Positions 1 to 61,601 of a DNA stretch of 61,601 bases are shown one piece after another. Both the position numbers and the translations under genes were made by a program. Source of the DNA: a bacterium (lineage in GTDB: Bacteria > Bacillota_I > Bacilli_A > RF39 > UBA660). The notes beneath the pieces were generated by a model. It ran no database searches, had not been told where the DNA came from, and worked only from the letters and a program-made list of their open reading frames with translations. Positions within the stretch are counted from its first letter, which is position 1. Every line of letters begins with the position of its first letter. Where the stretch lies: assembly GCA_029100545.1 (NCBI GenBank), contig JAQXPH010000010.1, positions 1 to 61,601 of the forward strand, read 5' to 3'.

Positions 1-1716
1 AGTATTATTTAAATTTTCATAATTAATAAATCTTCCATGTGAAAAATTCTTTTTCTCATGAATTATGCAATTAAATATACCAGATTCAATAATTTTACTT
101 TCTAAATCATAACAAGCTGTATCAGTATAATCACCGCGAAACAAATTTAATACTTTGTGTTCTCTCATCTTCATTATTATATCTTTATTAATTATATTTT
201 CTATTTTTTTATTCCAATTATTAATTGATTTTTTAATAAATTTTTCAATATCAACATTGTAGTTGGCCTTTTCAAGATAATGTTTTAAAAATATTGCCGC
301 TGGAGCAACTGCACCCTCAAATGATAAAAATCCACGTTCTTTTCCTTTATTAGATGAAGTTCTATAACTCAAAATATTTTTCTTTAAAATTCCAGTTTTT
401 AGTACAATATTTTGTAATTCTCCTTTAGTAACAATATATATATTTTCCTTGTTTAAATCTTTAACACTTGTAATAATATCATTTGTTGTTCCAGAATATG
501 AAAATAATACTACCTTATCTATATTATTATTATTTCTATATAAAACATCTCTAGGATACATTGAATATGTATTACATCCATATAACAAATTTATAATTTT
601 AGCAGCAAAATAAGCTCCAGCATATGAGCCGCCAGTTCCAATAAATAAACAATTATTATTTTCATTAAAAATAATATCCTCAATTTTACTACTTGCTGAG
701 GAGTTAATTGCATTAATAATTCTTGTTTCAAGATTATTTATATTTATATTACAACGTTTGATTTTTTTTCTTTCATTATATATAAAATTTTCACAAGTAC
801 ATTCGTTATCTATCTTTTTTACTTTAAATAATGTATTAATATGTCCCCTTGCTCCCATTTTAGAAACAACTTTAGCTGTTAATTTGCTTGAATTTTCATA
901 CCATTTTTCAAACATGTCTTTATTATAGACAAAATTGTTTTTTATACAATCTCTTATTATACTAGAGATAAAAGCGTCACCAGCACCTGTAGGATCTATA
1001 ACCTTGCCTTTACTTCTTAATTCAAAATTGTACTTTTTTCCTTCGCTAACAAAAGTTGCACCATTTTCACCACGTGTAATAGTCATAAAATTTGGATTTA
1101 AAATATTATATAAATCTGCATCATTATTTAAATTTAATCTCTTTATTAAATATTTTGATACTCGCTCATTAAAATTAATAATTTCAAATTTACTATTTAG
1201 CTTATCTATTATTTCATTATCAGATATATTTTCTAATTCAAAATATTGTCCTAAATCAATTATTTTTCTATTATTAGTGTTATCAATCAGTATTTGGTTT
1301 TTATCATTTAAACTATCAAATATCAAAATATCATCATCATTGATATTTTTTTTAATATTATCCGTATTAATCAAACTATTTTCATACCACTTTTTATTAT
1401 TACAAAAAGGGCATCTTTTTTTTGAAGCAAATGATAGCTTACCATCATTGTCAAAGTATGATACATGAAAACATCTAGTCCTCACATCATCTAAAATTAT
1501 AATATTCTTTACATCTACACCTAATTTTTCAAGACTTTTAATTGCTATTTCACCTTGCATATCCTTCCCACATGTACCAAACACTGTTGTTTTAATACCC
1601 ATTTTTGCCAAATTAGCAATAATATTATGAGAAGTCATTCCACCATTTATACCAAGAAGTTTTTCATTCTTATAATAATAATCTGTTACAAGATCACCTA
1701 TGCTAACTACTCTCAT
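1..1716 (-). CDS. PfkB-family carbohydrate kinase fused to two SIS (sugar isomerase) domains; 3'-partial (>572 aa, runs off window)
   Basis: Not in ORF track; translated by hand. ATG at 1714-1716 overlaps upstream TGA (ATGA). MRVVSIGDLVTD..GINGGMTSHNIIANLAKMG..FGTCGKDMQG, PfkB signature VIDPTGAGDAF (about 970-1003), then SIS motifs FIGTGGSYAGA, FSYSGTT, DLESKIIESG..NFSHGR. No stop across the kinase-SIS linker (721-900) and the same frame reaches base 1. Confidence 0.85.
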   Translation of the reverse strand, partial: MRVVSIGDLVTDYYYKNEKLLGINGGMTSHNIIANLAKMGIKTTVFGTCGKDMQGEIAIKSLEKLGVDVKNIIILDDVRTRCFHVSYFDNDGKLSFASKKRCPFCNNKKWYENSLINTDNIKKNINDDDILIFDSLNDKNQILIDNTNNRKIIDLGQYFELENISDNEIIDKLNSKFEIINFNERVSKYLIKRLNLNNDADLYNILNPNFMTITRGENGATFVSEGKKYNFELRSKGKVIDPTGAGDAFISSIIRDCIKNNFVYNKDMFEKWYENSSKLTAKVVSKMGARGHINTLFKVKKIDNECTCENFIYNERKKIKRCNININNLETRIINAINSSASSKIEDIIFNENNNCLFIGTGGSYAGAYFAAKIINLLYGCNTYSMYPRDVLYRNNNNIDKVVLFSYSGTTNDIITSVKDLNKENIYIVTKGELQNIVLKTGILKKNILSYRTSSNKGKERGFLSFEGAVAPAAIFLKHYLEKANYNVDIEKFIKKSINNWNKKIENIINKDIIMKMREHKVLNLFRGDYTDTACYDLESKIIESGIFNCIIHEKKNFSHGRFINYENLNNT

Positions 1717-4049
1717 TTTATAATACTCCTTCTATATTCTCCTACTTCACTTTTTTCATTATAATCGTGGTTTTTTATTAAGCACTCTATTATCTTTTTC
1801 CTATTTAGATCAAATACACCAAGAGAGTCGGTATAATCAACTTCTCCATTTTCTTTTTTCCAATTATTATCTTTCCAACTATATGAACTACTAAAACATA
1901 ATCCATATATGTAATTAAAGAATAAATTATAATCAACTGCTGATGGATTATCTAAAAACATTTGATCAATTCTATTAATACTAGGATACCTGACAATACA
2001 AATATTATTAACACTAATATTACAATCATATAACGAATTAATAGCAAGTTGCAATGTCTTTCCTGTTAAAACATTATCATCAAATAAATCCACATTTGAA
2101 TTTTCAAAAATTTCAGAATTCATTAAACCGCCGAAATCTCTAATATTAAATTTCCTTAAATCTAAAAGTTGTTTATTTGTATATCCAGATACTTCCTTAT
2201 TAAATTTTAATAGTATTATTTTATCAATCCTGTTTTGATCAATTATTTTAGCTAATAGTGGAAGTTCTATACCACCATAACTTAGGCCACATGCATTTGC
2301 AAATTTATTACTATCACATTTTTCTTTATATAAAGATACAGCAATATAGTTTTCTGCAAAATTATCAATTTCTCTATAAGCTCTGTAATTCTTAGAATAA
2401 TCTTTAGCATCATCATTGTTTAGTTCTTGTGTCATGTTATTAAGTAATACTTCTTTTGTACTATTTATTATTTCAATGATATTTTCCTTATCAACAATGT
2501 ATTGATTTTCAAAACATATTTTACCCATTAATTTCTCTATTTCCATAATAGTAGCATACAATATGTTATTAGTATTTTCACCTTCTAAAGAAATATCTAA
2601 TAAAATATTTTTATCAAAATAGTTAGACACTAAATAATGATTAATTAAAACTAGTAAAACATTTCTACAATTATCCAAAATTCCTAATAATAGTTTTTTA
2701 TTAATTTGATTATTTAAGTCTTCAGTAGATAAAACTGCATTTATAGAATCATCTAAGAATCTTACATTATTCTCATACCAACTTATTACATCTTTTTTAG
2801 AAGTAACATCTTTTCTATTAATACTTAACCTATTTGATATAAAATAGTAATAAGTCTTTGATCCCCTAAGAAGAAAATTGTTATTGTCTCTTAATGAATA
2901 CATTAATGATTCATTTTCTGAAGATAGCCAAAAATCTTTTAAAGGACTATTTTGTAATAGTTCCATCTCATACATTGGAATAATTATACTTCCACTTTCT
3001 TTATCAAATAAATCATCAATCCCGTTACAATTATTGAAGCTACTGCCTATCATATTATTATATTTTTTTAAAAGTACTTGTCTTCCTGTTACAATATTAC
3101 CTTCAACTCTTGCAAAATTATGTTTATAAGTATCTTTTTCTGCTTTTTCCAACGATACAGTTGGTAAAATCATAGCACTTTTTACCAATTGTAATGTTGC
3201 ATCTACTCCTTTTAGAATGTTCCCATACTCATCAAAGATTGGAAAACATGAATTATAAGAACCACTTGTTTTATCAACACTATAGCCTTGATTACAGTTT
3301 AGCATTGCATAATCATTACCACGTTGATCTCCACAATCTCCAATTCTAATCATAGAATTTTGAGGTACGCCTATTATTTTTTCTGTTCTTTCAATTGCTT
3401 GATCTTTAGTGGCAGTGCCTATCTGAATAACAGAATTATTTTTGTATACGCCTCTTGTTAAATGAATACTATTTAAACCATTCTTTATTACATATCTATC
3501 TATATTATCAAATATTGAATTAATTATTCCATCATTATGAATATTAAATACCATTCTTATATTTAAAATTTGATTTGTTTTTAAATCTTTAGAGTAAGTT
3601 ATATCAAAATAATCACTTTTGTCTAATTTATTTTTAATTTTCTTAATAATTTGGTCTACTATTAGTAATTGATTTAATTCTACTTCTGTTGTTATATAAA
3701 CATTTTCACCTAAAAACTCTTTTTGTGAAATTGCATTACTATAAAATAATCTTGCACCATCATTTGTCAAAACATATATTCTTTTCATATCACTATCAGT
3801 AATACTAGCACTAGTTTTTATTCGTGGATAAATATCACATTTTAAATCTTCCAATCCTGTTTCACCACGACCTGTTATAAATACAACTGGTATTTTCCTT
3901 GCTAGTAATTCAATAATCATGTCTATTGCTTTATCATCAATATTTTTAGTGTTTTTAGTAGTTAATGTGCCATCAATGTCAAAACATACTGCATTATATT
4001 TTTGTTCTAATGATTTAAAATAATTTTCAAACAAAATATTTCTTTCCAT
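1713..4049 (-). CDS. HAD-IIB (Cof/PMM-like) phosphatase fused via a helical region to a C-terminal type I phosphoribosyltransferase domain
   Basis: HAD motifs FDIDGTL, ITGRG, K, IGDCGDQRGNDYAML; C-terminal CGLSYGGIELP and PRPP-binding loop VDLFDDNVLTGKTL. Confidence 0.8.
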   Translation of the reverse strand: MERNILFENYFKSLEQKYNAVCFDIDGTLTTKNTKNIDDKAIDMIIELLARKIPVVFITGRGETGLEDLKCDIYPRIKTSASITDSDMKRIYVLTNDGARLFYSNAISQKEFLGENVYITTEVELNQLLIVDQIIKKIKNKLDKSDYFDITYSKDLKTNQILNIRMVFNIHNDGIINSIFDNIDRYVIKNGLNSIHLTRGVYKNNSVIQIGTATKDQAIERTEKIIGVPQNSMIRIGDCGDQRGNDYAMLNCNQGYSVDKTSGSYNSCFPIFDEYGNILKGVDATLQLVKSAMILPTVSLEKAEKDTYKHNFARVEGNIVTGRQVLLKKYNNMIGSSFNNCNGIDDLFDKESGSIIIPMYEMELLQNSPLKDFWLSSENESLMYSLRDNNNFLLRGSKTYYYFISNRLSINRKDVTSKKDVISWYENNVRFLDDSINAVLSTEDLNNQINKKLLLGILDNCRNVLLVLINHYLVSNYFDKNILLDISLEGENTNNILYATIMEIEKLMGKICFENQYIVDKENIIEIINSTKEVLLNNMTQELNNDDAKDYSKNYRAYREIDNFAENYIAVSLYKEKCDSNKFANACGLSYGGIELPLLAKIIDQNRIDKIILLKFNKEVSGYTNKQLLDLRKFNIRDFGGLMNSEIFENSNVDLFDDNVLTGKTLQLAINSLYDCNISVNNICIVRYPSINRIDQMFLDNPSAVDYNLFFNYIYGLCFSSSYSWKDNNWKKENGEVDYTDSLGVFDLNRKKIIECLIKNHDYNEKSEVGEYRRSIIK

Positions 4050-4054
4050 ACTAT

Positions 4055-4570
4055 CTACCTCTTTAACAAAAACTCTAAGCTCTTAACTTTTTCATCAGTA
4101 TCATTATCAATTGTTGGGTCAAAAATCAAACCTCTTCCTCCATTTTCAATCCATCTCTTAATATTCTTTTTAGAATCATCAATTAACAATTGATTATTTG
4201 GAATTACTACTTGATGTTTTTTTACACCAGGTGGAACAAAAATCACCGGGCATAAAATTTCCAAACTTTTTCTCAATACTTCCATTTTTACTTTCATTTC
4301 TTGAAGTGTATGAATTTTTGTTAAAATTGCTATCTTCCTTTTTAAACTTTCAAGTTCTTTTATTATTTCAACAGAATTATTGATTGACGTAGCTTCTTTT
4401 ATGATATAATCCCATTCTTCCGGATGTAAATTTGTATATTCAAAATATGCATCAAATTCAATCTCATTTTTATGATCATGAAGCCCTAAATCATATTTTC
4501 TTTCTAACATTCTTTCTTCAGAATCTAGTATTACTCCATCAAAATCAATAAATGTATAATCAGTTGTCAT
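4055..4570 (-). CDS. HAD-superfamily 5'(3')-deoxyribonucleotidase-like (NT5C-like) phosphatase
   Basis: FIDFDGVILD, IAILTK, LLIDDSKKNIKRWIENGGRG. Start moved to ATG 4570 (alternative 4576) behind AAGGGGGA; the track start at 4606 lies in the promoter. Confidence 0.7.
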   Translation of the reverse strand: MTTDYTFIDFDGVILDSEERMLERKYDLGLHDHKNEIEFDAYFEYTNLHPEEWDYIIKEATSINNSVEIIKELESLKRKIAILTKIHTLQEMKVKMEVLRKSLEILCPVIFVPPGVKKHQVVIPNNQLLIDDSKKNIKRWIENGGRGLIFDPTIDNDTDEKVKSLEFLLKR

Positions 4571-4587
4571 AACCATATTCCCCCTTA

Positions 4588-4620
4588 AATACATTATAAC
4601 ACACAAAATTGAAATATTTC
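4588..4620 (-). promoter_or_regulatory. Extended -10 promoter (TGTTATAAT) of the HAD/PRTase/PfkB operon with palindrome GAAATATTTC near the -35 position
   Basis: TATAAT at 4593-4598 preceded by TGT; no TTGACA; perfect 10-bp palindrome at 4611-4620. Confidence 0.55.
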
Positions 4621-4627
4621 GTCTTTT

Positions 4628-5218
4628 TTATTTAATATTATTAATTCTTTTTAATTCAAAGTGCCTTATATCATTTCTTAATTCGCAAAATGCCGTAACA
4701 TAATAGTTATCTTTATATTTAAATAAATGAAGTGGATGAATTATTCTTTTTGATTGTCCACCATCAATATCATTATAAACTATTTCAATTTTATCATTTT
4801 TATTTATAGCAGCTTCAATCAATTTTTCAATCTCACCTGATGCACGTAAGTTTATATTTGAAATATATTTACTTTTCTCATCATAAATTGAATACATTTT
4901 TTTCGCTTTTTCTAAAAGTTCTTTAAGCTTATCTAAATATTTAAAATCACTCTTTAATAATAAATTATATATATTTTCTAATAATTGAATATCATATTTG
5001 TTAATGCTGGTATAATTTTTAATTTTGTCTATCATAAAGTATCCACCATTTGGTCCTTTAAATGATTCAATTGCAATTCCATTAGCACAAATTTCACTTT
5101 TATAATAGCGTATCATTCTTTCAGTTACACCTATTTTTTCTGATAATTCTTTTAATGTATAAATGTTTCCTGTATTTAATAAATCTATCATATACATCAT
5201 ATTTGATAATTTACCCAT
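4628..5218 (-). CDS. HTH-WYL domain transcriptional regulator (short, no WCX domain)
   Basis: N-terminal wHTH (TLKELSEKIGVTERMIRYY..GPNGGY); WYL domain IEIVY..SKRIIHPLHL..NYYVTAFCELRNDIRHFELKRI. Confidence 0.9.
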   Translation of the reverse strand: MGKLSNMMYMIDLLNTGNIYTLKELSEKIGVTERMIRYYKSEICANGIAIESFKGPNGGYFMIDKIKNYTSINKYDIQLLENIYNLLLKSDFKYLDKLKELLEKAKKMYSIYDEKSKYISNINLRASGEIEKLIEAAINKNDKIEIVYNDIDGGQSKRIIHPLHLFKYKDNYYVTAFCELRNDIRHFELKRINNIK

Positions 5219-5234
5219 AACATCACCTATCTAC

Positions 5235-5250
5235 AATACATTATAACACA
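5235..5250 (-). promoter_or_regulatory. Extended -10 promoter of WYL gene
   Basis: TGTGTTATAATGTATT upstream of AGGTGA RBS; same 16-mer as at 4588-4603. Confidence 0.55.
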
Positions 5251-5294
5251 AAAAGTTAAGTTTTTACTTAGAGTTATGCAGATATAACATTCTC

Positions 5295-5673
5295 TTATAT
5301 TATCTTTTTATAAATTGATATGACATATAAATCCATACAATCAGAATTTTTATCATATATGACATTATTAATAATTGGAATCATATGATAAAAATTTTTC
5401 TTATCATAACAGAACACAATATATGAATAATTATCTATTTTTAAATCTTTAACTTTAATATTCCCATCACAATTAACTTTAATAATATTATTATCTTCAA
5501 AGTATTTTTCAAATACTGGAATATCATTAAATGAAGAACAATTTAATTCTTTTGCAACTTTACATAAGCTATTATGAACATCATCATATTCTGTATTTAA
5601 AATCTTACATAAACTTCTTATTACGCAATTACTTTTACCATTTTTATCTGATATAAAATTCTTTAAATGTCAT
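5295..5673 (-). pseudogene. Frameshifted small protein (NCVIRSL...HMIPIINNVIYD; possible papain-like Cys/His fold)
   Basis: ATG 1 nt after the upstream stop gives MTFKEFYIR*; a shifted frame continues SDKNGKSNCVIRSLCKIL...YKKII* to TAA at 5295; span 379 nt = 3n+1. Confidence 0.7.
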
Positions 5674-5674
5674 A

Positions 5675-6163
5675 TTAATCTCCAATCTTTTTTATATTTG
5701 TATACATCCTTGAATGATATCCATTTCTATCATAAAATCTAATAGCATTTACATTATAAGCAAATACATCTACTAAAACATATTCACATCCTACTGATTT
5801 AAAATATTCTTCCATTTTAGAGATAAGCATATTACCTATACCCTTACTTCTTGCATTTTTAGAAACTATTAACTCAGTTATTTCACCACGTTTAGGGCAT
5901 TTATAGTCAAGATAGTCATATAGATCATATGGAAATATACACCCCATAATCAATCCTATTACTTTATCATTCTCAACAGCCAAATAACATTTACCATTAT
6001 TATTTTTTACTTCTTCTAAATCTAGAACTGCCATTTTATCTCTATATTCTGGATGAACTTGATCTAAGTTATCTTTATCTATTGAAACAATATATTCTTC
6101 AAGTTCAACTAATAAATTCTTTATATCTTCTAAATATTTATCTTCATATTCAATTATTTTCAT
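5675..6163 (-). CDS. GNAT family N-acetyltransferase
   Basis: ITELIVSKNARSKGIGNMLI acetyl-CoA motif; NVNAIRFYDRNGY. Confidence 0.9.
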   Translation of the reverse strand: MKIIEYEDKYLEDIKNLLVELEEYIVSIDKDNLDQVHPEYRDKMAVLDLEEVKNNNGKCYLAVENDKVIGLIMGCIFPYDLYDYLDYKCPKRGEITELIVSKNARSKGIGNMLISKMEEYFKSVGCEYVLVDVFAYNVNAIRFYDRNGYHSRMYTNIKKIGD

Positions 6164-6761
6164 TATTAAAATAATCCTCTCTTGTTAATTCATATTTAGA
6201 AAAAGTTAATAATTCATCATAAAAGGTATAAGGTGATTCTTCTATTACTTCACCAACTTTATTAAATCCTAATTTTTCAAATATTCTACAAGATGCAGTG
6301 TTATCTTTTACTGCACCAGAAGAAATTTCTATTATTTCTACTTCTTTAAACATATAATCTATCATTGCTTTAGCTGCTTCAGTTGCATAACCTTTTCCTT
6401 GATAAGTAGGATCCATATACCAACCTACATCACGAATAGTTATATCTTCTCCGTTTTCTTGAGCAGATACTTGTCCTATTATTTCTTCATAACCACTATT
6501 TGTGTATTTAGGTTTCAAAAATACACTCCATACAAATATATCATTATTATTTGATTTAAGAACTTTAGACTTATAAAACTTCTTTTGATTTTCCCAAGTC
6601 CAATGTTCAGGATTATTTGCAAGTTTTTTAGCACCTGTTAAATACCATTTATTTACATCTGGTATCATTAATATCTCCCATAATCTTTTTTGTTCTTCCA
6701 TCTTAGAGCTTCTTAAAATTAATCTTTCTGTTTCTATTGTTTTACTTCCAATCAGATTCAT
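6150..6761 (-). CDS. RimJ/RimL-type GNAT acetyltransferase
   Basis: IETERLILR, VGWYMDPTYQGKGYATEA, NTASCRIFEKLGF. Confidence 0.9.
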   Translation of the reverse strand: MNLIGSKTIETERLILRSSKMEEQKRLWEILMIPDVNKWYLTGAKKLANNPEHWTWENQKKFYKSKVLKSNNNDIFVWSVFLKPKYTNSGYEEIIGQVSAQENGEDITIRDVGWYMDPTYQGKGYATEAAKAMIDYMFKEVEIIEISSGAVKDNTASCRIFEKLGFNKVGEVIEESPYTFYDELLTFSKYELTREDYFNNENN

Positions 6762-6772
6762 TCTAAATCACC

Positions 6773-6910
6773 TCAATTAAACTTTTCTATTACTTCAAAT
6801 ATTTCAAATATTACTTTAGTTTCATCATTAAAATTAGAATCTATTTTACTAAAGTAAGTTTTATGCACTTTTCTCCATTCTTCTAAAGAATTATCTTATC
6901 ATTCAAGTTT
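6773..6910 (-). pseudogene. C-terminal remnant of an ASCH-domain protein
   Basis: Reads KLE**DNSLEEWRKVHKTYFSKIDSNFNDETKVIFEIFEVIEKFN*, matching the EGEGDxSLxxWRxxH..F.V C-terminus of ASCH proteins; no start codon, two in-frame stops. Confidence 0.7.
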
Positions 6911-6911
6911 A

Positions 6912-7667
6912 TTATACACGTGTATTACCCCACCAATCAGGAATTAATTCTTCTAATTTTACAATTTCTTTAGTATTAATATCTTTTAATATTTCAACAT
7001 TTTTACTATTTTTAGATAGCTGCATCATATATTCTCTACATGCTCCACAAGGTGAACCAACATTACCTTTTGAATCAACACATACTAGTTTTATAATTTC
7101 ATTTTCACCATTTGTAATCATATTAGCAATAGCATTTCGCTCTCCACACATGCCAAGTGTTGATGCAGTATCAATGCATACTCCTGTATAAATATTATGG
7201 TTTTTAGTAAGTATTGTTGCTCCTACTCCTCCTGCACTAATCATACCTGATACATCTCTTGGATTTCTTACATTTTTTGCCTTTTCATATAGTTCTTCCC
7301 AAACAGTATTTTCACTATATAAATATTCAATATGAATAGCATATACACCATTTTTCTTAATAGCTTCTTCATATCCATCTAATTTACTTACATTTTTAAT
7401 TGCTTCTTCTTTATCATTAGTAGATGAAGTTGTATATCTTGTTCCTTCTAAAGTAAATAATTCTTCTAAAGAATTATAATGATTTACTTCTTTAACTTTA
7501 ACATAAAATACACCTAAATTATCACTAGTAAATTCTATAATATCATTTTGTTTTAGCTTACTATAATCATGTTCACTATTTTCTTTGTTTGCTCTTATTT
7601 CTACTCTCTTTGTTTTATTTTTAATAGCTAGAGCTGCTCTATCATTAATATTTAATTTCATTATCAT
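6912..7667 (-). CDS. ASCH domain - cytidine deaminase (blasticidin-S deaminase-like) fusion
   Basis: N-term IKNKTKRVEIR..NDIIEF..VKVKEVNHYNSLEELF (ASCH/PUA-like); C-term Zn motifs MCGERNAI and SPCGACRE. Confidence 0.8.
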   Translation of the reverse strand: MIMKLNINDRAALAIKNKTKRVEIRANKENSEHDYSKLKQNDIIEFTSDNLGVFYVKVKEVNHYNSLEELFTLEGTRYTTSSTNDKEEAIKNVSKLDGYEEAIKKNGVYAIHIEYLYSENTVWEELYEKAKNVRNPRDVSGMISAGGVGATILTKNHNIYTGVCIDTASTLGMCGERNAIANMITNGENEIIKLVCVDSKGNVGSPCGACREYMMQLSKNSKNVEILKDINTKEIVKLEELIPDWWGNTRV

Positions 7668-7684
7668 TTTAATATCCTCCTAAC

Positions 7685-7712
7685 AAAAAATTCTGCATAA
7701 TGCAGAATTAAT
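7685..7712 (-). terminator. Attenuator terminator hairpin
   Basis: AATTCTGCA-TTA-TGCAGAATT followed by a T run, immediately before the AGGAGG RBS of the ASCH-deaminase gene. Confidence 0.75.
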
Positions 7713-7734
7713 TTTATAATCAAAAAGAATATTC

Positions 7735-7800
7735 CTAAAAGTTTAATAAAATAGGAGTAGTGATTAATTCTGCATTATTTATAACTTGTAAATTTTTCAT
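7735..7800 (-). CDS. Leader peptide MKNLQVINNAELITTPILLNF (21 aa)
   Basis: Strong RBS AAGGAGGGTG; contains a 16-nt segment (7763-7778) perfectly complementary to the 5' arm of the downstream terminator; promoter TTTACA-17-TATATT with TG upstream (7839-7867). Confidence 0.7.
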   Translation of the reverse strand: MKNLQVINNAELITTPILLNF

Positions 7801-7918
7801 TTTAATCACCCTCCTTTCTTTGAATAATTTACACTAATAATATATCATAAAAATATTACTTTGTAAATTATACCAATATTTTATATATAATACTTTAAAA
7901 TATAAGTTTTATATGAAG

Positions 7919-8323
7919 CTATATTATTATTTCATCCTTTGAAAGATGCCACTGCTTTATTGATACTACCACATCATTTGCTGAAGCCATTGCTACACCT
8001 TTTAATAAATCTTTTACTTTATATTTATCTCCAGGATTTAAAAATATTTGACTTCCACCCATAGAAGAAGCTTCCTGACTAATTTCTACTATATCATCAT
8101 ATTTTATTACTCCTTCATCAATTTTTTCCATAATTAGTAGTAAACTCATTATTTTTGTCATAGAGGCCATTGCAAGTTTTTCATTTTCATTTTTTTTATA
8201 TAAAACTTTTCCAGTATTTTGATCTATTAATATTGCACTTTTCGCACTAATCTCCATTTCTGCAGCATTTACTGGAAGTAAAAATGAAAACATTAATAAA
8301 ATAATTAAAATTATTTTTTTCAT
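7919..8323 (-). pseudogene. dacF: 5' half of a DacF-like D-Ala-D-Ala carboxypeptidase (peptidase S11), truncated after the SxN motif
   Basis: Signal peptide, ASMTK (SxxK), ASSMGGSQIFL, ASAND (SxN), then unrelated residues and a stop; KTG motif and C-terminal domain absent. Confidence 0.8.
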
Positions 8324-8428
8324 AAACACCTACCTTATAGTAATTTTTATTACTATTTTTATAAAAAATGACTATTTTATTTGAAATGATTACTTATTTT
8401 GATATAATTTTTATAGGAAGGTGAAAAC

Positions 8429-9988
8429 GTGTCAAAGAAAAAAGAAAAGAAAGAAATATATAAGTCTTCAAAATGGTTATTAGTTTTTTTAATTGCAATA
8501 TTATCTATAATGGTAGTAATTCGTAATAAAACACTTGATAATGATATATGGTATTTACTTTCTGAAGGAAGACATATTCTAAATAATGGTTTATATCATA
8601 TTGATCCACTATCAATGCATGAAGGATTAAATGTTGTAGTTCAAAATTGGCTTTCTGCTTCAGTATTATGGGTTATATATGACTTCTTCGGAGAAATGGG
8701 ATTACTTTTACTTATAGTACTTTGTAATATAGCAATATGTGTTTTATTATATAAAATATGTTATTTAATTAGTGAAGAAAATAAAATATTATCAACTATT
8801 ATAATGTTTATTTGTGATATGACTTTAATAACTCATTTTATAGTATCAAGACCTCAAATATTTAGTTATATTACATTACTTGGTCTTATTTATGCCTTAG
8901 AATTATATATTCATAAAAAAGATAAAAAATATTTAATTTGGATACCAATAATATCATTTATTCAAATTAATATGCATGCATCTTTATGGATAATGCTATT
9001 TCTATTTATATTATGTTATGTTATTGATTCATTTCATTGTAAAAATTTAAGATTACAAGGTTATGAAAAAAAACCACTTTTTATTGCTATTATTATCGCT
9101 ATTTTAGTAGGTTTTATAAATCCATATGGTTATAAAGCAATAACATTTATATTTGGAAGTTTTTTAGATAGTTATATGCGAATATTTATTAAAGAATTAC
9201 TTCCATTTAGTATTAATAATGATTTATGTAAACATATGGCAATAATAATATTAATTATTGGTCTTATTTATACATATTTTAGAGAAGGAAATGTAAAAGT
9301 AAGATATATTTGTTTATTTTGCGGAACAATGATACTAGGATTCATGGCAATTAAAGGATTTAGTAATTTTATATTAGTGGCCTTTTTCCCACTTGCATAT
9401 TTTTTCAAAGATATGGTTCCTAAAGATTTAAGAAATGTATTTTTACCAGTTCAAAAAATAATTAATATAATATTTATTAGTTTTGCTTGTTTAGTTATAA
9501 TTGGATTTGGCTATGTATATATTTCAAATAAAAACACAATTACTTTAAAACATAATGCACAAGGAGCTATTGATACGCTTTTAAAATATACTGATAAAGA
9601 AGATGCTACTGTATATTCATCATTTAATGATGGTGGTTATGTAGAGTTTAGAGGATTAAAAGCTTATATAGATCCTAGAGCAGAATATTATTTAAAGAAG
9701 AATAATGGCAAAGCAGATATTTTTAAAGAATTTTATGATTTACAACATGGTTCTTTAGATACTAAAGAATTTATTAAAAAATATAATTTTACACACTTGC
9801 TTGTCGCAGATACAGATTATTTATATAATAAAATAAATACTGAAACTGATAATTATTTTATACTTTATGATAATACTGAACTTGGTTATAGATTATATTG
9901 CAGAAATGATATGTTTAGTGATGAAGAAAGAAAAAAAGTAATAGATAGTTATAATAAAGTTATTGAAGAAGCTAAAAAGAATCAATAA
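8429..9988 (+). CDS. Polytopic membrane protein, probable GT-C (lipid-phosphate-sugar dependent) glycosyltransferase
   Basis: Many TM helices; DNDIWY after TM1, RPQIFS, NMHAS, INPYG, C-terminal extracellular domain with YIDPRAE. Confidence 0.55.
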   Translation: MSKKKEKKEIYKSSKWLLVFLIAILSIMVVIRNKTLDNDIWYLLSEGRHILNNGLYHIDPLSMHEGLNVVVQNWLSASVLWVIYDFFGEMGLLLLIVLCNIAICVLLYKICYLISEENKILSTIIMFICDMTLITHFIVSRPQIFSYITLLGLIYALELYIHKKDKKYLIWIPIISFIQINMHASLWIMLFLFILCYVIDSFHCKNLRLQGYEKKPLFIAIIIAILVGFINPYGYKAITFIFGSFLDSYMRIFIKELLPFSINNDLCKHMAIIILIIGLIYTYFREGNVKVRYICLFCGTMILGFMAIKGFSNFILVAFFPLAYFFKDMVPKDLRNVFLPVQKIINIIFISFACLVIIGFGYVYISNKNTITLKHNAQGAIDTLLKYTDKEDATVYSSFNDGGYVEFRGLKAYIDPRAEYYLKKNNGKADIFKEFYDLQHGSLDTKEFIKKYNFTHLLVADTDYLYNKINTETDNYFILYDNTELGYRLYCRNDMFSDEERKKVIDSYNKVIEEAKKNQ

Positions 9989-10017
9989 AAAAGGTTACAT
10001 TTAATTTAGTAGCCTTT
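9988..10017. terminator. Bidirectional terminator between convergent genes
   Basis: AAAAGGTTAC-loop-GTAGCCTTTT hairpin flanked by A/T runs. Confidence 0.55.
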
Positions 10018-10256
10018 TATTTTTGAATTTTTTTTAATAATTTATAATAGCCTATATTATTTTCATAATAATCTAATTTTTTTTCACTTTCATTTATTAT
10101 TTTACCAACATAACTTTTAGATACATTTTTTAAATTAGATATTTCACTTAAAGATAAATTTTCATTAAAATATAAATCTAATATATCTTGTTTTTTTTCT
10201 GTAAATAAACATTTATAAATATTAAAAAGTTCAATATAATATAAAAATTTTTCCAT
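10017..10256 (-). CDS. ylxM: YlxM/p13-like SRP-associated HTH protein
   Basis: LFNIYKCLFTEKKQDILDLYFNENLSLSEIS; directly after ftsY (TAATG overlap). Confidence 0.75.
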   Translation of the reverse strand: MEKFLYYIELFNIYKCLFTEKKQDILDLYFNENLSLSEISNLKNVSKSYVGKIINESEKKLDYYENNIGYYKLLKKIQK

Positions 10257-11239
10257 TATAATAAATCCTTAAATAAACCATATATATAGTTTTCTATATC
10301 AAAGTTTTCTAAATCAGTCATTTTTTCTCCAAGACCAATAAATTTAACTGGTATTCCAACACTTTCTTTGATTGCAAGAACTATTCCCCCTTTAGCAGTA
10401 CTATCAAGTTTGGTAAGTACAATACCTGTTATATTAGTAATTTTTTTAAATTCAGTAGCTTGCATAATACCATTTTGACCAGTTGTTGCATCTATTACTA
10501 AAAGAGTTTCATGAGGTGCATTAGGTATTAATTTACCAATTACTCGATTAATTTTTTCAAGTTCAGCCATAAGATTTACTTTATTTTGAAGCCTTCCTGC
10601 AGTATCCACTAAAACAATATCATTATTTTTTTCAATTGCTTTAGATATTCCATCATATATTACACCTGCTGGATCAATATTCTCTTTTCCATAAAATGAA
10701 GTTCCAACTTTTTCAGACCAAATTTTAAGTTGTTCAGTTGCTCCAGCTCTAAATGTATCACCCGCAACCATCATAACACTTTTACCCATATTTTTAAATT
10801 TATATGCAAGTTTAGCAATAGTTGTTGTTTTACCAACACCATTTACTCCAACTACGAGAATAACGGTTGGACCATTTTCATTATAATTTATTTTATCTGT
10901 TAAATTTTCATTATTTACATAAATTATAAATAGTTCATCGACAATAACTTCATTTAAATATTTTGTATCACTAATATTTTCTTTCTTAACTCTTGCTCTT
11001 AATTTATCCATAAAATTAAAAACTGTGTTTACACCAATATCTGCAGAAATTAATATTTTTTCAAGTTCATCAAAATACTGTTCACTTACTTTATTATATT
11101 TAATACCAAGTAAACTTAATTTTGAAACAAATTCATTTCTAGTTTTTTCAAGTCCTTCATCATATTTTTTTACTTCTTCAGAAACATTTTTATCTTTATT
11201 TGAAGTAAATTTTTCTTTAATTTTGCTAAAAAATGACAT
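10256..11239 (-). CDS. ftsY: SRP receptor FtsY
   Basis: GVNGVGKTTTIAKLA, DTFRAGA, DTAGRLQNK, TKLDSTAKGG. Confidence 0.97.
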   Translation of the reverse strand: MSFFSKIKEKFTSNKDKNVSEEVKKYDEGLEKTRNEFVSKLSLLGIKYNKVSEQYFDELEKILISADIGVNTVFNFMDKLRARVKKENISDTKYLNEVIVDELFIIYVNNENLTDKINYNENGPTVILVVGVNGVGKTTTIAKLAYKFKNMGKSVMMVAGDTFRAGATEQLKIWSEKVGTSFYGKENIDPAGVIYDGISKAIEKNNDIVLVDTAGRLQNKVNLMAELEKINRVIGKLIPNAPHETLLVIDATTGQNGIMQATEFKKITNITGIVLTKLDSTAKGGIVLAIKESVGIPVKFIGLGEKMTDLENFDIENYIYGLFKDLL

Positions 11240-11955
11240 TATAACTCCACATTATGATAAATATTTGAAACATCTTCTACATCATTAAGCATTTTTAATA
11301 GAAGTTCAAATTTTTCTTTATCTTCACCTTCTAAAGTAACTTTTTCTTTTGCAAACATACCAACTTCATCATATAAATAATCTATATCTGGTATAATACT
11401 TTCAATGGCATCTTTTAATTTATTTTCATCTGTTGGATTTACAGAAATAGTAATAATACCATTTTCTTCTTCAAAATCAATTGGTTCAATATTATTTTCA
11501 ATTAATCTATCAAGTATTTCTTCACTATTGTCATATTTAAATGATACTACTCCAAGATAATCATAATTATATGCTACACTATTTTTAACTCCCAAACTTT
11601 TATGAATTTTATTAAATGCCGCTCTTACAAAACCAACTGTACGATTAACATTATCTGTTAAGCATTTAATTATTAAAGTTGATGCTCCAGGTCCAAATCC
11701 TTCATAAATTACTTCTTCGTATTCTTCTTGACCCATACCTTTTGCTTTATCAATAGCTCTATTAATTATATCTGTAGGAACTTCTTGTTTTTTTGCTTTT
11801 TCTATTATTCTTTTTAAAACAATATTAGAATCTGGATCAGGTGATCCTTTTTTAGCAGCTAAATAAATTTCTTTGGCAAATGTTGTATAAATTTTTCCTT
11901 TTGCTGCTCCAGTTTTTTGTATACTAGATTTTCTTACTTCATATGCTCTTCCCAT
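11239..11955 (-). CDS. YebC/PmpR family protein
   Basis: MGRAYEVRK, YEGFGPG, CLTDNVNRT, EDVSNIYHN. Confidence 0.93.
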   Translation of the reverse strand: MGRAYEVRKSSIQKTGAAKGKIYTTFAKEIYLAAKKGSPDPDSNIVLKRIIEKAKKQEVPTDIINRAIDKAKGMGQEEYEEVIYEGFGPGASTLIIKCLTDNVNRTVGFVRAAFNKIHKSLGVKNSVAYNYDYLGVVSFKYDNSEEILDRLIENNIEPIDFEEENGIITISVNPTDENKLKDAIESIIPDIDYLYDEVGMFAKEKVTLEGEDKEKFELLLKMLNDVEDVSNIYHNVEL

Positions 11956-12049
11956 ATTAATCCTTCTTTCTTTAAAAAATTATATTATCTACTTTTATTT
12001 TTTGCAAGTAAACACTTTATATTATACCAAAAAGATATATAAAAAAAAA

Positions 12050-12433
12050 CTAATTATGTTTTTCAATAATTAGTTTTCTAGTTATAAAATTATATATCAT
12101 TACAATAACTGTTGCAAATAATTTTACAATCATAACATCAATATTCATTTTTATACTTCCAATATATATCAAAAGTTCATTAATACCTAGTCCAACTACA
12201 CTTAAAAGCACAAATATAATTACTTCTTTAGGTGTTTGTTTTTTGGCTTCAAATACCCATTTAATACTTGCAAAATAGTTAAATGTTAAAGATATTACAA
12301 ATGATATTGCTGCACTTATTAGTTCATTTAAACCTATTACTTTAGCAAGTAAAAATAAAATACTATAATCAATTAGAAATGCAGTGCCTCCAACAATACC
12401 AAATTTAAATAATTGTTTAATTAATTTTTTCAT
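12050..12433 (-). CDS. GtrA family flippase
   Basis: QLFKFGIVGG..IDY, four TM helices, YNFITRK. Confidence 0.9.
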   Translation of the reverse strand: MKKLIKQLFKFGIVGGTAFLIDYSILFLLAKVIGLNELISAAISFVISLTFNYFASIKWVFEAKKQTPKEVIIFVLLSVVGLGINELLIYIGSIKMNIDVMIVKLFATVIVMIYNFITRKLIIEKHN

Positions 12434-13338
12434 TTTTCTTCTTTCAATGTATTCATCATTATTTCATAAAGTTGTTTATGTTTTTTAGCGATTACTCCTA
12501 AAATAATACCACATGTATATAACATTAAAGAAATTAAAAATAACATTGCAAAAATAGTAAATCTAATGGTATGCATAGAAATATTTGACATTACAGGAAT
12601 TCCTAATATTAAACTAATAATTAATGATAAAGTGCCAAGAATACCAAAAAATGCCATTGGACGATATTCTTTAAATAAAGTTGCAATAGTTTTTAATACT
12701 TTAAAACCATCTTTATAAGTATTTAATTTTGATACACTACCTTCAGGTCGATCTTTATAATTAACTGGAACTTCTACTAAATGATAATTTTTATCAACAG
12801 CATGAATAGTCATTTCAGTTTCAATTTCAAATCCTTTAGAAAGCACTGGAAATCCTTTTACAAAATCATAACTAAATGCACGATATCCAGTCATTATATC
12901 TTTAACTTTATTATGAAATAATTTATTAATAAGTAGTCTTACTAATTTATTTCCTAAATTATGAAATGGTCTTTTATTTTCTGTAAAATATGTTGAAGAT
13001 AATCTATCTCCAATAACCATATCAGCTTTCTTTTCAAGTATTAAATCGCACATTTCTCTAGCATTTTCAGCAGGATATGTATCATCTCCATCAATCATAA
13101 TATAACACTGAGCATCAATATCTCTAAACATTGAACGTATTACATTACCTTTACCTTGTTTATATTCATAAACAACTTTAGCGCCAGCTTTTCTAGCAAT
13201 TTCATCAGTATGATCAGTTGAATTATTATCATACACATAAATTGTTGCTTCAGGAAGTGCTTTTTTATAATCTTTTACAACCTTAGCAACTGTTTTTGAT
13301 TCATTATAGCAAGGAATCAATACTGCAATTTTGTCCAT
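12430..13338 (-). CDS. GT2 undecaprenyl-phosphate glycosyltransferase (GtrB/DPM1-like)
   Basis: VLIPCYNE, YDNNSTD, QGKG, IDGDDTY, two C-terminal TM helices. Confidence 0.9.
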   Translation of the reverse strand: MDKIAVLIPCYNESKTVAKVVKDYKKALPEATIYVYDNNSTDHTDEIARKAGAKVVYEYKQGKGNVIRSMFRDIDAQCYIMIDGDDTYPAENAREMCDLILEKKADMVIGDRLSSTYFTENKRPFHNLGNKLVRLLINKLFHNKVKDIMTGYRAFSYDFVKGFPVLSKGFEIETEMTIHAVDKNYHLVEVPVNYKDRPEGSVSKLNTYKDGFKVLKTIATLFKEYRPMAFFGILGTLSLIISLILGIPVMSNISMHTIRFTIFAMLFLISLMLYTCGIILGVIAKKHKQLYEIMMNTLKEEK

Positions 13339-13461
13339 AAAACCTCATTTCTTATTTTTATAATACCACATATTTATTAATATAGCAAAGATAATAATAT
13401 AATAGAAATAAAAAATACCAGAAATTAAAATCTGATATTTTTTTATTTAATAAAATAAATT

Positions 13462-14187
13462 TTATTTTTTAAACATAAATACAATATTATTTTTGATAAA
13501 TCTTCCTATTCTTTTAGGTTCACAAATAATTCTATATAACCATTCTAAATTTAACTTTATAAATATATGAGGAGCTCTTTTTTTACATCCACTTAATACA
13601 TCAAAAGTTCCACCTACTCCAATATATATACCTTTATCTACTTTATCTATATATTTATTAATAAATAATTCTTGATTAGGAACACCTAATGCAATCATAC
13701 ATATATCTGGTTTTTTATTAATTATTTCTTTCATTACTTTGTCTTTATTTTTAACATAACCATCTGAATATCCTAAAATATTTATATTAGGATAGTTACT
13801 TTTTATTTTTTCTATTAATTTAGATATAACTTCTTTTTTTGCCCCAAATAAATATAAAGAATTTTTATTTTTATTAGCTTCTTTTAAAAGAAATTCACTT
13901 ATATCTACTCCAGTTATTCTTTCTTTAATATCAATGTTATACTTTTTAGTTTTTTTTACAACTGATATCCCATCAGGAACTAAACTATTATTTTTGTTAA
14001 TAAGCATTTCTTTTATTTCATTGTTTTTTTCTGAATTCATTATTATTTCAGGATTAACAGTAATTATAAATTTTTTATCATTATTTTTTAATAATTTTCT
14101 TAAATAATTAAAATATTCTTCTTTACTTTTATTATAAATATTTTCAAATATTTCTTGCATATTATTCATCCTTTTTAATATAATCAA
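13462..14187 (-). CDS. tagA: WecB/TagA/CpsF family (GT26) ManNAc transferase
   Basis: ITVNPE, PDGISVV, ERITGVD, ALGVPNQE, GVGGTFDV, KRAP..LEWLYR. Confidence 0.9.
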   Translation of the reverse strand: MIILKRMNNMQEIFENIYNKSKEEYFNYLRKLLKNNDKKFIITVNPEIIMNSEKNNEIKEMLINKNNSLVPDGISVVKKTKKYNIDIKERITGVDISEFLLKEANKNKNSLYLFGAKKEVISKLIEKIKSNYPNINILGYSDGYVKNKDKVMKEIINKKPDICMIALGVPNQELFINKYIDKVDKGIYIGVGGTFDVLSGCKKRAPHIFIKLNLEWLYRIICEPKRIGRFIKNNIVFMFKK

Positions 14188-15439
14188 TTATTACTTTAGC
14201 TTTATTACTCCAATCATTTTCTTTAGCTTCTTTTTTTAATAATTCAATATATTTTTTATCATTTCTTTTTCCATAAGCAATATCAATTTTTTTAATAAAA
14301 TCTTCATGATTTTTACCTATTAATACAGATTTATATTTACGACATTCTATCATATCTGTAGTAATAATTGGCTTTCCTAACGCCATATATTCAAAAAGTT
14401 TTACAGGACTAGTTGATGCAGTAATATCATTTAAAACAAAAGGAATCATCATTACATCCACTTTACTTGCATAATTTTTTAATATTTTATAATCTCTTGG
14501 TCCAAAAAAATAAACATTTTTTAATTTATCTATTTCAGATTTATCAAAACTATCATCATATTTAATTCCAAATAAAATAATATTATATTTATCTAAATCA
14601 TTAATTTTTTTTATTAAATCATAATCAAACCAAGATGCTAATGCACCATAATAACAAATACATGGTTTATTTAAACATTTTTTAAATTCTTTTTCTAATT
14701 TAAAGTTCTTATCAATTTGTTGAAAAAATTCATAATCAACGCCATTTGATGAAAAAATTAAATTATCTTTTCCTCTTTTATTAATTACATCTTCTTTCAA
14801 ATTATCAGCAGTTACTACAACATAAATATTTTCTTTATGATTCATTACATATTCATATTTATCAGATATATTTTTAGGAAGATCTTTAGTACCAGAAAGT
14901 ACTGGAGAAATATGATCAATATATTCATATATAAATTTATATCCATTATTTAAATACCATTCAATATTTTGAATAGATAATTTCCAATCAGTTGAATAAA
15001 GTTGAATATATTTTGGCTTATTAATATTACTTAAACATTTTGTTAATATTTTGTTTAATGCTTTATTATTATAATTAAATAAATATAAATTATCACTATA
15101 ATTTTTATATATTTTAACTTTATCAGTCATTGTAGTAACTTCATAAAAAACTAAGCATTTGTTTTTACTTAAATTATTAGCAATATGTTGAGGTCTTTGG
15201 AATAAAGGAACATTATAACCAAAACTACTACGCCATAAAATGATTCTTTCATAATTATTATTTAATAAAATATCATTTATTTCTCTTTCATATTTACCTT
15301 TATTAAATATTGTTTTAAAACTTATTTTATCTAAATAATTTGCAATTATATATGCTTTTAATTTTTTACAAAATCCTTTAAAACCATATTTTTTATACAC
15401 ATTAATTAATTTTGATATTTTCTCTTTCATTATTACCAA
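14162..15439 (-). CDS. GT-B glycosyltransferase (TuaH-like)
   Basis: FQRPQHIA, YEYIDH, NGVDYEFF, YYGALASWFD, SPVKLFEYMALGKPII. Confidence 0.85.
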   Translation of the reverse strand: MVIMKEKISKLINVYKKYGFKGFCKKLKAYIIANYLDKISFKTIFNKGKYEREINDILLNNNYERIILWRSSFGYNVPLFQRPQHIANNLSKNKCLVFYEVTTMTDKVKIYKNYSDNLYLFNYNNKALNKILTKCLSNINKPKYIQLYSTDWKLSIQNIEWYLNNGYKFIYEYIDHISPVLSGTKDLPKNISDKYEYVMNHKENIYVVVTADNLKEDVINKRGKDNLIFSSNGVDYEFFQQIDKNFKLEKEFKKCLNKPCICYYGALASWFDYDLIKKINDLDKYNIILFGIKYDDSFDKSEIDKLKNVYFFGPRDYKILKNYASKVDVMMIPFVLNDITASTSPVKLFEYMALGKPIITTDMIECRKYKSVLIGKNHEDFIKKIDIAYGKRNDKKYIELLKKEAKENDWSNKAKVIIDYIKKDE

Positions 15440-15490
15440 CTTTCTAAAGTTATTATACCATTATATTAAAAAAAATAGAAATTTTATATT

Positions 15491-16603
15491 CTACTTTTTA
15501 AATTTTTCAATTATTGCATCAACAATATACTTACTAGCATGTCCATCTCCATATGGATTTGACGATTTACTCATTTTTTCATATTCTTCTTTATCAGTTA
15601 ATAATTTTTTTGTTTCTTCATATATTACATTTTCATCAGTTCCAACTAGTTTTAATGTTCCAGCTTCTATACCTTCAGGTCTTTCAGTAGTATCTCTTAA
15701 AACTAATACTGGTTTTCCTAAACTTGGTGCCTCTTCTTGAATTCCACCACTATCTGTTAAAATAATATAACTTTTATTTTGGAAATTATGAAAATCAAAT
15801 ACTTCAAGTGGTTCAATAAGTTTTACTCTATCACAATCCTTAAATACTTCATTTGCAACACTTCTAACTTTAGGATTTAAATGAATTGGATATATTACTT
15901 TTACATCACTAAATTCATCAACTATTCTTTTAATTGCATTAAATATATGTCTCATTGGTTCTCCCAAATTTTCTCTCCTATGAGCAGTTAAAAGAATCAT
16001 TCTTTCATTACTTTTTATCCAATCAAGTTCTGGATGTTGATAATTCTCATCAACAGTCGTAGCCATTGCATCAATTGCAGTATTTCCAGTTACATATATT
16101 TTTTCTTCTTCAATATTTTCTTTTAATAAATTTGCTTTACTAATATTAGTTGGAGCAAAATACATATCAGTCATACAATCAACCATTTGACGATTCATTT
16201 CTTCTGGAAATGGTGAATACTTATCATTTGTTCTAAGTCCAGCTTCAACATGTCCAATAGCAACTTGATTATAAAAAGCAGCAAGTGCTCCAGCAAATGT
16301 TGTTGTTGTATCACCATGAACTAAAACTATATCAGGTTTAACTTCTTTAATTATTCCTTCAATACCAGTTAGAGCTCTAGTTGTTATATCACCAAGTGTT
16401 TGACCATCTTTCATAATATTTAAATCATAATCTGGTTTAATTTTAAATGTTTCTAAAACTTGATCAAGCATTTGTCTATGTTGTGCAGTAACACAAACAA
16501 TACTTTCTATTTCATTTCTTTTTTCTAATTCTTTAACAAGTGGAGCCATTTTTATAGCTTCAGGTCTTGTTCCAAATATACTCATTACTTTAATTTTTGA
16601 CAT
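15491..16603 (-). CDS. wecB: UDP-N-acetylglucosamine 2-epimerase (non-hydrolysing)
   Basis: FGTRPEAIKMAP, HGDTTT, HVEAGLR, TDSGGIQEEAP, TERPEG. Start set at ATG 16603 with AGGAG RBS. Confidence 0.96.
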   Translation of the reverse strand: MSKIKVMSIFGTRPEAIKMAPLVKELEKRNEIESIVCVTAQHRQMLDQVLETFKIKPDYDLNIMKDGQTLGDITTRALTGIEGIIKEVKPDIVLVHGDTTTTFAGALAAFYNQVAIGHVEAGLRTNDKYSPFPEEMNRQMVDCMTDMYFAPTNISKANLLKENIEEEKIYVTGNTAIDAMATTVDENYQHPELDWIKSNERMILLTAHRRENLGEPMRHIFNAIKRIVDEFSDVKVIYPIHLNPKVRSVANEVFKDCDRVKLIEPLEVFDFHNFQNKSYIILTDSGGIQEEAPSLGKPVLVLRDTTERPEGIEAGTLKLVGTDENVIYEETKKLLTDKEEYEKMSKSSNPYGDGHASKYIVDAIIEKFKK

Positions 16604-17200
16604 TTTAGCACTCCTATTTAACAAATTTTTTATAATTTCATGAACTTTATTTGTCCATATGTTTTCCAATGCTTCTTTACGCAATATTTTTTTATAGTCT
16701 TCATCATTTTCTTTTTTAATTGCAAGTTCTAATTTATCTATAAATTCTTAATGATTTTTTCCTATTAATACTGATTTATATTTACGACATTCTATCATAT
16801 CTGTAGTAATAATTAGCTTGCCTAATACCATATATTCAAAAAGTTTTACAGGACTAGTTGATGCAATAATATCATTTAATACAAAAATAATCATCTTTAC
16901 ATCCACTTTTCTTACATAATTTTTTAATATTTTATAAAAAATAAACATTTTTAAATTTATCTAATATTTTGTTTAATGTTTTATTATTAAAAAATAAATA
17001 AATACAAATTATCACTATACTTTATTTTAACTTTATCAGTCATTGTAGTAACTTCATAAAAAACTAATCATTTGTTTTCACTTAAATTATTAGCAATATA
17101 TTGAGGTATTTGGAATAAAGAAACATTATAGCCAAAACTACTACGCCATAAAATAATTCTTTCATAATTATTATTTAATAAAATATCATTTATTTCTCTT
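16590..17200 (-). pseudogene. Decayed second copy of the TuaH-like glycosyltransferase
   Basis: 16750-16960 is near-identical to 14308-14530 and 16960-17200 to 15045-15290 (internal deletion of about 0.5 kb), with stops and frameshifts; divergent 3' end KLELAIKKENDEDYKKILRKEALENIWTNKV. Confidence 0.9.
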
Positions 17201-17371
17201 TAATTATTACCTTCTTTATAACATAAGAATAACATTACTAATGTTTTTTGGCAACTTTCATTTTATAAATTATCACACATTCTTTAAATTTATTATGATA
17301 TGATTAAAAAAGCATCAAAATTTTGATGCTAATTTCTAACTATTCTGCTCAATTTTTAAACAGATATTATA

Positions 17372-18463
17372 CTATTTTTGTTTTTCTTCAATTAATTCTA
17401 TTAATTTGTTAATCCTATTATTGTTTATTCTTTCAAAGTCAACTTTATAATCATTATTTTGTTTATTTAAATTTTTTAATAAATCTATTAGTTCTTTCTT
17501 ATCTTTAACTATTTTAAAGAAATCTTTTACATCAATTTCATTATCTGTTACCGGAATTGTTGTAATAAATGATTTATTTAAAACAAGTGCCTCATTGTAT
17601 ATAACTGGAAATCCTTCGTACTTAGAAGTCAAAATTAGATAATCAGAATTTTTTATATATGGATAAGGATTAATAGTTTCTCCCAATAATTTAATTTGAT
17701 TATTTAAATTATATTTTTGAATAAACTTTTCTATATTGTTTTTATATGTTCCACTACCAACAAAAAATAAATTTAAATTTGGATTATTTGCTATTCTAAA
17801 GCTATCTAATAATAAATCAAAATTTTTACTAGAATTATCCAATCTTCCAACATATAAAATATTTATTTTACTAGCGCTAAATTTAAAATTGACTATTTTT
17901 TTTGATAATTTAATAATGTTTTTATAATCTATTAAATTATTTATAACTTTTGTATTTATATTATTATATATTTTACAAAAGTTATCCCTGCTTTCATTTG
18001 AAACAAATATTACATTTTTAAATTTTGATACATTAATTGAATTAAAAAAACATTTAATTTTTTCTATATCTTTTTCATAAAAATTATAGTAGTCACTATG
18101 AACATATAAACTATTATTTTTCGAAGCTATCAAAGCAAGTCTTGAACATGAAAGTGAATAAGTTGCATAACAACAACTAAAATCAAAATAATTTTTTTTA
18201 AATAACTTCCAAAATAAACGTTTTAAATAATTATAACTTTTTCGAAAAAAAGGATTAGTATTTTTAGATATTTTATATTCTTTAATAGTAATATTATCAT
18301 TAACTAAATTTAATAATGGTCCCGTTTTCTCCTCAAGATATAAATATACCTTATAAATTTTTGATAATTCATTTATTAAAATAATTAGTGACTTTTCCAT
18401 ACCACCTATTTCTAGATTCTTTGAAAAAAATGCTACTTTTTTCATATTTACCTCCAAAAACAA
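17372..18463 (-). CDS. GT4 glycosyltransferase
   Basis: IGGMEKSL, YVGRLD, NPYPYI, SKYEGFPVIYNEAL. Confidence 0.9.
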   Translation of the reverse strand: MFLEVNMKKVAFFSKNLEIGGMEKSLIILINELSKIYKVYLYLEEKTGPLLNLVNDNITIKEYKISKNTNPFFRKSYNYLKRLFWKLFKKNYFDFSCCYATYSLSCSRLALIASKNNSLYVHSDYYNFYEKDIEKIKCFFNSINVSKFKNVIFVSNESRDNFCKIYNNINTKVINNLIDYKNIIKLSKKIVNFKFSASKINILYVGRLDNSSKNFDLLLDSFRIANNPNLNLFFVGSGTYKNNIEKFIQKYNLNNQIKLLGETINPYPYIKNSDYLILTSKYEGFPVIYNEALVLNKSFITTIPVTDNEIDVKDFFKIVKDKKELIDLLKNLNKQNNDYKVDFERINNNRINKLIELIEEKQK

Positions 18464-18527
18464 ATTAAATATTTAAAAAATAAAAAGAAGATAAATTAAT
18501 ATCTTTTATAATCATAATATTTTTATA

Positions 18528-19541
18528 TTATCTTCTTTTAGTATCATTGACACTTTCATATTTTTTTGTTTTTATGTCGTTTATCCAATCTTGATTATTC
18601 ACATACCATTCAACAGTTTCACGCATTCCATCATCAAAAGTATATGTTCTATTCCAACCAAGTTCTTGTTCTGATTTTGTAGAATCAATAGCATATCTTA
18701 AATCATGTCCTGGTCTATCATTAACAAATGTAATTAAATTTTCTGGCTTATTTAATATTTTTAAAATTGTCTTCACAACTTCTAAATTGGTTCTTTCAGA
18801 ATGACCACCTAAATTATAAACATTTCCAGGAATTCCTTTATGCAAAATCAAATCAACTCCAACGTTATGGTCATGAACATGAATCCAATCTCTAACATTT
18901 TCTCCTGTACCATAAACTGGAATTGGTTCGTCATTTAATGCCTTACTAATTACTACAGGTATTAATTTTTCTGGAAATTGATAAGGTCCATAATTATTTG
19001 AGCATCTAGAAATAGTTGCAGGTAAATTAAATGTTCTCATATATGCCATAACCAATAAATCAGCAGAAGCTTTTGAGGCAGAATACGGACTTGATGTATG
19101 TATTGGTGTTGATTCAGTAAATTTCAAATCTGGTCTATCAAGTGGTAAATCGCCATATACTTCATCAGTAGAAACTTGATGATATCTTTTCACATTATAT
19201 TTTTTTGAAGCATCCATTAATACTTCAGTACCTATAATATTAGTTTTTAAAAATACTTCGGGATTTTTAATTGAATTATCAACATGACTTTCTGCTGCAA
19301 AATTTACTACCCAATCAAAATTTTCTTTTTCAAATAAATTAAAAACTAAATCTCTATCAGTTATATCTCCGTAAACAAATTTATAATTATTATATTTTTC
19401 TAATTCTTTAATATTATTATAATTTCCAGCATAAGTTAAAGAATCTAGGCATACAAAATAATAATCAGGATAATTTTTTACCATATAATGTAAAAAATTA
19501 CTTCCTATAAATCCTGCTCCACCAGTTACTAATACTTTCAT
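18528..19541 (-). CDS. rmlB: dTDP-glucose 4,6-dehydratase
   Basis: [53 protein letters not shown]. Confidence 0.97.
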
Positions 19542-20419
19542 TTAATTCTCCTCTCATTTTTAACTAAATTTAAAATATATTGACCATATTCTGTCTGTTT
19601 AAGTTCTTCTCCTAAAGTTATTAATTCATCGTCAGTTATAAAACCTCTTCTCCATGCAATTTCTTCTAAACAAGCAATGTATGTGCCTTGCATTTCTTGA
19701 ATTTCCTCGATAAATGAAGATGCTTTTAACATATTTTGTGGAGTACCAGTATCAAGCCAAGCAATTCCCCTTCTCATTAATTCTACTTTTAAATTACCTT
19801 TTTTTAAATATTCATTATTAACTGATGTAATTTCAATTTCACCACGTGCAGATGGTTTAACGTTTTCAGCGATTTCAACAACATCATTATCATAAAAATA
19901 TAAGCCTGGAACAGCAAAATTTGATTTTGGAACCTCTGGTTTTTCTTCAATACTTAATACATTATAATTTTCATCAAATTCCACTACGCCAAATGCTTTA
20001 GGATTCTTTACTGGAACGCCAAAAATAGTTGCACCATTATTTTGTTTTTTGGCATTATTAAGTAAATCCGTCATACCTTGACCATAAAAAACATTATCGC
20101 CCAAAATCAAGCATACAGAGTCGTTTCCAATAAACTCTTTTCCTAAAATAAATGCATCTGCTAGTCCCCTTGGCTCATTTTGAACAACATATTCAAAATG
20201 AATTCCTAGCTTACTACCATCCCCAAGAAGTTCCCTATAAATAGGTAAATCCTTTGGTGTAGAAATAATAAGAATATCTTTAATATCAGCCAACATTAGT
20301 ATAGATAGTGGATAATAAATCATTGGTTTATCATACAAAGCAAGTAATTGTTTTGACACTACCTTAGTCATTGGATAAAGTCTAGTCCCCTTTCCTCCTG
20401 CTAAAATAATTCCTTTCAT
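19538..20419 (-). CDS. rmlA: Glucose-1-phosphate thymidylyltransferase
   Basis: [40 protein letters not shown]. Confidence 0.97.
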
Positions 20420-20461
20420 CTTTCCTCCTAAATTAATTATAACATAGTGATTTACAATAAT

Positions 20462-22390
20462 CTACTTTTCAAATTTAAAGTTATCAAAAAATAGTGAATA
20501 ACATAACAAAAATGGCATCAATGTATATAACGGATAAATATATCTAAATTCACAAAATACTGGTGATGCAATTACAGTTAGCCATAATAATAGCATCATA
20601 ATATATACTATCAATAATTTGTACTTTCTATTAATAAGAAGATTAAATATTGAAAATAAAAGAACCCAAAAGCAAAAACCAGCACTGAAAAGCATTGAAA
20701 TTACAGGAAGTTTTCTTAATTGAATAATGACATTTTCTGTTGTAAAAGAGTGTTTTATTATTGGTTGATTATCTAAGTCATATTCTTCAAAATATAGCCA
20801 AGTAGCTTCAGTAGCATTTTTTTCATATACTGACCAATAAACTGTTTCTGGATACCAATAACCATAACTATTTTCAAAAAATGAATCAAAATAAATATTT
20901 GGATGTTTTTTAAATAAATCAAACCAGACACTCAAAAACTCTTTATAATTATTGCTAAAGTCGATATTTTTCCAAGTAGACTTAACAGGATCAGAAATAA
21001 TTGGATCATATAAGTTTCCTATGTTCTTTGCATCTAAAAATTTATCAATTACATTGTACTGTTTTTTTGATATCTCATTGGGATAATATTTTGAAAATCT
21101 AGCAATTTGTTGTATAGGAATTGAAAGCGCTTCTTTTATAGAACCATCTTCAACATTAAGCATTTTAAAAATAGGACCCTTTATAACAAAAGCACAAAAC
21201 AAACTTAAAACAAGTGTAATTGTTATAACAACTGATTGTTTTTTTAAAATTAATATAATAAAAGGAATTAATAAAAATATTAAATAAATACCATTATTTC
21301 TAGATACACTAACACAAACACCTAAAATAAAAAGTAGTAAATAACGAATATTTAACTTTGTCATATTTTTATTTAAAATGTCAACTAACAAAATAACAAA
21401 ATAAATTACAAATATTGTAAATGGAATGTCTTTCCATACTGTAAAACTATACATTGCATTTATTGGTGATAACAAAAGAAATAAATAACAAATTAAAATA
21501 TATATTAATTTAATATTATTATTTATTAAATAATAAATCAATACACTAAAAGCAAGTGAAAGCATGCATATTTGAAATAAACAATAAACTATCATTGCTG
21601 TTTTAACACTCCTAAATATCATTAAAAATAATTTTAATAGTAAAGTAAAAGTTACTGGATGATGATTATTTAATTCAAAATACCCTAAAGCTTGACCAAT
21701 AGAATAAAAAGAATCTTGAGAAAAAATTCCTGGAAAATACATCAAATAATATACTAAGTATATTGATATAAATGTTAAAAAAATTATCATAAAAATTTTC
21801 TTTGACTTTTTCGGAAGTTTATTATCAAGTTTATTGATTCTGTATAATTTAACATAAAAAGTAATTATAATAATAGTTAATATGATAAAGATAAATAAAC
21901 CCTTTCCAACTGTAGCAATATTTAACAAATCAATAACCGTCTTTTTATTTATTATATTATTTCCTAATAAATGAAAAACTGTCAATAAAAAGGATAAAAT
22001 CATACTATAAGTTATTATTCTCCAATTTAATCTTTTTTGAAGTTCAACTTTACCCTTTTTAATATTGTTTATAAAAAGTAAAATTATTCCAATATTAAAG
22101 TATACTGTTAATAATAATAAAATTGTAAGGTAAATTGGAATTCTAGATATGTAATCTCTAAAAAAATATGAAATGGAAATTATAAACGGTAATGATATTA
22201 AAATATTTTTTTTAGACTTTAAAATTTTGAAAAAATCATTTGAGTAAATAACTAATAAAAATACAAAATAAATTAAATAAAATACACTATTCCCATGTAT
22301 AAACAAATTACCGTAGAAGTCAACTCTAATTGAAATGAGAAAAGTTATAATACAACATAATAAAAAATATAAATATTTTTTCATATTCAT
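20462..22390 (-). CDS. Polytopic membrane protein of polysaccharide loci (DUF6020-like; possible GT-C)
   Basis: Many TM helices; FPGIFSQDS, NHHPV, WKDIPF, RNNG, EALSIPIQQIAR, FRYIYP. Confidence 0.6.
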   Translation of the reverse strand: MNMKKYLYFLLCCIITFLISIRVDFYGNLFIHGNSVFYLIYFVFLLVIYSNDFFKILKSKKNILISLPFIISISYFFRDYISRIPIYLTILLLLTVYFNIGIILLFINNIKKGKVELQKRLNWRIITYSMILSFLLTVFHLLGNNIINKKTVIDLLNIATVGKGLFIFIILTIIIITFYVKLYRINKLDNKLPKKSKKIFMIIFLTFISIYLVYYLMYFPGIFSQDSFYSIGQALGYFELNNHHPVTFTLLLKLFLMIFRSVKTAMIVYCLFQICMLSLAFSVLIYYLINNNIKLIYILICYLFLLLSPINAMYSFTVWKDIPFTIFVIYFVILLVDILNKNMTKLNIRYLLLFILGVCVSVSRNNGIYLIFLLIPFIILILKKQSVVITITLVLSLFCAFVIKGPIFKMLNVEDGSIKEALSIPIQQIARFSKYYPNEISKKQYNVIDKFLDAKNIGNLYDPIISDPVKSTWKNIDFSNNYKEFLSVWFDLFKKHPNIYFDSFFENSYGYWYPETVYWSVYEKNATEATWLYFEEYDLDNQPIIKHSFTTENVIIQLRKLPVISMLFSAGFCFWVLLFSIFNLLINRKYKLLIVYIMMLLLWLTVIASPVFCEFRYIYPLYTLMPFLLCYSLFFDNFKFEK

Positions 22391-22396
22391 ATTTCC

Positions 22397-23506
22397 TTAA
22401 TAATTGTTAATTGTTTGAATAACATAATCTATTTCTTCCTCTGTCATTCCATAAAACATAGGTAAACTAACTTCTTGTGCTGCTATTTGCTCTGCAATAG
22501 GAAAACTTAAATTATTATATTCTTCATAAGCTTTTTGTTTGTGAATTGCAATAGGATAATGAACTAATGTCTTAATACCGTTTTCACTCATGTAATTCAT
22601 AAAATTTTCACGGTCTTTAACTCTTATTGCAAATATATGCCATACATGATAATTTCCATCTTTAACTACCGGTAATGAAATTTTATCATTATGTATACCA
22701 TTTAAATATTTTTGGGCAACAACATTTCTAAACGAATTCCATTTATCTAAATATTGTAGCTTAACATTCAATATAGCCGCTTGAATTTCATCAAGTCTTG
22801 AATTCTGACCTTTATAAATATGCTCATATTTTTTAGCTGAACCATAATTTGTAAGTGCTTTAGCTTTAATTGCATAATCTTCATTATTTGTTACTATGCA
22901 TCCTCCATCACCCATAGCACCTAAATTTTTTCCTGGATAAAAACTAAATTCTGTAAGGTCACCAAAAGAACCTATTTTTTTGCCTTTATAAAGTGCACCA
23001 TGACATTGAGCAGCATCCTCAAAAACCTTTAAATTGTGTTTTTTTGCAATCTCCATAATTGGATCCATATCACAAGCCTGTCCATATAAATGTACTGGAA
23101 TAATTACTTTTGTTTTATTAGTAATCTTTTCTTCAATTTTTGTTACATCAATAGTATAATCATCAAGATTTGGCTCAACAAATACTGGTGTTGCACCTAC
23201 GTATGTAATTGCTAAGACTGTAGCAATAAATGTATTTGATGGTACAATAACTTCATCTCCTTCTTTAACATTTAAAGTTTTTAATCCAATTATTAAACCA
23301 TCTAGGCCATTTCCAGTAGTTACACAATACTTTGCTCCAACATACTTAGCAAAATTTTCTTCAAACTTTTTCACTTGAGGTCCACCAATGTAATTACTGT
23401 TATCAATTACATTCATTATAGCATCATTTATTTCTTCTCTTATTTCATTATGCATTCTTGTTAAATCAACAAATTCTACTTTCAAATTTATCATCCCTTT
23501 CAACAT
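22397..23506 (-). CDS. fdtB: DegT/DnrJ/EryC1/StrS aminotransferase (FdtB-like)
   Basis: [43 protein letters not shown]; downstream of fdtA. Confidence 0.88.
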
Positions 23507-24032
23507 ATTTTTTGTAGTTTTTATATAATTTAATAAAATCTTTCTTTTCTAATTCGTAAAACTCGTCTAAATCATTTTCATATATCTTTTTAAATCCAAA
23601 TCTTTGATAAAAATTTTTAGCATGTAAATTATTAATTCTAACATCTAATTCAATTTTTTCCATATTTAAATTAAAAAATGCAAAACATAAAATTAATATC
23701 ATTGATTCAAGTGCAGCATATTTAGGATGCTTTTCATTCATTATAAAACTTCCAAATGTTGCCTTGTTTTCATTCATATCAATATTATATAATCGTACAA
23801 CTCCAATATCATTATTTTCATAATCCTTAGTTTTAAAATAAAACTCTTTTTTTTCTTTTTCTCTTTCTTTATATTTTGATATCCAAAGTTTTTGATTGTC
23901 TATATTATTTTCAGTTGGTGATAGGTATTTGTTCAACCTTTCATTAGTACGTAAACTCAATATAAATTTGGCATCATCCACTTCAACAAATGTTAAATAA
24001 ATAGTCTTTCCATATAAATTCATTTTTTCCAA
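23466..24032 (-). CDS. GNAT N-acyltransferase, probably acting on a dTDP-3-amino sugar
   Basis: [38 protein letters not shown]; sits between fdtA and fdtB. Confidence 0.75.
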
Positions 24033-24433
24033 TATTCCCTTCCAAGTTGTATGAATTCATCATAATCTCTAATATAATCAGATTCATCATATTCATGATC
24101 TGCTAAAACTAATAATACTGCATCCTCTGAAAAATCGAACATTTCTCTCCATATCATTGGGCCTATAAGTAAACCTTTATCATTTGAATCTAATGTTATT
24201 ATTTCTTCATCATACGAATCACTTATCTTAACTTTAACACATCCAGAAATTGCAATCAATATCTGATTTAAATCTTTATGAGAATGGAACCCTCTAGGTG
24301 TATCTTTTTTTACATTATAAATATAATATATTCTTTTAATTTCAATTGGTATTTGTTTGGGATACTCCAAAGCAATCAAACTTCCTCTACCATCTGTATG
24401 CTCTTTAAAATTAATTATTTCTTTTTTTACCAT
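24020..24433 (-). CDS. fdtA: dTDP-6-deoxy-3,4-keto-hexulose isomerase (FdtA/QdtA cupin)
   Basis: DGRGSL, IKRIYYIY, RGFHSHK, WREM, VLLVLA..YDESDYIRDY. Confidence 0.92.
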   Translation of the reverse strand: MVKKEIINFKEHTDGRGSLIALEYPKQIPIEIKRIYYIYNVKKDTPRGFHSHKDLNQILIAISGCVKVKISDSYDEEIITLDSNDKGLLIGPMIWREMFDFSEDAVLLVLADHEYDESDYIRDYDEFIQLGREYWKK

Positions 24434-24586
24434 ATTTTATCCTTTCATTTATTAATCTAAAAATTCTTGTTATTTTCCAACTCTTGGAATTTTCCATATC
24501 AAAAATAATTTTTTTATACTTTTTATTTTCCATCAATAAATTTGTTTTTTCGTTGAAAAATTTAGTAATAGTTTCATTTTGAATAT

Positions 24587-25765
24587 TTATTTGTAATTAT
24601 TTGATACATTAATAATTTCTTTTTCTAATGTATTTTTTTCTTTTTGAAGTCCTTTTATATAATCTTCAAGTAAATATTCTAATAAATATTGGGAACAACT
24701 CATACCATTTTTAGGAATGTAGTCAATAGTTGAAATATTCTTTTTCCTATTATTGAATAAATAATCATCACCATTTATTAAATTTACAATATTTTTTCTA
24801 AAACTATTATTGTTATCTACTATATATGCATTATCAATTATTATTTTCCCCAATTTATTTGGAGTAATATCACTTTTACAAAAAATGTATGGTTTTCCCG
24901 TAAGAGCATATTCCACAAGAGTTGATGAATGATCAGATATAAAAATATCAGCATCTAATACATCATCTAAAAAATTTTGTCCGTCCAATTTTTTAAAATT
25001 TGAGAAAGCTAACAATTTATTTATGTACCCATTAAACTTATCTCTCAATTTTTTATTATCAATTTTATATTCAAAGAATGGGTGAAAATATATTTTAAAT
25101 AAAATGTCAGGATATTCACCAACTAATTTAATAAATTCCTCTATATAGTCAAAAAAATGTGATTCATACGATTCCATTGTCCATCTTGGCTTCCAAATTA
25201 TGGTAAATATATGTTTTCTCTTACTTGTTATATTTTTTCTTTTATTATAATAAAAATATTTGTCTAATTTTAAATAACCAACTGTTATAATTTTATTCTG
25301 ATAATTTAATCCATCTATTAAACTTGTTTCATTAAATACTTTATATACATCTTCATAAAATTCATTGCTACACATAAGTTTATACTTATCATCAAATTTA
25401 ATCATTATACTACCATAGGGAACTGAACAAATTTTTGAATACATTTTAACATTTTTTGAATTATATTCATCTGGCAAATAATAATTATATGGTTTTAAAT
25501 AAAAAACATAATCCGGATTTAATGTTTTCAAATCCAATAATTTGCCTGTTTTATTATCGTAACAATTAATATTCTCTATACAGTTTTTAGTTAAAAATTC
25601 ACTTATTTTATCAGAAGAAATAGTTTCTAAATCTTCATGACCTACATGAGGACAGGCTACAACAATAATATTAAATAACCTACTATTCTTACATTCTTTA
25701 TATACATATTCAAATGTATTAATGTAAAAATCGTTTACTAACCATACAATATTTATCTTTTTCAT
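24587..25765 (-). CDS. CDP-glycerol:glycerophosphotransferase (TagF/TagB-like) family protein; C-terminal tail apparently frameshifted
   Basis: PDYVFYLKPY, VPYG, GYLKLD, IIWKPRWT, FHP, FISDHSSTLVEYALTGKP. Confidence 0.75.
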   Translation of the reverse strand: MKKINIVWLVNDFYINTFEYVYKECKNSRLFNIIVVACPHVGHEDLETISSDKISEFLTKNCIENINCYDNKTGKLLDLKTLNPDYVFYLKPYNYYLPDEYNSKNVKMYSKICSVPYGSIMIKFDDKYKLMCSNEFYEDVYKVFNETSLIDGLNYQNKIITVGYLKLDKYFYYNKRKNITSKRKHIFTIIWKPRWTMESYESHFFDYIEEFIKLVGEYPDILFKIYFHPFFEYKIDNKKLRDKFNGYINKLLAFSNFKKLDGQNFLDDVLDADIFISDHSSTLVEYALTGKPYIFCKSDITPNKLGKIIIDNAYIVDNNNSFRKNIVNLINGDDYLFNNRKKNISTIDYIPKNGMSCSQYLLEYLLEDYIKGLQKEKNTLEKEIINVSNNYK

Positions 25766-26799
25766 TTATTTACCAACTTTGATATTACTTTTTTATAAAA
25801 ATCTTTTTTAAATAGAAACAAAGGATTTCTTTTGATATATAAAAATATATTTTTTAAAGTATTTTTTTTCTTTGGTAACTCATTTTTTTTAATTACAATA
25901 TTAGATGGTAAATATTCAAGATATTCACGTAAAAAAGGAGTTTTAACAATGTATTTAAACCATTCCTCACTTTTAATTGTATCAACATATTTCCAAGGTT
26001 TTTCTGTTGATGCATAGTGTAATTGTATTGGATTTTTCATTGCACTTTTAAGTTCATTTTTAGAATATACTGAATCAGTTGAAAAATCATGATCAGTTTT
26101 ATAGAAATCCCACATGTAAGTACAAGTACAATAATTTAAACTTAAATATTTTACTTTTCCATCACAACATATATTTAATACATCTTGTTCAGCATAAATT
26201 ATTTTATCATAATTTGTAGATAAATATTGAATAAATTTTTCTTCAATATTTTTTTCACGCATATATCTTAAATTAAATACTATATATCCTCCACAAAAAC
26301 CATTTAATAAACTAATTTCATCAGCGGTAAAGTTGTTTGCATATACACTATTAAAATTTTTTAAAAAACCTATTTGTCTTACTCCAGATAAGTAGTATTT
26401 ATCTTTACTATTAATAGAAAAATAACTCTTAGAAATATCATCTAAAAATAATACATCTACATCACTCACAATTAATTTATCATAGTTTGGGAATAAAGAC
26501 GAAACCAACAATTTATATAAAACTTCTTTAGAAAAATGAACCTTTGACTTCAATTTATTCCAAATATCATTAAACCTATCATTCATGTTTATAAATGTTA
26601 AATCAACATTATCTTTAAAATCTATTAAAGTTAGTTTTAATTTTTCTTGTTGTTTTTTAGTTATATCACTATGAAGTATATAGAATTTATAATAATATTT
26701 CTTATTAGCATGTTCCATTAAAGAATAAAACGCTGTAGAAGCTGGAATGACATAATTAGTATCAAAACAAAACATAATTGGTATAACTTCTTTTTTCAT
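25762..26799 (-). CDS. GT8 glycosyltransferase
   Basis: IPIMFCFDTNY, SDVDVLF, AEQDVLN, QLHYASTEKPW. Confidence 0.9.
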   Translation of the reverse strand: MKKEVIPIMFCFDTNYVIPASTAFYSLMEHANKKYYYKFYILHSDITKKQQEKLKLTLIDFKDNVDLTFINMNDRFNDIWNKLKSKVHFSKEVLYKLLVSSLFPNYDKLIVSDVDVLFLDDISKSYFSINSKDKYYLSGVRQIGFLKNFNSVYANNFTADEISLLNGFCGGYIVFNLRYMREKNIEEKFIQYLSTNYDKIIYAEQDVLNICCDGKVKYLSLNYCTCTYMWDFYKTDHDFSTDSVYSKNELKSAMKNPIQLHYASTEKPWKYVDTIKSEEWFKYIVKTPFLREYLEYLPSNIVIKKNELPKKKNTLKNIFLYIKRNPLFLFKKDFYKKVISKLVNK

Positions 26800-27869
26800 T
26801 TTAAAAAATTTCTCCTTTTCAACTCTTTTACAATAATTATATAAAATATGGGCATTAATACACTTAATAAATATGGACTAATGTACTTATATAATATAAT
26901 AAAAACAATAAACAATAGTAATAGTATTAAAAGATAAATTAATCTATATAAAACAAAATGTAATTTATATAAAAATAAATCCATGTTTATCAATAATCTA
27001 AAATAGTATGTTAAAAAAAATTTTAAATTAAATTTATTATACATATTTATAAATAATTTATATCTATTAAACACATCATTTTTATCATCAACTGACATTT
27101 CAGATAAATCGTTAAATACTTCATTATTATATATATTATATGTATCATTTAAGATATCCTTAATAATACCCTTAGGAATTTTAAAACTTTCACTAATTCC
27201 ACCACCACGATGTTTTAATGAAATATTTGGTATTAATAGTATTTTATTATTCAAACGGGTAATTTTTAAAAACCATGACCAATCCTCTATTAAATGATAT
27301 TTTTCATCCATATAATTACAATTTTCAAAAAGAGATTTTCTATATGCTGTAGCTCCGGGAGCAAATATAGGTCCCTTTTTTAATAATTTATTTTGTTCTT
27401 TAGTATTAAGTTTATTAAAGAGTTCTATGTTTTCTTTATGGGGGAATTTATTATCGCCATTTAATTTTTCATCACATAATAAGCATATTGAACTTATACA
27501 ATTAATTTCATTTTCTTTTTCAAATATTAAATTCATATTTGATATAACTTTAGAATTATATAAAACATCATCTGCGGCAAATATATATATATACTCTCCT
27601 TTTGCTATTTTTAATGCTTTATTTAATGTTTTAACTGTACCTATATTTTGTTTATTAATTACAATTTCAATATTCTTAATGTTATCATTTTTTTTCTTAT
27701 TAATATAATTTAAAACTTTTTTAGAATCAAAATCAATTGAAAAATCATCACATATTATTAACTCAATATTTTTATAATCTTGTATTAAAATTGAATCTAT
27801 AGCCTCAAAAATATATTTAAACTGATTAAAATGAGTAAGTATTATACTCCATAATTTATTTTTTTGCAT
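26796..27869 (-). CDS. GT2 glycosyltransferase with C-terminal TM helices
   Basis: IELIICDDFS, NIGTVK, FAADD, IEDW, HRGGGIS. Confidence 0.88.
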   Translation of the reverse strand: MQKNKLWSIILTHFNQFKYIFEAIDSILIQDYKNIELIICDDFSIDFDSKKVLNYINKKKNDNIKNIEIVINKQNIGTVKTLNKALKIAKGEYIYIFAADDVLYNSKVISNMNLIFEKENEINCISSICLLCDEKLNGDNKFPHKENIELFNKLNTKEQNKLLKKGPIFAPGATAYRKSLFENCNYMDEKYHLIEDWSWFLKITRLNNKILLIPNISLKHRGGGISESFKIPKGIIKDILNDTYNIYNNEVFNDLSEMSVDDKNDVFNRYKLFINMYNKFNLKFFLTYYFRLLINMDLFLYKLHFVLYRLIYLLILLLLFIVFIILYKYISPYLLSVLMPIFYIIIVKELKRRNFLK

Positions 27870-29037
27870 GTTTTCTCCTTAAAAATAATAATAACTTAAC
27901 TGTTAAACTTGATATAAAATAATTAATAACAAAAATAAAAAACATTAAAAATTTATTATTACAATATGTACAAGAAATCAAATTTAATATAATCCATAAA
28001 ATTAATAAAATTAATTGAAATAAAAATTTTTTATAATTAAATTTAAATGAATAATTATAAAAGTTATAAATTTTATTTCTTATATAGTTTTTCATTTTAA
28101 ATATAATTTTTTTAATATTTCTTCTAATAATTATAATAATATACCACCATTTACTAAATATTATTTTTCTATTTTTTGTTTCATATGTATTCTTATTTTC
28201 AGGAATTTTATTTGTTATAAAATATAAATAATTTCTATAATCATCAATAAGTTCTTTTTGCTCTTTAAAAGAAAATAAATTTAAATTTTTTAGCGTATAA
28301 TCCTCTTTTATCTTTAAAATATCACTGTAATAAACCTTTTGTACATTAGAAACTATTTTTTTATTATCACTTTTTGATACCCCTCCATCTCTATGGCATA
28401 ATGATGTAAAGTCTTCATATATTATTTTTTTGCCTTTTAAAGATAAATCAAGCCATAAACTGAGGTCCTCAACTAAAACATAATTATCAGGGATTAAATC
28501 ATTATTATTAATTAAAGTACTCCTATATGCGGTAGATCCAGCAGCATAAATACACTTTTTACATAATGCTTTAAAAATATCAATTGGTTCCATAGAATTT
28601 AATTTCAATGCTTCATCAACATCAACATAATTTGAATGTATTTTTTTGAAATTTTCATCATATAAAATACATTGAGAAGATATAATATCAATGTTTATAT
28701 TATTATTAAAAGCTAAAATAAAATTGCTTAATACATACTTATCATATAATTTATCATCAGCTGCAAATATTAAAAAATAATTCCCAGTAATTTGTTTTAA
28801 TGATAAATTTATAATTTTAACTGTGCCAATATTTTTTTTCAATTTTAAAAATTTTACTTCTATATTTTTTCTTTTCTTTTTTATATAATTATCAACTTTT
28901 GAAATATTTAGGTCTGAACCATCATCACAAATTATCAACTCTATATTTTGATAATCTTGAGATAATATAGAATCTAAAGCTTCATTAATATAATTTTTTT
29001 GATTATAATACAATAAAATTATACTAAATTTTTCCAT
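27856..29037 (-). CDS. GT2 glycosyltransferase with C-terminal TM helices
   Basis: IELIICDDGS, NIGTVK, FAADD, VEDL, HRDGGVS; paralogue of the neighbouring GT2. Confidence 0.88.
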   Translation of the reverse strand: MEKFSIILLYYNQKNYINEALDSILSQDYQNIELIICDDGSDLNISKVDNYIKKKRKNIEVKFLKLKKNIGTVKIINLSLKQITGNYFLIFAADDKLYDKYVLSNFILAFNNNINIDIISSQCILYDENFKKIHSNYVDVDEALKLNSMEPIDIFKALCKKCIYAAGSTAYRSTLINNNDLIPDNYVLVEDLSLWLDLSLKGKKIIYEDFTSLCHRDGGVSKSDNKKIVSNVQKVYYSDILKIKEDYTLKNLNLFSFKEQKELIDDYRNYLYFITNKIPENKNTYETKNRKIIFSKWWYIIIIIRRNIKKIIFKMKNYIRNKIYNFYNYSFKFNYKKFLFQLILLILWIILNLISCTYCNNKFLMFFIFVINYFISSLTVKLLLFLRRKHAKK

Positions 29038-29054
29038 AATAACTCCACCATTCT

Positions 29055-29801
29055 TTATTTGTTTAACATAAATTCTTTATATTCATCACACACTTCTTTA
29101 CCACCTATTTTTTGCACAACCCCATGTTCTATCCAAACAACCTTATCACATAATTTTTTAATAGAATTCGCTGAATGTGAAACATATAATACAGTTGTTC
29201 CACCATTAATCATACTCATCATCTTATTTTCACTCTTTGTTTGAAATGCTAAATCGCCAACAGAAAGTATTTCATCAACAATTAATATTTCAGGATCTAC
29301 TATCGTAGCTATACTAAATGCAAGTCTTGCTACCATACCAGATGAAAAATTTTGAATTGGAACATCTAAAAAATCTTTTAGTTCTGAAAATTCAACAATT
29401 TCATCAAATTTTGAATCAATTAATCCTTTAGAATACCCCATTACTGCTCCATTTAAATAAATATTTTCTCGAGCAGTAAGTTGAGAATCAAATCCAGCAC
29501 CGAGTTCAATCATTGGACAAATGTTACCATAAACATTAACTTTTCCTTTTGTAGGTTTCATAACTCCTGCAACGACTTTTAAAAGTGTTGATTTACCAGC
29601 ACCATTTGAACCAATAAAACCAACAACTTCACCTTTTTTAATGTTAATATTTACATCTTTTAAAGCCCAAAATTCATTTTTAACTTTTTTCTTATGTTTA
29701 CCTATATCAACAAACCATTGTTTTAAAGAAAATCCTTTTTCAATACCAAGGTTAAATTTCATGGAAACATCTTTAATTTCAATCATATTATTATTTTCCA
29801 T
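29055..29801 (-). CDS. wzt: Polysaccharide/teichoic acid ABC exporter ATPase (Wzt/TagH-like)
   Basis: GSNGAGKST, FSSGMVARLAF, ILIVDEILSVGD, VSH. Confidence 0.93.
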   Translation of the reverse strand: MENNNMIEIKDVSMKFNLGIEKGFSLKQWFVDIGKHKKKVKNEFWALKDVNINIKKGEVVGFIGSNGAGKSTLLKVVAGVMKPTKGKVNVYGNICPMIELGAGFDSQLTARENIYLNGAVMGYSKGLIDSKFDEIVEFSELKDFLDVPIQNFSSGMVARLAFSIATIVDPEILIVDEILSVGDLAFQTKSENKMMSMINGGTTVLYVSHSANSIKKLCDKVVWIEHGVVQKIGGKEVCDEYKEFMLNK

Positions 29802-29810
29802 AATACCTCC

Positions 29811-30605
29811 CTAAACATAATATATAAATTTATCTTGTTTTTTCTTAAAGATAAATATGCCTAATAAAAATACAATAATTGCTGAAACAGCACAACCTGC
29901 AAACTGGCCTAAAGTTGGAGTATTATGATACAAAATAATAGTTCTTGCAAAATTAATAAATTGATATAATGGATTAAATTTTAAAACAAAAGCAAACGTT
30001 GGATTTAACATCTTTATATCATACATTATCGGAGTCAAATACGTCCAAACAGTAATAATAATTCCATAAATATAAAACATATCTCTTAAAAAAACTGATA
30101 TAGTTGATAAAATAAATCCCATTCCTACTGTAAATAAAAATAAACAAATAAATGAATAAGGTAAAAGTATATGTTGCCAACAAAGACCTGTTCCTGTAGC
30201 GATTATTACAACATAAAGTGGAATTAATGTTAATAAAAAGTTAATACCTACAAACAAACACTTTGATAGAGGAAAAATATATTTTGGAATATAAACCTTA
30301 TTAATTAAACTAAAATTACCTACTACACTACTCATTGCAAGATTACTAGCTTCACTAAAATAATTAAAATAAGTAAGTCCAATTAATAAATAAGCAAGAT
30401 AACTAACTCCTGGAGTTGAAAATTTAAACACATTTGAAAAAACTATTGCCATAACTGTCATCATTAAAACTGGATATAATAAACTCCATACAATACCTAA
30501 TACACTTCTTTTATATTTAACTTTAAAATCTCTTGAAACTAATTGTTCTAATAAAAAAGAATATTTTTTATAAACATATTTTAAATTATTAATTACTTTC
30601 TTCAT
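29811..30605 (-). CDS. wzm: Polysaccharide ABC exporter permease (Wzm)
   Basis: RDFKVKYKRSVLGIVWSLL, LINKVYIP, YLTPIMY, FNPL. Confidence 0.93.
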   Translation of the reverse strand: MKKVINNLKYVYKKYSFLLEQLVSRDFKVKYKRSVLGIVWSLLYPVLMMTVMAIVFSNVFKFSTPGVSYLAYLLIGLTYFNYFSEASNLAMSSVVGNFSLINKVYIPKYIFPLSKCLFVGINFLLTLIPLYVVIIATGTGLCWQHILLPYSFICLFLFTVGMGFILSTISVFLRDMFYIYGIIITVWTYLTPIMYDIKMLNPTFAFVLKFNPLYQFINFARTIILYHNTPTLGQFAGCAVSAIIVFLLGIFIFKKKQDKFIYYV

Positions 30606-30694
30606 TAAATCAAATCCTCTTAATAATTATACTAAAATAAATTAAATGTAGCAAGTTATATAAAAAAAAGAAATAAAAAAATATTAGTTACTTG

Positions 30695-32503
30695 CTAATA
30701 TTTTTCTATTATTCTTTTTATTTCATTATTTATATCACTTAAAAGTATATAATCATTAAAACCATCTTCTATATAATGTTTTTTAATATTTTCTTTATTA
30801 CTATCAAGCATTACAATAACTGGTATATTAAAATTATCTATTTCTTTCATTTTATTTAATGTAACAAGTCCAGACATTTCTGCCATTTCATCAGATATTA
30901 ATATATAATCATATTTCTTACCAAATTTTATTTTATCTACAGCATCTTGTCCATAATATAATACAGAGTATGTTATATTTTTTCTTGTTAAAGCACTTTT
31001 TAATTTAGTTATTAATTTTTTATCTTGAGAAACTATTAATACTTTTTTATAATCATTTATAATATTTTCATATTGAGAAAGGATACTACTATCTTTATCA
31101 TGATATACTCTTTGATCTATAACAAGTTGAAATTCAGTTCCTACTCCAATATCAGATTTAATCATTAAGTTACCACCCATAAGTTTAATAACTTTTTGGC
31201 ATAATTTAACATTATATTCTTTTTTTTGTAAATTTTCTAGCTCATTTTTATCTAAACTACCAGTAGAAGATAATATTTCATTTATTTTATCAATAGTCAT
31301 ACCAGGACCACTATCATTTATAGTAAATATTATTCTACATATATCATATTTTTCAATTAAATTTACTTTAAATTCTACAAATCCTTCATTAGTTTTTTCA
31401 ATTGAATTATTAAGTAGTGAATACAAAATATGTTTTAATTTCATATCATCACCATATAAAATTAAATCTTCTTTAGGATAAGTATATTTAAATTCAATAT
31501 TTTTTTTGTTTTCTAATTTTAATTTAGTTGTTAAATCACTACATAATTTAACAATATTATATTTTTTCTCAATAATATTTAGCTTTTGAGCATCAAGAGA
31601 TGATACATTCATAATATTATTAATTGAAAAATCAAGTTGCTGTGCCATATTATTTATAGCAACCATACCAGCTTTAATTTTATTAATATCTTTTTCATCT
31701 TTAATTTCTGCATACACAGTTTCTATATTTTTAAGAGGATTTCTACTTTCTTGAGTAATTTCAAATAAGAAATTATATTTATCTTCATAATTTTGTTCCA
31801 TAATTTCTTTATTCTTATATAATTCATTTAGCATTTTTATATCTGGATTTTCAATTGTAAAATACATTAAAAATGTTACAAAAGTTTCCATAGGTATCAT
31901 TAAAGTTAGTTCTGGATTAAAGTATTGAACAATCATTGTTATTAAACCTAAAGCTATAAATGAAAATACTGGTGTATATTTTTTGGATTTAATATATTTA
32001 TAATTTCTAATAAGTAGATATATCCAAAATAATATTAATGCTCCACTTAATAAATAAACTAGATTTGCACTTGGACCATAAGTATAATTAACTCCTTTTA
32101 TATATAGTGGTAATATTGTTACTAAAAAAATACTAACTATCATAATTAGAATAGTAATTTTATGCATTAACTTAGTTTTCTTTAAATATTCATCATTATT
32201 ATTAAGCCTATCTTTCATACAAATAGTAAATATGTAATATGTAAATTCTAATAACCAAATAATAAAATAATATAATATAAATTTAAGAATAAATACCGCA
32301 ATACTAGGGTTAATTTCTTTTAACATTCTTATTGCTAATGTAGCAGGAAATATTTCAATAATTAAACCAAAAAAGTTAATAATTATTAATTTTTTATAGA
32401 TATTATTTTCATCAGTAACTAATCTTTTTTTAGTAAAATAAATTATTAAAAGCATTATACTATAAAATAAACTAACTATAGAAAAAAATATATTATCTGA
32501 CAT
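30695..32503 (-). CDS. Membrane hybrid sensor kinase/receiver protein with degenerate phosphotransfer residues
   Basis: About 7 TM helices, YFTIENPD, HisKA-like FLFEITQESRNPL, HATPase (INDSGPGM, LMGG, GVGTEF), C-terminal receiver fold. Confidence 0.8.
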   Translation of the reverse strand: MSDNIFFSIVSLFYSIMLLIIYFTKKRLVTDENNIYKKLIIINFFGLIIEIFPATLAIRMLKEINPSIAVFILKFILYYFIIWLLEFTYYIFTICMKDRLNNNDEYLKKTKLMHKITILIMIVSIFLVTILPLYIKGVNYTYGPSANLVYLLSGALILFWIYLLIRNYKYIKSKKYTPVFSFIALGLITMIVQYFNPELTLMIPMETFVTFLMYFTIENPDIKMLNELYKNKEIMEQNYEDKYNFLFEITQESRNPLKNIETVYAEIKDEKDINKIKAGMVAINNMAQQLDFSINNIMNVSSLDAQKLNIIEKKYNIVKLCSDLTTKLKLENKKNIEFKYTYPKEDLILYGDDMKLKHILYSLLNNSIEKTNEGFVEFKVNLIEKYDICRIIFTINDSGPGMTIDKINEILSSTGSLDKNELENLQKKEYNVKLCQKVIKLMGGNLMIKSDIGVGTEFQLVIDQRVYHDKDSSILSQYENIINDYKKVLIVSQDKKLITKLKSALTRKNITYSVLYYGQDAVDKIKFGKKYDYILISDEMAEMSGLVTLNKMKEIDNFNIPVIVMLDSNKENIKKHYIEDGFNDYILLSDINNEIKRIIEKY

Positions 32504-32588
32504 ACTACCACCTATTATTAATATATCATTAATTTTAAAAGATGTAAATTAATAAAAAAATTAATGATCTATTTCAATCATTAATTTA

Positions 32589-34394
32589 TTATTTTTTTAA
32601 TACTCTTACAGTACCTTTTTCATAACTAATTGGTTCATTTTCAATAGTACTAGTAAACATTTCTAATGCATGATAATCTACTTTTCCAAGTGGTGTACGA
32701 GGAAGTGATGAAGGATAAATTACAACATAATTTGGTCTTTCATATTCTTCTAAAGAATTATTAATATAATCTAATAAAAGATTAGTACATTCTTCATTAG
32801 TTTTACCACATAAATCATCAAATGTTGCATATAATACAACTTTATCTTGATTATGATTAATTTTACATAATTTAATGAAATCAAGTTTTTTTATTTTTTC
32901 AGCAAGAAGAATTAAATTTACTTCATGACTATTTATTTCAATAGGTTTTTGATCTCTATCAAGAACAAATAAACTACCTGTATCATGTACAAAACCAAAG
33001 TCTTTTGTATCATACCATCTTACACCATTTTTATCAGTATAAATAACTTCATCAGTTAATTTTTTATTATTATAATATCCATTCATCATCGCTGGTCCAG
33101 TAATAAAGATTCTACCTGGTTTATTATAAGTTAAATCATTAAAACTACTATCTTTAATCATAACATTATTAAATGGAAGTGGAAGTCCTGAAGAACCAAC
33201 CATATTACAATTTGGATGAGCAACTGTAAAACACGAATCCATTTCACTTGCTCCAAAACCTGCTTCTTGAGTAAGACCAGTAACTTCTTTAAAACGATTT
33301 ACTTGATTTATATCTGGTCTTTCACCACCAATAACAACTTTTTTTAAATTTTTTGTCATTTTTTCTATTTTTTCAGGGTCGTTATATAAAACTGAATCCC
33401 ATAAATATTGACTCCATATACCATAATTAGGTTGATGTTTTTCTAAATATTTTGGTACACTTTCATAAGATAAATCCATTTCAATAATATTTTCAACACC
33501 AAGACTCATAGCCATACCAATAATATCTGCATCCCAGAAAGCTAAAAATGGTGGAACTAGTGCTAAGTTAGTTTGACCTCTTTTTAGGCCAAGCTCAGCA
33601 ATATCATGCTGTTTTGCAAGAGCATTATTAGCATCATGAGAAAGTAATATTGCTTTACTTTCGCCAGTTGTACCACTTGTTAAAGATATGTTTGAAGGTA
33701 AGCCCTTTTCATATACACTTTCAAGTTCTCTACGATAAAATGCTCCATAAGATAAAAAGTCATTATACTCTATTGCATTATCAACCATTATGTTTTTCAT
33801 TTTATTATTTAATTTAAATAACGCTATTTTAAATCTTTCAATATTTAATGCTGGTGTTGAATTTGTTACAGGTAAACGAAGTTTCTTAACATTTTTAAAT
33901 TCATTTTCATTTAAAACTTCAGAAATATTTGGTTCTAGTATATCTAAAAACATAATTAATCTTGGATTTAATAGTTTTAAATGTGAATATAATTTATTTT
34001 TATCTTCAAGAAAACTTAAATGCGAAGTAATTGCTCCAACATAAGCGCAAGCATATTTAAATGCAATAAGTTCAGGTGTTGATAAAGATATAGAAACTAC
34101 AATATCACCTTTTCCAATACCCATAGCCTTTAAAGATTTAATAATATTATTTCGCATTTCAATAAATTCTTTATTAGTAATTCTTTTAAGACCACGATTG
34201 TTAATTATATAATCATTTGGATAGTCTTTATTACATAACTCCTCATAATCCGCTTGATTCATTTTAGGCAAACTTTCCTTCATTTTTTCAGGATTATACC
34301 ATTGTTCCCATATTCTATCTTCCTGAATTACACCAGTTATTGGTCTATTTAATTCAAATTTTTTATCATTATTGATAATATCGTTTTTACTCAT
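32589..34394 (-). CDS. AMP-binding (ANL) acyl-CoA synthetase-like enzyme
   Basis: LTSGTTGESK, GFGASE, GPAMMNGYY, YDTKDFG, LPRTPLGKVD. Confidence 0.85.
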   Translation of the reverse strand: MSKNDIINNDKKFELNRPITGVIQEDRIWEQWYNPEKMKESLPKMNQADYEELCNKDYPNDYIINNRGLKRITNKEFIEMRNNIIKSLKAMGIGKGDIVVSISLSTPELIAFKYACAYVGAITSHLSFLEDKNKLYSHLKLLNPRLIMFLDILEPNISEVLNENEFKNVKKLRLPVTNSTPALNIERFKIALFKLNNKMKNIMVDNAIEYNDFLSYGAFYRRELESVYEKGLPSNISLTSGTTGESKAILLSHDANNALAKQHDIAELGLKRGQTNLALVPPFLAFWDADIIGMAMSLGVENIIEMDLSYESVPKYLEKHQPNYGIWSQYLWDSVLYNDPEKIEKMTKNLKKVVIGGERPDINQVNRFKEVTGLTQEAGFGASEMDSCFTVAHPNCNMVGSSGLPLPFNNVMIKDSSFNDLTYNKPGRIFITGPAMMNGYYNNKKLTDEVIYTDKNGVRWYDTKDFGFVHDTGSLFVLDRDQKPIEINSHEVNLILLAEKIKKLDFIKLCKINHNQDKVVLYATFDDLCGKTNEECTNLLLDYINNSLEEYERPNYVVIYPSSLPRTPLGKVDYHALEMFTSTIENEPISYEKGTVRVLKK

Positions 34395-34465
34395 TTCCTA
34401 AAATTCCCTTTCAATAAGCACATATATTTTACCATAAAATGTTAAAAAGTAAAGTTATAATTCTT

Positions 34466-35935
34466 TTATTCTTTTAAACATAAAACATACGAAGATAATA
34501 CACTAAAAACTATAATCATTGACATTGAATTTAAAATATTTCCAGTTAAATAAGAACAAAATATAAAAATTACAATTAAAAGTATATTAATAAAATTATT
34601 AAAATTAAATTCCTTAAACAATTTAAATAACGTATACAATAGTATTAAAGGATAAACAATTAATAAAATAATCATTCCAATTATACCAAAAGCATAATAT
34701 TGAACTAAAAAATCTTGTTCTAAATTAACTACATTTTGTACTCTAGTATTAGATATACCGAATAAAATATCATATTTATTATTATTTATTTTGATTATTC
34801 TTTTAATAATAGATTTTTCCATATAGCGATAATTAATTTTACTTTCTTCAGTATTATTTATAAAATTAATCCAAAAATCTGGATCATATTCATATGAATA
34901 ATAAACTTTATAAAAAAAATCAGGTATTAAATTAGGATTAGCATTTAATTCAATATATTCTTGCTTAGTTAAATTATTATTTATATTATTATCATCTATA
35001 TTAAATTCATTTAAATAACTTTCTTCATTATTTTGATAATAATTTAATTCAATATTTCTATTTTGATAAGGACTTATTGGTAAAATAGCTATCCACATAA
35101 TAATTATAAAAATTAATAATAAACTTTTTTTATTAAACTTTTCTTTTTTAATTATTACAAAAAATATATAACTTATTAAAATAAAAATAAATACTAAAAG
35201 ACCACCCAAAGAAGAAACTCTAGTTCCAAGCATTAACATAGAAATAGAAATCAAAAAAATATAAATTATTGCTTTAATATTATCTTTTATAAAAATATAA
35301 GAAAAAATAATTAATAATATTATTAAAGTTAAAGCAACTTGATTTGCATATACAAAATATCCTTTACTTGCACTATTAACATAATAAATATTTTTATTCC
35401 ATTCAAATATATTATATTTAATTAAAAATTCTCCATAACTTGAATAAGATATTTTAAAAATATTTGTAATTATAATAGATAAAGTAATAATTAATGTCCA
35501 AATTTTAAAAATTAATATATAATCTTTTTTATTAAGTTTTTGATAATATAAAGAAAATATTAAAGTTACTAGCATAATTAATTTTAAAATAGTAAATAAT
35601 TCACTAACAAAATTATAATTAAAATTATTAGGAAATAAAGATACAAAATTTTGATTGTGATAGTAATTTATTATTAAATAAATTGTACATATAAAATAAT
35701 AAAGTATTAACCATTTAACTTTTTTTCTTGAATCTTGATATAAAAATATTGTTGTAATAAGTATTATTAAAATAATTAATATTCTTATTAAAGTAGTTAT
35801 TCTACTATGAAAAAAAATGCAATCAAAAATTGGACTAGTACTTAGAAAAATAATAGTCACTATTTTTAAAATTTTTTCATATATACTATTTTTTTGATTT
35901 TCTCTTTTTTTCATATAATATATCCGTATTTGCAA
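34466..35935 (-). CDS. O-antigen ligase/polymerase-like membrane protein
   Basis: Multiple TM helices; KGYFVYANQV, MLGTRVS, NLEQDF..FGIIG. Confidence 0.7.
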   Translation of the reverse strand: MQIRIYYMKKRENQKNSIYEKILKIVTIIFLSTSPIFDCIFFHSRITTLIRILIILIILITTIFLYQDSRKKVKWLILYYFICTIYLIINYYHNQNFVSLFPNNFNYNFVSELFTILKLIMLVTLIFSLYYQKLNKKDYILIFKIWTLIITLSIIITNIFKISYSSYGEFLIKYNIFEWNKNIYYVNSASKGYFVYANQVALTLIILLIIFSYIFIKDNIKAIIYIFLISISMLMLGTRVSSLGGLLVFIFILISYIFFVIIKKEKFNKKSLLLIFIIIMWIAILPISPYQNRNIELNYYQNNEESYLNEFNIDDNNINNNLTKQEYIELNANPNLIPDFFYKVYYSYEYDPDFWINFINNTEESKINYRYMEKSIIKRIIKINNNKYDILFGISNTRVQNVVNLEQDFLVQYYAFGIIGMIILLIVYPLILLYTLFKLFKEFNFNNFINILLIVIFIFCSYLTGNILNSMSMIIVFSVLSSYVLCLKE

Positions 35936-36938
35936 CTATATATAATAGAAGTGTCATTAAAATTAAATAAACTATTATAGCTATTTGATTATCTCCAAGT
36001 ACATAGAAAATTGATACTGCAGAAAATAAAACATCTATTCCATATATTATTAATATTGTAACTTTTGGAGAAAATTTCATTTTTAAAAGTTGATGATGTA
36101 AATGATTTTTATCAGGTTCTCCAATACTTTTATGATGAATAAGTCTTCGAAGTATTGCAAATAATGTATCAAAAATTGGCACTGCTAAAATAACTATTGG
36201 AATAACTAAAGATGTAAATGTGGCACCTTTAAACCCTAATAAAGAAATTACTGCAATCATAAAACCTAAAAATGTTGAACCACAATCTCCCATAAACACT
36301 TTTGCCGGAGGAAAATTATGTGTTAAAAAGCCAAGAGTTGAGCCAAGCATAATAATACACAAAATTATATCAAGGCCATCCATTTTATTTAAAATAAGAG
36401 CAATTATGGCAATAGTAATAAAATATATTGAACTTATACCAGCACAAAGACCATCTAGCCCATCAATTAAATTAATAGCATTAATTGCTCCCACTATAAA
36501 AAATATTGCAATTATTTGGTTAATCCATGTAGGTAAAAATAATTTTAAACCTAAAATGGATATTTCACTAAAATATAATTTACCATAAAAAACTACAATT
36601 GATGCAACAATAATATGAATAAGTATTTTAGTTTTAGAGCTTATAGGCTTAATATCATCAAATACACCCAATAAGACTAATATAAATGAAGATATTAATA
36701 TTGATATCATTTGAGTAGTAACGCTTCCATACATAATATAACCAAATAAAAAAGCACTATAAATTGCAAGACCACCAAGCCTTGGCATTGGTTTTTTATG
36801 AACTTTTCTTGCATTTGGCATATCTAATGCATTTACATGAACTGCAAGTTTTTTTGTTACAAAAACCAAAACAAAACTTACAAGATAAGTTATTATTAAT
36901 ATTTCTAGTATATTATAGTTATTGACTACTAAATTCAT
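35886..36938 (-). CDS. tagO: Undecaprenyl-phosphate GlcNAc-1-phosphate transferase (TagO/WecA)
   Basis: DMPNARKVH..PRLGG, GVFDD, NAINLIDGLDGL, NFPPAKVFMGDCG, DKNHLHH. Confidence 0.93.
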   Translation of the reverse strand: MNLVVNNYNILEILIITYLVSFVLVFVTKKLAVHVNALDMPNARKVHKKPMPRLGGLAIYSAFLFGYIMYGSVTTQMISILISSFILVLLGVFDDIKPISSKTKILIHIIVASIVVFYGKLYFSEISILGLKLFLPTWINQIIAIFFIVGAINAINLIDGLDGLCAGISSIYFITIAIIALILNKMDGLDIILCIIMLGSTLGFLTHNFPPAKVFMGDCGSTFLGFMIAVISLLGFKGATFTSLVIPIVILAVPIFDTLFAILRRLIHHKSIGEPDKNHLHHQLLKMKFSPKVTILIIYGIDVLFSAVSIFYVLGDNQIAIIVYLILMTLLLYIVANTDILYEKKRKSKK

Positions 36939-37011
36939 ATTAACACCTAAAATAATTTTACAAGATTTATTAATAAAAGTCTATATTTTAAGTTTTTTTT
37001 TTAAACATATT

Positions 37012-37437
37012 TTATCTTTTAAAAAGTCTACGAGTATATTCTTCTTTAATAAGAGGAGCATTTACATTTTTTTTACTATGAAGACTAGAATACTCTCTTT
37101 CAAAACCATCAAGACAATCTGAAATTTTTACTAAACATTCATATATTAACTCATTCCTTTGATTTTCAGTAATCATTTGAGTAGTAATATAATTAAATCT
37201 ATCTCTATCGATTCTTTCAACAATATGTAAATAATCATGTGATGTTTTTTGAACTAAAATAGCTCCATTCCAAAACAAATAGCCATTTCCTATACCTACA
37301 GCTTCACAATCTTTTCTAGGGACAATCAAATGATGAAAACTTAATTGCTTAATATTTTTAAAATCATAACCCATAAAATCATAACCAAGTTCTTTTAAAT
37401 TATAAATTTGGATCATAGCTTTAGTTACATCTTTCAT
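37012..37437 (-). CDS. Hypothetical protein with HNH-like His pattern
   Basis: LSFHHLIVPR..WNGAIL..SHDYLH. Confidence 0.5.
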   Translation of the reverse strand: MKDVTKAMIQIYNLKELGYDFMGYDFKNIKQLSFHHLIVPRKDCEAVGIGNGYLFWNGAILVQKTSHDYLHIVERIDRDRFNYITTQMITENQRNELIYECLVKISDCLDGFEREYSSLHSKKNVNAPLIKEEYTRRLFKR

Positions 37438-37570
37438 AAATTACCCCACATAACACACAACTTACTATTATTTTATCACAAAACAAATTTATTTAGAATA
37501 AAAAACACATTATATGTTGATTATTTTTTTAAAATAGTGCTATAATACCAAAGGAAAAACGGGTGAAATT

Positions 37571-39379
37571 ATGGAAAAAAGAAATATTGCAATAATAGCA
37601 CATGTAGACCATGGTAAAACAACTTTAGTAGATGAAATAATTAAATATACTGGAACATTTAGAGAAAATGAAGATATCTCTAATTTAAGTATGGATACAA
37701 ATGCTATTGAAAAAGAAAGAGGAATTACAATACTTGCAAAAACTACATCAGTAAATTATGATGGTTACAAAATAAATATTCTTGATACACCAGGACATGC
37801 TGATTTTGGTGGTGAAGTTGAAAGAATAATGAAAATGGTTGATGGCGTTCTTTTAGTTGTAGATGCTTATGAAGGTCCTATGCCTCAAACAAGATTTGTT
37901 TTAAAAAAAGCTTTAGAATCAGGATGCAAACCAATTGTTGTAATTAATAAAGTTGATAAACCAACTCAAAGAGTTGAATCTGTTGTTGATGAAGTTTTAG
38001 AATTATTCTTAGAACTAGGTGCTACAGATGAACAAATTGATTTTAAGGTAGTTTATACTTCTGCCGCTAATGGAACTAGTTCACTATCTAATAAACCTGA
38101 AGATCAAGAAAAAGGCTTTAAATGTTTACTTGATTTAATAATATCAGAAATACCTGAACCTATAGGTGATGAAAATAAACCACTTCAATTTCAACCTGCA
38201 CTACTTGATTATAATGATTATGTTGGAAGAATTGGTGTTGGTAAAGTGTTTAATGGAAATATTAAAGTTGGACAAATGGTTAATTGTTTAAGACTTGATG
38301 GAACAGAAAAATCATTTAGAGTACAAAAATTATTTGGTTATGTAGGACTTAAACGAGTAGAAATTGAAAGTGCTACAGTTGGTGATATTGTTGCTGTTGC
38401 AGGCCTTGAAGACATTTGTGTTGGGGAAACTTTAACTGAAGTTAATCATCATGAAGCCTTACCTATTTTACATATTGATGAACCTACCCTTCAAATGACT
38501 TTTGGAGTTAATACTTCTCCTTTTTCTGGAAAAGATGGTAAAATCTTAACATCAAGAAAAATTGGTGAAAGACTATTTAAAGAAACTCAAAAAGATGTAA
38601 GTCTTAAAGTTGAACAAATAGACAGTGAAAACTTTATGGTTTTAGGTCGTGGTGAACTTCATTTATCTATTTTAATTGAAAATATGCGTCGTGAAGGTTT
38701 TGAACTTGAAGTATCTAAACCAAAAGTTATTATTAAAGAAATTGATGGTGTAAAATGTGAACCTTATGAAGACTTACAAATAGAAATTACAGATGAATAT
38801 ATGGGTGGTGTAATCGAAGAATTATCTCAAAGAGGAGCAATTATGGGTAATATGACTCATTTAGGTAATTTAATTCGAATAAACTATGAAATTCCTTCAA
38901 GAGGGCTTATTGGTTTTCCAACAAATTTTATGACTCTTACTAAAGGTTATGGTATAATGAATCATACTTTTAAAGAATTTAAAAAAGTAGAAAACATTAA
39001 TATTGGTGAAAGAAAATTAGGTGTTCTTGTGGCAAGTGAAAATGGTAAAGCTACAGCTTACTCTCTTGGTGCTCTTGAAGACCGTGGTGTAATGTTTATT
39101 GAGCCTAATGAAGAAGTTTATGAAGGTATGATTGTCGGAGAGTGCAATAAAGATAATGATCTTGCTGTTAATGTTGTAAAAGGTAAAGAACTTACTAATA
39201 CAAGAAGTGCATATTCTGATAAAACTGTTGTTTTAAAAAGGCCAAGACCATTTACTTTGGAATCTGCTTTAGACTTTATAAATCAAGATGAACTTGTAGA
39301 AATAACTCCAAATCATATAAGAATGAGAAAGAAAATTCTAAATACTGAACTTAGGAAAAAATTTGATGCTAGAAAATAG
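37571..39379 (+). CDS. typA: Translational GTPase TypA/BipA
   Basis: [52 protein letters not shown]. Confidence 0.98.
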
Positions 39380-39433
39380 CATCTTTTTAATGCAAAAAAA
39401 AAGAAAGTTTTATAAACTTACTTTAAATTTTAA

Positions 39434-39510
39434 TGGTAACCCGTAGGGGTTTCGAACCCCTGAATGCCACCTTGAGAAAGTGGTGTGTTAAACCCCTTCA
39501 CCAACGGGCT
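39434..39510 (-). tRNA. tRNA-Glu (anticodon CTC)
   Basis: AGCCCGT/ACGGGTT acceptor stem with encoded CCA; anticodon arm CCACT-TTCTCAA-GGTGG; T arm AGGGG-TTCGAAA-CCCCT. Confidence 0.93.
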
Positions 39511-39539
39511 AAGCCATTAATAAAATATCATATTTTTTC

Positions 39540-40742
39540 TTAATTGTCCATAGAATAATTATCAAAATATCCAGAAATATAAACTACAGGTGTTCCTTTA
39601 TCACCAGAACCTGAAGTTAAATCACAAAGTGAACCAATTAAATCAGTATACCTTCTTGGCGTTGTTCCTTGAGATGCAATAGTTCCTTTTAAATTAGCAT
39701 CTTTTTGTTTAATTTCATTTTTTATTGCTTCATTTAACTCATCACCTGAAAGGTCTGCAAATTTATTATCCGAAATATATTTTAATTTTATTTCATTTGG
39801 ACTACCCTCAAGACCTTTTGTATAAAATGGTGAAACAACTGGATCAGCAAGTTCCCAAATACCTCCAACAGGATCTTTAAATGCACCATCACCATAAATC
39901 ATTACTTCAATATCTTTTCCCGTTTTCTCTTTTAATTTTTTTTGAATATTATCCACTAACATTTGAGCATTACGTGGAAATAATTTAACTTTCTCTTCAG
40001 TAGATCTATTTGAACCAAGTAAACCATATTTTTCATTATATCCACTTCCATTAACAGGTTCAGTTAAAATATCATCAAGGCCTAAAATTATTCCATCACT
40101 ATTTTCTTTTAATGTTTTTTTCGTATCAAATCTAGTATGAATATCACAAACCAAAACATCTTTTTCATAATTAAGTATTTTTTTAGGATCATTTGCAAGT
40201 ATTATTTCAATTTCACAGCCCTCTTTTTTAGCTAAATCTTTGTAAAAATCCACCATATTTACACCAGTAAATAAATGTTTAAAGTCACCAAACTTTTCAT
40301 AATAAGTTTTTTCATCAATAATATCAGTATATGGATTTATACCACTTTCTTTTAATTTTTGCTTATCCATTATGTCATTACCTACTTCATCTGATGGATA
40401 TGATATTTGAAGTGTTATTTTATCCATTGCTCTTGCTACTGCTGATAAAAGTACAGCAAATCTATTTCTTGATAAAATTGGAAAAACTAAACCAATATGA
40501 TTTGTTTTAAATTTATTTTTAATATCTAATGCAATTTCATCAACTGTAACATAATTGCCCATACTTATTCCTACTACAGCTTCAGTTATAGCTACAATAT
40601 CTTTATTATGAAATGTAAAGTTTTCACTTTCACTTGCTTTTAAAAGACTATCAACAACAATATTCTCTAAATTGGAATTTTCCTTAATTATAGGAGTTCT
40701 AATCCCTCTTACAACTGTTCCTACATATCTCATTTCTATCAC
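39540..40742 (-). CDS. Coenzyme F420-0:gamma-glutamyl ligase (CofE-like) family protein
   Basis: VRGIRTPII, DIVAITE, YGDGAFKDP..IWELADP, GTTPR..DL..GSGDKGTPVV. Confidence 0.8.
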   Translation of the reverse strand: MIEMRYVGTVVRGIRTPIIKENSNLENIVVDSLLKASESENFTFHNKDIVAITEAVVGISMGNYVTVDEIALDIKNKFKTNHIGLVFPILSRNRFAVLLSAVARAMDKITLQISYPSDEVGNDIMDKQKLKESGINPYTDIIDEKTYYEKFGDFKHLFTGVNMVDFYKDLAKKEGCEIEIILANDPKKILNYEKDVLVCDIHTRFDTKKTLKENSDGIILGLDDILTEPVNGSGYNEKYGLLGSNRSTEEKVKLFPRNAQMLVDNIQKKLKEKTGKDIEVMIYGDGAFKDPVGGIWELADPVVSPFYTKGLEGSPNEIKLKYISDNKFADLSGDELNEAIKNEIKQKDANLKGTIASQGTTPRRYTDLIGSLCDLTSGSGDKGTPVVYISGYFDNYSMDN

Positions 40743-40804
40743 CCTATAATAATTATATTATATAAAAAAAGTTTATACAAATTATTTGCATAAACTTTAC
40801 ACTT

Positions 40805-43240
40805 TTAATCTAAATCTTTTCTTGCAAGTATTTGAGCTGGTGTTGTATTAATTATTTTAAGTATCGGAAGAAGACCAATAATTAAATTAAAAATATAAAT
40901 AATTATTATACTTAATAATATAATATTTATATTAACTAAATAATTCATCTCAACATATCTTATTGTCTGAAGTGTTTTTAGACAGTATGCCATAAATAAT
41001 ACTCCCGGAACACATGTAATCGTAGTAATTGCAATTATTTCTCCAGAAAACATTTTACATATATCAAATTTTTTAACACCTATAGCTCTTAAGACACCAA
41101 TTTCCCTAATTCTTGATAAATATGATGAACGAATCATTAAATAGATTTCCATAAATGAAATAAATAAAATTACTGCACTAGCTATAAGGCCAGAATTTAC
41201 GCTTTCTTTTTTAGACTCAATATACTCACTTTTTGCAAAATCATAACTTGATTTTATATTTAATTTTTCATTATTAAATGATGTAATTACTTTTTCTTCA
41301 TCACTTGGCATAATAGATAAATTACTAGATTTTTCAATTAAACTATATTTAATCATATTATCATTAACTAAATGATTATTTATAGTTTTTGATTCAAAGT
41401 ATCCTACTACAGTAAGTTTAGTATTATTTATTTTTAAATTAGATTTTTTATTAATAGGATATTCATATTCATTATTAATATTTACTATTACTTCATAATC
41501 ATTTTCAGGAAGTCTTCCTTTTTTTAAGATATAATCACTAACTGAATTATAATTGTAAATCTTATCACTATTAATAACATTATCATCCATTATATAAACT
41601 TCACCATTAGTTTCATTATTTAGACTATCATATAATAGATCAATCATTTCATTTTTACTAATATAAATACTATAATCACCTATATCAGTTATACCAACAA
41701 TTTTATAACTTTTTATGCTAGATTTAACTTCATAACCAATTAAATCATTATATCCTTTTAATCCTGCTTGAAGACCAGTTCTATTATCTCCCTCAAATAA
41801 AGGTTTTAAAACAGAGGTATCCACTACAATTTCATTATTATTTTGAATATTATTACCATAAATTAAATCATCTACATTTAATAAATCATTACTTATTAAA
41901 GAACCAGATATATATGAAGTAGCATTCATAGTTTGATAATAGTTATTAAAACTTATATTTAATGTAACGTAAGTGTTTCCTGGTAGAATATAATTTACAC
42001 CATCAAGATTTTCATATTTTATAAAATTATCAACACTTATTTTAGGTAAAACTACTTCGTAATAATTTTTGTTTTTCTTAATAAAATAACTATCTTTGAC
42101 ATTTAATACGCCAAAAATATTACTTACGCTATACATTATAAATAAACCAGATAAAGCAAAGCCTAATAATAATAATTTTTTTATAAATGAATAATCAAGT
42201 ATTTTTTTAAACCCATCTTTTATTGAACTAAAACAATTTATTATTGAACTATATTTATGCTTTTCTTTTTTAGTTTCAATATTTTTAAAATCAAAGTCAT
42301 ATTCTTCATAAATTGATTTATCCATTTTTTTATAATGATCATTAATAAGTTCTATATTAGAGTTTTCATCAATTACTTCAATTTTCTCATTACCATTACA
42401 TTTAATAAATATATTATTATTTTTTACAACTAAAGTTATATTTGATTTTAAGCCTTTATCAGAAAAAATAGTTAATTTATTTGATAATTCTTCTTTATTC
42501 TTAAAATCTTTTAAATATATTTTATTATCTATTTTATAATCTAAACTATTTTCTTCAGCATTTTCATAGTCATTTTTAACCTCACCATTTTCAATTTCAA
42601 TAATTCTATCTGCATAAAATTTAGCAAGATTTATTTCATGAGTAACTAAAATTACTAAGCGATTTTTAGAAATAGCTTTAATAATATTCATTATTTCAAT
42701 TGTATTTTGGCTATCTAAATTACCTGTTGGTTCATCTGCTAAAATGATATTAGGATCTTTTACTATTGCTCTTGCTATTGCTACTCTTTGTTTTTCACCA
42801 CCAGAAAGCATTGAAGCAGGTCTATTTTTAAGTCTATCTATTTTAACAATTTTTAAAACATAATTTACTCTTTTACTTATTTCTTCTTTATTTTTTATAC
42901 CAATCATTTTAAGAGTAATTGCTACATTTTCAAAAACAGTTAAATTATCAATTAAATGATAGTTTTGAAATATATATCCAACATTTAAATTACGAACTTT
43001 ATCAACATAATGTGAACTTCTTTTAGTAATTCTTTTATCATTAATATAAATTTTACCTTTTTGAACTTTATCTAGTCCTCCAATAACATTTAATAAAGTT
43101 GTTTTACCACTTCCTGAGGAGCCTAATAAAGCGACTAAACCAGTATTAGGTAAATTTAATGATGTATTATTAATAACATGTAATTCATTTTTTTTATGAC
43201 GATTAAAATATTTGTGAGTTTTTTCAAGTTTTATCATCAT
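40805..43240 (-). CDS. MacB-like ABC transporter, fused ATPase-permease
   Basis: [33 protein letters not shown], FtsX-type [12 protein letters not shown]. Confidence 0.9.
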
Positions 43241-45447
43241 TATACCTCCTGCCTATATGTACTCATCGCAGATGATTTAAATAATTTTCTTGAATATCTA
43301 AATGAAATTAAAGCGCTCATTACAAACATTAATATATAAATTATAATATAATCTTTAATAGTTAAATAATTTGCAAGAGAATTAATCCAATTAATATGCA
43401 AAATTTTATTATGAACTAAAAATATAATTAATAAAATCAACAAGTAAACAAAATGATAAATAAAATATAATTCTATGCTTATTAAATTTTTTATAACTTT
43501 TTTACTAGCTCCTAAAAAACGGATTGTAGCATAGTAAACATTTCTAGACTTTTCAATTAATCTAATAACAAAATATGCTATAAAGAATAATACAATAAAT
43601 ACTATAGTTGATATAATTACTTTAAAAATCTTTATAATTGATAAAACCTCATCATCATAATTTACAGTTACATCTTTAATAGATAATGCATCAATACCTA
43701 AATTATCTAAATTACTTATAACTTCATCTATATTTTTTACATTTGTAACAAAAACTGATGATTGATAGTAATCTTTATTATATAATTTATTATAATCTTC
43801 TCTTGATATATAAATATAACCATTATTTTCTTCATAATTACTAAATCCAGTTATAGTATTAAAATTATATTTAGTATATGTTTTAGTTATTTTTAAATCA
43901 ATATTTTCACTATAATAAATATTTTCAACATTTAAATTAATAATATTATTAATACAATAATTATATTTACAATAATAACTATAATCATACGAAATGTATG
44001 CTTCACCTGTAGGTACATTATCAGATATTTTAATATTTAAATCAGTATTTTGATTATTAATTTTTATTTTTAAATTACTATAATTTTTATTAACATTTAA
44101 TTTTAATTTATTAAATATTTCATCACTAACATAAAAAATGTTCATTCCATAAGAATTTTCATAATAGACATAACCAGTTACTTGAAATTCATAATTATCA
44201 TTTATTTTTTCATAATAATTATCATCATACAAATTAAATTTTGCGTTTAAAACATCATTTAGTTCAGTTGGATAATCATCCTTATATTTTTTAATAACAA
44301 CATCAGTATTCTTTAAAGGCATACTACCTTCATCAACATGATTAAGTTCATTTATATTTTTTATTGTACCATAAAAATAATATTCATCGTTATTTAAACT
44401 ATATTTTGAATCTAAAATAATATCATTTTTTTCAATTTTTTCTACATAAGGTAAATTACTTATTTTTTTATAATCTTCTTCAGTAAAAGGCACTTTATCT
44501 TTCTTTTTTATTATAATTCTAGTGTCAGTTAAATCGCTAAAATAATAATTAAATCCATTTTTATTTTCTTCATATTCACCTTTTCTAAATGAAGAATAAA
44601 TACCTAAAAATGCAAAAATGACTAATGCAAAAACCATTGCAAGTAAAATAAATTTGGGTATAATGTTAAAAGCATTTCTTATTCCTAATCTTATTTTATT
44701 AAAAAATGTTATATTTTTATAATCATATATACAAGGCTTTGAATTTTCATAATCTTTTATTTGAATATCTTCACGAACTAACCCATCATGCATTTCAATT
44801 TTTCTTGTAGCATATTTTTCAAATTGTTCATAATTATGAGTTACTACAATAACAAGTTTATCTTTAGCAACTTCAAAAAGAAGTTTTACTACGCTTTGAG
44901 CAGATCTTGTATCTAAATTACCTGTTGGTTCATCCGCTAAAATAATTGGTGTGTCTTTTGCAAGTGCTCTAGCTATCGCAACTCTTTGTTTTTGACCACC
45001 AGAAAGTTTTGATACTTTAGTGTTTCTATAGCGGTATAAATCAACTTTCTTAATAAGTTCAATTACTTTAGCTTTTATATCTTTTTTATTAAATCCATTT
45101 AAAAGAAGTACTAATTCAATATTTTGATAAACTGTATAACTATTAACTAAATTAAAACTTTGAAAAATATTTGCAACATATGTTTTTCGATAATGTTCAA
45201 TATCTTCATTACTATAATGGCTTGTTTCTTCACCATTAATATACATTTGACCTTCTTCATAAGTGTCTAAACCAGAAAGAACATTTAATAATGTTGATTT
45301 TCCACTTCCACTTTCACCAGTTATAATAACAAACTCCCCTAAATTAAATTCAAGTGAAATTCTAGAAAAACCAGATGCTACAATTCCTTTGTTATAATAA
45401 AATTTACTTACCCCTTTTAATTTTAAAATTGGCTCTTTTTTATTCAT
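43240..45447 (-). CDS. MacB-like ABC transporter, fused ATPase-permease
   Basis: [34 protein letters not shown]-terminal FtsX-like TM helices. Confidence 0.9.
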   Translation of the reverse strand: MNKKEPILKLKGVSKFYYNKGIVASGFSRISLEFNLGEFVIITGESGSGKSTLLNVLSGLDTYEEGQMYINGEETSHYSNEDIEHYRKTYVANIFQSFNLVNSYTVYQNIELVLLLNGFNKKDIKAKVIELIKKVDLYRYRNTKVSKLSGGQKQRVAIARALAKDTPIILADEPTGNLDTRSAQSVVKLLFEVAKDKLVIVVTHNYEQFEKYATRKIEMHDGLVREDIQIKDYENSKPCIYDYKNITFFNKIRLGIRNAFNIIPKFILLAMVFALVIFAFLGIYSSFRKGEYEENKNGFNYYFSDLTDTRIIIKKKDKVPFTEEDYKKISNLPYVEKIEKNDIILDSKYSLNNDEYYFYGTIKNINELNHVDEGSMPLKNTDVVIKKYKDDYPTELNDVLNAKFNLYDDNYYEKINDNYEFQVTGYVYYENSYGMNIFYVSDEIFNKLKLNVNKNYSNLKIKINNQNTDLNIKISDNVPTGEAYISYDYSYYCKYNYCINNIINLNVENIYYSENIDLKITKTYTKYNFNTITGFSNYEENNGYIYISREDYNKLYNKDYYQSSVFVTNVKNIDEVISNLDNLGIDALSIKDVTVNYDDEVLSIIKIFKVIISTIVFIVLFFIAYFVIRLIEKSRNVYYATIRFLGASKKVIKNLISIELYFIYHFVYLLILLIIFLVHNKILHINWINSLANYLTIKDYIIIYILMFVMSALISFRYSRKLFKSSAMSTYRQEV

Positions 45448-45494
45448 ATTATCTCCTAAAAAAATTATACTATAAAAAAACCAAAAAAGAAGAT

Positions 45495-46901
45495 TTACCT
45501 TTTCTTCTTTTTCTTTGGTTTATCTTCTATAATATTATAAGTTTCATTTTCTGTTTTAATCTCTTTTATTTCATTTATATGATCTTTTTCACTAATTTTT
45601 TTATTTTCATTATTAGATACTTCTTGTTTATTTTTTTTACGTTTTTTAGAGTTTTTTGAAATAAATATTATTAAAGATAAAATTGTTGATAATGCAAATG
45701 CTAAAGTTGAATATATTAATAAATTGTTTTTATTTTCCAACTCTTTAATATAACTATCATCATATTTTATTGCACTGTTATCTTTAGTATCAAATAAATA
45801 TAATCCTTTTTCATTAGTTTCAACATTGATAGCTTTAATTATGCGATATCTATTACTATCATCTAATTGTAAACATTCAATAGTATTTTCTCCAATAGAT
45901 ATAGTACTTTTTTCATACCCTTTAATTTCTTCATCCATATTAAGTGGATATAATGTTAGTTGGCCAAAAGAAAGTTCAATATATTTTAAATATGTACCAT
46001 CTTCATAAATAAATAAAGAAATATTGCCATTTTCATCTTTAAGACCAACTAAAGTAAAATCAGTTATTTCACTATAAAATGCCGGAATTTCCATTTCATT
46101 TATTGTAATAGTTTTTTCTATATAACTATTTGGTTTAGTAAGTAAACTACTAATTTTTACAACAGTATATTTTTTATCTTCAATTGTAACATCAATTGGA
46201 TTTTTATCGATTACTTCAACATTTAATTTATAAGTTTTTTCACTACCATTTTCAGCTACTACTACTATATTAAATGAATTTGTACCAGCACTTACATTTA
46301 AAGAGCCATCACCATTTACTTTAGCTTTATTATCTTCAGCTATAGCTGTTACTTTTATTTCTGTTACATCTTCATTTACACTTACTGTATACTCTGTTAC
46401 ATCTTTGTTAAATTCAGGATTTAGTTCACTTCCCTCAACAGTTAATGATTTTAAATTATTATTGTTTGATAAACTTGATTGATATTCTGCATAAGTAATA
46501 ACTTTTACGTTTCTTTTACCATTAGTTACACTAAATACACTTTCATCAAAACCAATTACAGAAGATGCATCAATATAAAATGAAGCTGAACCACTTTTTT
46601 TAGCTTTAAAAGTATAACGATAAGTAACGGACTTAGTATTTGCATTTTGAACAACACCTGCATAATGAAGTTCTACATCACTTGACACTAATGTAAATAT
46701 ATTTTTATCATAATTTAAATTATATTCCCATGAACCCAATGCAGATGATGAAGAAATAGTAACAGAAACATTTACATTATTTCCTACAATAACTTGTGAT
46801 GCACTAGTATTTACACTTATCGTAGCACTTGCTGCATTAACAGAACTAATAAATAGAAATAAACTAAATATGAATGTTAATAATTTTAAAACTTTTTTCA
46901 T
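45495..46901 (-). CDS. Membrane-anchored surface protein with cohesin-like and cadherin-like beta-sandwich domains
   Basis: Signal peptide; VIVGNNVNVSV..LNYDKNIFTLVS..TFKAKKSGSA (cohesin-like); LSNNNNLKSLTV..LNPEFNKDVTEY (cadherin-like); C-terminal TM plus basic tail. Confidence 0.65.
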   Translation of the reverse strand: MKKVLKLLTFIFSLFLFISSVNAASATISVNTSASQVIVGNNVNVSVTISSSSALGSWEYNLNYDKNIFTLVSSDVELHYAGVVQNANTKSVTYRYTFKAKKSGSASFYIDASSVIGFDESVFSVTNGKRNVKVITYAEYQSSLSNNNNLKSLTVEGSELNPEFNKDVTEYTVSVNEDVTEIKVTAIAEDNKAKVNGDGSLNVSAGTNSFNIVVVAENGSEKTYKLNVEVIDKNPIDVTIEDKKYTVVKISSLLTKPNSYIEKTITINEMEIPAFYSEITDFTLVGLKDENGNISLFIYEDGTYLKYIELSFGQLTLYPLNMDEEIKGYEKSTISIGENTIECLQLDDSNRYRIIKAINVETNEKGLYLFDTKDNSAIKYDDSYIKELENKNNLLIYSTLAFALSTILSLIIFISKNSKKRKKNKQEVSNNENKKISEKDHINEIKEIKTENETYNIIEDKPKKKKKR

Positions 46902-46914
46902 AACTTTTTCCTTT

Positions 46915-48858
46915 CTAACTAATTGTTGTATATCCTAAAATATATTTTTGTATTTTTAATAAATCCTTGATATCAATTAAACCATCACTATTAACATCTG
47001 CTGCTTTACTATAACTTCCTGCAAGATTTAAATATCCTAAAATATGTTTTTGTACTTTTAATAAATCTTGAATATTAATATTTCCATCACCACTAGGATC
47101 ACCTTTTAAAGAAACCGTATATATTTTTGTATCACTTCCATTAGTAATGGTTATTTCATCTCCTGTAAAAAGTTTTCCACTATTTTTATTTTTAACTTCT
47201 ATTTTTACGGAAGATGAACTCTTTTTAAGTAAATCAGTAAAAGCTTCAATAGTATAACCCGCACTTAATAGAAAAGTATTATCACTAACTGGTACACCAC
47301 TACTTGCTACAATGTCTTCAACTAAGGCAGTAACTCCTTCCGTTTTAATTATATTTATCACATAATCTTGAGTCTTTTTATTTTCGGCAGTAACTTTTAT
47401 TTTAATAACTGTTTTATCCGAAGTTAAATCATTTGTACCAACACCTTCAACAGTTGCTTTATCATTAATAGTTTCTGCACTTATATTTACACTATTTATA
47501 TTTGAACCAACATAATAGTTATATTCAAATGTATCATGACTAAAGCCGGATAGTTCATTATTATTTACTTTAAGTGATTTTAAATGATTATTTGGATTAC
47601 CTCCATTTGGAAGACTTGCTTGTTTTTCTGGCATATTTTCATACACTGGAATAACAAATTTAAATGCGACTGATGAAAGTAATTCCATATCATTATATCC
47701 ATTATAAGTAATACTTGCTTCATTAGCAGCTCCCCTAATATTTGTCATATATTGATGTGCATAAGGAGCATACTGTGAATAAGAACTTGTATTAAATTTT
47801 TGAAAATAAGTTGTATTTTGTCCTTTAGAAATATATTTATCAGTAATATAATTTGCTCCACCTGTAATAGCTTTATCTAAAGTAAGCCATGGTCTTAAAT
47901 AACTTGTACCAGATACTGCCCAAACAAGGCCATCATATGCACCAGTAAATGCTCCAATATTATATGGATTATAAACTGGACTATATGTATTATCATTTAA
48001 AGTTATAGTTTGTCCCTTTAAAGAATAACCAGAATAATTTCCACCTGTTTCTTGTTTTATTCTACTTGCAAGATAAATAGCATTTGCATTATATGTACTA
48101 CCTGCATTATAAATAACGTTTGACTTTTCTTGAATGTCTTTACCATTTAACACCGCATTTATAGCATCAACTGTCTGATAACTAGAATCAAATGAAAGTT
48201 TTTCAAACATAAATATATATCTTTCATCTAAAAAGTTTCGAGGATCAAAATAATATGCAACAACTTCGCTATTTGCAGCATACCAATCTTTTCCTTCTTT
48301 AACTGTAAATGTATCTGTTAAATAATCATAACTGGAACTTTCTGTTGAAAAATATCCTTGATAACTTGATTGAATTAAACTTTTTCCAACAACGCTTTCT
48401 TTTTCTACAGCAACATCAAAAGGTAAATTAGTTTTGTCAGCCTCAAAAGTCCAGTTAGGAAATTTTTCTTTAAGTGCACATAAACCATTCCAATAAGTAT
48501 TTGGAAAACCTAAATTTTCCATTTCTTTTTCACAATCTGTTGTTGCTGTTGAGGGAGTTTCTTCAACGGTAACTAATGTAACATAACTTGCACAGACATA
48601 TCCTACATCAGTTCCTGAATAATATATTTTATACCAACCATCTAAGCAACCCTTTTCATTTGGATAAACAGTTGTATCAACTAAATCAAATATAGCACTT
48701 ACTCCAAGTTTTTTTATTGATGTATAATTAGTACCTGGTCCACTTCTTAAATTTAAATCATTATAGTCTACTCTTAGTTTAGTTAATGCATTTACATAAT
48801 AATTTGACATAAAAAAGGTAACTAAAATAAAAAATACCATGAATAACTTCTTTTTCAT
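46915..48858 (-). CDS. Peptidoglycan hydrolase: SH3b + glucosaminidase-like + cadherin-like + dockerin
   Basis: LNLRSGPGTNY; YYFDPRNFL, SRIKQE, YNIGA, GQNTTYFQKFN, HQYMTNI; duplicated dockerin loops GDPSGDGNINIQDLL and ADVNSDGLIDIKDLL. Confidence 0.85.
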   Translation of the reverse strand: MKKKLFMVFFILVTFFMSNYYVNALTKLRVDYNDLNLRSGPGTNYTSIKKLGVSAIFDLVDTTVYPNEKGCLDGWYKIYYSGTDVGYVCASYVTLVTVEETPSTATTDCEKEMENLGFPNTYWNGLCALKEKFPNWTFEADKTNLPFDVAVEKESVVGKSLIQSSYQGYFSTESSSYDYLTDTFTVKEGKDWYAANSEVVAYYFDPRNFLDERYIFMFEKLSFDSSYQTVDAINAVLNGKDIQEKSNVIYNAGSTYNANAIYLASRIKQETGGNYSGYSLKGQTITLNDNTYSPVYNPYNIGAFTGAYDGLVWAVSGTSYLRPWLTLDKAITGGANYITDKYISKGQNTTYFQKFNTSSYSQYAPYAHQYMTNIRGAANEASITYNGYNDMELLSSVAFKFVIPVYENMPEKQASLPNGGNPNNHLKSLKVNNNELSGFSHDTFEYNYYVGSNINSVNISAETINDKATVEGVGTNDLTSDKTVIKIKVTAENKKTQDYVINIIKTEGVTALVEDIVASSGVPVSDNTFLLSAGYTIEAFTDLLKKSSSSVKIEVKNKNSGKLFTGDEITITNGSDTKIYTVSLKGDPSGDGNINIQDLLKVQKHILGYLNLAGSYSKAADVNSDGLIDIKDLLKIQKYILGYTTIS

Positions 48859-48993
48859 TTTACCACCTTTCTACTTTAATACATTATAACAAATAAAAAA
48901 TATTATGTAAATTAAATTTAACGTACATACAAATTACTAAACATCTATTTACAAAGAAATAAAAAAATGGTATATTCACATTGGAGGATAACT

Positions 48994-49254
48994 ATGGAAA
49001 AAGACTTATTAAATAAAAATGTTGAAGTATTAGTTGCATTTGCTAGAGGTAGTAATGCTGGTTCAACAGTACCTGTATTATTTTTAGGAACTTTTTTAGA
49101 TTATGATGAGAATTATTACAAAATTAATGCAACAAATTCAAAAATATGTTTTGCAAACCCTGGAATTGTATTAAAGGAATCTAAAAACAAAAGTAATGAT
49201 GTAGGAAATCTTTATTTGAGAAAAGAATTTGTTATTTACATTAAAGAAGCTTAA
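48994..49254 (+). CDS. Small hypothetical protein, possible Sm/LSm-like fold
   Basis: GGAGG RBS before ATG 48994; LLNKNVEV..FLGTFLDYDENYYKI..LYLRKEFVIYI pattern. Confidence 0.45.
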   Translation: MEKDLLNKNVEVLVAFARGSNAGSTVPVLFLGTFLDYDENYYKINATNSKICFANPGIVLKESKNKSNDVGNLYLRKEFVIYIKEA

Positions 49255-49352
49255 ATAAAAAAATTTTACTATATAGTAAACTTATAAAACTACTTCCAAT
49301 TTATTTTGAAAGTAGTTTTTTATATATAAATAAAAGGTTATTTACTAACCCT

Positions 49353-50147
49353 TTATCCTAATGCAACATCTAAAATCATCATAACAGCAAAGCCAATAAT
49401 TGTAAAAAGTGCCATTAAATCTTTACATTTATTAGTTTGACTTTCTGGAATTAATTCTTCCACAACAACATAAATCATTGCTCCAGCAGCAAATGAAAGT
49501 AAAAATGGTAAAATAAGTCTAACTTTTAAAACTAAAATTGCTCCAATTAAACTGGCTAATGGTTCAACTATTCCAGTTAATGCACCAATATAAAATGATT
49601 TTTTTGTACTCATCCCTTCTCTTCTTAAGGGTAGTGATACCGCAGTTCCTTCGGGAAAATTCTGAAGTCCAATTCCTATTGCAAGAATTATTGCCGATAT
49701 TAGAGTTGCTCCTTCAATATTATATCTTAATGCTCCAAAAGCAACACCAACTGCTAAACCTTCTGGAATATTATGAATACCAATTGATAAAACTAACATA
49801 AATGTTCTTTTTATTCTATTACTTCCTTCATGATTTTTAATTATTTTCGGGAAAATTTTATCACCAATATAAAGTAGTATTCCACCACATATAAAACCAA
49901 AAGTTACAATTAATGGTGCATTAATTTTTAAACTTTCCGCCATTGTTAATGCTGGTGAAATAAGTGAAAAAAAAGAAGCCGCTATCATTACTCCTGCAGC
50001 AAAACCGAGCATAGCATCAAGCAATGTTTTATTTACTTTTTTAAAAGGGAAAACAACTGCAGAACCTAGAATTGTAATTATCCAAGTAAACATTCCAGCT
50101 ATAAAAGCAAGTAGTACATAATTACAATTTGATAAATAGTTAATCAT
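49353..50147 (-). CDS. ZIP family divalent metal transporter
   Basis: GFAAGVM, IHNIPEGLAVG, QNFPEG, AAGAMIYVVVEELIPE. Confidence 0.93.
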   Translation of the reverse strand: MINYLSNCNYVLLAFIAGMFTWIITILGSAVVFPFKKVNKTLLDAMLGFAAGVMIAASFFSLISPALTMAESLKINAPLIVTFGFICGGILLYIGDKIFPKIIKNHEGSNRIKRTFMLVLSIGIHNIPEGLAVGVAFGALRYNIEGATLISAIILAIGIGLQNFPEGTAVSLPLRREGMSTKKSFYIGALTGIVEPLASLIGAILVLKVRLILPFLLSFAAGAMIYVVVEELIPESQTNKCKDLMALFTIIGFAVMMILDVALG

Positions 50148-50194
50148 TATTAAAATAACACCTCATTTTAATATATAACTACTTTTTTATTTTG

Positions 50195-50923
50195 TTACTT
50201 CTTTTTTGTTTCTTTAATAATAGTTACAATTAAACCAAGCGCAATAATAACATATAATAATATGCTTTCAATTCTATCTGAATTTTCATCAAGACTACTA
50301 GTAATTTTATCATCAATTTTTTCTAACTTTTTGATAGTATCATCGGCTTTTTCCGTCATATTTAAACTTTTTTCAATTTCATCATAAACTATATTATCTT
50401 TAATATTATCTAAAGAAACCTTAGTACAATATCCTTGCTTATAACCTCCATCTTCAATGCCCTGTGACCATACATTTAATTTATTTTCTATAGCTTTATT
50501 TTCATATAAACATAAACTATCAGTATATTTATAATTACCATAAATATATGCAACTTTACCATAGCCATTTTCAATAATTTCTTTTTGAAGTAAACTACCA
50601 TCTACCCAAATCCATGCAAGAGTTCTACCATATTTATCTGTTTTACTACTTTCATATTCAAAAACTATTTCTTTTGCATTTGTAAGCTTATTACATGTAA
50701 AATCACTAGCCTCTTTACCAAATGGTTCTTCACTGACATTTGTACTAACAGTTTCAGGCGTATCAATTGCTAAAAATCTAAACTTTATTTCTTCTTTATC
50801 CACAATAAAATATGCAGTATCACCATCAACACATTTAGAAAATGTACCTTTTTGAATTGTTGTACTACCATAAACATTATTTATAAATAAAAAACATACA
50901 ATAAAAATAATAACTTTCTTCAT
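50195..50923 (-). CDS. Thermonuclease (SNase) family, secreted/membrane-anchored
   Basis: VDGDT, RFLAIDTPE, DKYGRTLAW; signal peptide and C-terminal TM. Confidence 0.92.
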   Translation of the reverse strand: MKKVIIFIVCFLFINNVYGSTTIQKGTFSKCVDGDTAYFIVDKEEIKFRFLAIDTPETVSTNVSEEPFGKEASDFTCNKLTNAKEIVFEYESSKTDKYGRTLAWIWVDGSLLQKEIIENGYGKVAYIYGNYKYTDSLCLYENKAIENKLNVWSQGIEDGGYKQGYCTKVSLDNIKDNIVYDEIEKSLNMTEKADDTIKKLEKIDDKITSSLDENSDRIESILLYVIIALGLIVTIIKETKKK

Positions 50924-51005
50924 AAAAATATCATAACATAATAAGTTAATAATTTACACAACTAAAAAAATATGCTAGTATAAAAATGTAAATTGTGGTG
51001 GTTTT

Positions 51006-53126
51006 GTGAAAGATGAAGTTTTAAAAATATTTGAGAATAACAAAAATGTTAGCATAACATTTCATAACATAAAAAAATTGTTAAATTCTTCAAAGAAAAA
51101 AATTGATGATGAACTTAGAAAAGTTTTATTTGAGCTTGAATGCGAAGGGAAAGTATATTGTGATGATGATGAAATATATCATAATTTTCCCAATAATTTT
51201 AGAATAAATGAAATAATTCAAAACAAAGATAGTAAATGTTTTATTCGTATTGGTCAAAATTTTCATGAGATAAAAAATGATAAACTTTCTTCGGCTCAAA
51301 ATGGTGATATAGTAATATGTAAAAAAAGTAAAGGTAAATCATACGAAGTTGTTAAAATTTTAAAAAGAAGTCGTGGTAAAGTATTATGTTTACTTAAAAT
51401 AGATGAAAATAATCATCTTTATTTGGAACCCATAAACTCACAAAAAAATATCAAAATTGGTATAAATCGTAAAATTCTTAGGAAATATCCATTGAATCAA
51501 AAATTTATTATAAAACTTTATACAACAAAATATGATGAATACTATGATGCCATAATTGATAAAGTAATTGGTGATATTGATAAAATTGAAACAATTGCTA
51601 TATCAAATGGCTTTTATCCTGAATTTAGCGAAGAAACTATCAAAGAAGTAGAAAAAATACCAAATAAAACTACCGAAAAAGATCTTGAAGGCAGACTAGA
51701 TTTAAGAAATAAAACAATTTATACTATTGATGATAAAACTGCTAAAGACTTAGATGATTCTATATGTGTTGAAAGGTTAGAAAATGGACATTTTTTACTA
51801 TATGTAAATATTGCTCATGTTAGTAATTACGTCAAATATGGTGCAAGTTTATTTAATGATGCTTTTGAAAGAGGAACTAGTGCCTATTTATTGTATACTG
51901 TCTTTCCAATGCTTCCTCATGAACTATCAAATGGAATATGTTCTTTAAATGAAGGTGTTGATCGACTTACAAGAAGTGTAATCATGGAGTATGATGAAAA
52001 CGGTAAACAAGTTGATTATAAAATTGTTAAATCTGTTATAAATAGTAAAAAGAAAATGGCTTATGATAAAGTGAATTCTATTTTGGAGGATAATATAATT
52101 CCAAAAGGATATGAAAACTTTATTTCACCCCTATTAAATGCTGAATTATTAGCTTTAAAAATTATGAAAAATAATTCTGATGAAGGTACTTTAGATTTTG
52201 ATAGCAGTGAAAAAGTTTATGTTTATGATGATAACCAACAAATAAAAGATATAACCATAAAAAAACAACAAACATCACAAAAAATCATTGAGTGTTTTAT
52301 GATTGAAGCAAATTGTACTATAGCTAAAGATTTTTATTATAAAAAGTTACCTTTTTTATATCGTAATCATAATATCCCTGACATAAATAGATTTACAAAT
52401 ACTGTAAAATTAATTAATAATATTGGTTTTAATATAGATAAAATAAAGGATATAAATGACCCAAAAGTTATTCAAAAGATATTAAATAACTTAGCTAACA
52501 AAAAAGAATTTCCTATTCTTTCAACATTTATATTAAGGTCAATGGAAAAAGCTAATTATAGCAATGTAAACAATGGTCATTATGGTCTTGCCAAAGATAT
52601 CTACACACATTTCACTTCACCCATCAGAAGATTATGTGATTTAGTAGTTCATATGTTAATTGATTATTATGAAGAAAAATATCCTAATGAAGAAGAAATA
52701 GATAATTTAATGACAATTTTAAACAATATAGCTTTACAAGCATCACTTAAAGAAAAAGATGAAATTAAAGCAGAATATGAAGCACAAAAATATGCAGATG
52801 TTATGTATATGACTGATTTTATAGGTCATACATTCAATGCATATGTTACCGATTTAAATGCATCTTATATAAAAGTTCGTACTGATAATATGATCGAAGG
52901 AATTATTAGTTTGAATAATATAAATGAAAAATACTATTTTGATGATAAAAAAAAGATAATAAGTTTTGAATCAAATGGATTACAATTATCATTGTGTTCA
53001 AATGTAAAAGTTACCTTAATTGAGGCAAACGAAGATGAAAGGACTTTATATTTTTCACTTCCATTTATTTTAAAAAAACAAAAACATGACCAATTACAAA
53101 GAAAAAGAGCTTTACATTACAAGTAA
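51006..53126 (+). CDS. rnr: RNase R / RNB family exoribonuclease
   Basis: TIDDKTAKDLDD, RGTSAY, PMLP..LSNGICSL, HYGL..YTHFTSPIRR, C-terminal S1 domain. Confidence 0.85.
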   Translation: MKDEVLKIFENNKNVSITFHNIKKLLNSSKKKIDDELRKVLFELECEGKVYCDDDEIYHNFPNNFRINEIIQNKDSKCFIRIGQNFHEIKNDKLSSAQNGDIVICKKSKGKSYEVVKILKRSRGKVLCLLKIDENNHLYLEPINSQKNIKIGINRKILRKYPLNQKFIIKLYTTKYDEYYDAIIDKVIGDIDKIETIAISNGFYPEFSEETIKEVEKIPNKTTEKDLEGRLDLRNKTIYTIDDKTAKDLDDSICVERLENGHFLLYVNIAHVSNYVKYGASLFNDAFERGTSAYLLYTVFPMLPHELSNGICSLNEGVDRLTRSVIMEYDENGKQVDYKIVKSVINSKKKMAYDKVNSILEDNIIPKGYENFISPLLNAELLALKIMKNNSDEGTLDFDSSEKVYVYDDNQQIKDITIKKQQTSQKIIECFMIEANCTIAKDFYYKKLPFLYRNHNIPDINRFTNTVKLINNIGFNIDKIKDINDPKVIQKILNNLANKKEFPILSTFILRSMEKANYSNVNNGHYGLAKDIYTHFTSPIRRLCDLVVHMLIDYYEEKYPNEEEIDNLMTILNNIALQASLKEKDEIKAEYEAQKYADVMYMTDFIGHTFNAYVTDLNASYIKVRTDNMIEGIISLNNINEKYYFDDKKKIISFESNGLQLSLCSNVKVTLIEANEDERTLYFSLPFILKKQKHDQLQRKRALHYK

Positions 53127-53135
53127 GTTCTTTTT

Positions 53136-53366
53136 TTATTTATTTTGATTATTATAATAATTAAATTCTGATAAATCAATTGCAAGACTTTCAAGTTCTT
53201 CATCATTTTCTTCAATTAAAACATTATTAAGTTCAAAAATTAAATTTTCTAAACTATCATAATTATCATAATCAATATTATTCTTTTTTAATGTTTTAAT
53301 TTGATTATTTGAAAGAAACATTCCATTTTCTCTTTCAATTCTTAAATCATTTTGATCAAATTCCAT
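53136..53366 (-). CDS. Small acidic hypothetical protein
   Basis: 76-aa ORF with AGGAG RBS. Confidence 0.6.
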   Translation of the reverse strand: MEFDQNDLRIERENGMFLSNNQIKTLKKNNIDYDNYDSLENLIFELNNVLIEENDEELESLAIDLSEFNYYNNQNK

Positions 53367-53432
53367 ATTAACTCCTATAAAAATTATATAATAAAATAAA
53401 TTATTATTCTACAAAAAAATAAGGCAAAAGCC

Positions 53433-53825
53433 TTATTTAATATCTATTAATTTCTTAGAATCCTTATTATCTTCTTTAGGTACATTAATTATTAAAGTAC
53501 CATCTTTAAATTCTGCAGAAATTTTGTCTTCTTCAACTTCACCTAAATAGAAACTTCTTTCACATTTTTCATAAAATTTTCTTTCACGGCGAAGATATTT
53601 TTTCTTATTATTTTCCTCTTTTTCTGAATGTTTTTCAGCTGTGATTTTTAAATTACCTTTATTGCATTCTATTTTAATGTCTTCTTTCTTAAATCCTGGA
53701 ACATCAACTTCAATGCAATAGTTATTTTCATTTTCATAAATATCACATGCCATTTTATTATTTAATTCTTTACTTGGAGTAAAATCATCTAAGAAATCAT
53801 CAAAAAATATTCTACTTGGTAACAT
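53433..53825 (-). CDS. Hsp20/alpha-crystallin small heat shock protein
   Basis: CDIYE..IEVDVPGFKKEDI, RRER..ERSF, AEFKDGTLIINVPK; start set at ATG 53825 behind AAGGAAG. Confidence 0.93.
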   Translation of the reverse strand: MLPSRIFFDDFLDDFTPSKELNNKMACDIYENENNYCIEVDVPGFKKEDIKIECNKGNLKITAEKHSEKEENNKKKYLRRERKFYEKCERSFYLGEVEEDKISAEFKDGTLIINVPKEDNKDSKKLIDIK

Positions 53826-53850
53826 AATTTTCACTTCCTTTCATATTTTC

Positions 53851-53892
53851 ATTATATTACTATTATTAGCACTTGTCAATCTTATTTGCTAA
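53851..53892 (-). promoter_or_regulatory. Consensus sigma-A promoter overlapped by a CIRCE-like (HrcA) operator
   Basis: TTGACA (53874-53879)-17-TATAAT (53851-53856); TTAGCACTT-N9-ATTTGCTAA at 53866-53892 versus CIRCE TTAGCACTC-N9-GAGTGCTAA. Confidence 0.8.
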
Positions 53893-53969
53893 TTATTTAT
53901 GAATTTTATATTTCTATTTGCTATTATATGTAAAATATGCTAGAATATACAACAAGTTAAGGGGGAAAC

Positions 53970-54806
53970 ATGAATAATTTTATTACTTTTGGTACTAAAA
54001 GTTTAAATCCTGAGCTATTTAAAAAAGTTTTACCATATCCAGATGGTTCTATAACTAAACCAATTGGGGGGCTTTGGTGTACAAGATATTTTAGTATAAA
54101 TGCTAATGAATGGTTAATGTATTTAGAAAGTAAAAGAAGTTTATTTTATTCGAAATTTAATGGAGATGCATGTATTATTAATTTAAAAGAAAATGCAAAT
54201 ATATTATATATTAATACAATAGATGATTTTAATAATGCTTTAAAATTATATCGGTTAGATAACAATAAATTAGATTTTCAAAAGTTATCAAATGATTATG
54301 ATGGATTATTTTTAAATTCTTCTATAATAAAAGACATTGGATATATTGATTGGTCAATTTCAAGCTTAGTATTATTTAATTTAGAGTGCATTAAAGAATA
54401 TACACCAATTGAAGTTGAATATTTTATTGAAGAATATTCAATTGAATATGAAATCAAAAAAATTGAGGAAACAAGAATTATTGAAAAACCTAATGCTGAT
54501 TTTACGAATTTATATAATTTAATTAAATATGAATTTGAATTTAATATTCATAAAGATATTTTTGAATATTTAGAAATGAATGAATATTATAATAAACTTT
54601 ATAGTACTATTAAAAATATAATATTTAGTATAATTCAAAACGAAGAAATTATATTTAAAATACTTGAAAGTGAAAATTTAAAATTCGATAAAAAAAATAA
54701 ACAAGATATAATAGATGCTTTAACTCATAAACTTTTTGAAGAAGAATTTGAAAAATTTAAACCTCAAAGATTATATTATAGTAGAAAATTAAATAAAGGA
54801 GATTAA
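53970..54806 (+). CDS. Hypothetical protein with KPxGGLW motif (possible ADP-ribosyltransferase-like fold)
   Basis: TKPIGGLWCT..NEW..DFQKLSNDYDGL..WSISSLVLFN; GGGGG RBS. Confidence 0.5.
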   Translation: MNNFITFGTKSLNPELFKKVLPYPDGSITKPIGGLWCTRYFSINANEWLMYLESKRSLFYSKFNGDACIINLKENANILYINTIDDFNNALKLYRLDNNKLDFQKLSNDYDGLFLNSSIIKDIGYIDWSISSLVLFNLECIKEYTPIEVEYFIEEYSIEYEIKKIEETRIIEKPNADFTNLYNLIKYEFEFNIHKDIFEYLEMNEYYNKLYSTIKNIIFSIIQNEEIIFKILESENLKFDKKNKQDIIDALTHKLFEEEFEKFKPQRLYYSRKLNKGD

Positions 54807-54807
54807 A

Positions 54808-55623
54808 ATGAAGTATTATTTAGCACTTGATCAAAAAAGATCAAAATTAAACGATAAAAGTGATAGATTTAAAATAATTGATTTAGAAAAAATTACTGGA
54901 ATAAAAATTAATTCTATTGATGGAATTTTAAATTTTACTTCTACTTTTTCAAATCAAAATAAATTATTTGAATTTCTTGTTAAAAATAATTATTTAAATC
55001 TAGAAGATATCACTAAAAATTTTTGCATTTGTTATAAAAGTCCTAAAAAAAATGATATTCCAGGCAAATGGACTAAATGTGGAAAAAGTTTAAAAGGTCA
55101 CAGCGATGTATTATTTGGAAGTGATAACAAATTATGTAATCCAAGTATACTACTAAATCATTTATTAGGTATGCAAATTAATAATTTAAATTTTAGTACT
55201 TATGATTCTTTAAATATAAATGATAAAATAAATGTAAATACATTAATATTAATTGCAAAAGAATTAATTAATAATGAATTTTATAAATATGATGATGTTT
55301 TAGAAAGTGCTTATGGCCTATTAAATTATGCTAACAATATAAAAAATAACAATTTTGTAGATAATAAATATTATTATAAATATGTTGCCCTTTTAGTAGA
55401 ACATTTATCATTTAAATATGATAAATTTGATGTAGATAAAGTAAACCCCTTAAAAAACAAAGAAGGAGTAACATATATTAAACGAAGACATATATTTGAA
55501 TTTGTATTGTTTTTAGTTCATATTGAAAATGAACTTATGAAAAAAGAATTATCTAAAGATAATATAAAGGAAAATAATAACGAATGTTTTAATCAAGAAA
55601 ATATGCAATTAACATTTTTTTAA
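54808..55623 (+). CDS. Hypothetical protein
   Basis: 271-aa ORF with AAGGAG RBS, 1 nt after the upstream stop; hairpin terminator at 55623-55650. Confidence 0.65.
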   Translation: MKYYLALDQKRSKLNDKSDRFKIIDLEKITGIKINSIDGILNFTSTFSNQNKLFEFLVKNNYLNLEDITKNFCICYKSPKKNDIPGKWTKCGKSLKGHSDVLFGSDNKLCNPSILLNHLLGMQINNLNFSTYDSLNINDKINVNTLILIAKELINNEFYKYDDVLESAYGLLNYANNIKNNNFVDNKYYYKYVALLVEHLSFKYDKFDVDKVNPLKNKEGVTYIKRRHIFEFVLFLVHIENELMKKELSKDNIKENNNECFNQENMQLTFF

Positions 55624-55692
55624 AATTTCACATTTTGTGAAGTTTTTTTTTATATTTTGTGTTATTATATAAATGATAGAAAGGGTATAAAA

Positions 55693-57198
55693 ATGAATAA
55701 TGAACAAAATAATATAAATAATAAAATAGTTAATAATGTTGAAACAGATAATTTAGACTTTACTCCCCCACTTGTACCAAATCAAAATATTCAAAAGTAT
55801 ACTCCAGAACCAGTTAAGAAAAAAAGTATTATTTCTATAATATTTTCAATATTAGGTTTTATTATAATTATTGGACTTCTTGTAATTGCATTTTATTATT
55901 TATTAATATTTAATAAAAATGGTGATGAAAACTTTAAAAATGCAGTAGATAGTATTTATAATTATATAAATGTTGCTTATGAAAAAGGAAAGCAATTTAC
56001 TAACATTAACTATACAAATAATATTGTTTCAGTTACAGCAAATTTAAATATAGAAAAAGAAAGCACACAAGATAATAAATTATTAATAAATTTTGAATAT
56101 GATTTAGATTATCCAAATGAAAAAATTGTATATGCTACTTCCACATATAATAACAATAATGAAATAAGTAATCTAATATATAACTATGAAAATGCTAATT
56201 CTTATATATTACTTAAAAAAGCATATAATAATCCTATTTTATATGAAGAAAATAATTTATTTAAAACTAAAAGTAATCAGTTAGTTACCTATGAAGATTA
56301 TTATTATCTTATTTCAAAAATTAAAGAATACTTTTTAAATAGTGTTAATAAAGATGACTTTGATGTTGTATTAGATATTAGAAAAGAAAATAATAAATAT
56401 ATATTTCAAAAAAAAGTTACTTATTTAATTCAAAATACAGTATTTGATAATTTAATTGACAAAGTAATTGATAAAATTAAAAATGATGAAAAATATATGC
56501 AAATATTATATAATATTCTAAATAAATATTATAATTATCCAAATGGTTATAGTATGGATGATATAAATGAATTAATTAAAAAAACAAGAAATGATTTAAT
56601 TAGAGAATATGATGGTAATGTTGGAATAAATGTCTATACTGATGTTTTGGGGAAAAATATAAAAAAAATAGAATTATCTCATGAAGGAAATAAATTATTT
56701 TATTATAATAATGGAAATATAGAAATTAATGTAAAAAACTATAAATTTATATATGAAAATAAAATATTAAATATTTATAAAGAAGATAATTTAATTCAAA
56801 CAATTAATATTAATTCTTTTAATAATAATGAAATAAATATAGAATTTCAAAAAAATAACTATTTTAATAAATTAAATATAGTTATAAATAATAATATTAA
56901 GATAATTTATGAAACCAATAATTTAATTTTAAACTCTTTAATTGAAAAAAAAGATAATAATGTATATGATTATATAATAAATTATGAAGATGGTTTGGAT
57001 AAATATAAATTATATGGACATATTAATATAAATGATAATGGAAAATTAACGTTATTTGATAAAACCAATGCTATTGCAAAAGAAAATTTATCTTACAATG
57101 ATCAAATGACAATTAAACAGCATTATTCAAATATAACAAAACAAATTAAATCTTTTTTAAATATTCAAGATATAGTTAAGAATAATACCAATAATTAA
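55693..57198 (+). CDS. Single-pass membrane-anchored Asn-rich hypothetical protein
   Basis: One N-terminal TM helix followed by a large extracellular region. Confidence 0.7.
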   Translation: MNNEQNNINNKIVNNVETDNLDFTPPLVPNQNIQKYTPEPVKKKSIISIIFSILGFIIIIGLLVIAFYYLLIFNKNGDENFKNAVDSIYNYINVAYEKGKQFTNINYTNNIVSVTANLNIEKESTQDNKLLINFEYDLDYPNEKIVYATSTYNNNNEISNLIYNYENANSYILLKKAYNNPILYEENNLFKTKSNQLVTYEDYYYLISKIKEYFLNSVNKDDFDVVLDIRKENNKYIFQKKVTYLIQNTVFDNLIDKVIDKIKNDEKYMQILYNILNKYYNYPNGYSMDDINELIKKTRNDLIREYDGNVGINVYTDVLGKNIKKIELSHEGNKLFYYNNGNIEINVKNYKFIYENKILNIYKEDNLIQTININSFNNNEINIEFQKNNYFNKLNIVINNNIKIIYETNNLILNSLIEKKDNNVYDYIINYEDGLDKYKLYGHININDNGKLTLFDKTNAIAKENLSYNDQMTIKQHYSNITKQIKSFLNIQDIVKNNTNN

Positions 57199-57232
57199 CA
57201 AATAAGTAATTCATCACTTATTTGTTTTTTTT
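57198..57232 (+). terminator. Intrinsic terminator
   Basis: ACAAATAAGT-loop-ACTTATTTGT followed by a T run. Confidence 0.7.
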
Positions 57233-57286
57233 CAAAATAAAAAGACTGTTATCAATATTTGATTAACAGTCTATATTTTAATAGAA

Positions 57287-58549
57287 TTATTTTACTAGTT
57301 TTTTATAACCTAGTATCATTCCTACACCAGCTATAGATAACAAACCAATAATTAATGGTAAATTAATATCTGCAGTATCTGGTGGTAATTCAACTTTTTC
57401 TTTAAATGTTGCACTAATATTTACATTTGATTTAATTACAAATTTTCCATTAGTTACAGCAACTTCTTTTCCATCACTATCAATAACTTTTAATGTATCT
57501 AATTCATAACCATTATTAGGAGTTATAGTAATAGTTACTTCGCTACCACTAGGATAAGCATTTTTTGGTACTGAAATAGATCCGTTTTCAGAATCAGTTA
57601 CAGTTATAAAGAATACTTCATTATTTCCTGAATAAATAGCACCATTATTAACTAAATTTCCTTTACCAGTTAAATTATATTCACCTACAAATTTTAGTGA
57701 ACTGCCTTGAGATATAGTAAGAGTTGCTCCTTCATTTACTGTAATTTTTTTACCTTCAGGTACATATAAATCATTTTGTAATGTAGTATCTTTATTAATT
57801 ACAATATCATCATAACCATTTTCAACAGCATCTTTTAAACTAGTATGATATACACTAGTAGTTCCATCTGTAGATTTAACTGGGAATAATATTTCATATG
57901 AAACTTTTATAAATTCAACTTTTGTTGGTTCTTCAACATTTGGATTCTTGTCAGCCCATACCATCCACCAATCAAGATTATTATACATAAAGAATCTATA
58001 ATTTTCTCCATATTTTAAATCAGCATCATCACTAAGTCCTAATTTATTCATTAAATCTTGTTTAATGGTTGTTACTCCATCACCATTACTATCACTTTTT
58101 ACCCAATTAGTTCCATTAAAATATAAAACACCTACACCATGAATCCAAACTGTTTCATTATTACTTAAATCATCTATAGTAATTTTTTCAAGAACGTCAG
58201 TTTTTATTTCATTAACAGTTTTAGTATCTGTATGATAGTAATAATAGTTTTGTTTATATACTGGAGTATTTCCAGTATTAGGTGAAATTCCTAAATAAAA
58301 AGTACTAAGTTTTCCACCAACTCCTGGTTTTTGATTTAAAATAGTATTAATTGATTCTTCGTTTATCACCAAAGATACTTTAAGATTATTTACATCATTT
58401 TCAGCATCATATGTTTTGGTAAAAGTAGTAAGTCCACCTAAACCATCATTTGCAGTAATACTGCTAGTTAAATCAGTTGCATTTACTTTACCAATAAAAA
58501 CAAAAGAAATAGCAATTAAAACTAAAAGTTTCTTGTATGCATTTTTCAT
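57287..58549 (-). CDS. Surface protein with bacterial Ig-like/InlB-B-type repeat and C-terminal sorting-like signal
   Basis: Signal peptide; ENGSISV..GSEVTITITPNNGYELDTLKV..VNISATF; LPPDTAD + hydrophobic helix + basic tail. Confidence 0.7.
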   Translation of the reverse strand: MKNAYKKLLVLIAISFVFIGKVNATDLTSSITANDGLGGLTTFTKTYDAENDVNNLKVSLVINEESINTILNQKPGVGGKLSTFYLGISPNTGNTPVYKQNYYYYHTDTKTVNEIKTDVLEKITIDDLSNNETVWIHGVGVLYFNGTNWVKSDSNGDGVTTIKQDLMNKLGLSDDADLKYGENYRFFMYNNLDWWMVWADKNPNVEEPTKVEFIKVSYEILFPVKSTDGTTSVYHTSLKDAVENGYDDIVINKDTTLQNDLYVPEGKKITVNEGATLTISQGSSLKFVGEYNLTGKGNLVNNGAIYSGNNEVFFITVTDSENGSISVPKNAYPSGSEVTITITPNNGYELDTLKVIDSDGKEVAVTNGKFVIKSNVNISATFKEKVELPPDTADINLPLIIGLLSIAGVGMILGYKKLVK

Positions 58550-58678
58550 TTTTTCCCTCCTTTCTTAAATTATTTCATAGAACACATACTATCCTACAAT
58601 TACATTATACAAAACTTTATTAGATTTTCAATATTTTAAATAAAATTATTAATATTTTACATATAAAAAAGCTGATAT

Positions 58679-61180
58679 TTATTCAGCTTTCAGTTTTAAA
58701 AGTTTTTCTTTTTCTTCAGTAAGTTTATTTTTTTCTTCATCAACTATATTTTTAGGTGCTTTACTTACAAAGTTTTGATTATTTAAAAGATTTTCTCTTT
58801 TTTTAATTGATTGTTCTAATTCATATATTTCTTTATTTATTAGTTCTTTATTAATTACATTTTCATGATTAAATAATAAAATAGCATAATTTGATTCATA
58901 TTTAATTGGATTATTAACACTTTTAACAATATTTTTTAGTCTTAATAAGTTAGTATAAAGTTTTTCATCATAAACTTTATTTATTACTACTTCATCATTA
59001 TTTGTAATACCATTTTCTGCTTTAAAATTTCTTAAACTAACAATGTCTTCGAAAATATTTTGAACATTTTTTTCATCAAAAACTTCTTTTTTATCATATG
59101 TTGGATATGTACTAAACATTATTGATTTATGATTTTTTAATTTTATATTTTGATATATTTCTTCCGTTACAAATGGTATAAAAGGATGAAGCATTTTTAA
59201 AATACCTTTTAATATTCTAATTAATACACTTTTAGTAGTATTATTCATAAATATTTTAGATACTTCAATATACCAAGAACAATAATCATCCCATATAAAT
59301 GTATATAAAATACTATAAGCATTATGAAATTCATATTTATCCATATATTTTGTAACGCTTTTTACCACTTTATTATATTTTGTTAAAATCCATTTATCAT
59401 ATTCATTATAATCTTTATAATCTAGATTTGATAAATCAGAAGTATTTGTTAAAACATATCTTGATGCATTCCAAATTTTATTAATAAAATTCCAAGAAGA
59501 AGCAACTTTTTCTTCATCATATCTTAAATCCATGCCGGGAGCACTATTTGTAGTTAAAAATAAACGTAAAGAATCACATCCATATTTTTCAATTACATCA
59601 ATAGGATTTACTCCGTTTCCTAAACTTTTACTCATTTTACGACCTTGATTATCTCTTATTAGGCCATGAATTAAACAATCTTTAAATGGTCTTTGTCCAG
59701 TAAATTCAAGTGATTGAAAAGTCATTCTATTAACCCAAAAAGGTATTATATCATAACCAGTTACTAAAACATCATTTGGAAAATATCTTTTAAAGTCTTC
59801 AGTTTTTTCTGGCCAACCTAATGTTGAAAATGGCCATAATGCAGATGAAAACCAAGTATCAAGTACATCTTCATCTTGAACCCAACCTTCACCTATAGGG
59901 GCATTTTCACCAACATAAATCTCATTATCTTTATACCACGCTGGTATTCTATGTCCCCACCATAGTTGCCTAGATATACACCAATCATAAGTAATTTCCA
60001 TCCAATGATTCATTACTTTTTCATATCTTTTAGGTACAAAATTTACTTTAGTATCTTTATTTTTTTGATTGTCTAATACATGATCCGCTAAAGGGCGCAT
60101 TTTAACAAACCATTGTCTAGATAAATATGGTTCTATCATTACTCCAGTTCTTTCAGAATGTCCAACACTATGAGTTATTTTTTCAACATTAATTATTAAT
60201 CCTTTTTCTTCAAGATCTTTAACTAATTTTTCCCTAGCAACTTCTCTTGACAAACCCTTATAACCTAATGCATTTTCATTCATCGTGGCATCAGGATTAA
60301 TACAAACAATTTGTTCTAAATTATGTCTAAGGCCGACTTCATAATCGTTTGGATCATGAGCTGGCGTAATTTTAACGCATCCTGTACCAAATGTTGGATC
60401 TGCATGTTCATCAGCAATAATTGGAATAAGTCTTCCTACAATAGGTAAAATTACATTTTTACCTATTAAGTTCTTATATCTTTCATCATCTGGATTTACG
60501 GCAACTGCAGTATCTCCAAAAAGAGTTTCAGGTCTAGTAGTAGCAACATCTAAATAATCATTAGTTCCTTCAATAAAATATTTAATATGATAAAAAGCTC
60601 CTTCTACCTCTTTATAAATAACCTCTTCATTAGATAATGCTGTTTGGGCTTTAGGATCCCAATTAATAATTCTATATCCACGATATATTAAACCCTTATT
60701 ATATAAATCAACAAATACTTTTCTAACTGCTTTACTTAAGCCTTCATCTAAAGTAAAACGTTCTTTACTATAGTCTAAAGACAAACCTAATTTTGCCCAT
60801 TGTTTATGTATATTATTTGCATATTCTTCTTTCCAAGCCCATGCATATTTAAGCCACTCTTCTCTATCAAGATTACGAGGGTTAATTCCCATATTAACAA
60901 GTTTTTCATCAACTTTAGCTTGAGTTGCTATACCAGCATGATCCATTCCAGGAACCCATAATGTATCATAACCACATAACTTTTTATAACGAATAATAAT
61001 ATCTTGTATAGTTGTATCCCATGCATGACCTATATGTAAATTTCCTGTTACATTTGGTGGTGGAATTACAATACAAAAAGGTTTTTTATCTTTATCATTA
61101 GTACTTAAAAAAGTATCATTACTAAGCCAAAAATTATATTTTTCATTTTCAACTTTTTTAAAATCATATTTACTATCCAT
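58679..61180 (-). CDS. valS: Valine--tRNA ligase
   Basis: [46 protein letters not shown]; start at ATG 61180 behind GGAGG. Confidence 0.98.
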
Positions 61181-61192
61181 ATTTCCTCCATT

Positions 61193-61405
61193 AAAAAAAG
61201 TGGCAACCAAAGGGTGCATTTAGCACGGTACCACCTTTATATTTAACTTATTATCCTTAATGCGGATTAAACAATTTATCCTATTTACTTAGATAAATAA
61301 CTTGCAAGCTACTTCATTTAATCATTGTTTAAGAAAAGCTTTCAGCCAATGACTTTTCCTCTCTGATAAATTAATTAAACTACTCCTCTTGGTCTTCGTT
61401 TTTAC
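61193..61405 (-). promoter_or_regulatory. T-box riboswitch (Val) leader of valS
   Basis: AGAGA and GCTGA stem I boxes, specifier GAA-GTA (Val; 61310-61312), T-box AAGGTGGTACCG (61226-61237) with antiterminator AAGG/CCTT and GTGC/GCAC, T7 tract at 61193-61199. Confidence 0.88.
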
Positions 61406-61533
61406 GATTATAGTATAACAAACAAAATTGTTTTTTTCAATCTATTTTAATTCATAATCACCCGAGTTTGACAGTTTTTAATTAGAAATCTTCGCTAAGC
61501 ATTAAAAAACTTAGTTTTTTTATTGTTTTAATG

Positions 61534-61601
61534 TTGCGTAGGTCTTCGTATGGTGGTATAATTATATTGAGGATGATATTATGAGACTAAACATAAGAAG
61601 A
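61534..61601 (+). promoter_or_regulatory. Promoter, RBS and start of a gene leaving the window
   Basis: TTGCGT-17-TATAAT (61534-61562), GAGGA RBS, ATG at 61581 (MRLNIRR...). Confidence 0.55.

Follow-up and report, generated by a model that had tools for sequence, protein, structure and literature searches.

The window, a 61,601-nucleotide stretch of bacterial DNA, begins with a conserved yet uncharacterised operon of small-genome gut bacteria. As judged from sequence, the most plausible reading, which we hold tentatively, is that of a self-contained accessory operon for making or processing a small molecule of riboside or nucleoside-like type, in which a WYL-gated pathway would phosphoribosylate an acceptor, dephosphorylate the product and tailor the riboside. 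Conflict or stress seems a likelier setting for it than core catabolism. The original prediction had proposed this unit, its regulator and its place on an island, all of which held up, and the outline of its chemistry, which is still the best reading, whereas the link that it drew to anti-phage defence found no support. No PADLOC model matches the operon enzymes and literature searches returned no described counterpart, in line with the earlier view that this is not a named system.

Organization and conservation of the operon

The four genes are co-oriented on the minus strand, and their open reading frames could be confirmed:

5218..4628, minus strand: HTH-WYL gene (196 aa; WYL and HTH profiles)
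4623..4593, minus strand: predicted WYL operator and extended -10 (motif conserved across WYL loci)
4576..4055 (from ATG) or 4606..4055 (TTG ORF), minus strand: small HAD gene (HAD motifs)
4049..1713, minus strand: HAD-IIB/helical/type I PRTase fusion gene (778 aa; motifs, PDB profiles, model)
1716..1, minus strand: PfkB/double-SIS fusion gene (572 codons; open at the contig start)

The tight coupling described earlier is read directly in the sequence, with a 5-nt gap (TAG ATAGT ATG) followed by an ATGA overlap, and the DIDGT, DDNV and GAGD motifs are found in the translations. Genes had also been expected past the left edge; indeed, the window begins where contig C10 begins, a boundary that cuts the PfkB/SIS gene after its first 572 codons so that its 3' end is lost (full-length relatives have 651 aa), and a second, full-length copy, 87% identical, lies on contig C21. 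As stated at the outset, the operon has neither a transporter nor a LacI-type regulator, both in the window and in the conserved gene set, and no exporter is found in it.

The co-oriented unit is conserved at more than 100 loci and its homologues do stay adjacent across genomes. In particular, PfkB/SIS follows HAD-PRTase at 37/40 genome loci and 73/78 metagenome loci, the exceptions being contig edges or loci with a NADAR gene, and two Mycobacterium genomes have them side by side as well, at 23-24% identity. Among loci whose upstream side is visible, the WYL gene lies upstream at 33/39 and 62/67, and the small HAD gene precedes the fusion gene at 33/39 and 55/67. An optional pair may be inserted between the two big genes: one version consists of an APH-like kinase and a DHH phosphoesterase, the other of a CAT acetyltransferase and an alpha/beta hydrolase. 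Four related genomes (G007, G008, G017, G024) keep PfkB/SIS intact without HAD-PRTase or WYL, and the two big proteins are thus not strictly interdependent.

The WYL regulator and its predicted operator

The regulator matches the Pfam profiles WYL (58.1 bits) and HTH_11 (24.8 bits) and the generic WYL model of PADLOC (2.6e-25), with weak PDB matches to the WYL domains of BrxR and PafBC. Downstream of its gene lies the 13-bp sequence GACGAAATATTTC (4623..4611), followed after a 9-nt spacer by the extended -10 TGTTATAAT (4601..4593). The corresponding consensus is a palindrome, GAC-N2-AATATT-KC, spanning about -37 to -25, with TGnTATAAT 9 nt downstream. Both elements occur in the same place after the WYL gene at 33/35 and 56/62 WYL loci, the 9-nt spacing being kept in 42/56, and the operator motif is found at 0/11 and 0/18 loci that lack WYL. 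It matches once in the window and never in 100 shuffles, and the three other copies in the 1.1-Mb genome fall in coding DNA with no -10. The idea that the operon has its own WYL regulator is well borne out by the conserved upstream gene and by an operator tied to WYL-bearing loci. Positions 4593..4623 are thus predicted to be the promoter of the enzyme genes, driving the small HAD, HAD-IIB/PRTase, optional pair and PfkB/double-SIS genes in this order. The WYL protein, binding the operator as a dimer, would gate transcription, in the simplest case as a repressor, and a nucleic-acid or nucleotide-like ligand would release it.

BrxR, CapW, PafBC and DriD are WYL regulators of accessory operons. 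In these systems an HTH-WYL gene heads the operon and the operator lies at the promoter, as predicted here; the present protein differs in its small size of 196 aa, in having nothing C-terminal beyond the WYL domain and in its targets, which are enzymes of a metabolic type and not known defence or DNA repair genes.

The enzymes

The 778-aa protein has no Pfam match at E<=0.01, its PRTase part going unrecognised, and its domains were assigned from motifs, family profiles against the PDB and a confident predicted model (pLDDT 91.2, pTM 0.91). Residues ~1-296 form a Cof-type HAD-IIB phosphatase domain, ~300-560 a helical middle part with a small beta portion, and ~565-778 a domain that sequence motifs and PDB profiles mark as type I PRTase-like. 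The profile of the family matches YidA (2.5e-10), ISN1 (2e-7) and PyrR (3.4e-4), and matches of the PRTase part, including PyrR and HPRT, are weak (3.4e-4 to 0.1). The HAD part resembles Cof phosphatases with a Z of 21 by VIA, and its nearest match by Foldseek is the IMP 5'-nucleotidase ISN1 (1e-8); the matches listed in the fold searches with this protein and with PfkB/SIS were all to the HAD and PfkB domains. Across 43 sequences of 20-46% identity, DxDGT, K215, GDxGxxxGND and DDNxxTGxT are invariant or nearly so. Other family members are fused to a TrpF-like isomerase or a TyrRS-like domain, which would suit a metabolite pathway.

In PfkB/SIS, the PfkB domain reaches 60.8 bits in Pfam, and the SIS domain 18.6 bits, below the cut-off of 25, compared with 28.3 in the Mycobacterium orthologue. 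In the predicted model (pLDDT 89.8) the kinase half has nucleoside, riboside and sugar kinases as fold neighbours, the nearest being an M. jannaschii nucleoside kinase, PH1459, aminoimidazole riboside kinase and M. tuberculosis adenosine kinase, and ribose-1-phosphate kinases are among its best NCBIfam matches. The Asp247 of GAGD, Cys102/105/306 and S408-G409 are invariant and T410 nearly so.

The small HAD has 173 aa when counted from an ATG behind an AAGGGGG ribosome-binding site, the mechanical ORF starting at TTG 4606. It had been called NT5C-like; HAD motifs I-IV are present and conserved in 21 sequences (DxDGV, T85, K118/119, D132/D133), but neither NT5C nor a PDB match was found, and Pfam gave no match at E<=0.01. 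Overall, all catalytic motifs are conserved across the operon enzymes.

A possible pathway and its precedents

The proposal that the operon phosphoribosylates something and then dephosphorylates it is still the best chemical reading. The PRTase-like domain would transfer 5-phosphoribose to an acceptor, from PRPP or from a related sugar bisphosphate made by its partner, and the fused Cof/ISN1-like HAD would take off the distal phosphate to leave a riboside. The PfkB (nucleoside/riboside-kinase-like) and double-SIS (ketol isomerase) halves may prepare the sugar-phosphate substrate or re-phosphorylate the riboside, and the small HAD may remove a second phosphate. The optional pairs would put on and take off a phosphate (APH-like kinase and DHH) or an acetyl group (CAT and alpha/beta hydrolase); pairs of this kind are typical where a bioactive compound is tailored or its producer protects itself. 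Against this scheme, the operon lacks an exporter, and if the kinase and the phosphatases worked on the same riboside, the result would be a futile cycle unless the intermediates differ. In favour of a link between the parts, a Sulfitobacter conjugative plasmid encodes a single protein joining the SIS pair of the operon (profile E 5e-20) to its HAD-IIB domain (E 7e-24), with a PfkB kinase gene three genes beyond; thus, the triad of isomerase, phosphatase and kinase can stand without a PRTase.

Parts of this logic have precedents. In the ADP-heptose pathway GmhA (SIS), HldE-N (PfkB) and GmhB (HAD) act on one sugar phosphate, and the operon has this triad in common with it; it differs in its double SIS domain, in having no nucleotidyltransferase and in the score of the kinase against rfaE_dom_I (45.8 bits, cut-off 345). 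ToyH/ToyI of toyocamycin biosynthesis follow a related PRTase-HAD logic. Dual-domain ribofuranosyltransferases, whose founding paper reportedly dates from 2022, are a third case; as described in the available parts of two reports, they combine a PRPP-dependent gPRT with a HAD phosphatase and offer a precedent for the chemistry (PMC11127046, PMC11231755). Tellurite-resistance (Ter) clusters contain a predicted PRTase-HAD module for a nucleoside-like metabolite (PMC7824862), which by the available description resembles the operon in pairing a nucleobase-type PRTase with a HAD phosphoesterase in an accessory setting of stress or conflict; here, in contrast, there are no Ter proteins, the domains are fused and the PfkB/SIS and WYL partners are specific to the operon.

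Two neighbourhoods fit a metabolite pathway. The B. cereus plasmid pRML02 carries a stand-alone homologue of the middle and PRTase parts (28% identity, 1e-32) beside a CAT that shares 33% identity with the operon CAT (2e-35) and an NT5C-type HAD, in a BGC-like cluster with an ACP, an adenylating enzyme, PLP enzymes, BtrH_N, an ABC transporter and an extra metG. At L056 the operon is preceded by a histidine-kinase gene and, one gene further upstream, by an NRPS C-A-T-R gene. Because of these contexts, small-molecule biosynthesis is pointed to.

Alternative functions

The strongest competitor, which we still consider unlikely, is an anti-phage or conflict system in which infection or DNA damage would relieve WYL repression and the enzymes would deplete PRPP or nucleotides, produce a toxic analogue of a nucleotide or attach phosphoribose to a nucleic-acid base. 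Besides the regulator with its predicted operator, it would suit the very patchy spread (3/40 relatives, 1/399 of a phylum sample and 0/400 in the phylum of the Mycobacterium genome), the more frequent interruption of the HAD-PRTase ORF (15/104 loci, compared with 3/100 for PfkB/SIS), as for a costly gene, and family members fused to TIR or metallophosphoesterase. A NADAR gene adjoins the operon at L049 and L096, and the available part of a preprint describes two pairs that protect E. coli from phage, DS-32 (NADAR+PRTase) and DS-9 (metallophosphatase+HAD) (bioRxiv 10.1101/2025.01.08.631726). The operon is also serine-recombinase cargo here and at L018, L020, L070, L071 and L049, but most loci have no recombinase and most genomes place it in an ordinary chromosomal context. 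The expected proximity to defence genes did not emerge either: the 150 proteins sampled in the flanks of 27 loci include no recurrent defence family, the commonest defence model having 5 matches of a generic histidine-kinase-like type. Together with the PADLOC result and the lack of any relative in 50,697 phage records or in IMG/VR, this leaves the anti-phage link unsupported.

It is rather improbable that the operon serves to salvage or break down a sugar, an amino sugar, an Amadori compound or a nucleoside, a route in which PfkB/SIS would act like a fructokinase with a phosphoglucose/phosphomannose isomerase, or like FrlD/FrlB, and the HADs and PRTase would feed nucleotide salvage. The best NCBIfam matches, fructokinase (1.2e-16) and a PGI/PMI subfamily (1.3e-6), suggest it, as do the genomes with PfkB/SIS alone and the gut hosts with their reduced genomes of ~1.1 Mb, but every score is far under its cut-off (FrlD 34 of 247, fructokinase 61 of 450). 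One source labels one relative 'FrlB-like'. Against salvage, most close relatives lack the operon, there is no transporter or sugar-type regulator, and catabolic operons do not usually have WYL control or inserts of the kinase/phosphoesterase or acetyltransferase/esterase kind.

It is quite doubtful that the operon ribofuranosylates a cell-surface glycan or glycolipid, the island thereby altering the surface. The gPRT and HAD-family PRP of Klebsiella O4/O7 and the H. influenzae type b capsule polymerase share with HAD-PRTase, as far as their available descriptions go, the two-step logic and the fusion of a transferase to a HAD removing the 5-phosphate. At L096 the operon gene comes last in a cluster of co-oriented GT4, GT2, O-antigen-ligase-like/Alg14, Alg13-like and DUF1972 genes, and the operon in G002 has a GT28/MGDG-synthase-like gene and an acyltransferase as neighbours. 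However, L096 is the one glycan cluster among ~118 loci, the G002 neighbours are merely GT28-like and an acyltransferase, and glycosyltransferases, flippases and membrane proteins are absent from the conserved set. The PRPP loop of the domain here is that of a type I PRTase, and type I PRTases are the only PDB chains that the middle+PRTase profile matches, a result at the level of sequence that is compatible with kinship at the level of fold. The gene also differs in sitting with PfkB/SIS, a second HAD and a WYL regulator, and a glycan role would leave the first two without a function.

The island and its insertion in dacF

The claim that the operon sits on a mobile island was substantiated: here it is carried by an element with a large serine recombinase, and this element interrupts dacF. 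The features upstream of the WYL gene are the following:

5296..5672, minus strand: frameshifted small ORF of ~125 codons with Cys and His motifs (three-frame translation)
5675..6163 and 6150..6761, minus strand: two GNAT acetyltransferase genes, island cargo (Acetyltransf_1 71.4 bits, Acetyltransf_3 82.8 bits)
6912..7667, minus strand: ASCH/cytidine-deaminase-family fusion gene, island cargo (dCMP_cyt_deam_1 29 bits, ASCH 19 bits)
7919..8329, minus strand: N-terminal fragment of dacF, a DD-carboxypeptidase (Peptidase_S11 profile positions 5-112)

The small ORF is island cargo and probably a pseudogene or an assembly error. The GNAT pair also lies directly upstream of the WYL gene at L020 and L137-L141, and the ASCH/deaminase fusion scores 75.6 against the NCBIfam cytidine deaminase PRK05578 (cut-off 74). 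Although APH, CAT, the two GNATs and the cytidine-deaminase-family protein belong to drug-modifying families, it is highly improbable that the operon and its neighbours inactivate an aminoglycoside- or nucleoside-type compound, as all scores against resistance equivalogs are far under their cut-offs, a PRTase, PfkB and SIS core has no precedent in resistance, and the modifying enzymes are optional and paired with enzymes that undo the same modification.

As for the broken dacF, the remainder of the gene is on contig C21 (Peptidase_S11 positions 126-238 and PBP5_C), adjoining the large serine recombinase, and in alignment with an intact 384-aa dacF the window holds residues 1-127 and C21 residues 120-375. 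The element junction lies within dacF at ~7965-7975 (GATGTGGTAGT), and both dacF junctions have in common the imperfect core GATGyrGTAGT. In B. subtilis dacF is expressed in the forespore, and excision like that of mother-cell elements is therefore not expected of the dacF element. Its arrangement nonetheless resembles that of skin in sigK, SPbeta in spsM and gin in gerE, where, according to the accessible portions of the literature, a large-serine-recombinase element splits a sporulation-associated gene whose halves can be rejoined in frame (PMC5595907, PMC4191935, PMC5025042); the target here is dacF, a gene unmentioned in those portions, and its halves would be rejoinable in the same way.

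Organization of the locus

The window covers the first 61.6 kb of contig C10. The operon lies at the start of this contig and is read from the minus strand, behind a broken copy of dacF. Its genes and their neighbours are as follows.

8329..7919, minus strand: N-terminal fragment of dacF, first in the order of transcription
5675-7667, minus strand: ASCH/cytidine-deaminase fusion gene and two GNAT genes, between the dacF fragment and the small ORF
5296-5672, minus strand: small ORF of ~125 codons, with one frameshift near an A-run and a conserved-looking Cys...His pattern
5218..4628, minus strand: HTH-WYL gene
4576..4055, minus strand: small HAD gene
4049..1713, minus strand: 778-aa HAD-PRTase gene
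1716..1, minus strand: PfkB/SIS gene, open at the contig start
8429-9988, plus strand: 519-aa multi-pass membrane protein, divergent from dacF and just beyond the island

Both spacings that the original prediction reported between the enzyme genes, a gap of 5 nt and an ATGA overlap, are seen. Pfam recognises the WYL, HTH and PfkB domains in the window genes and places SIS below threshold, and it finds no domain in either the small HAD or the 778-aa protein; the 519-aa membrane protein has no Pfam match either. The ASCH/cytidine-deaminase fusion and the two GNAT acetyltransferases are cargo of the island. A GNAT pair directly upstream of the WYL gene is also found in six other loci (L020 and L137-L141) and may thus be a functional part of the operon. 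The small ORF is missing between the GNAT and WYL genes of L020. The source bin measures 1.13 Mb in 57 contigs, with 92.8% completeness, 1.75% contamination and ~24% G+C. Contigs C13, C17, C28, C40, C41 and C51, together with other contigs of 1-2.6 kb, have 36-62% G+C as compared with ~24% elsewhere in the bin, and are probably binning contaminants.

A HAD phosphatase fused to a PRTase-like domain

In the HAD part of the 778-aa protein DxDGT, T28, K215 and GDxGxxxGND are conserved, in agreement with motifs I-IV of the Cof-type IIB phosphatases, and the cap is of the C2B type. The family profile retrieves YidA (2.5e-10) and the IMP 5'-nucleotidase ISN1 (2e-7) from the PDB, while the VIA comparison aligns 225 residues to 3pgv (Z 21.0, rmsd 2.6) and gives many Cof phosphatases at Z 16-20. 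ISN1 reaches Z 16-17 and is the top match by Foldseek (1e-8), and the score against TIGR01484 is 25.6 bits for a cut-off of 41.8.

The C-terminal part carries the PRPP loop LFDDNVLTGKT, with an acidic pair and TGxT, and the structural model places a predicted strand (residues 652-659) ahead of it. Across 43 sequences D658 and N659 are invariant and D657, T662 and T665 are conserved in at least 90%; the loop DDNxxTGxT and HAD motifs I-IV are invariant or nearly so in the same set. Pfam, with its type I PRTase model (PF00156) included, gives no match at E<=5, which places this PRTase-like family outside Pfam recognition; family profiles of the C-terminal part match PyrR (3.4e-4) and HPRT (0.008-0.04) weakly in the PDB. 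The AlphaFold model of the whole fusion has a pLDDT of 91.2 and a pTM of 0.91. Fold lists obtained with whole proteins are filled by the HAD domain of the fusion and the PfkB domain of the PfkB/SIS protein, and the fold matches given here refer to these two domains.

The family comprises 607 close relatives in 90% clusters and, for clusters at 50% identity, 377 representatives, of which many are ~800 aa long and 22-47% identical. A metagenome scan with the narrower alignment A6 recovered only close relatives (52-91% identity), and the ESM Atlas returned only the cluster labels 'Phosphoribosyltransferase' and 'SIS' (scores 0.88-0.90).

Searched against the PDB, which includes a structure of gPRT, the profile of the middle and PRTase parts gave 28 matches at E<=10, each of which is either a type I PRTase or a helical bundle; any kinship with gPRT would thus lie at the level of the fold. 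The domain architecture is that of the gPRT-PRP ribofuranosyltransferases, in which one polypeptide likewise joins a HAD phosphatase to a transferase that depends on PRPP (PMC11127046, PMC11231755). Those enzymes are located in glycan clusters, whereas only one of the ~118 loci compared here (L096) has such a setting.

The PfkB/SIS protein and the small HAD

The kinase half of the last protein belongs to the PfkB family (PF00294, 60.8 bits for a cut-off of 25.8), with G244, G246 and D247 invariant and the Asp of GAGD as the catalytic residue. By Foldseek it matches 2c4e at 3.8e-16 (TMt 0.70), and its nearest folds are the M. jannaschii nucleoside kinase, PH1459, the aminoimidazole riboside kinase and the M. 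tuberculosis adenosine kinase, nearly tied with fructokinases and ribokinases. Among the NCBIfam models a fructokinase ranks first, followed by two ribose-1-phosphate kinases, and each of them scores far short of its cut-off.

The SIS domain scores 18.6 bits in the window protein for a cut-off of 25, and 28.3 bits in the Mycobacterium orthologue. This half is closest to the PGI/PMI subfamily (1.3e-6, with 28 bits for a cut-off of 317) and weakly resembles AgaS/GlmS-type structures in the PDB (2aml, 0.003; 1j5x, 0.005; GlmS, 0.013); the model predicts two alpha/beta units in the region. The PfkB/SIS family conserves three to four cysteines (102, 105, 306 and 308), as well as the loop YSGTT of the SIS half.

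Two known assignments were rejected. For the FrlD/FrlB pair, FrlD (NF007321) reaches 34.2 bits for a cut-off of 247 and no FrlB model is matched at E<=0.1, and GmhA, HldE and GmhB likewise all score far under their thresholds. The small HAD has the complete set of HAD motifs and no meaningful match in the PDB.

A minimal WYL regulator and its predicted operator

The first gene of the operon encodes a protein with a WYL domain (58.1 bits) and an N-terminal HTH_11 domain (24.8 bits), which also matches the WYL model of PADLOC (2.6e-25). WYL regulators typically carry a WCX extension. BrxR, CapW, PafBC and DriD share the N-terminal HTH and the WYL domain with the window regulator; however, they control defence or repair targets and typically add a C-terminal WCX, whereas the window protein ends with its WYL domain at residue 196 and stands before genes that lack a PADLOC match.

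The spacer 3' of the WYL gene is short and strikingly conserved. It holds, once per locus, the motif GACNHAATRYTKC, whose centre is palindromic (AAATATTT) and which varies in some loci, for example as TAATATTG or CAATATTG. The motif follows the regulator closely, being found in 33/35 loci with a WYL gene and 0/11 without one in the genome set, and in 56/62 and 0/18, respectively, in the metagenome set. Both strands of ~2 Mb contain only four extra copies. An extended -10 element is placed 9 nt 3' of the motif in 42 of 56 loci, and the combined pattern has one match in the window (4593-4623) and none in 100 shuffles. Three further copies of the motif in the bin genome were set aside as chance occurrences, since they lie in coding DNA and have no -10. 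We infer from this arrangement that the WYL protein would bind the predicted operator over the -35 region and thereby gate the enzyme genes. In L015, L090 and L057 operons without the WYL gene are found beside tRNA genes, and Rfam detected tRNAs and no riboswitch in the 10 loci searched.

Conservation, spread and decay

The pairing of the two large genes, on which the original prediction depended, proved to be stable across genomes. Indeed, PfkB/SIS follows a full HAD-PRTase gene in 37/40 genome loci, the other three being two contig ends and L049, where a recombinase follows, and in 73/78 metagenome loci, the other five of which end at contig ends, one after a NADAR gene; the two locus sets may overlap. 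The pair is also adjacent in two Mycobacterium genomes and in a Clostridia MAG. Upstream, the WYL gene is present in 33/39 genome and 62/67 metagenome loci, and the small HAD in 33/39 and 55/67. Nothing separates the large genes in ~80 loci, while the gap holds CAT and an alpha/beta hydrolase in ~18, the hydrolase alone in 4, and DHH with an APH-like kinase in ~8.

More than 100 gut-metagenome loci from uncultured Bacilli with small genomes carry the operon, which is also found in Mycobacterium and a Clostridia MAG, and in part on an alphaproteobacterial conjugative plasmid. Its distribution is sparse: the HAD-PRTase gene was found in 3 of 40 relatives, all of the same genus. The phylum sample gave one occurrence among 399 further genomes, and the phylum of the Mycobacterium genome none among 400.

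Decay affects the two genes unequally. HAD-PRTase is interrupted, at differing positions, in 15 of 104 full-span loci, and PfkB/SIS in 3 of 100; a Fisher test gives p 0.005, from loci that are not independent and include breaks that are possibly assembly errors. Four genomes (G007, L155; G008, L156; G017, L157; G024, L158) keep an intact PfkB/SIS but have neither HAD-PRTase nor WYL, and at three of these four loci the whole operon is present in a sister species. The frequent breakage or deletion of HAD-PRTase beside an intact PfkB/SIS suggests either that the transferase is costly or that the kinase/isomerase has a use of its own.

Relatives in other settings

Relatives of the fusion are joined to a variety of other domains. 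The whole HAD-PRTase is fused to a TrpF-like isomerase and a TIM barrel (P0174), other family members to TIR (P0178) or to a metallophosphoesterase (four clusters), and the middle and PRTase parts to a TyrRS-like domain (P0241 and P0225). Plasmid pRML02 of B. cereus carries the middle+PRTase part as a gene of its own, next to an NT5C-type HAD and a CAT that is 33% identical to the operon CAT. This cluster (L065, NZ_CP011157.1, 3449-18773) resembles a biosynthetic gene cluster, with an ACP, an adenylating enzyme, a PLP decarboxylase, an aminotransferase, BtrH_N, an ABC transporter and an extra methionyl-tRNA synthetase gene (metG), and its product may be of the aminoacyl-nucleoside type. In L056 the second gene upstream of the operon encodes an NRPS and the one in between a histidine kinase, and in L096 the HAD-PRTase gene closes the glycan gene cluster together with NADAR.

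The conjugative Sulfitobacter plasmid NZ_CP018081.1 (L159, 7941-15012) carries, amid conjugation genes, a five-gene cassette consisting of relatives of the operon's SIS pair and HAD-IIB domain fused in one protein, three unknown proteins and a PfkB kinase. The cassette has no PRTase, and the one unknown protein with a P-loop has no match in the PDB.

Proposed pathway and alternatives

No description of this gene set was found in the open literature. The gene set would be explained most economically by a small transfer-then-dephosphorylation pathway, in which a phosphoribosyl or related sugar-phosphate unit would be moved to an acceptor and then dephosphorylated, while the kinase/isomerase protein would make or recycle a sugar-phosphate intermediate. 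The optional gene pairs may add and remove a phosphate or acetyl group. Two-step chemistry of this kind is established for the gPRT-PRP ribofuranosyltransferases (PMC11127046, PMC11231755) and predicted for PRTase and HAD modules of Ter clusters (PMC7824862). If the model is true, the operon would encode a compact, hitherto undescribed route to a riboside-type metabolite, its swap-in 'modify/unmodify' gene pairs would form a natural series, and its sharply defined operator would offer a handle on what a minimal WYL sensor detects. An ordinary sugar or nucleoside salvage function would lower this value, and the annotation of the family and the operator would still stand.

A new type of conflict system appears unlikely. 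The minimal WYL sensor would here unlock a line of SIS, PfkB, PRTase-like and HAD activities that starts from a central sugar phosphate and ends in a non-canonical nucleoside or nucleotide, whose sugar might for instance be altered, and interchangeable phosphate or acetyl 'write/erase' pairs would protect the producer; or nucleic-acid bases would be reversibly phosphoribosylated, with NADAR as the eraser. The links to such systems are by analogy only, through the TIR and NADAR partners and through the systems of DefensePredictor, which include NADAR+PRTase and metallophosphatase+HAD defences (bioRxiv 10.1101/2025.01.08.631726). The link to defence raised in the original prediction was not borne out by the searches. 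Only the WYL protein of the operon matches a PADLOC model, and at E<=0.1 PADLOC-DB 2.0 gave no family for any of the enzymes (HAD-PRTase, PfkB/SIS, the small HAD, DHH and the APH-like protein). Nor did a defence family recur near the loci: among 150 flank proteins (three on each side of 27 loci), the commonest PADLOC model, with five matches, was that of hybrid histidine kinases, and DpdF-like or PDC-S02 neighbours occur in single loci. Phage records and IMG/VR yielded no relatives.

An element that splits dacF

The broken dacF has its counterpart on C21, another contig of the same bin. The dacF pieces cover residues 1-127 (window) and 120-375 (C21) of an intact relative, and an imperfect core, GATGyrGTAGT, is common to both junctions (window 7965-7975; 9864-9874 of L009, the C21 locus). 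Judging from the sequence, rejoining the halves (window 7919-8329 and L009 9083-11519) would be in frame. The end of C21 holds a second copy of the operon (L009 11863-16763), 87-88% identical to the window copy throughout, in the order C-terminal 316 aa of the fusion, DHH/DHHA1 phosphoesterase, APH-family kinase, 651-aa PfkB/SIS, recombinase and C-terminal dacF; the recombinase adjoining the dacF half is a large serine recombinase of 561 aa.

The whole element is present on single contigs in L018 and L020, which run from the N-terminal dacF piece through cargo, WYL, HAD, HAD-PRTase, PfkB/SIS and recombinase to the C-terminal piece, and in L070 and L071, which add DHH and APH. The element resembles the sporulation gene-intervening elements in its layout, in which a sporulation-associated gene is likewise cut into two matching halves and a large serine recombinase marks one of the ends. 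It is a further candidate for this gene-intervening class, of non-prophage type; dacF as a target is not reported in the open literature on such elements.

A contig in the likely source run extends 1009 nt beyond position 1 of the window, in keeping with the earlier suggestion of genes past the left edge. Across 7.1 kb the C21 allele shares 95.6% identity with L070/L071, whereas the C10 allele reaches at most 86-89% identity to any island found, and a simple strain bubble in which the two contigs would be the arms and have the upstream arm in common was therefore rejected. Alongside this, the read depth of the C10 operon allele is 15-18, equal to that of its flank (16), as coarse values taken from Logan contigs; contig joints with sides of 20-25 nt were regarded as AT-rich repeats or other organisms and set aside. 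C10 and C21 may represent a tandem insertion or two co-binned strains.

In L049 (region 4040-9809) a topoisomerase gene is followed by three small ORFs of 73-78 codons, then by NADAR, HAD-PRTase and a recombinase. This serine recombinase adjoins an N-terminally truncated gene of the EPSP-synthase family, then ftsQ and ftsA, and the locus is, by its gene order, a putative second case of HAD-PRTase on a recombinase element cutting a host gene. Elsewhere on L009 (148-1011, minus strand), a 287-aa protein consists of ~20 tandem proline-rich units (PVVExPAEPVQT) and a C-terminal membrane anchor.
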